The notes under the pieces are model-generated. The model was not told where the DNA came from. It saw only the letters and a list, made by a program, of their open reading frames with translations, and did not search any database. This document shows, one piece after another, positions 1 through 11,184 of a stretch of DNA of 11,184 nucleotides. This DNA comes from Candidatus Heimdallarchaeota archaeon (lineage in GTDB: Archaea > Asgardarchaeota > Heimdallarchaeia > Hodarchaeales > Hodarchaeaceae). The translations under genes and the position numbers were made by a program. The stretch spans positions 1 to 11,184 of the forward strand of contig RDOB01000015.1 in the NCBI GenBank assembly GCA_011364965.1. The letters are read 5' to 3'. Within the stretch, counting starts at the first letter, position 1, and every line of letters begins with the position of its first letter.

Positions 1-1
1 C

Positions 2-2530
2 CTTCCTGATAAAGTAGAAAATCAAACTGGAACCGATCCCAAAGATTCAGATACAGATGACGATACATATAGTGATGGTTGGGAAATTCTTCATGGATAT
101 AATCCTTTGGATAAAGCAAGCCCAGCACGGACTTTGTGGCGAGACTCATTACTCTCAGGAGATAATAGTCCAATAATCGAACGGGATCTTAAAAATATTG
201 ATCGAGTTAAAATTTATCGACATGCAGAAGATGAAGAAGAATATTTATTACAAGATACTGTTAATACTTCATTAGATCAATATTTTTCTGAAGAAATATT
301 TCTTATTGATACAGATGGGAGTGTTGAGTGGACTCATTTTAAATTCGAGTTTTATCGGCAAAATAACTCTGCTGGAACTGAATTTGTAAAGGTCTACGAC
401 GAATATTTCTATGCTTATGATGATGATGGATCTCCGCCTGATACTGATAACGATGATCTCCCTGACTACTATGAAGATAAAATTGGCACGCAATGGGATG
501 GAACAGGATCAGCATATTCGGATACGGATGGCGATGGCATCAATGATGGACTAGAAGTGCTGTTTTATGGAACTTCTCCATTCAAACAGGATTCGGACGA
601 AGATGGCTTGAATGACTTACAGGATTTATGTTATGGCTATCCTTTCTATCCCCAGGAGGGATATCGATTGACTCGTTGGGATATTGATAACGATTCAAGA
701 CCGAATTGGTGGGACTCTGATTCGGATAATGATGGGTTAAATGATTCTTACGAAGATACGAACAGAGACGGCGCATATGAACCTTGGGATTTAAGTGATC
801 TTTTTGACCCTGACACAGATAATGATGGGTTACTAGATGGATTTGAAGTTGAAATTGGCACTGATCCTAAAGACTCCGATACTGATGATGATAACTTTTT
901 GGACGGTTTTGAAGTCCAGAATAACCTGAATCCCAAGGTAGCTGATACATTAGACTGGGCATATTACTTTGCAGAGAATTTTGATTTGAACGACTTGGAA
1001 GACAACGGATGGATTGATATTTCTACCTATGGGACGACACGGGCAGGGGGACTCTCCACAACAACTGCTTATACTAATGAAGAAGCAGAGGAAGACTTTG
1101 TCGTGGGTATTCAGCGCTCTGATAATGATTATAGCGCTTGGAGTCAAGCAGACCTTTATCAATACCAAGTAGATGAAACAATTCGCTATGGTTATGTTGT
1201 CAGTTGGAATCTAACAAATCTACGGTCAGATAATCCTGCGCAAGCGATTGAATCCGCTACAGTCGATTTAAACTGGTATTCAACCACTGATTGGGATAGT
1301 GATGACAAAGTTGCCATGGCATTTATCAATACATATTGCAATGGGAGTTATCTTAACGATTCCAGTCCCAATACCCACATCAACCAATCTCTGTGGTATC
1401 CTCATATCCAGAATGTCTCAGGGATTAGTGTAAACAACGATGCAGATACATTTGACATAGATATCACTGAGTTGGTAGATATCTGGTATAATTACTGTAA
1501 TTCCTCTCTGTTTTCTTTGTATATCTTCCCTGATCCAGAGAATACCATTCAACAGTCTTATGAGCGATTACGCTTTGATCAGACGACATGGAATCCCAAG
1601 ATCACCATAGTAACAGGTGATTCTGTCCTTCGAGCAGCAGCTTATGGTTCATTATCAACAGATTGGCATGGGCCAAAAGTATATTATAATTTCAGTTGTG
1701 ATATCGATGATTTTAATTTCTCGTTCAGTCCTTACTGTGAATCTGCAGGATCAGTAGTCAACAAACAATTAGGAAAATTAATAGTAACCTTGTACACAGG
1801 TGACGCGGGAACAGGAGAGGCGTTATATCAGTTTATTTGGACGGACAGTTGGGGATCTGATTCAAATAGTCGAATTATTTTTAAGGAAAAAAGCACAAAT
1901 TTGTATGATTCTGGAGCAGGTCAGACCTATCGCTACTGGTACAGTGAGACGCAAGATAATGTTACAATATGGCGTAATGAGTCCAAAGTAGTATTGATAA
2001 TAGGGTCTGATGGTTCCTATACGACAGATACGACTGAAAACTCTAATACGACTGCTATCCGAAGTATAACCATCGAATTTCAACAATATAAAACAAATAA
2101 TATCATTCCCAAGCTGGGAGTCAGAACTCTCCTGTTCAAAGGTCATTCTGACAATTATGACGACGATGAATACAATAATACAGAGGAACAGACCTTCGAG
2201 GGGTCAATTTGGCTGGATGAACCTGAAATCTTAGACTCCTCTGATATCACTTGGACTTGGACTGGTTCTCACTGGGCTGCGAATTCAATCATGAAGATTG
2301 CCTGTCACTTCACTGGGGAATATTGGGTGAAGGTCGAATATCGCGTTGAGTCAGGGAGTTGGAATACCGTTCGGGATGAATATGCTGATTTGGTTCTAGG
2401 AACGAATACGATCACTGATAGTCAAATCTGCACGGTAGGAACCTCAGTGAGTGTCACTGTCCGATGGACGATATGGAATGATAATGTATATTGGTCAAAA
2501 GAGGAGACTTCTCCTGCTTTTGAACCTTAA
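2..2530 (+). CDS. Large acidic extracellular/surface protein (5'-partial) with bacterial TSP3-like DxDxDG Ca2+-binding repeats and predicted beta-sandwich domains, including a DNRLRE/CBM96-like module
   Basis: The frame of ORF 107..2530 is open back to position 2 (LPDKVENQTGTDPKDSDTDDDTYSDGWEILHGYNPLDK), so the TTG at 107 is not the true start. Many D-T/S-D-x-D-G-L-x-D-x-x-E repeats (e.g. DTDGDGINDGLE, DSDEDGLNDLQD, DTDNDGLLDGFE). Many N-x-S/T sequons. IESATVDLNWY...FDIDITELVDIWY...NPKITIV resembles DNRLRE-type domains. Ends at TAA 2528-2530 with no C-terminal membrane anchor. Confidence 0.85.
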   Translation, partial: LPDKVENQTGTDPKDSDTDDDTYSDGWEILHGYNPLDKASPARTLWRDSLLSGDNSPIIERDLKNIDRVKIYRHAEDEEEYLLQDTVNTSLDQYFSEEIFLIDTDGSVEWTHFKFEFYRQNNSAGTEFVKVYDEYFYAYDDDGSPPDTDNDDLPDYYEDKIGTQWDGTGSAYSDTDGDGINDGLEVLFYGTSPFKQDSDEDGLNDLQDLCYGYPFYPQEGYRLTRWDIDNDSRPNWWDSDSDNDGLNDSYEDTNRDGAYEPWDLSDLFDPDTDNDGLLDGFEVEIGTDPKDSDTDDDNFLDGFEVQNNLNPKVADTLDWAYYFAENFDLNDLEDNGWIDISTYGTTRAGGLSTTTAYTNEEAEEDFVVGIQRSDNDYSAWSQADLYQYQVDETIRYGYVVSWNLTNLRSDNPAQAIESATVDLNWYSTTDWDSDDKVAMAFINTYCNGSYLNDSSPNTHINQSLWYPHIQNVSGISVNNDADTFDIDITELVDIWYNYCNSSLFSLYIFPDPENTIQQSYERLRFDQTTWNPKITIVTGDSVLRAAAYGSLSTDWHGPKVYYNFSCDIDDFNFSFSPYCESAGSVVNKQLGKLIVTLYTGDAGTGEALYQFIWTDSWGSDSNSRIIFKEKSTNLYDSGAGQTYRYWYSETQDNVTIWRNESKVVLIIGSDGSYTTDTTENSNTTAIRSITIEFQQYKTNNIIPKLGVRTLLFKGHSDNYDDDEYNNTEEQTFEGSIWLDEPEILDSSDITWTWTGSHWAANSIMKIACHFTGEYWVKVEYRVESGSWNTVRDEYADLVLGTNTITDSQICTVGTSVSVTVRWTIWNDNVYWSKEETSPAFEP

Positions 2531-2572
2531 CCACAAAAAGATTGCTGAAAATCCCAAATCTTCATCTCCAAT

Positions 2573-2594
2573 CTTCCTTTTTTTCTTCTTTTCT
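2573..2594 (+). terminator. Archaeal oligo-U/pyrimidine-rich terminator of the surface protein gene
   Basis: cttcctttttttcttcttttct lies ~45 nt after the TAA at 2530. Confidence 0.55.
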
Positions 2595-2637
2595 AGTCCG
2601 TTTTGAAAATATTTTAAAAATTATTCTTCAGAGGTAA

Positions 2638-2958
2638 CGCTCTGAAAGAAATAACGGCTTCTTAGAACCCACTTTTACTTTTTTTTCCAATTCTGATAAA
2701 GTCTCTATTGATGCCTCAGAGACCTATGTAAAATCTATTATGGAGCTACATAGTATAAGGCTATCTATAACGATTAATGAAGTATACTGAAACCCAAAGT
2801 TCTTCATTTTGGGAATATTAGACTTTACCAATGTTAGTACCAAAACGCTTCAGCAACCCCAAGAATTTGCAGAGCAGCATGGATATTCGCTTTTGACTCT
2901 CAGAGAGACGGATTTTGATTTTTTCACGGACAACGTTCTTTCGATCCTAAATGGCTGA
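2638..2958 (+). pseudogene. Probable pseudogene fragment resembling the C-terminal half (beta4-alpha3-beta5-alpha4-beta6) of a Rab/Ras-like small GTPase
   Basis: Frame +1 reads RSERNNGFLEPTFTFFSNSDKVSIDASETYVKSIMELHSIRLSITINEVY*NPKFFILGILDFTNVSTKTLQQPQEFAEQHGYSLLTLRETDFDFFTDNVLSILNG*, with one internal TGA (2788-2790). FSNSDKVSIDASETYVKSI parallels the Rab pattern FDITDRESFENVKKWLKEI, KFFILGI parallels PIALIGI of the 10246..10926 protein, and QEFAEQHGYSLL parallels its QAFTKKHNIPYY. No P-loop half is visible. Similarity judged by eye. Confidence 0.45.
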
Positions 2959-2999
2959 ATATCATCATTATTCTCCATATCGGGCTTACTACTAATATT

Positions 3000-3247
3000 T
3001 TCGCTTCAACTGTTCCTAACCGCAGGAGGGCTACTCTTGGAAAGAGTGTGGAAATTGAGTTAGATGAGAAAATCCCTCGGGAGATAGTTATAGAAGCAGT
3101 ATTCTGGATAGATTACAAAAATAGCTCTTGATCTGATGTCTGTACGTTGGTTGAGACCTAAATATGAGTTTTTATATATCTCCTCCACTTTAAAAGAGTA
3201 TAATGATTATGTTCGTTAAAGGTATCTTTCTGAAGATTTAAAGTTTA
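3000..3247 (+). repeat. Structured dispersed repeat, copy A (full core 3004-3153 plus a tail shared with copy D)
   Basis: Shares caggagggctact with B and C. Shares aaaatccct, atagaagcag and an identical 24-mer gatctgatgtctgtacgttggttg (3130-3153 = 11122-11145) with C. Shares tgattatgtt...aggta (3204-3224) with D. The right boundary is set by the start of copy B. Confidence 0.85.
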
Positions 3248-3318
3248 CTTCAGCTGTTCCTCACTACAGGAGGGCTACTATTTAGTAAATAGTGGGGAAA
3301 TTGAGTTTTTTTTTAAAA
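3248..3318 (+). repeat. Structured dispersed repeat, copy B (left half only, tandem to A)
   Basis: agctgttcctcactacaggagggctactatttag matches copy C at 32/34 positions, followed by ggaaattgag and a T-run/A-run. Similarity stops ~40 bp before the ABC operon stop codon at 3359. Confidence 0.85.
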
Positions 3319-3358
3319 GACCAGATTTCATTCCGACTGCTAGTACTTGAAATAGCTA

Positions 3359-4279
3359 TCAGCTTTTCTCAAAGGGGACTGCAAGAGAGGTTGGTGCACC
3401 AACGATGCTCTTAACTTTTTGACGCGACAGGATTATTCCCCAAATCGCAAGAAAAAGAATGGTGGAAACATGAGGAGCCATCTTTAAAACAGGTGTTGGC
3501 AGAAATTGTTGAAAATAGTATTTCATGACATCAAAAGTCCCAAATATATAAGATCCTAGAAAAGCGCCAAGCGGATTCCAGAGTGCAACCACCACCAATG
3601 CAATAACGATCCACCCTCGGCCCTGTGTCATTCCTTCAGACCAAAAATTGAGGTAACCTAAAGATAAGTAAGCTCCTCCTAATCCTGACATCATACCTCC
3701 AAAAATGACACAAGCGAACCTCAATAGGTTCACATTTACCCCTTGGTTGTATGCTGCTTCAGGGTTTTCTCCAACAGATCGAATTAAAATACCAATTCGT
3801 GTTTTATAAAGAATAAACCAGCAAATTGGCACCATAATATATGAAAAATAAACTAGTATTGGATGATCGAAGAAGATTTCTCCAATGAACGGTATATCAC
3901 TCAGAAAAGGGATATGAACATTTTCTAAGGTATCAATAGCCTTTCCAATAACTCCACGTCCAAGAATACCACTAAGTCCTGTACCAAGAATGGTCAATCC
4001 AATCCCAGAGACAACCTGAGTTCGAGTAAAAGTAATGGATATTATCGCATGAATCCCAGAGAGCACCCCTCCAAGTAACATTCCAGAAAGAACTCCAATC
4101 CATAGATTTTGAGTACTATAAGCTATTGCATAAGAAAAAGCAGCAGATGCAATTATCATCCCCTCAATTCCAAGATTTAATATCCCTGATCGCTCTGCAT
4201 AAATTTCTCCAAGCGTAGGAAGAAGGAAAAATGTTGCTGCAGCAACGATTGAGCTAAACATTAGGATATAATCTACCAT
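3359..4279 (-). CDS. ABC transporter permease, nucleoside/purine type (NupC/NupQ(YufQ)-like, BPD_transp_2 family)
   Basis: Family motifs LGEIYAERSGILNLGIEG, RSVGENPEAA and GMTQGRGWIVIALV. Multiple TM helices. AGGAGG SD at 4289-4294 (minus strand). Abuts the upstream permease stop. Confidence 0.93.
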   Translation of the reverse strand: MVDYILMFSSIVAAATFFLLPTLGEIYAERSGILNLGIEGMIIASAAFSYAIAYSTQNLWIGVLSGMLLGGVLSGIHAIISITFTRTQVVSGIGLTILGTGLSGILGRGVIGKAIDTLENVHIPFLSDIPFIGEIFFDHPILVYFSYIMVPICWFILYKTRIGILIRSVGENPEAAYNQGVNVNLLRFACVIFGGMMSGLGGAYLSLGYLNFWSEGMTQGRGWIVIALVVVALWNPLGAFLGSYIFGTFDVMKYYFQQFLPTPVLKMAPHVSTILFLAIWGIILSRQKVKSIVGAPTSLAVPFEKS

Positions 4280-5362
4280 TTAGGATTCCCTCCTCATTTT
4301 AATTGTAAAGCGAAAGAAAAATTCGCTTAACAAAACAAAGAATATTATAATCCCACTAAATAGCTGTAATACCGTGGCAGGTATCCCTGTCAATGCTAAT
4401 CCCCCTACTTTTAACGCAGCAAAGAATAATGCACTAACTATAATACCTAAGGGGTTCAAGCCTCCAAGATAGGCAACTGCAATTCCTGTGTACCCATAAC
4501 CTTGGCTTTTTACTCCCAAACGTAATGCATTTCCAGCAACTTCTCCAACTCCAGCAATAGCTGCCATACCGCCAGAAAAAATCATGGTGATTAAGATAAC
4601 TCGAAAGAAACTCATTCCTGCTATACGACCTGCAAGAGGATTTTTTCCCATTACATTAATCTCATACCCTAATTTCAACTTTGGAATTCCATCAATGTTT
4701 CTAAATAAGAAATAATAAACCAAGAGCGTGATAGCGAGAATAAGAAATATGGAAATATAAATAGGAGTGCCTGGAATTTTTGGTAATTGTGCATTTTCAG
4801 GTAATAAAGAACTATAGGTGAATCCTGTCTCAGGATCTCGCCAGAGATCACTAACTAACCATTCCATTAAATATAAAGCTGGAAATACCAAAAGAAAGCT
4901 TACAACAACATCAGCTCCTTGAAATCCTCCCTTAGCACGGAAAAGTACAACTGGAATAGCCCATATCGCTCCTAAAATAAATGCATTTACGAACATTAAC
5001 GGAATAAGAATTATCCCAGGTAAATCAGGAAATAAAAATGCTGTTCCAGTCGCAGTTAACATCCCTATTATATACTGTCCTTCTGCGCCGATATTATCCA
5101 CTCTAGCTTTGAAAGGGATAGCCAATCCTAGCCCAATTGCTAATAGGGGAATAAAACGAGCAATAGTATTAGGAATTAACAATAAATTGACTCGAATCAT
5201 ATCAATGTATGTGATTATTGGATTCACTCCATTAAGTAGGAAAATTAACCCTGCTACAACTAATCCAAACAGCAAAAATGCAATCCTGAATAAGATTGCA
5301 TTGATTCCAGTTATCGGTTCTATCCTTTTTTGGAAGAAAAGTCTATGATTCAAAATTCTCAT
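4280..5362 (-). CDS. ABC transporter permease, nucleoside/purine type (NupB/NupP(YufP)-like)
   Basis: Motifs NIGAEGQY, GYEINVMGKNPLAGRIAGM and GYGYTGIAVAYLG. Many TM helices. GGAGGT SD at 5369-5374. ATGA overlap with the ATPase stop codon. Confidence 0.93.
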   Translation of the reverse strand: MRILNHRLFFQKRIEPITGINAILFRIAFLLFGLVVAGLIFLLNGVNPIITYIDMIRVNLLLIPNTIARFIPLLAIGLGLAIPFKARVDNIGAEGQYIIGMLTATGTAFLFPDLPGIILIPLMFVNAFILGAIWAIPVVLFRAKGGFQGADVVVSFLLVFPALYLMEWLVSDLWRDPETGFTYSSLLPENAQLPKIPGTPIYISIFLILAITLLVYYFLFRNIDGIPKLKLGYEINVMGKNPLAGRIAGMSFFRVILITMIFSGGMAAIAGVGEVAGNALRLGVKSQGYGYTGIAVAYLGGLNPLGIIVSALFFAALKVGGLALTGIPATVLQLFSGIIIFFVLLSEFFFRFTIKMRRES

Positions 5363-6915
5363 ACCAATACCTCCGTTTGGTGAGCTCCTCCCATCATTAG
5401 TCCAATCATTTCTCTGGTTGCATTTTCTCTAGAAATTATACCCATAATTTTCCCTTTGAAGATTACAGCAATTTCATCGCAAAGACTCATGATTTCTGTT
5501 AAATCACTTGAAACAAGGAGGATAGCTGCGCCTTCAGCTCTTTTCCGTAAAAGCTCTTCTCTCACAAATTGAGTTGTACCTACATCTAGTCCAAATGTAG
5601 GATTTTCTGCAATTAGAATCAAATCTTTTCCTTGTTTAAGAGAGAATTCTCGCGCAACGACTACTTTTTGTCTATTTCCTCCACTTAAACTCCTAATTGG
5701 GGAGAGTGGACTGGTTGTTTTGATATTATACCGCCTAATTAACGCTTCTGTTTCTGGAATAATTCTAGAGCGATCTATAATCAAGGATTTCGAATTCTGA
5801 TATGAATTTAACATTAGGTTATCTCTTACTGAAAGGTCAAATATCAAAGCTTTTCGCCTATCCTCTGGAATGTAAGCTACTCCTAATTCCCTAACCTTTT
5901 TTATTGGTTTATTTGTGACATCTTGACCTCTTATCTTAATTCTCCCCTTCTCTAAATTCCTCCACCTAAATAATCCTTCAATTAACTCTCTTTGCCCATT
6001 CCCTGATATTCCTGCTAATCCAAGGATTTGGTTTGTTTTTAAGTGAAGAGAAATTCCATGTACAACTGCATCACCCATGTCATTATTGACTACTGCATCA
6101 TCTAATTCCACAACTATGGTACCAGTATGTACTTTATCTTGATGTAGGTCGTAAAGCACTTCTTTACCAACCATTAGAGAAGCGAGATGCATAATCGCTT
6201 CCTTTTCATTTGCATAATCCTTTCTAAGCTTTTGGGTATCTAAAACTCCCACAACCTCCCCATGTCGAAGAACAGTTATTCGATCACTAAGGTTTATGGC
6301 TTCTTCAAGATGATGTGTAATAATAATAATACTCTTCCCTTCTTCTTTAAGATTTTTTAATAAACTAAACAATCTCTCTATCTCAGGGGGAGTTAACATC
6401 GCAGTTGGTTCATCAAGAATCAAAATACTTGGATTAGTAATTAATGCCTTGAGGATTTCAACACGTTGTTTTTCTCCTCCAGATAACTTCCAAACCTTAG
6501 CTTTAGGGTTGATATCACCTAAATTAAATTTCTGTAGTGCTTTCTTAATTGCACGTTCGATTTCCGCTAATGATAGAAAAAAGCCTTCAGAAAAGCTTAA
6601 AATGTTTTCCGCAACTGTGTGACGTTCAATAAGAGATTTAGATAGATCTTGACGAGCAATTGCCAACTTATATTCTTTAATTGCTGTCAAAGGATTGTCT
6701 AAATTCACTTCAACTCCATTAATAAAAATATGGCCTGAATCAGGGGGAAAAAATAATCCATTAACTAGCGTCGACTTGCCTGCACCATTTTCTCCCAAAA
6801 TAGCATGAATTTCACCTTTATTTAAAGAAAAATTCACATGATCATTCGCTTTAACGACAATACCATCGCCATAGAAAGTTTTACAGATATCTTTCATCTC
6901 TAAGACCGAATCCAT
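5359..6915 (-). CDS. ABC transporter ATP-binding protein with two fused NBDs, CUT2 sugar/nucleoside type (NupA/NupO(YufO)-like)
   Basis: NBD1: Walker A GENGAGKS, LSGGE signature, Walker B ILDEPT, ITHH. NBD2: degenerate GISGNGQR, LSGGN, IAENPT. The start is reassigned from 6978 to ATG 6915 (MDSVLEMKDI), which has GGAG 8 nt upstream. Confidence 0.93.
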   Translation of the reverse strand: MDSVLEMKDICKTFYGDGIVVKANDHVNFSLNKGEIHAILGENGAGKSTLVNGLFFPPDSGHIFINGVEVNLDNPLTAIKEYKLAIARQDLSKSLIERHTVAENILSFSEGFFLSLAEIERAIKKALQKFNLGDINPKAKVWKLSGGEKQRVEILKALITNPSILILDEPTAMLTPPEIERLFSLLKNLKEEGKSIIIITHHLEEAINLSDRITVLRHGEVVGVLDTQKLRKDYANEKEAIMHLASLMVGKEVLYDLHQDKVHTGTIVVELDDAVVNNDMGDAVVHGISLHLKTNQILGLAGISGNGQRELIEGLFRWRNLEKGRIKIRGQDVTNKPIKKVRELGVAYIPEDRRKALIFDLSVRDNLMLNSYQNSKSLIIDRSRIIPETEALIRRYNIKTTSPLSPIRSLSGGNRQKVVVAREFSLKQGKDLILIAENPTFGLDVGTTQFVREELLRKRAEGAAILLVSSDLTEIMSLCDEIAVIFKGKIMGIISRENATREMIGLMMGGAHQTEVLV

Positions 6916-7119
6916 TCGCATAACTCCAACGTTTACTCCATGATAACGCAGTAGACCATAAAACAAGAATTCAGGCACTGATTTAGTATAGAGAAAAGAT
7001 AGTGAATTTTAATAAAAATTCATTCTTAGAAAAATCTAAACTAAAACTTGGAAATTAGAAAGACTAGCGTGTTGTATTCCTACATAATTTAACCAATATT
7101 AGTTAATAGCAGAAATTGT

Positions 7120-7144
7120 AAAAAAAAAGAAAAAAGGAAAAAAA
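7120..7144 (-). terminator. Oligo-U terminator/attenuator after the BMP gene
   Basis: Plus-strand A-tract aaaaaaaaagaaaaaaggaaaaaaa is a U-tract on the minus strand, ~10 nt after the BMP stop codon. Confidence 0.6.
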
Positions 7145-7153
7145 GTAGGGAGT

Positions 7154-8311
7154 TTATCCTGGAGTACCTATAACACCGTCCACGAACCAATCCATATACG
7201 TGAAGAGGTCAGGTATAGTGGCTTGTACTCCCGCAGCAAACATTAGTGTTCCATTCTGAGCATAAATAGGCCCTGTGAAAGGGAAGAACGTCTCAGCTGC
7301 CATTTTATCATGTTTATCCATGATGTAGTCGTAAGCATTTGTTGCACCAACAGTTATACTTTGCAATTCAGGTACGAAGAGAGGATTAATAGGAACGTCG
7401 AAATTTCCGCCTAATTCGACTGCACCTTCTTTGAGGAACCATAAATAGTCCACATCAGATAAATTAGTAGAATTATAGGTTCCATCATAAACTTTGGATA
7501 GTATCTCGTCATACATGATATCCCAATGGGCCAACTGACCTGAAATTGTGCTCTCAGGAGCATAGCTTTGCATGGGTGAGTAGTGACTAAAAGCATACAC
7601 GTCATCTTCTTCTTCCGCTGCTTGCATGACTGCAGGACTATCTTCTGTGAAAGCCAACATGTCCACACCTTTACCTATAAGGGAATTTGCAGCACTTGTG
7701 GCGGCAGTAGGATCGTACCATGAATTAATCCAAGTTACTTCAACTGTAGAATCGTTATTTGCAGCTTTCATACCAAGTGTGAATGCATTGATATGGCGGA
7801 TAACTTCTGGAATTGGGAATGCGCCAACATATCCTGCTTTCGTTGTATTAGAGAGATAGCCAGCCATCATTCCATTCAGATAGTACATCTGATACAAATC
7901 TGCGAAATAGGTTCCAACATTTGCAGCTCTTTTGTAGCCAGAACAGTGAAAGAATAGTGTATCTGGGTGTTCTGCTGCAGCTGCAATGGTGCCATCCATA
8001 AATCCAAAGGAAGTTGTGAAAATCACATTACATCCTTTGACGGTTATCAGAGTGTCAGCTGCTTCTTTAACGGATGCGATATCTTCACCGACGGTTTCTA
8101 TGTATTCTGTGCCGAGCCAAGAATACTTCTCATCTACGTAGACTCGTCCGACATCATGAGCATTAGTCCACCCATAATCACCGATCGGTCCTACATAGAT
8201 AAATCCTGCTTTAACCTTGACTGCCTCTGGACCTGTACATCCAGAAAAAGCAACCAAAAGCATTAATATACCAAATATCAAGAATATTCTAGAATAAGTT
8301 GATTTTTTCAT
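7154..8311 (-). CDS. BMP family (PnrA/BmpA/Med-like) ABC substrate-binding lipoprotein, likely nucleoside/purine binding
   Basis: Signal peptide with lipobox-like AFSG-C. Family motifs KAGFIYVGPIGDYGWTNAHD, IFTTSFGFMD and GYVGAFPIPEVIRHINAF. First gene of the ABC operon. Confidence 0.93.
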   Translation of the reverse strand: MKKSTYSRIFLIFGILMLLVAFSGCTGPEAVKVKAGFIYVGPIGDYGWTNAHDVGRVYVDEKYSWLGTEYIETVGEDIASVKEAADTLITVKGCNVIFTTSFGFMDGTIAAAAEHPDTLFFHCSGYKRAANVGTYFADLYQMYYLNGMMAGYLSNTTKAGYVGAFPIPEVIRHINAFTLGMKAANNDSTVEVTWINSWYDPTAATSAANSLIGKGVDMLAFTEDSPAVMQAAEEEDDVYAFSHYSPMQSYAPESTISGQLAHWDIMYDEILSKVYDGTYNSTNLSDVDYLWFLKEGAVELGGNFDVPINPLFVPELQSITVGATNAYDYIMDKHDKMAAETFFPFTGPIYAQNGTLMFAAGVQATIPDLFTYMDWFVDGVIGTPG

Positions 8312-8346
8312 AGGTTATCAACCGAATTTTATAGACATCAAATTAA

Positions 8347-8354
8347 TATTTAAA
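8347..8354 (-). promoter_or_regulatory. Candidate archaeal TATA box for the BMP/ABC operon
   Basis: TTTAAATA on the minus strand 36-43 nt upstream of the ATG at 8311, with purine-rich GAAAAA further upstream. AT-rich background makes this tentative. Confidence 0.35.
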
Positions 8355-8368
8355 CATTAGCGATTTTT

Positions 8369-8481
8369 CATGATAGATTTGGCGCTTGCTCTGCTGTCTG
8401 TACCTTGGTTGGACAATTATTTTAGTGATTTTGCCTTTTCTAGACTGAGATTCTTTCCCTGATTATGTTATTTACTAGGTA
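8369..8481 (+). repeat. Structured dispersed repeat, copy D (right half only)
   Basis: ttggcgcttgctctgctgtctgtaccttggttgg (8379-8412) matches C 11113-11146 at 30/34 positions. Also catgatag (8369-8376 = 11092-11099), gtgattttg (8425-8433 = 11159-11167) and tgattatgtt (8460-8469 = A 3204-3213). Confidence 0.8.
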
Positions 8482-8576
8482 AATCCTTTAAGTCTAGAAT
8501 TCCTATTGTGAGAGAAAGCTAGAATTCATAGAGTGAAAGATTATTCATTCTTCATACCTTATGTGGGGTTGTTAAA

Positions 8577-9278
8577 GTGGTTGAAATGGACGCAAAGAAG
8601 CAAAAGGAACCATCAGAGAGTCCGAAACCTCAGCGTAAAATCCTTCTGATGGCTTTAAGTGCTTCAGGACGCACGGGAATTGCGAAGAAATTTATCGATG
8701 AAACCTGGCCGCAGGATGACAAAGCATACTACAAACCAACTATTGATTACGAACGCCACACACGTGTGATATGTGGGACTGAATTCGTAGTGTTTGATTG
8801 CGGGGGACAAACCGCCTTTATGGACCAATTTACTGGCAAGTTAGCTGAATTTATGTTCTCAAAAGTAGCAAGTTTAGTGTTCTGTGTAAATGCGTCTGCG
8901 AATGGTATTGGCCAGATCTCCCGAGCAAAATATTATTTTGACCTGGCGTTACACCGACTTGAGACTTACAGTCCCTCCGCAATGGTCTTCCTGATCCTCA
9001 CGAAAATGGATCTAGTTCCAGAATCCCTTGAAGAAGAAGTAGTGGAAGCCATCATCACCTATATACTCCATCAAGTACCGAAAAAAGTCATAATTTTTCA
9101 CACCTCGATTTTTGATTATACCGCCACGCAAGCGGTAGAATCCATTATTCGGGCAAACCTCCAGGTTTTTGATCCGGTTATCAGTCAACTCAACGGGAAA
9201 CGTTTCAAGACTCTCGAAGATCCGTTTCATACGCAAGCTATTCAGGAAGCACTCCGAATCCTCAAGTCCACGGATTAA
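8577..9278 (+). CDS. Gtr1/RagA-family small GTPase (G-domain only) with a non-canonical P-loop
   Basis: RKILLMALSASGRT (G1), PTIDYE (G2), FDCGGQ (G3), TKMD (G4) and TSIFD (G5) parallel Gtr1/RagA motifs MGxSGSGKS, ATIDVE, WDCGGQ, HKMD and TSIWD. No C-terminal roadblock domain. The start may be ATG 8586 rather than GTG 8577. Confidence 0.85.
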   Translation: MVEMDAKKQKEPSESPKPQRKILLMALSASGRTGIAKKFIDETWPQDDKAYYKPTIDYERHTRVICGTEFVVFDCGGQTAFMDQFTGKLAEFMFSKVASLVFCVNASANGIGQISRAKYYFDLALHRLETYSPSAMVFLILTKMDLVPESLEEEVVEAIITYILHQVPKKVIIFHTSIFDYTATQAVESIIRANLQVFDPVISQLNGKRFKTLEDPFHTQAIQEALRILKSTD

Positions 9279-9503
9279 AAGGGATTTTTGGAATCCTAGC
9301 GTATTCTAAAGCTCCTACTTTTTTAGTAATAATCTGGACTGCTCATTTGCTCAGGATTTATTCTATAAGTGCGTTAATTGTGGTAAGATGTAGCTTGGAT
9401 TAACTGACGACTGGACTTAGGCTAATCCCTAAGACATGAAAAACTCTATAAACATGCTTTTCTTTTTTTTGCATTAAATGTACTAACAGGATGATTAATT
9501 AAG

Positions 9504-10211
9504 GTGAAGCTGCAATCCGCACTAACAACAATTGGCTTTTTAGCCTTATTCATATCTCCTATTTTTTCAGCCATGGGAATCCAGACAGAAGTCGCTTATA
9601 GAGAGTTCCCTGTCGGAAATGCATATTCGTGGCAATTTCTGACAGTTTTAAATGATTCCCAACCATGTTATACTACTTGGCGTAGTGGATTAGATAACTT
9701 GACACAAAATGATAAAATATCTCTGAAAATTCTCTTTTCCACCAACTCTTCCCTTAGATATGAAATTTCTGCCAATAGTCAATCATTTGAGGAAGGATTT
9801 GTGTTAAATTCCTTCTTACAACAACTAGGAGAAGGAAATTCATATATACACCTCGGGTACTATTTTTTCCTTCCAACAGGAGAGGAATTCTGGAGCGAAC
9901 TGGCATTGCACATTAGTTCTACTATCCCAGCCGCTGATGTCCACAATAGGGAATCCATTTTTTCATTTAATGCTTCAACAATCTTTCATCAAACATATTC
10001 TTGGGAGTTTGATAAAGCAACTGGTCTTTTGAGATCATTTAGGCAAATTGTGCGGGATCCCAACTTGAATTATGGACCACGTACCCCAGATGAATTGTAT
10101 TTACTTCGGACGGATTTGAAGTCGAAGTTACCCGAACTCACTCATATAACTGTTGGAATATTGATTCTCGGAGGCTTCATTCTGTTACTTGTGCTTAGAA
10201 AGAGACAATAA
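9504..10211 (+). CDS. Hypothetical type-I membrane/cell-surface protein
   Basis: N-terminal signal-like hydrophobic stretch, beta-rich ectodomain with sequons (NDS, NLT, NSS, NAS) and a WEFDKATGLL motif, C-terminal TM helix ITVGILILGGFILLLVL followed by RKRQ. Confidence 0.75.
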   Translation: MKLQSALTTIGFLALFISPIFSAMGIQTEVAYREFPVGNAYSWQFLTVLNDSQPCYTTWRSGLDNLTQNDKISLKILFSTNSSLRYEISANSQSFEEGFVLNSFLQQLGEGNSYIHLGYYFFLPTGEEFWSELALHISSTIPAADVHNRESIFSFNASTIFHQTYSWEFDKATGLLRSFRQIVRDPNLNYGPRTPDELYLLRTDLKSKLPELTHITVGILILGGFILLLVLRKRQ

Positions 10212-10245
10212 GCTATTATTTGAGTTATGCACTTAGACGACAAAA

Positions 10246-10926
10246 TTATGATTCTTGATCCATGGAAGCTCCTTGAGCTGTTAAAGCTTTCTTCGCTAGT
10301 TCGGTGAGGATATATTCCACCTGGGATTTTTTATCTGTGAGAGTGATTTCGTAATATGGTATATTATGCTTCTTTGTAAATGCTTGCACATCCGCTATAT
10401 CGACGGGAATTAATTCAATTGCTTTTGCTTTTGGATGTTTTTTACCTTGTTTTTTACCTAATATCCGCTGAATTTGTCTAATAAATTTCCTTACATACCC
10501 TATTTCGGTTATTCTAGGCTCTTTAGTCCTAATTTCTTCAGTTCTAATTTCTTCAGTTCTAGGTTCTTCAATGCCTATCAGAGCAATTGGAATAGATGCG
10601 TCTGGGATATGTTTTCGGAATTCCGCTAACCAACTTAAAGCAAAAGTTTTCTTTTCATTTAGAGCGAATATTATTAAACAAGCCGATGCTCCTCTGTAAT
10701 AGCTAGGCCTGAGTTTACCAAAAAATTCCTGTCCTGCAGTATCCACAAGAATGAGCTTCACTCGATTATTCCCGATCTGAATTTTTTTAGTTGTGATATC
10801 CACTCCCAAAGTTGGCATATAATTGGTCGTAAATTTACCTTCTGCATATACCCTGACTAGTTGTGTTTTATATTTTGAGGCTCCTATTATACAGATCTTC
10901 AGTAAATACTCGTTTTCCCCACTCAT
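10246..10926 (-). CDS. Rab-like small GTPase-fold protein with degenerate G1/G4/G5 (probable pseudoGTPase)
   Basis: YLLKICIIG start, YMPTLGVDI (G2/RabF1), KLILVDTAGQE (G3), YYRGA (RabF4). G1 is GASKYKT, the G4 position reads GIEE and the G5 position reads EITL. No C-terminal cysteines. Confidence 0.85.
   Translation of the reverse strand: MSGENEYLLKICIIGASKYKTQLVRVYAEGKFTTNYMPTLGVDITTKKIQIGNNRVKLILVDTAGQEFFGKLRPSYYRGASACLIIFALNEKKTFALSWLAEFRKHIPDASIPIALIGIEEPRTEEIRTEEIRTKEPRITEIGYVRKFIRQIQRILGKKQGKKHPKAKAIELIPVDIADVQAFTKKHNIPYYEITLTDKKSQVEYILTELAKKALTAQGASMDQES
10511..10570 (-). repeat. Four imperfect 15-bp in-frame tandem repeats inside the Rab-like gene (EEPRT-EEIRT-EEIRT-KEPRI)
   Basis: Plus-strand units attctaggctcttta / gtcctaatttcttca / gttctaatttcttca / gttctaggttcttca. 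Confidence 0.9.
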
Positions 10927-10990
10927 CGGATTTCTCGTTTTTTAAAGCAGTGCTGGTTCATAAATCTTCCTAATCATAGTAGTCTTCTTA

Positions 10991-11167
10991 TTCGTTAGCT
11001 GTCCCTCACTGCAGGAGGGCTACTATTTAGCACCTAGTATGGATATTGAGATTTTTTAAAAAAATCCCTAGTGAGACAGCGATAGAAGCAGCATGATAGG
11101 TATTCATACAACTTGGCGCTGGATCTGATGTCTGTACGTTGGTTGGGAAGTATTTAGCGTGATTTTG
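10991..11167 (+). repeat. Structured dispersed repeat, copy C (full core, may continue beyond the window end)
   Basis: Colinear with copy A over ~150 bp. Left half matches B (32/34) and right half matches D (30/34). Begins ~65 bp upstream of the Rab-like start codon. Confidence 0.85.
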
Positions 11168-11184
11168 TAGGATACATCGGTTTT

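Follow-up and report, generated by a model that had tools for sequence, protein, structure and literature searches.

The window, meaning the whole 11,184-nt stretch of DNA analysed here, belongs to a Hodarchaeales genome (GCA_011364965.1, contig RDOB01000015.1) and contains protein-coding genes interspersed with copies of a ~150-nt repeat. Two of these copies are full, one is a 5' fragment and one is a 3' remnant, and all four lie on the + strand. The repeats are called tails because of the identity established below, and the genes between them are called cargo. The features of the window are the following:

2..2530, + strand: gene for a TSP3-repeat surface protein (Pfam TSP3_bac, E=6e-16)
2674..2955, + strand: pseudogene remnant encoding 94 C-terminal residues, from a paralogue of a 305-aa ORF (tblastn 68% identity, E=1e-39)
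3001..3161, + strand: tail A, full short-form orphan 23S tail (R1 covariance model 153.5 bits; nhmmer E=1e-39)
3248..3318, + strand: tail B, 5' part only (nhmmer profile positions 2-97, E=4.5e-17; BLAST 84-89% against other copies)
3359..8311, - strand: nucleoside-type ABC transporter operon of four genes, cargo (Pfam)
8373..8433, + strand: tail D, a remnant that keeps only the final ~44 nt of the trailer unit, with ~17 nt of the post-tail motif (nhmmer positions 111-154, E=7e-6)
8577..9278, + strand: Gtr1/RagA-like small GTPase, cargo (Pfam Gtr1_RagA, E=1e-23)
9504..10211, + strand: 235-aa membrane-anchored protein, cargo (no Pfam family; hydrophobic ends judged from the translation)
10246..10926, - strand: Ras/Roc-family (Rab-like) small GTPase, cargo (Pfam Ras, E=2e-27)
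10990..11167, + strand: tail C, full short-form orphan 23S tail (R1 144 bits; nhmmer E=6e-42)

The TSP3-repeat gene, which is 5'-truncated by the contig start, lies to the left of tail A and is either cargo or flank. Between them is a remnant that an earlier note on this DNA had taken for a GTPase pseudogene. It derives instead from an unrelated gene and is not recognisable as a GTPase: its 305-aa paralogue on contig C12 (496153-497070) has no Pfam family, and the remnant carries one in-frame stop. Window positions 2680-3155 match C12:496431-495943 at 79% over 490 nt, a match that spans the gene end and the tail, and both were therefore duplicated as a single unit. Tail B begins ~90 nt beyond tail A, the interval being practically empty. 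The transporter operon (ORFs 3359-4279, 4280-5362, 5359-6978 and 7154-8311) encodes two BPD_transp_2 permeases, an ABC ATPase and a Bmp/PnrA-like binding protein according to Pfam. Tails D and C bracket the block of Rag-like GTPase, membrane protein and Rab-like GTPase as direct repeats, as had been described, and Pfam confirms the gene calls. The 235-aa protein has an N-terminal signal-like segment and a C-terminal membrane anchor, and a paralogue with 26% identity is encoded at another place in the array. The Ras/Roc gene is one of 8 divergent in-array paralogues; its start and promoter region were co-duplicated with the adjoining tail (10881-11144 versus C12:501208-500947, 86%). The contig ends 17 nt past tail C, and no tRNA was found in the window.

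A family of co-oriented repeats divides ~96 kb into small gene modules

The earlier note had reported four related same-orientation segments with five conserved blocks. The family is real: the nhmmer matches lie at 3009-3158 (A), 3252-3357 (B), 8373-8416 (D) and 10997-11150 (C), from 1e-39 to 7e-6 for A, B and D and lower still for C, and every block was located. The ctgtYcct...gagggc block is at 3010-3031, 3254-3275 and 10999-11020; ggaWattgag at 3050, 3296 and 11041; tccct...atagaagcag at 3073-3099 and 11065-11091; and gatctgatgtctgtacgttggttg at 3130-3153, 8388-8411 and 11122-11145. All four segments exist, but only A and C are full units, since B is a 5' part and D the last ~44-60 nt. Tail B contains the 23S terminus, hairpin Ha and the GGAAATTGAG block, with possible weak similarity up to 3357, and tail D is 82-87% identical to positions 11113-11167 of tail C and to C12:510699-510639. 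The window repeats share one orientation, and their similarity is far above chance expectation.

Scans of the genome and of Asgard assemblies had been proposed as a check, and further copies were found both in the genome and in relatives. A genome-wide profile scan found 27 copies, 26 in the window plus the final 85 kb of contig C12 and 1 outlier, and a covariance model (R1) gave multi-copy, co-oriented matches in 20 of the 22 genomes of the genus. The 26 array tails share one orientation per contig and partition ~96 kb into modules of 1-5 genes on either strand, in support of the proposed cassette-like arrangement. Tails are 72-92% identical to one another, and the proteins flanking them are unrelated or just 22-67% identical. 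Near-invariant blocks alternate with variable stretches among the 15 full copies; other array copies are 5'-only, 3'-only or internally deleted, and two apparently have one internal deletion in common, judging from their flanks. The right end of the window contig (C8) was also considered as adjoining the C12 end, but the two do not overlap, and the 153-nt extension in the twin metagenome-assembled genome (MAG) has no match in G000.

The repeats are copies of the 23S rRNA gene tail

Several lines of evidence identify the repeats as orphan 23S rRNA gene tails. Firstly, the Rfam large-subunit (LSU) rRNA model RF02540 matches C12:515019-515329 over model positions 2721-2973 with 222 bits, and this 310-nt 23S fragment is continuous with a repeat copy. 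Secondly, LSU position 2973 aligns within the 5' block of the repeat. Thirdly, in the relatives G005 (at a real gene), G008 and G003 the repeat profile matches precisely where the LSU matches end. Contrary to the earlier note, the family is thus not unrecognised: each tail combines ~30 nt from the 3' end of mature 23S rRNA with the next ~120-135 nt, which belong to the 23S trailer. Tail A has the 23S 3'-terminus at 3010-3031 and the optional hairpin Ha at 3031-3048; a block at 3073-3099 corresponds by homology to the 3' strand of the processing stem, and the conserved 3' block occupies 3130-3153. In tail C the same parts lie at 10999-11020 (terminus), 11020-11039 (Ha), 11065-11091 (processing-stem-strand block) and 11122-11145 (3' block), with the post-tail motif at 11151-11167. 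A rarer long form, which starts ~45 nt before the sarcin-ricin loop, takes in the whole of domain VI as well as the trailer. In three species the long forms begin within ~6 nt of a single 23S position, upstream of AGTACGAGAGGAAC.

Rfam cmscan gave no match at all in the window at E<=1. It was also silent on the C12 locus with the 310-nt fragment, despite the 222-bit model score, and we treat this silence as a filter problem rather than as absence. The identity of the repeats shifts the proposed mechanism to insertion or recombination at the rRNA gene end.

In two relatives the array is anchored at the 23S gene itself

The array starts at a real 23S gene in G005 and G008. Anchoring is demonstrated in these relatives alone, since the assembly of the genome studied here has no 23S gene (nor a 16S gene). 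In G005 the order is 23S gene, true tail, three genes and spare tail; the first spare tail matches the true tail at ~92% identity over ~170-185 nt, and the two form direct repeats with sharp edges around a 3.6-kb insert. In G008 the most upstream tail is joined to a true 23S body that reaches the contig end, and this true tail groups with the spare tails of the same genome. The LSU model had no match in the scaffold-level genomes G010 and G015, where BLAST gave just a 56-nt piece.

Cargo is almost entirely different across the array contigs of three other species, the exceptions being Ras GTPases and AbiEii, and this bears out the view of the region as hypervariable between species. The twin MAG is collinear over the window, with no presence/absence polymorphism there. 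Matching Logan contigs (~1-5 kb) are broken at the tails and uninformative on rearrangement.

A possible but unlikely function of the orphan tails in place

The conservation of the tails raises the question of whether they act where they stand. In such a scenario selection would keep the orphan tails in place as, e.g., a terminator/insulator, a processing signal or a small RNA gene, separating modules downstream of a very strongly transcribed rRNA operon. The non-uniform conservation among the 15 full copies, the T-rich runs that follow many copies and the uniform orientation irrespective of gene direction are compatible with this, as is hairpin Ha, which was tested separately and is 85% paired with compensatory pair types, i.e. 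kept up by compensatory changes. However, many copies are fragments or internally deleted (e.g. the 44-nt remnant D), no Rfam family corresponds to them, and T-runs are common in a genome of 35% GC. Global folds from RNAalifold are weak and shift with the alignment; a 'P1' helix that was 70% paired was set aside, and no consistent fold was found in the 3' domain of the tails. Furthermore, the conserved blocks are those that the true operon needs, and orphan tails have no leader partner. Between the trailer block and the 23S leader of G008 there is local pairing in a bulge-helix-bulge-like stem, a stretch picked by eye and without statistics, and the long G008 leader-trailer duplex (-82 kcal/mol) is no better than shuffled sequences (-79±6 kcal/mol). 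The covariation of Ha and the conserved blocks are best explained by a role in the true operon, as the rRNA end and the pre-rRNA processing stem, and an orphan function of the tails is unlikely.

Cargo, small GTPases and growth within the array

About 6 of the ~48 Ras-family genes fall in the array, which makes up 3.2% of the genome, against 1.55 expected. The association with small GTPases that the earlier note had drawn thus stands as a ~4-fold enrichment, but it is a modest one, and GTPases are only part of a mixed accessory cargo. Most cargo consists of ABC transporters, toxin-antitoxin and defence-like genes, regulators and unknowns.

Duplication and shuffling, also proposed, have occurred: 21 of the ~75 array ORFs have paralogues within the array, and units of gene end plus repeat were co-duplicated. 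Could the array have grown purely in place, by unequal crossing-over, segmental duplication and ordinary gene turnover, with no dedicated capture of DNA? The in-array paralogues and co-duplicated units fit this reading, as do the internal-deletion variant apparently copied inside the array, the absence of detected mobility genes, and the grouping of tails by genome (identity 0.68 within and 0.55 between genomes). However, the majority of cassettes are mutually unrelated, and duplication alone is insufficient for cargo that is almost wholly non-homologous between species. Neighbouring tails are no more similar than remote ones (p=0.21) and the most similar tails are not adjacent; tail A, for example, has its nearest relative in a remote copy at C12:506103 (92%, BLAST). 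In addition, the G005 array shows a simple insert with direct-repeat borders directly at the 23S end. We regard growth purely in place as rather improbable.

Search for recombinases and mobility genes

No recombinase or mobility gene was found among the ~80 array ORFs, including the cassettes beside the true 23S genes of G005 and G008. The only two tyrosine recombinases of the genome (PF00589) lie away from the array, at C9:581 kb and at the start of C1; the latter, beside a Ras gene, was considered and has no link to the array. A PF00589-level search found no tyrosine recombinase homologue on the array contigs of relatives that were examined. Since many array ORFs lack a Pfam family, they may include a novel enzyme.

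These results bear on two known kinds of mobile repeat. An integron, or an integrase-less attC cluster (CALIN) as reported for Asgard archaea, would also show co-oriented repeats between small cassettes in an array that varies by species, and archaeal integrons are enriched in Asgard genomes, most of them being CALINs (Ghaly et al. 2022, PMC9668308). But homology ties the repeat to the 23S tail rather than to attC, cassettes carry 1-5 genes on both strands, and the array has no tyrosine recombinase near it, here or in relatives. The earlier statement that the repeats are neither CRISPR nor of attC geometry is upheld: no attC-like paired-end, end-to-end ssDNA hairpin is present in either full window copy on either strand (z-scores -0.8, -1.9, +1.2 and +0.4). 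The integron reading is therefore next to untenable.

A MITE-like element, or one transposed as a single strand (an IS200/IS605 derivative) and spread locally in one orientation, would explain the strict strand bias, which is typical of single-strand transposition, and a TnpB gene does stand beside one copy. Yet TnpA is absent, terminal inverted repeats are absent (no inverted repeat involves the copy ends), copies are restricted to one region plus one outlier, and the sequence is that of the 23S tail. TnpB was also considered as the cause of the truncated copy beside it, and rejected: that copy is internally deleted, not cut by TnpB, and retains both ends. We judge an origin of this kind very unlikely.

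A proposed reusable insertion site at the end of an rRNA gene

The tails mark joints in a large, fast-changing accessory-gene array with no integrase found nearby, and the presence of 23S ends at these joints makes the rRNA gene end appear to be a reusable gene-insertion site. The explanation we favour, and consider probable, is that repeated insertions at the 23S tail duplicated the tail and that tails then recombined with one another. Blocks of DNA would enter repeatedly at the 23S tail, by recombination of the chromosomal tail with a tail copy on the incoming, probably circular, block. Every such event would rebuild the rRNA gene end and add one tail in the same direction, which is the way in which tandem islands build up at tRNA or tmRNA 3' ends, and recombination between tails would subsequently duplicate, delete and reshuffle cassettes. 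The catalyst could be either a recombinase acting in trans or cellular homologous recombination. Tail-tail recombination would give rise to in-array paralogue families, including the divergent small GTPases, to co-copied units of gene end plus tail, and to tails whose nearest kin lie far off in the array. The grouping of tails by genome likewise fits this explanation, as it points to an origin of the tails inside the lineage. Several observations count against the explanation: no mobility gene was detected in the array; no excised circle, empty site or presence/absence polymorphism was observed; anchoring is demonstrated in relatives only; C8 and C12 do not overlap; orphan tails retain strongly conserved blocks, which could reflect selection in place; and tail identities of 72-92% make a poor substrate for homologous recombination.

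A bolder and more tentative proposal is that an undescribed Asgard gene-capture system, either integrase-free or served by a recombinase of a novel family, uses the 23S rRNA tail for attachment, and that the array is a small-GTPase nursery of the Hodarchaeales. The integrase-free version would bring in circular cassettes by homologous recombination, and the system would resemble an integron without attC or IntI. In the nursery, eukaryote-type small GTPases (Ras/Rab-like and Rag-like) would be duplicated, diverge and be exchanged. No published description of 23S-tail arrays was found in literature searches.

Comparison with known systems

Tandem islands at tRNA and tmRNA genes are one point of comparison, and these usually keep some integrases. 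In Dehalococcoides, 16 of 31 ssrA-specific tandem islands carry an integration module (McMurdie et al. 2011, PMC3146451). As in those islands, insertion here would take place where a stable-RNA gene ends (3') and would leave a second copy of that end in the same direction; units are stacked in tandem behind an intact gene (here in G005 and G008), and the cargo is made up of strain-variable accessory genes. Several features set the array apart from those islands: its anchor is the 23S rRNA gene with its trailer, the stretch duplicated is long (~150-185 nt, and in the long form ~445 nt), and there are 26 units or more of just 1-5 genes each, with an integration module found in none. The likeness to sedentary chromosomal integrons and CALINs, known also from archaea (PMC9668308), lies in long arrays of small cassettes with co-oriented repeats of ~60-150 nt, similarity of repeats within a host, hypervariable cargo and an adjacent integrase that is often missing. 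In contrast to integrons and CALINs, the repeats here derive from an rRNA end and lack the paired-end hairpin and R/L boxes, and the multi-gene cassettes run on both strands, presumably with their own promoters, with no tyrosine recombinase nearby.

Within the Asgard group, the 8-kb mobile element HeimM2 of Ca. Heimdallarchaeum (Wu et al. 2022, PMC8813620) carries a gene for a homing-endonuclease homologue and has a 16S rRNA gene on one side and a tRNA gene on the other. It is likewise inserted directly beside an rRNA gene but, unlike the array, is a single element at the 16S locus without duplicated rRNA tails. The likeness suggests that the borders of rRNA genes serve as insertion sites in the Asgard group.

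If the proposed insertions are real, the essential and conserved end of an rRNA gene would be a landing pad on which accessory genes are stockpiled and reshuffled across an Asgard genus. It would constitute a third gene-capture platform besides integrons and tRNA/tmRNA-anchored islands, and one in which no recognisable integrase was found. Asgards are the closest archaeal relatives of eukaryotes. In practice, the tails fragment assemblies and stay unannotated, even the 310-nt 23S fragment having been overlooked by Rfam cmscan. They make the most plastic part of these genomes easy to locate and point to where divergent copies of eukaryotic-signature GTPases accumulate. In the twin MAG, tail C carries an 8-nt deletion inside the Ha loop.

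The window repeats and their genes

The source genome (2.97 Mb, 16 contigs, 35% GC) includes the window as one entire contig, C8. Repeat finding, BLAST and an iterated nhmmer profile bore out the four related, co-oriented segments described in the earlier note, with every conserved block that it listed in place, and only A and C proved to be full units. The gene calls were also confirmed, apart from the supposed GTPase pseudogene before A, which is instead a C-terminal remnant of a paralogue of a 305-aa ORF without a Pfam family.

Repeats and genes in the window
3009-3158, plus strand: tail A, full unit
3252-3318, plus strand, weak similarity to 3357: tail B, 5′ part
3359-8311: four-gene nucleoside-type ABC operon
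8373-8416, plus strand, further shared motif to 8433: tail D, last ~44-60 nt alone
8577-9278: Gtr1/RagA-like GTPase gene
between the Gtr1/RagA-like and Ras/Roc genes: gene of an anchored 235-aa protein
10246-10926: Ras/Roc gene
10997-11150, plus strand: tail C, full unit

A single cassette (8577-10926) encodes two GTPases, one Rag-like and one Ras/Rab-like, with the membrane-anchored 235-aa protein between them. A paralogue of the anchored protein, 26% identical, is encoded elsewhere in the array of tails at C12:492538-493311, which hints at a recurring module of a GTPase with a membrane partner. At the other end of the window (2-2530), a gene truncated by the contig start encodes a large surface protein with many thrombospondin type-3-like, Asp-rich calcium-binding repeats, visible in the DNA as the periodicity GAxxCxGAxAAxGAT.

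The repeat is the 3′ end of 23S rRNA with its trailer

The repeat family, which had been taken as unrecognised, is a copy of the 23S rRNA 3′ end plus trailer. Positions 2721-2973 of the archaeal LSU model match C12:515019-515329 with 222 bits, running directly into a repeat copy. In relatives, repeat-profile matches fall exactly where LSU matches end, among them the end of a genuine 23S gene, which a contig of the relative G005 covers from model position 1068 through to the end. Since LSU position 2973 aligns within the 5′ block of the repeat, between CCCTAACCGCAG and GAGGGC, the 23S terminus makes up the first ~30 nt and the trailer the other ~120-135 nt. Five copies from three species are of a long form: each starts no more than about 6 nt from a common 23S position, which lies ~45 nt before the sarcin-ricin motif AGTACGAGAGGAAC, and they therefore hold domain VI plus trailer. 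Judging from their flanks, two 3′-only copies in the source genome appear to be long forms with the same internal deletion, so that one would be a copy of the other. Rfam cmscan gave no match in the window, and at E<=0.1 it reported nothing in C12:513519-516829 (stretch L040), though the 310-nt 23S fragment there reaches 222 bits with the LSU model; orphan rRNA pieces of this kind would thus escape routine annotation.

A hairpin, Ha, lies where the 23S terminus meets the trailer. It is 85% paired, with three to five pair types at two pairs, compensatory changes (ACTCTT/AAGAGT, ACTATT/AATAGT, ATTATTC/GAATAAT) and a score well above slid controls. It is missing from some true tails (those at real 23S genes) and some spare ones, and is therefore an optional expansion. 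Leader-trailer pairing was read by eye in the relative G008, whose sequence includes the 23S leader as well as the true trailer. A trailer block homologous to TCCCTCG..AGATAGC.ATAGAAGCAG in the window pairs locally with the leader in helices of 9, 4, 5 and 4 bp, with bulges on both sides of a 4-bp helix; the layout of this by-eye pairing is that of the archaeal bulge-helix-bulge processing stem. The global leader-trailer duplex energy in G008 is no better than that of shuffles. Given Ha and the leader-trailer pairing, the conserved blocks and the hairpin are features expected of a working rRNA tail. Such features would also suit tails that are functional where they sit; the orphan copies have no leader partner, and we consider this explanation improbable.

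Extent of the array in the genome

The source genome contains 27 copies: four in the window, 22 minus-strand copies at C12:440,877-525,028 and one solitary fragment at C12:200,817. In a crude ORF map, tails cut ~96 kb into modules of one to five genes on either strand. That C8 adjoins C12 we only infer, the two contigs showing no overlap. A twin contig from the conspecific MAG GCA_016839295.1 (JAEOUP010000046.1) is 99.75% identical to the window, with 19 mismatches, and runs 153 nt beyond its right end into sequence absent from the source assembly. The sole indel is an 8-nt deletion in the twin's Ha loop in tail C (window 11020-11039), so Ha is changing on a within-species timescale. The solitary copy (C12:200817-200930), a 5′ part, follows a 493-aa ORF far from the array and has a more canonical 23S terminus (CACTAATCGCAC) than the array copies; possibly it mirrors the real tail, or else marks a second insertion site, now decayed.

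Arrays in relatives

In G005 the real 23S and its trailer are followed by three genes, one of them Schlafen/AlbA_2-like, and then by a spare tail. This and the true tail are ~92% identical direct repeats with sharp edges around a 3.6-kb insert. G008 carries at least 20 co-oriented tails over 47 kb, the upstream-most joined to a true 23S body that reaches the contig end. Relative to that of G005, this G008 gene has a ~320-nt insertion (L070:14309-14628, minus strand, on G008 contig C8) just upstream of the conserved GCTGGGTTTAGACCGTCGTGAGACAGG segment of domain V; the insertion may be an rRNA intron.

A covariance model built on 25 tails from five genomes gave multi-copy matches in 20 of the 22 genomes of the genus; among the matches listed, every contig with several tails has them on one strand. 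In the same class, 61 genomes from other genera gave no match to the model. Trailer sequences are lineage-specific, so this blank result leaves room for analogous arrays in those genera.

How the array changes

Tail identity is 0.68 within a genome versus 0.55 between genomes, and tails cluster by genome, those of the source genome forming one clade. Within it, tails share 72-92% of nucleotides, while the proteins flanking them are mostly unrelated or distant paralogues (22-67% identical), which argues that tails are not passive leftovers of segmental duplication. Purely in-place duplication would account for units of gene end plus tail and promoter plus tail having been duplicated jointly. 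Neighbouring tails are no more similar than distant ones (p=0.21), the closest relatives of tails A and C lie within C12, ~30 kb into its part of the array, and we regard this alternative as unlikely, if somewhat less so than function in place.

The best reading is that repeated insertion at the 23S tail, duplicating its target, would have been followed by recombination between tails that would duplicate, delete and shuffle cassettes; the insertion step and its catalyst we infer. The cassette-like duplication and shuffling proposed in the earlier note find support in the small modules and in units duplicated with their tails.

Comparison with known systems

No recombinase was found among ~80 ORFs of the source array or in cassettes adjoining true 23S genes of relatives. 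The source genome has two tyrosine recombinases, both outside the array and without homologues on relatives' array contigs. One of them, of 329 aa, lies at the very start of contig C1 (C1:230-1873), with a Ras-family GTPase gene directly after it; the identity of C1:1-77 with C16:300-376 points to a repeat or an overlap in the assembly.

A MITE-like element is very improbable, the repeats having no transposon ends. A true integron, with its co-oriented sites and gene cassettes, is less probable still, the repeats, when tested, not fitting attC geometry. The nearest known systems are, on the one hand, tandem islands at the 3′ ends of tRNA/tmRNA genes, with the Dehalococcoides ssrA islands as an example (PMC3146451), and, on the other, chromosomal integrons and CALINs, including archaeal ones (PMC9668308). 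The 23S-tail array differs from both in its anchor, an rRNA gene end, in its long duplicated segment, in its small and numerous units, and in having neither attC/IntI nor an integration module. We found no published description of such arrays in the literature, the nearest item being one single element next to the 16S gene in Heimdallarchaeum (PMC8813620).

Cargo of the arrays

The source array carries eight Ras-family GTPases and one Rag-like GTPase, ABC/FtsX transporter pairs, nucleotidyltransferase, Fic, AbiE and SatD/Mrr-type genes, PadR regulators, a subtilase, a TPR protein, TnpB and many ORFs without a family. The association with small GTPases is real but modest: of ~48 Ras-family genes at E<=1e-5, the array, which makes up 3.2% of the genome, holds about 6, where 1.55 would be expected (Poisson P~0.005, paralogues not being independent). 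No other copies in the genome are as divergent as these paralogues, and GTPases are not what defines the cargo. The TnpB gene (C12:480975-482240; OrfB_IS605 plus a Cas12f-like TNB domain), with no TnpA nearby, directly follows a tail copy that has an internal deletion and keeps both ends.

Between species, cargo is almost wholly non-homologous, one AbiEii and the Ras-family GTPases alone having homologues. The arrays of the source genome (L036:4597-6541) and of G008 (L070:6685-8612) each include an AbiEi/AbiEii toxin-antitoxin cassette, their AbiEii proteins being 42% identical; AbiE is the sole non-GTPase cargo common to these two arrays.

Follow-up and report, generated by a model that had tools for sequence, protein, structure and literature searches.

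The window considered here, that is, the whole stretch of 11,184 nt that was analysed, belongs to a Hodarchaeales-type Asgard archaeon and contains a repeat whose copies differ at positions that could still be paired. Which kind of element this repeat is, and whether its pairing has any role, are the questions raised by the locus. According to the original prediction, it would be either a novel structured non-coding RNA (ncRNA), folded on the plus strand through an inner hairpin, a long-range stem and a third hairpin, or a single-stranded recombination substrate. The results presented below led to another answer: the repeat is the 3' end of the 23S rRNA gene together with its 3' trailer, present as an orphan, and it is not a novel ncRNA.

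Copies of the repeat and their genomic array

All the motifs quoted in the original prediction were present in the window where it had placed them, and a repeat unit of about 150 nt was supported both by a repeat finder and by a three-way alignment. The window holds four copies, namely A, the partial copy B, a 3' piece at 8373-8433 that was not among the three copies (A, B and C) initially described, and C. The features of the region, including the inner hairpin (H1), a second hairpin (H2) and a conserved 24-mer, are the following:

2680..3006, plus strand: non-coding gene remnant; its homologue is the 3' end of the gene preceding another copy (contig C12, around 496 kb)
3004..3156, plus strand: copy A, a full orphan tail, 115 bits with the sequence-only model; the trailer follows the 23S-derived part
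3032..3048, plus strand: hairpin H1 of copy A, with a 7-bp stem and a 3-nt loop (−5.1 kcal/mol, z −3.45)
3130..3153, plus strand: 24-mer of copy A, which is the distal 3' strand of the pre-rRNA processing stem; in G001, G025 and G008 its reverse complement is found upstream of rRNA genes
3248..3318, plus strand: copy B, 5' half only, with H1 at 3276-3294 and H2 at 3305-3321
3359..8311, minus strand: cargo block between copies, consisting of an ABC transporter operon of four genes (a binding protein of the Bmp/PnrA type, an ATPase and two permeases)
8373..8433, plus strand: partial copy, with the distal stem strand and about 20 nt past it, and nothing else
8577..10926, mixed strands: cargo block between copies, with a Gtr1/RagA-like GTPase, a protein without Pfam family and a Ras/Roc-like GTPase (the latter on the minus strand)
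10993..11150, plus strand: copy C, a full orphan tail, with H1 at 11021-11039, H2 at 11050-11066 and the 24-mer at 11122-11145

The homology of copy B ends at the 3' arm of H2, and the H1 of copy C (11021-11039) is partly decayed. The similarity between regions bearing a copy is not restricted to the tails. The stretch located upstream of copy A and running into it aligned with C12 near 496 kb over 490 nt, with 79% identity, and, as the homologous sequence there is the end of the gene that precedes another copy, a gene remnant is assigned to this part of the window. Likewise, at 10881-10992 the homology beyond the tail reaches the start of the neighbouring gene, the similar region being on C12 near 501 kb (265 nt, 86% identity). 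Since the homology runs past the tails into the ends and starts of neighbouring genes, these results indicate that genes and tails were duplicated together.

The assembly to which the window belongs (G000; 2.97 Mb, 16 contigs, 87% complete, the window being on contig C8) yielded 26 matches in a whole-assembly nhmmer profile search. Twenty-five of them were co-oriented, those at C12:440877-525037 being all on the minus strand and those on the window contig all on the plus strand. The array region of about 95 kb is composed of C12 from 440 to 525 kb, this contig ending at 525507, and of the window contig. Its copies are intergenic and separate blocks of 1-5 genes with mixed orientation, and the partial ones break at varied places (model positions 64, 80, 84, 101 and 129). 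The approximately 25 co-oriented orphans divide an accessory island into these small blocks. Copies would be kept alike by descent and, presumably, by homologous exchange between them, which is supported by the joint duplication of gene ends and tails and by the varied break points of the partial copies. A MITE or transposon was ruled out, as the copies are found in one region, all co-oriented, and without terminal inverted repeats.

Regarding the cargo, the Gtr1/RagA-like GTPase (8577-9278) and the Ras/Roc-like small GTPase (10246-10926) are carried between orphan tails and, as a consequence, these eukaryote-like GTPase genes belong to the variable island. No Pfam family matches the 235-aa protein encoded at 9504-10211, and a search of 21 congeners at E ≤ 1e-10 did not find it; a paralogue that is 86% identical is located outside the array (C2:40095-40790) and bears one in-frame TAG. 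Finally, a large ORF at 2-2530, open at the contig start, has bacterial TSP3 (thrombospondin type 3) repeats and also repeated Asp-rich units (repeat families D4, D5 and D7).

A displaced 23S rRNA end and its external pairing partners

The identity of the repeat was established from its connection with rRNA genes. The Rfam archaeal LSU model RF02540 matched C12:515019-515329 (model positions 2721-2973 of 2987, 222 bits), and this match continues unbroken into one copy of the repeat. Because both are contiguous, the first 35-40 nt of the repeat correspond to the 3' end of the 23S rRNA gene; in copy A, the 23S-derived portion is about 30 nt long (3007-3033). In addition, the 300 nt upstream of the copy linked to the LSU match were 75-82% identical to congener 23S fragments by BLAST. 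A cmscan of this locus gave no match, although the whole-genome family search scored the fragment at 222 bits, and its 23S identity is taken from that family search together with BLAST and not from cmscan. Two congeners provided genuine trailers for comparison. In G005 (L027), the trailer behind a contiguous 23S gene (from model position 1111) is collinear with the repeat as far as and including the 24-mer, and the trailer of the 23S gene of G008 that reaches the end of its contig C8 is likewise collinear with the repeat.

The copies of the window come after unrelated genes and are not attached to a full-length 23S gene and, for this reason, all the analysed copies of this genome are considered orphans. 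The whole-genome Rfam family search identified no 23S piece in the assembly other than the 310-nt 3' fragment, and the search of the assembly for SSU rRNA gave no match. The absence of a 16S gene and of any further 23S piece indicates that the true rRNA locus of this genome is not assembled. The Rfam scan of the window itself gave no match at E ≤ 1. The collinearity of the element with the 23S 3' end and its trailer contradicts the proposal of a novel structured ncRNA. Two other aspects of that proposal were nevertheless correct: the plus strand is the sense strand, as it corresponds to the rRNA sense, and the origin is a structured RNA, since the element derives from pre-rRNA.

Spare 23S 3' fragments of about 310 nt recur in the arrays of congeners, all of them starting at model position 2721 and each continuing into a tail. 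They were found, besides C12:515019-515329 of G000, on G001 C52, G001 C45, G002 C65 (two), G003 C184, G008 C8 (two) and G012 C390. The 23S gene on contig C8 of G008 has an insertion of about 320 nt (L074:510-829, minus strand) near the equivalent of E. coli position ~2585, with normal 23S sequence at both sides. It folds strongly (−98.7 kcal/mol), has no homologue in the genome of the window and may be an rRNA intron or intervening sequence. A link between this insertion and the common 5' limit of the 310-nt fragments was considered and rejected, as they lie about 35-40 nt apart and the insertion has no homologue here.

In archaea, the pre-rRNA is processed through a leader-trailer helix formed around 16S and 23S, which is cut by the tRNA-splicing endonuclease at a bulge-helix-bulge (PMC7038931, PMC10351888, PMC8339473). 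The repeat bears the 3' strand of such a helix, its proximal blocks pairing with the spacer and its 24-mer with the upstream block. The difference is that the copies studied here occur without the leader and the 23S body.

The original prediction described the 24-mer, its most conserved block, as having no obvious partner and as a possible guide. A partner does exist, outside the repeat. In G001 and G025, the reverse complement of the 24-mer was located before the 23S gene, at a distance of about 85 nt; in G008, which has a 16S-spacer-23S operon, it was located about 190 nt before the 16S gene. In this last genome, the distal partner is upstream of 16S and the helix would enclose the whole operon. 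The genuine trailer of G008 pairs with its own leader block at 19 of 20 positions, two of which are wobbles. The 24-mer is therefore one strand of the rRNA processing stem, given its complement in rRNA leaders, and not a guide; a C/D-box sRNA, also considered for it, was abandoned on finding this complement. Leader blocks are followed directly by 23S in G001 and G025, and the 16S gene and the spacer intervene in G008. One and the same GC-rich, structured-looking stretch of about 250 nt precedes the block that pairs with the 24-mer in both G001 and G008 (L033:2090-2500, minus strand, in G001 C38; L043:1530-1750, minus strand, in G008 C9).

The proximal trailer blocks of G008 pair with the last 60 nt, approximately, of the spacer before the 23S gene. 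Cofolding of this spacer with the genuine trailer gave −59.0 kcal/mol, compared with −49.0 ± 4.1 kcal/mol for shuffled trailers (z −2.45), and a helix of about 30 bp; these leader and spacer pairings were demonstrated in congeners, the leader of the window genome being outside the assembly. The G008 duplex showed internal loops beside a 4-bp helix, and no canonical 3-4-3 bulge-helix-bulge motif was seen in it.

In the explanation favoured here, each copy is an orphan duplicate of the final 35-40 nt of the 23S rRNA gene and of the complete 3' trailer, through the distal strand of the processing stem. The first block of the repeat has its partners within the 23S body and at the 23S 5' end, the proximal trailer blocks have theirs in the spacer immediately preceding 23S, and the 24-mer pairs with the block upstream of the rRNA gene or genes. 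As all these partners are external to the repeat, its conserved blocks seem to have none, and the orphan copies, deprived of them, are therefore largely unstructured. We consider it very probable that the repeat is an orphan 23S 3' end plus trailer, that its partners are external and that the element does not fold by itself; this judgement is a joint one on these three points and does not cover the role of the hairpins. The value of this result is mainly corrective, as what looked like a novel structured RNA is a fragment of pre-rRNA out of its place, whose conserved blocks are explained by partners located elsewhere.

Folding of the element and of its hairpins

The original prediction had named folding no better than dinucleotide-shuffled controls among the outcomes that would speak against it, and this is what was found for the element on either strand, both as RNA and as DNA. 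The four copies folded as RNA in the sense orientation gave z values of +1.18, +0.05, +1.91 and +2.62. Thirty copies from nine genomes gave an average z of +0.47 for the plus strand and +0.27 for the minus strand, and none of the 30 was below −2. With the sequence-only model R1, much more diverged copies were found in six congeners, scoring 30-43 bits compared with 82-117 bits for full-length copies of G000. A metagenome pattern scan gave six loci, mostly matching MAGs already in the sample, and the covariation sample was little enlarged by it. RNAalifold predicted −0.41 kcal/mol for the 16 copies of the window genome and 0 for 29 copies from seven genomes. When full copies were folded as DNA, z was +1.74 for A and −1.29 for C. 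Over the sub-range originally proposed, copy C alone folded as DNA better than its shuffles (z −2.25 and −2.36 on the two strands), and A did not.

The full proposed structure was 72% paired in the 16 copies of the genome, and slid controls gave 44-47%. Its covariation was 0.117 compared with 0.116 for the shuffles, 241 of 500 of which were as high. Similar values were obtained for the long-range stem in 30 copies: 71% of it was paired, its covariation was 0.171 compared with 0.165 for the shuffles, 139 of 500 of which reached the observed value, and two of its pairs were unpaired in 26-27 of the 30 copies. As a result, only part of what had been proposed for this stem was retained, namely a complementarity above that of slid controls (71-72% vs. 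35-49% overall), whereas covariation above shuffles was not observed. Its 3' arm falls within a trailer block that pairs with the leader and its 5' arm within the mature 23S rRNA, where, judging by the E. coli secondary structure, it presumably pairs with an upstream 23S segment. The long-range complementarity might correspond to a true alternative folding of the pre-rRNA. With respect to the third hairpin, no consensus pairing was predicted, and its stretch consists of at least three sequence types that cannot be aligned with each other.

The proposal that each copy is transcribed from the plus strand as a separate ncRNA of about 150 nt that folds by itself, with the long-range stem, the three hairpins and the 24-mer as a guide or protein-binding site, is favoured by the covariation of the inner hairpin (see below), by the 71% pairing of the long-range stem and by the behaviour of copy C over the range initially proposed. 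However, copy C folds equally well on the minus strand, the long-range stem does not covary and both its arms have better-supported partners elsewhere. The complement of the 24-mer in the rRNA leader, the collinearity with the 23S end and trailer, the mean z of +0.47 without any of 30 copies below −2 and the lack of an Rfam match in the window point in the same direction, and make such an RNA highly improbable.

The two small hairpins behaved differently from the rest of the proposed structure. H1 is placed exactly at the junction between 23S and the trailer, and H2 about 25 nt further on. The inner hairpin claimed in the original prediction, H1, was confirmed as a real one that covaries. In 29 copies from seven genomes, 81.5% of its cells were paired, compared with 70% expected from composition, and 22 cells presented double changes when 8.9 were expected. 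Its covariation was 0.235, slid controls giving 0.05-0.10 and shuffles 0.095 ± 0.020, with none of the 500 shuffles as high; as shuffles ignore the relatedness of the copies, significance is overstated and this result is to be read as strong support and not as a probability. One H1 pair was found with all four Watson-Crick types (CG 11, AU 4, GC 2 and UA 2), and another one as UA 12, AU 7 and CG 3. H2, seen in more than 20 copies, consists of a T-run and then an A-run; the bases that interrupt these runs show compensating changes, and the mean z of the hairpin versus shuffles was −2.3; the register of this hairpin relative to its flanks drifts between copies, and it was not scored by alignment column. 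The stems are weak, with energies from 0 to −5.7 kcal/mol for H1 and from 0 to −5.9 kcal/mol for H2.

Wobbles possible only on the plus strand, which had been proposed as a sign of RNA folding, were not a property of the covarying hairpins. The inner pairs of H1 showed 6 G.T and 9 A.C among 164 cells, and the slight plus-strand advantage of this hairpin is due to its closing T.G pair alone, which is made by the conserved flanks. The mean energy of H2 was −2.05 kcal/mol on the plus strand and −2.36 kcal/mol on the minus strand, so that both strands can be taken as equal.

The genuine trailers of G005 and G008 have neither H1 nor H2. They present 4 nt at the H1 position, which is also what H1 replaces in copy A, and 5-6 nt that pair with the leader at the H2 position. 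Most orphans of seven genomes bear one or both hairpins, and many full copies are without one or both. On present evidence, which comprises two genuine trailers, H1 and H2 are additions specific to orphans that replace bases needed by the genuine trailer. They are the sole self-contained structures of the element, and consist of short, optional, A/T-rich palindromes.

Possible roles of the hairpins and the array

T-runs on both strands are found in most H2 copies and in some H1 copies of congeners. Such runs would be intolerable in a genuine trailer, where they would precede its stem strand. Our leading guess, which we hold tentatively and at somewhat less than an even chance, is that H1 and H2 may weakly stop transcription in both directions, or insulate cassettes from each other. 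A two-way action is favoured because T-runs appear on both strands and the neighbouring genes point both ways. Against a terminator, several hairpins of G000 have no run of five or more T, the stems amount to only −0.1 to −6 kcal/mol and the flanking genes are in mixed orientation.

The same low stability agrees with a second explanation, in which the hairpins would be neutral by-products without function in RNA or recombination, that is, short A/T-rich palindromes whose origin and symmetry would be due to template switching or to hairpin-templated repair (quasi-palindrome correction). In its favour, RNAalifold predicts nothing, there is no wobble bias to either strand, the register of H2 drifts between copies, and decay is visible in several copies, such as copy C and the copies near 486 kb and 463 kb. 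However, the same two insertion points are used across seven genomes, H1 is paired in 81.5% of cells when composition would give 70%, its covariation is above that of every shuffle, and the hairpins persist in species whose tails have diverged to 30-43 bits. A neutral origin is rather unlikely.

A third possibility is that the hairpins are structure-specific recombination signals, extruded from single-stranded or cruciform DNA, and that the orphan tails are joints of an integrase-less cassette system, attC-like in function. Co-oriented copies bound blocks of genes, the gene end and the tail duplicate as one unit, pairing is kept while sequence changes, and it is strand-symmetric, as expected of a signal at DNA level. 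In addition, several partial copies break at or near a hairpin, copy B ending at H2 and several copies of congeners starting at H1. However, the other partial copies break at the unrelated positions mentioned above, one or both hairpins are missing from many full copies, and about 150 nt of homology suffices for ordinary homologous recombination. Matches to the Phage_integrase family (PF00589) in this 87% complete assembly were found only on C9 (581 kb) and C1 (0.5 kb), none of them in or beside the array; the one on C1 (548-1051) is about 0.5 kb from the end of the contig. The absence of attC core motifs and of a site-wide palindrome also goes against this explanation, which we regard as unlikely.

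The comparison with attC was extended to the integrons and to the integrase-less attC clusters, including archaeal integrons (bioRxiv 10.1101/2022.02.06.479319). As in these systems, small blocks of accessory genes are delimited by repeats of about 150 nt in a common orientation, and the pairing of short hairpins outlasts their sequence. The repeat differs from them by having neither R'/R'' core sites, a site-wide palindrome nor an integron integrase, and by being a piece of an rRNA gene and its spacer. No 7-mer fitting either the R'' or the R' consensus was identified at either end of copies A and C. An integron attC was rejected on these grounds, the likeness being in layout only, and the same lack of core sites, of a site-wide palindrome and of a nearby integrase leaves the attC-like single-stranded substrate of the original prediction unsupported.

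Another parallel can be drawn with tRNA and tmRNA genes. Integrative elements accrete in tandem at the 3' ends of these genes. In both cases successive joints of insertion, all in one orientation, are marked by a duplicate of the 3' end of a stable-RNA gene. Unlike them, the unit described here comprises the 23S end and the entire trailer, has no integrase and delimits blocks of 1-5 genes.

A limited search of the literature yielded no description of arrays of rRNA-tail cassettes in Asgard archaea. The interest of the present one comes from its context, since about 25 spare rRNA tails, all in the same direction, partition a species-specific accessory island of a Hodarchaeales-type Asgard archaeon with no integrase in sight, and these tails, unlike the two genuine trailers, bear two small hairpins whose pairing is kept across species. 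It is improbable, although conceivable from these data, that the covarying, orphan-specific hairpins are working signals, either recombination sites or two-way insulators, that make former rRNA trailers the joints of an integrase-less capture and shuffling of cassettes. If this were true, they would give a handle on how genes are stacked and shuffled in this lineage, and would represent a functional analogue of attC derived from rRNA.

Follow-up and report, generated by a model that had tools for sequence, protein, structure and literature searches.

A predicted ABC importer operon flanked by truncated orphan 23S rRNA 3' ends in a Hodarchaeales archaeon

Gene content of the window

The window (the whole analysed stretch of DNA, 11,184 nt of contig C8 of a Candidatus Heimdallarchaeota assembly) carries a complete four-gene operon on the minus strand, as well as four copies, A to D, of a repeat on the plus strand. 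The first operon gene (7154..8311) encodes a Bmp/PnrA-like substrate-binding protein of 385 aa (PF02608, 3.5e-42), and is followed by the genes for a fused double ABC ATPase of 539 aa (5359..6978; PF00005 in two stretches, 2.3e-43), for ABC permease 1 of 360 aa (4280..5362; PF02653, 1.4e-23) and, as the last one, for ABC permease 2 of 306 aa (3359..4279; PF02653, 6.5e-37). All four Pfam matches exceed the curated cut-offs, and the four ORFs are uninterrupted and have conserved counterparts in relatives. The amino acid identity to Ca. Hodarchaeum mangrovi is 81% for the ATPase, and 87.5% and 88.6% for permeases 1 and 2, respectively. The operon is predicted to encode a Bmp/PnrA-type ABC importer of the nucleoside class. 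As in the CUT2-class nucleoside/purine importers, a single operon combines a Bmp binding protein with two BPD_transp_2 permeases and a fused double ATPase; within the family it belongs to a clade of Asgard archaea, for which a nucleoside-type substrate is putative.

A TATA-like box, TTTAAATATT (8345..8354, minus strand; pairwise alignment A4), precedes the ATG by about 35 nt and is a candidate promoter that probably drives the operon. It is the last stretch in common with H. mangrovi, and the likeness to G006 is gone a few bases upstream. In the tree of the binding protein the operon is sister to that of H. mangrovi (100/100), within an Asgard clade (100/98). Horizontal transfer, raised in the initial annotation, is not borne out by this phylogeny, in which the operon nests in the Hodarchaeales/Asgard clade and is thus native to the Asgard archaea and no foreign import. 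In H. mangrovi, the closest relative, the operon lacks the partial repeat copies, and no copy lies on its promoter side; in all five carriers among the 21 congeners the operon is found in unrelated contexts. Neither shared synteny nor repeat copies were found at the operon in G002, G013, G010 and G020.

On the left, the window opens with a gene (2..2530, plus strand; its 5' end runs off the contig) for a large protein that is secreted or surface-located and carries bacterial TSP3 repeats (PF18884, 6e-16); the sister MAG GCA_016839295.1 has a different version of its repeat region. Next comes what remains of a gene's 3' part (2680..3007, plus strand), in which no ORF of at least 80 aa is left. 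On the right, the cassette next to the operon carries a short Gtr1/RagA-like small GTPase gene (8577..9278, plus strand; 233 aa, 230 aa elsewhere; PF04670, 1.1e-23), for which no ortholog with more than 48% identity was found in the 21 congeners. The 235-aa protein encoded at 9504..10211 (plus strand) matches no family in Pfam and no structure in the PDB; it has a paralog outside the repeat array at C2:40000-40759 (87% nucleotide identity). The last gene (10246..10926, minus strand) encodes a Ras/Roc-family small GTPase of 226 aa (PF00071, 2.4e-27). Such genes form a paralog cluster of eight in the array.

Identity of the repeat

Sequence comparison identifies the repeat as a spare 23S rRNA 3' end with its trailer: the last ~30-45 nt of the 23S rRNA are followed by ~105-130 nt of trailer, in which the pre-23S processing stem is represented by its 3' strand. 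Within the trailer lies the 17-mer GATCTGATGTCTGTACG, and the repeat extends up to and past it. In the relative G001 the reverse complement of this 17-mer precedes the 5' end of the 23S by 92 nt, and in the real gene the 17-mer pairs with the leader of the 23S, which gives the stem for pre-rRNA processing. Only one stretch of the genome matches LSU rRNA (C12:515329-515019, equivalent to model positions 2721-2973 and with the sarcin-ricin loop visible), and it passes unbroken into repeat copy c515. The same blocks trail the 23S gene of the relative G005 (alignments A2 and A3); on its contig C44 the 3' part of the 23S is contiguous with its trailer, and a second tail follows 3.7 kb downstream. 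The copies are referred to below as orphan 23S tails. A family of mobile elements was considered as the identity of the repeat and rejected, since the repeat matches the 23S 3' end and trailer and is confined to one array.

The copies were delineated with a profile of 149 positions, built from the full copies and used in an nhmmer search of the assembly. Copy A is a full tail (3008..3154, plus strand; profile positions 2-149, E 1.5e-39), with the exact 17-mer at 3130-3146 and 92% identity to C12:506103-505962. Copy C (10997..11167, plus strand; profile match 10997-11146, positions 2-149, E 2e-42) is a full tail with a 3' extension, and the contig stops 17 nt past it. In the sister MAG this copy has an 8-nt hairpin deletion, and there are 153 further bases that are missing from this assembly. 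Between copies A and B lies a 97-nt spacer (3155..3251), the last 23 nt of which resemble the 5' flank of c506103 (95.7%) and which looks like a nearly emptied cassette.

Truncated copies and their junctions

Copies B and D are both truncated. Copy B (3252..3318, plus strand) matches the left part of the profile (positions 2-67, E 7e-14) and, by eye, continues to approximately position 75; it consists of the 23S-derived end, an inserted hairpin, a GGAAATTGAG box and a T9A4 tract. No residual right part is present in the 48 nt past B (local score 16 versus 16.7+-2.0 for shuffles). Copy D (8366..8436, plus strand) comprises the right part only (positions 110-149), with a weak lead-in, CATGATAGA, from 8366 and a solid match from 8379 (TTGGCGC...). 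Its best local alignment to the full copies scores 59, versus 20.4+-2.8 for shuffles, and none of 500 shuffles reaches 59; local alignment against shuffles revealed no missing left part in the 57 nt before D. Behind the lead-in, copy D shows a 12-nt internal deletion; it further has the processing-stem 17-mer at 8388-8404 with three mismatches and a subfamily extension (ATTATTTTAGTGATTTTG), and over 61 nt it is 87% identical to C12:510699-510639.

The profile and the shuffles confirm the arrangement described in the initial annotation, in which a left-only B and a right-only D, both oriented like A and C, bracket the complete operon. The distances hold as well, with B ending 41 nt from the permease stop (3359) and D starting 55-58 nt from the start of the binding protein (8311), and B and D together indeed miss a central TCCCTCG.GAGATAGCGATAGAAGCAG block in addition to the bases deleted in D. 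The right end of D, placed earlier at 8481, had to be moved to 8436 (GTGATTTTG), where the likeness stops.

Both junctions are unchanged in the sister MAG, which is 99.8% identical, and in Logan contigs that derive from five or more sequencing runs: four contigs, from four runs, span the operon, D and the Gtr1-like gene, and one contig spans all of B. In run SRR11241202 the left part of B is replaced by a different tail variant, with the junction between B and the operon unchanged. The tails, about 4% of the window in length, contain ten of its 20 differences from the sister MAG. Neither a target-site duplication nor microhomology or a direct repeat was found at the B and D junctions, and the empty-site allele that was sought following the initial annotation was seen in none of the independent assemblies (five D-spanning contigs and two metagenome scans).

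The half copies could also have been produced by chimeric joins of the assembler at the repeat, or the contig could stem from another organism. The contig does terminate in a repeat copy, and breaks in Logan contigs fall within B (at 3278) and close to D (8417-8461). However, both junctions recur in independent assemblies and therefore do not represent an assembly artefact; chimeric joins at repeats, moreover, yield full hybrid copies instead of truncated ones, and paralogs at 79-87% identity join C8 to contigs C12, C2 and C14 of the same bin. We consider an artefactual origin scarcely credible.

Extent and content of the array

The profile has 26 significant matches in the 2.97-Mb assembly, all of them co-oriented and none outside C8 and the end of C12. 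Four copies lie on C8 (plus strand) and 22 in the last 85 kb of C12 (440.8-525.1 kb, minus strand), and the next-best match in the whole assembly (C12:200824) has an E-value of 0.34. The gene blocks between the copies are diverse and located on both strands, and some are whole operons with their own TATA-like box. Two of the blocks in the window have recognizable counterparts on C12. The gene remnant and copy A arose by a joint duplication of part of the cassette ending at C12:496099, as C8:2680-3155 and C12:496431-495943 are 79% identical over 490 nt, spanning the end of the ORF C12:496153-497070 and a tail copy. Likewise, the 5' end of the Ras gene, the spacer and copy C are 86% identical to C12:501208-500947. 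Co-oriented clusters of the 17-mer are also found in the congeners G008 (on a whole contig of 54.7 kb), G003, G017, G014 and G005, with the reversed pattern as a control giving about 0, and G006 has three tail copies inside 3.8 kb.

In the survey of half copies that had been proposed, right-only copies do recur, D being one of five, B is the only left-only copy of the genome, and half copies are absent outside the array. The other right-only copies (c508540, c500004, c484980 and c486199) each stand behind a full or near-full copy and not behind a left half, and c482654 is an internally deleted copy and not a left half. In the array of G008, left-only and right-only copies exist, but never as complementary neighbours.

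The initial annotation had offered, as one reading, that a non-autonomous mobile element had captured the operon as cargo between its two ends. Such an element would be MITE-like or IS-derived and depend on a transposase supplied in trans. The layout of left part, cargo and right part in one orientation agrees with this, as does the presence in the array of one mobile-element gene, a TnpB-like ORF (C12:480975-482240). This gene, however, lies within a cassette and not between halves; the repeat itself is a 23S rRNA 3' end with trailer, has not a single copy beyond the array in 2.97 Mb and delimits no further unit of left part, cargo and right part. Terminal inverted repeats are absent (the two ends are not complementary according to alignment A1 and the consensus fold, in which the centre of the repeat ranks among the best-conserved parts), as is a target-site duplication, and the reading of the operon as transposon cargo can therefore be set aside as highly improbable. 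In line with the initial annotation, no recombinase is encoded in the window. The search for a recombinase linked to the array was likewise negative: the genome contains no HUH transposase or resolvase, its only tyrosine recombinases (PF00589; C9:581481-581972 and C1:548-1051) are on contigs other than those of the array, and PF00589 is absent from the array contigs of G008, G003, G017, G005 and G014. What stood of this proposal is that the operon forms a discrete accessory unit with its own conserved TATA-like box between repeats; what did not is the mobility of the repeat family.

Origin of the flanking partial copies

With a probability of roughly 0.55, we favour the interpretation that B and D are two different tail copies that decayed separately. 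The window would be a piece of an accessory-gene cassette array built behind the 23S rRNA gene in this Hodarchaeales genus, in which the tails, all in the same direction, would be the joints where blocks of genes are gained, duplicated, lost and exchanged. Duplication is visible in the gene remnant with copy A and in the Ras gene with copy C, deletion in the emptied spacer between A and B, and exchange between strains in the swapped left part of B. The operon with its candidate promoter box would be one such block, an Asgard-native accessory unit that came into the array. D would be a right-only joint of the same kind as the four others behind full copies, and B a tail whose 3' part went in a later deletion or replacement. 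The near-complete copy obtained by joining B and D would accordingly be a coincidence. With B as the sole left-only copy and five of the 25 other copies right-only, B would have a right-only neighbour by chance with a probability of about 0.2 (roughly 1 in 5), and the bracketing is statistically not strong.

Several observations count against separate copies. The only left-only copy of the genome adjoins a right-only one and both are truncated toward the operon; B ends near profile position 75 and D starts at 97-115 of the 149 positions, without overlap, and copy C (C8_C) is among the top three relatives of both. For the array as a whole, the real 23S and 16S genes are absent from this genome's assembly, a physical linkage of C8 to C12 was not obtained, and no recombinase tied to the array was found; recombination at the tails is the mechanism that we infer.

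The truncation pattern of B and D and their shared near relative favour a second explanation, which we regard as possible but rather doubtful, namely that B and D are the halves of one orphan tail, split by insertion of the operon into its centre. This tail would have stood 97 nt behind copy A and have been followed by the Gtr1-like gene. Its centre would have received the 5-kb operon and promoter via break repair or illegitimate recombination, with the loss of ~22-40 central bases, and the 12-nt gap in D would be a separate later deletion. In support of this, the unit in common with H. mangrovi stops within ~10 nt of D, two other copies (c486199 and c486071) set a precedent for close tandem tails at 74 nt, and the 5' break points of the five right-only copies cluster at positions 65-97, as might be expected if the centre were fragile or targeted. 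Against it stand the probability of about 0.2 that such an adjacency arises by chance, the four right-only copies without an upstream left half, the lack of a target-site duplication, microhomology or clean break, the different best relatives (c503 for B and c510 for D), the absence of a second such case from this genome and from the G008 array, and the failure to find an empty site. The complementarity of B and D noted in the initial annotation is real, but their common origin is doubtful. If the tail was split, B and D would be the preserved footprint of an insertion step, with the cut between the T-run and the processing-stem strand, placed to within ~25-40 nt in the region where the other right-only break points cluster. 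New DNA would then enter an integrase-less array by breakage inside a tail instead of recombination at its ends. A single insertion accompanied by a small deletion accounts for the pattern as economically as a separate deletion in B. Under a strict model of site-specific accretion the 3' boundary of B cannot be an original att boundary, and therefore an extra event is needed regardless.

Resemblance to known systems

In stable-RNA islands, elements accrete in tandem at the 3' ends of tRNA and tmRNA genes, and the repeats are att remnants, partial copies of the RNA gene. The present array resembles these in that its direct repeats are spare 3' ends of a stable-RNA gene, all in one direction, which, probably behind that gene, delimit accessory blocks that vary between close relatives, and in that the 5' extents of the copies fall into discrete classes like att identity blocks. 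It differs in its anchor, the 23S rRNA gene with trailer and processing stem instead of a tRNA, in the absence of an integrase from all blocks, in the small size (0.1-5 kb) and large number (at least 26) of the blocks, and in its many truncated copies, including B with a 3' end that does not fit an att boundary.

Sedentary chromosomal integrons, such as the Vibrio super-integron, have VCR-type attC sites and an integrase, IntI, that is a tyrosine recombinase. Archaeal integrons have been reported by Ghaly et al. 2022 (PMC9668308). In both, as in the array described here, long series of co-oriented similar repeats of ~120-150 nt divide small cassettes of mostly accessory or unknown genes, and the content is species-specific. 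In contrast to integrons, no IntI is present beside this array, and the repeat, which stems from an rRNA end, does not form an attC-type imperfect palindrome (R''/L''-L'/R') with a variable centre, having unpaired ends and a well-conserved centre; the cassettes moreover contain genes on both strands, promoters of their own and even a four-gene operon, where integron cassettes are short and mostly hold one gene with no promoter. The gene-acquisition system proposed for Asgard archaea in the initial annotation is retained in so far as the repeat appears to mark joints of gene capture and shuffling, whereas the repeat itself is a 23S tail.

HVR2 is a fast-changing accessory region adjoining the 23S rRNA gene, for which rRNA homology was proposed to mediate exchange between strains (2007, PMC2217521). 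Unlike the present array, it is one block between whole rRNA genes, with neither a series of orphan 23S tails nor a cassette-by-cassette structure. The two would be alike in having fast-changing accessory DNA directly next to the 23S rRNA gene.

Layout of the contig

The window is a complete 11,184-bp contig (C8, RDOB01000015.1) of a 16-contig, 2.97-Mb assembly. It opens with the gene for a large TSP3-repeat protein (2-2530, +), followed by a non-coding stretch, tail copy A (3008-3154, +) and the left part only of tail copy B (3252-3318, +). An operon for a Bmp/PnrA-type ABC importer comes next on the minus strand, with two BPD_transp_2 permeases (3359-4279 and 4280-5362), a fused double ABC ATPase (5359-6978) and a Bmp/PnrA-like binding protein (7154-8311); all four ORFs are intact. 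Beyond it lie the right part only of copy D (8366-8436, +), a short Gtr1/RagA-like GTPase (8577-9278, +), an unknown ORF of 235 aa (9504-10211, +), which had no match in Pfam or the PDB, a Ras/Roc GTPase (10246-10926, -) and copy C (10997-11167, +), 17 nt from the contig end.

The Gtr1-like GTPase has no ortholog above 48% identity among 21 congeners. Two species have a short Rag/Gtr1-like GTPase as an array cassette (233 aa, window 8577-9278; 196 aa, C8:16921-17436 of congener G008); the usual copies in the genus measure about 310 aa.

Identity of the tail

One of the two readings offered in the initial annotation was that of a mobile element. This reading is wrong: the repeat is the 3' end of 23S rRNA with its trailer, and it is confined to one array. 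LSU rRNA has a single match in the genome, at C12:515329-515019 (222 bits; model positions 2721-2973 of 2987), which shows the sarcin-ricin loop AGTACGAGAGGAAC and continues unbroken into c515, one of the tail copies on contig C12 that are named by position. The LSU identity rests on this genome-search match, on the visible loop and on the alignments; cmscan of the extracted locus L028, in contrast, gave no match at either threshold. By the model, the repeat opens with ~32 nt of 23S-derived sequence (~45 nt with weaker upstream likeness), the remainder being trailer. The blocks GTGTGGAAATTAAG, TCGTCAG.TAG and TGATCTGTTGTCTGTACG are also found behind the contiguous 23S 3' part of the relative G005. 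Within the right half, conservation is highest in a 17-mer, GATCTGATGTCTGTACG, which is kept genus-wide. Congener G001 has its exact reverse complement 92 nt ahead of the 23S 5' end, which identifies the 17-mer as the 3' strand of the pre-23S processing stem. The assembly under study contains no full 23S gene and no 16S gene.

A structured ncRNA family was considered and rejected, as no Rfam family matched the window at E<=1 and the likeness between copies is accounted for by rRNA descent. The consensus fold of the tails is weak (-5.8 kcal/mol, three covarying pairs).

Most tails carry a hairpin of 11-20 nt inserted in the 23S-derived part (window 3040-3058, 3275-3296 and 11021-11042; columns 37-52 of the tail alignment). 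Its arms are CTACTATTT..AAATAGTG or CTACTCTT..AAGAGTG, with a compensatory A-T to C-G change, and it is missing from c515, c498, c525 and the 23S ends of relatives. Long orphan 23S tails occur in at least seven species (this genome, C12:515019-515329; G001, C52 and C45; G002, C65; G003, C184; G008, C8; G012, C390; G013, C70) and share a start at LSU model position 2721, just ahead of the sarcin-ricin loop. Further 5' boundary classes lie at about -110 nt (G006, twice) and about -45 nt (most copies in this genome and the second G005 copy), or the copy is trailer-only.

A cassette array

A profile of 149 positions, built from full copies, returned 26 significant copies in the whole genome, four on C8 (+) and 22 on C12 at 440.8-525.1 kb (all -); the only further match was C12:200824 (E 0.34). 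With all significant copies on C8 and in one region of C12, the repeat is part of one array and not a dispersed family. The intervening genes are varied and occur on either strand: ABC and FtsX transporters, eight Ras-family GTPases, PadR, EamA, a nucleotidyltransferase, an AbiEi/AbiEii pair, a GH38 mannosidase, a TnpB-like gene and many unknowns. The AbiEi-like/AbiEii toxin-antitoxin pair (C12:476104-478048, -) is situated in the array's 18-kb block, and the assembly's only TnpB/Cas12f-like (OrfB_IS605) gene (C12:480975-482240, -) also belongs to the array, where the tail copy c482654 lies 318 nt upstream of it.

Co-oriented clusters of the 17-mer were also found in the congeners G008, G003, G017, G014 and G005, with a reversed-pattern control close to zero. 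In G008 about 19 copies extend along an entire 54.7-kb contig, in Ca. Hodarchaeum mangrovi (G006) three tails lie inside 3.8 kb, and in G005 the real 23S end is followed 3.7 kb later by a second tail.

In the window the array shows the effects of duplication, deletion and exchange. C8:2680-3155 duplicates, at 79% identity, a gene 3' end with its tail at C12:496431-495943, and the 5' end of the Ras gene together with copy C duplicates C12:501208-500947 at 86%. ORF 9504-10211 has an 87%-identical DNA paralog of 761 nt off the array (C2:40000-40759), which points to genes moving between the array and the remaining genome. A join of C8 to the end of C12 was rejected, as the contig ends do not overlap. 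In the sister MAG (GCA_016839295.1), the 153 nt behind copy C (L141 10592-10744) match nothing in the present assembly, so the array runs on into unassembled DNA and not into the C12 end.

At the level of the array, the proposal that an Asgard archaeon acquires genes by way of repeats is correct. No recombinase or HUH gene linked to the tails was encountered: array contigs of this genome and of array-bearing congeners carry no tyrosine recombinase, and the genome search returned neither a resolvase nor a Y1 HUH transposase. A tyrosine recombinase gene is located at the very start of C1 (230-1219, +). Neither a tail copy nor a tRNA adjoins this candidate array enzyme, and nothing connects it with C8 or C12.

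The array works like the tandem att-remnant arrays at tRNA and tmRNA gene ends and looks like a sedentary chromosomal integron. It belongs to neither, lacking an integrase and an attC-type palindrome; its cassettes have genes on both strands and predicted promoters of their own. The HVR2 region of SAR11, adjoining the 23S gene (PMC2217521), is a looser analogue. Aloposons (PMC8813620) were dismissed as the same system; they carry giant genes, integrate at tRNA sites and are unrelated. In the searchable literature we found no description of orphan 23S tails that serve as cassette joints without an integrase. The tail arrays look like a distinct Asgard way to collect and shuffle accessory genes, among them many small GTPases of eukaryote-like families, and the window adds an array piece bearing an entire transporter operon.

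The ABC importer operon

The nearest operon is that of H. mangrovi, with 76.7% nucleotide identity over C8:3363-8328 and 81-88% amino acid identity. The two share a TATA-like box, TTTAAATATT (8345-8354), and lose their likeness immediately upstream of it; the next 1.1 kb beyond the box in H. mangrovi holds no tail of its own species' type; at the other side its contig ends exactly at the permease stop codon. The operon is present in 5 of 21 congeners, and in G002, G013, G010 and G020 it resides in other neighbourhoods, without common flanks or detectable tails. Horizontal transfer had been proposed for testing by a tree. In the maximum-likelihood tree of the binding protein, the window and H. 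mangrovi are paired (100/100) within a Hodarchaeales group (100/99), itself nested in a 17-row Asgard clade (100/98) with the bacterial sequences outside. The patchy presence, the unrelated contexts and the Asgard-internal tree show that the operon is a mobile accessory unit within the lineage and not a recent cross-domain import. The RpoB core is uninformative for the order of the relatives, which are all 94-96% identical.

The truncated copies B and D

The profile matches and a shuffle test confirmed that a left half (B) and a right half (D) bracket the operon in the same orientation, with the operon stop codon 41 nt from B and the start codon ~55-58 nt from D, as the initial annotation had it; the right limit of D, placed there at 8481, moves to 8436, where the likeness ends. 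B covers profile positions 2-67 and by eye extends to ~75, through a T9A4 tract. D scored 59 against 20±2.8 for shuffled sequences, none of 500 shuffles reaching 59; it is solid from 8379, with a weaker lead-in from 8366, and has a 12-nt internal deletion. No trace of the missing parts is recognizable in the DNA directly after B or directly before D. A continuation of B into the right half past an internal deletion (AGATTTCATTCC resembling AGATATTCATAC) was rejected, since it scored no better than shuffles. Both junctions recur in the sister MAG (99.8% identical) and in contigs of at least five sequencing runs, and are therefore not assembly artefacts. Runs that contain the locus are SRR29850972, SRR29850973, DRR851354, DRR851358, DRR851359, DRR851362, SRR11241200 and SRR11241202.

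As the sole left-only/right-only pair in the genome, B and D mark the only place where an insertion step might be readable. Were they the halves of one split tail copy, they would indicate the site of DNA breakage and hence the kind of enzyme; if not, the pair is ordinary decay within an unusual array. We consider it somewhat probable (roughly 0.55) that B and D are separate tail copies. Right-only copies number five, with 5' breaks at about positions 65, 81, 86, 95 and 97, and the four on C12 each lie behind a full or near-full copy, never behind a left half, so that right-only joints form without any split. Any of the five would appear complementary to B, and although B is the genome's only left-only copy, which favours a split, the chance that a single such copy has a right-only downstream neighbour is 5/25 = 0.2. 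(The tail c482654, considered as a second left-only copy cut by its TnpB-like neighbour, was discarded; the element's 3' end, TCGTTGGACAAATTAT, is present in it, so that its deletion is internal.) Left-only and right-only copies also occur in the G008 array, where they never stand side by side as a complementary pair.

That a single tail was split by the operon is less probable. The truncated sides of both copies do face the operon, the two parts do not overlap, the DNA common to the window and H. mangrovi stops within ~10 nt of D, and a single insertion with a minor loss of bases is no less parsimonious than an independent deletion in B. Yet at least 22-40 nt are absent between the two parts, and the junctions have neither target-site duplication nor microhomology. 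The nearest relatives also differ, B being closest to c503 (86%) and D to c510, whereas copy C is a near relative of both; the argument is weak, as the copies are mosaic and subfamily affinity has little power. In favour of a split, if the tails were att-type sites, no crossover point that fits the other copies would be as far upstream as the 3' boundary of B (~position 75), so that an extra event is needed under every model. The empty-site allele (a tail without the operon) that a split would lead one to look for gave no matches in two exact-pattern scans of metagenome contigs, and among 12 contigs encoding an identical Gtr1-like protein the operon is present on every one that reaches upstream.

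Strain-level change

Strain comparisons provide evidence of continuing change: differences are concentrated in tails, and the left part of B has been swapped. Half of the 20 differences between the window and the sister MAG fall in tails (among them A at 3088 and 3123, and an 8-nt deletion in the hairpin of C), and none in the operon, B or D. In run SRR11241202 (L138 1820-1894, corresponding to window 3251-3320) the left part of B is another tail variant, with ~12 changes in 60 nt, and the 5' flank differs (TGATAGCAG); the T-run, the operon junction and the operon are the same. Since the left part was swapped and the junction kept, the truncation of B predates the divergence of that strain. 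The variant suggests recombination within the tail together with a different upstream neighbour, and the remaining part of B apparently still exchanges with other tails.

At the left end of the window, the sister contig has 418 nt upstream of window position 410 that are without a match in the present assembly, and the TSP3-repeat surface protein gene shows clustered substitutions (window 1-720 and 1459-1468) relative to this 99.8%-identical MAG.
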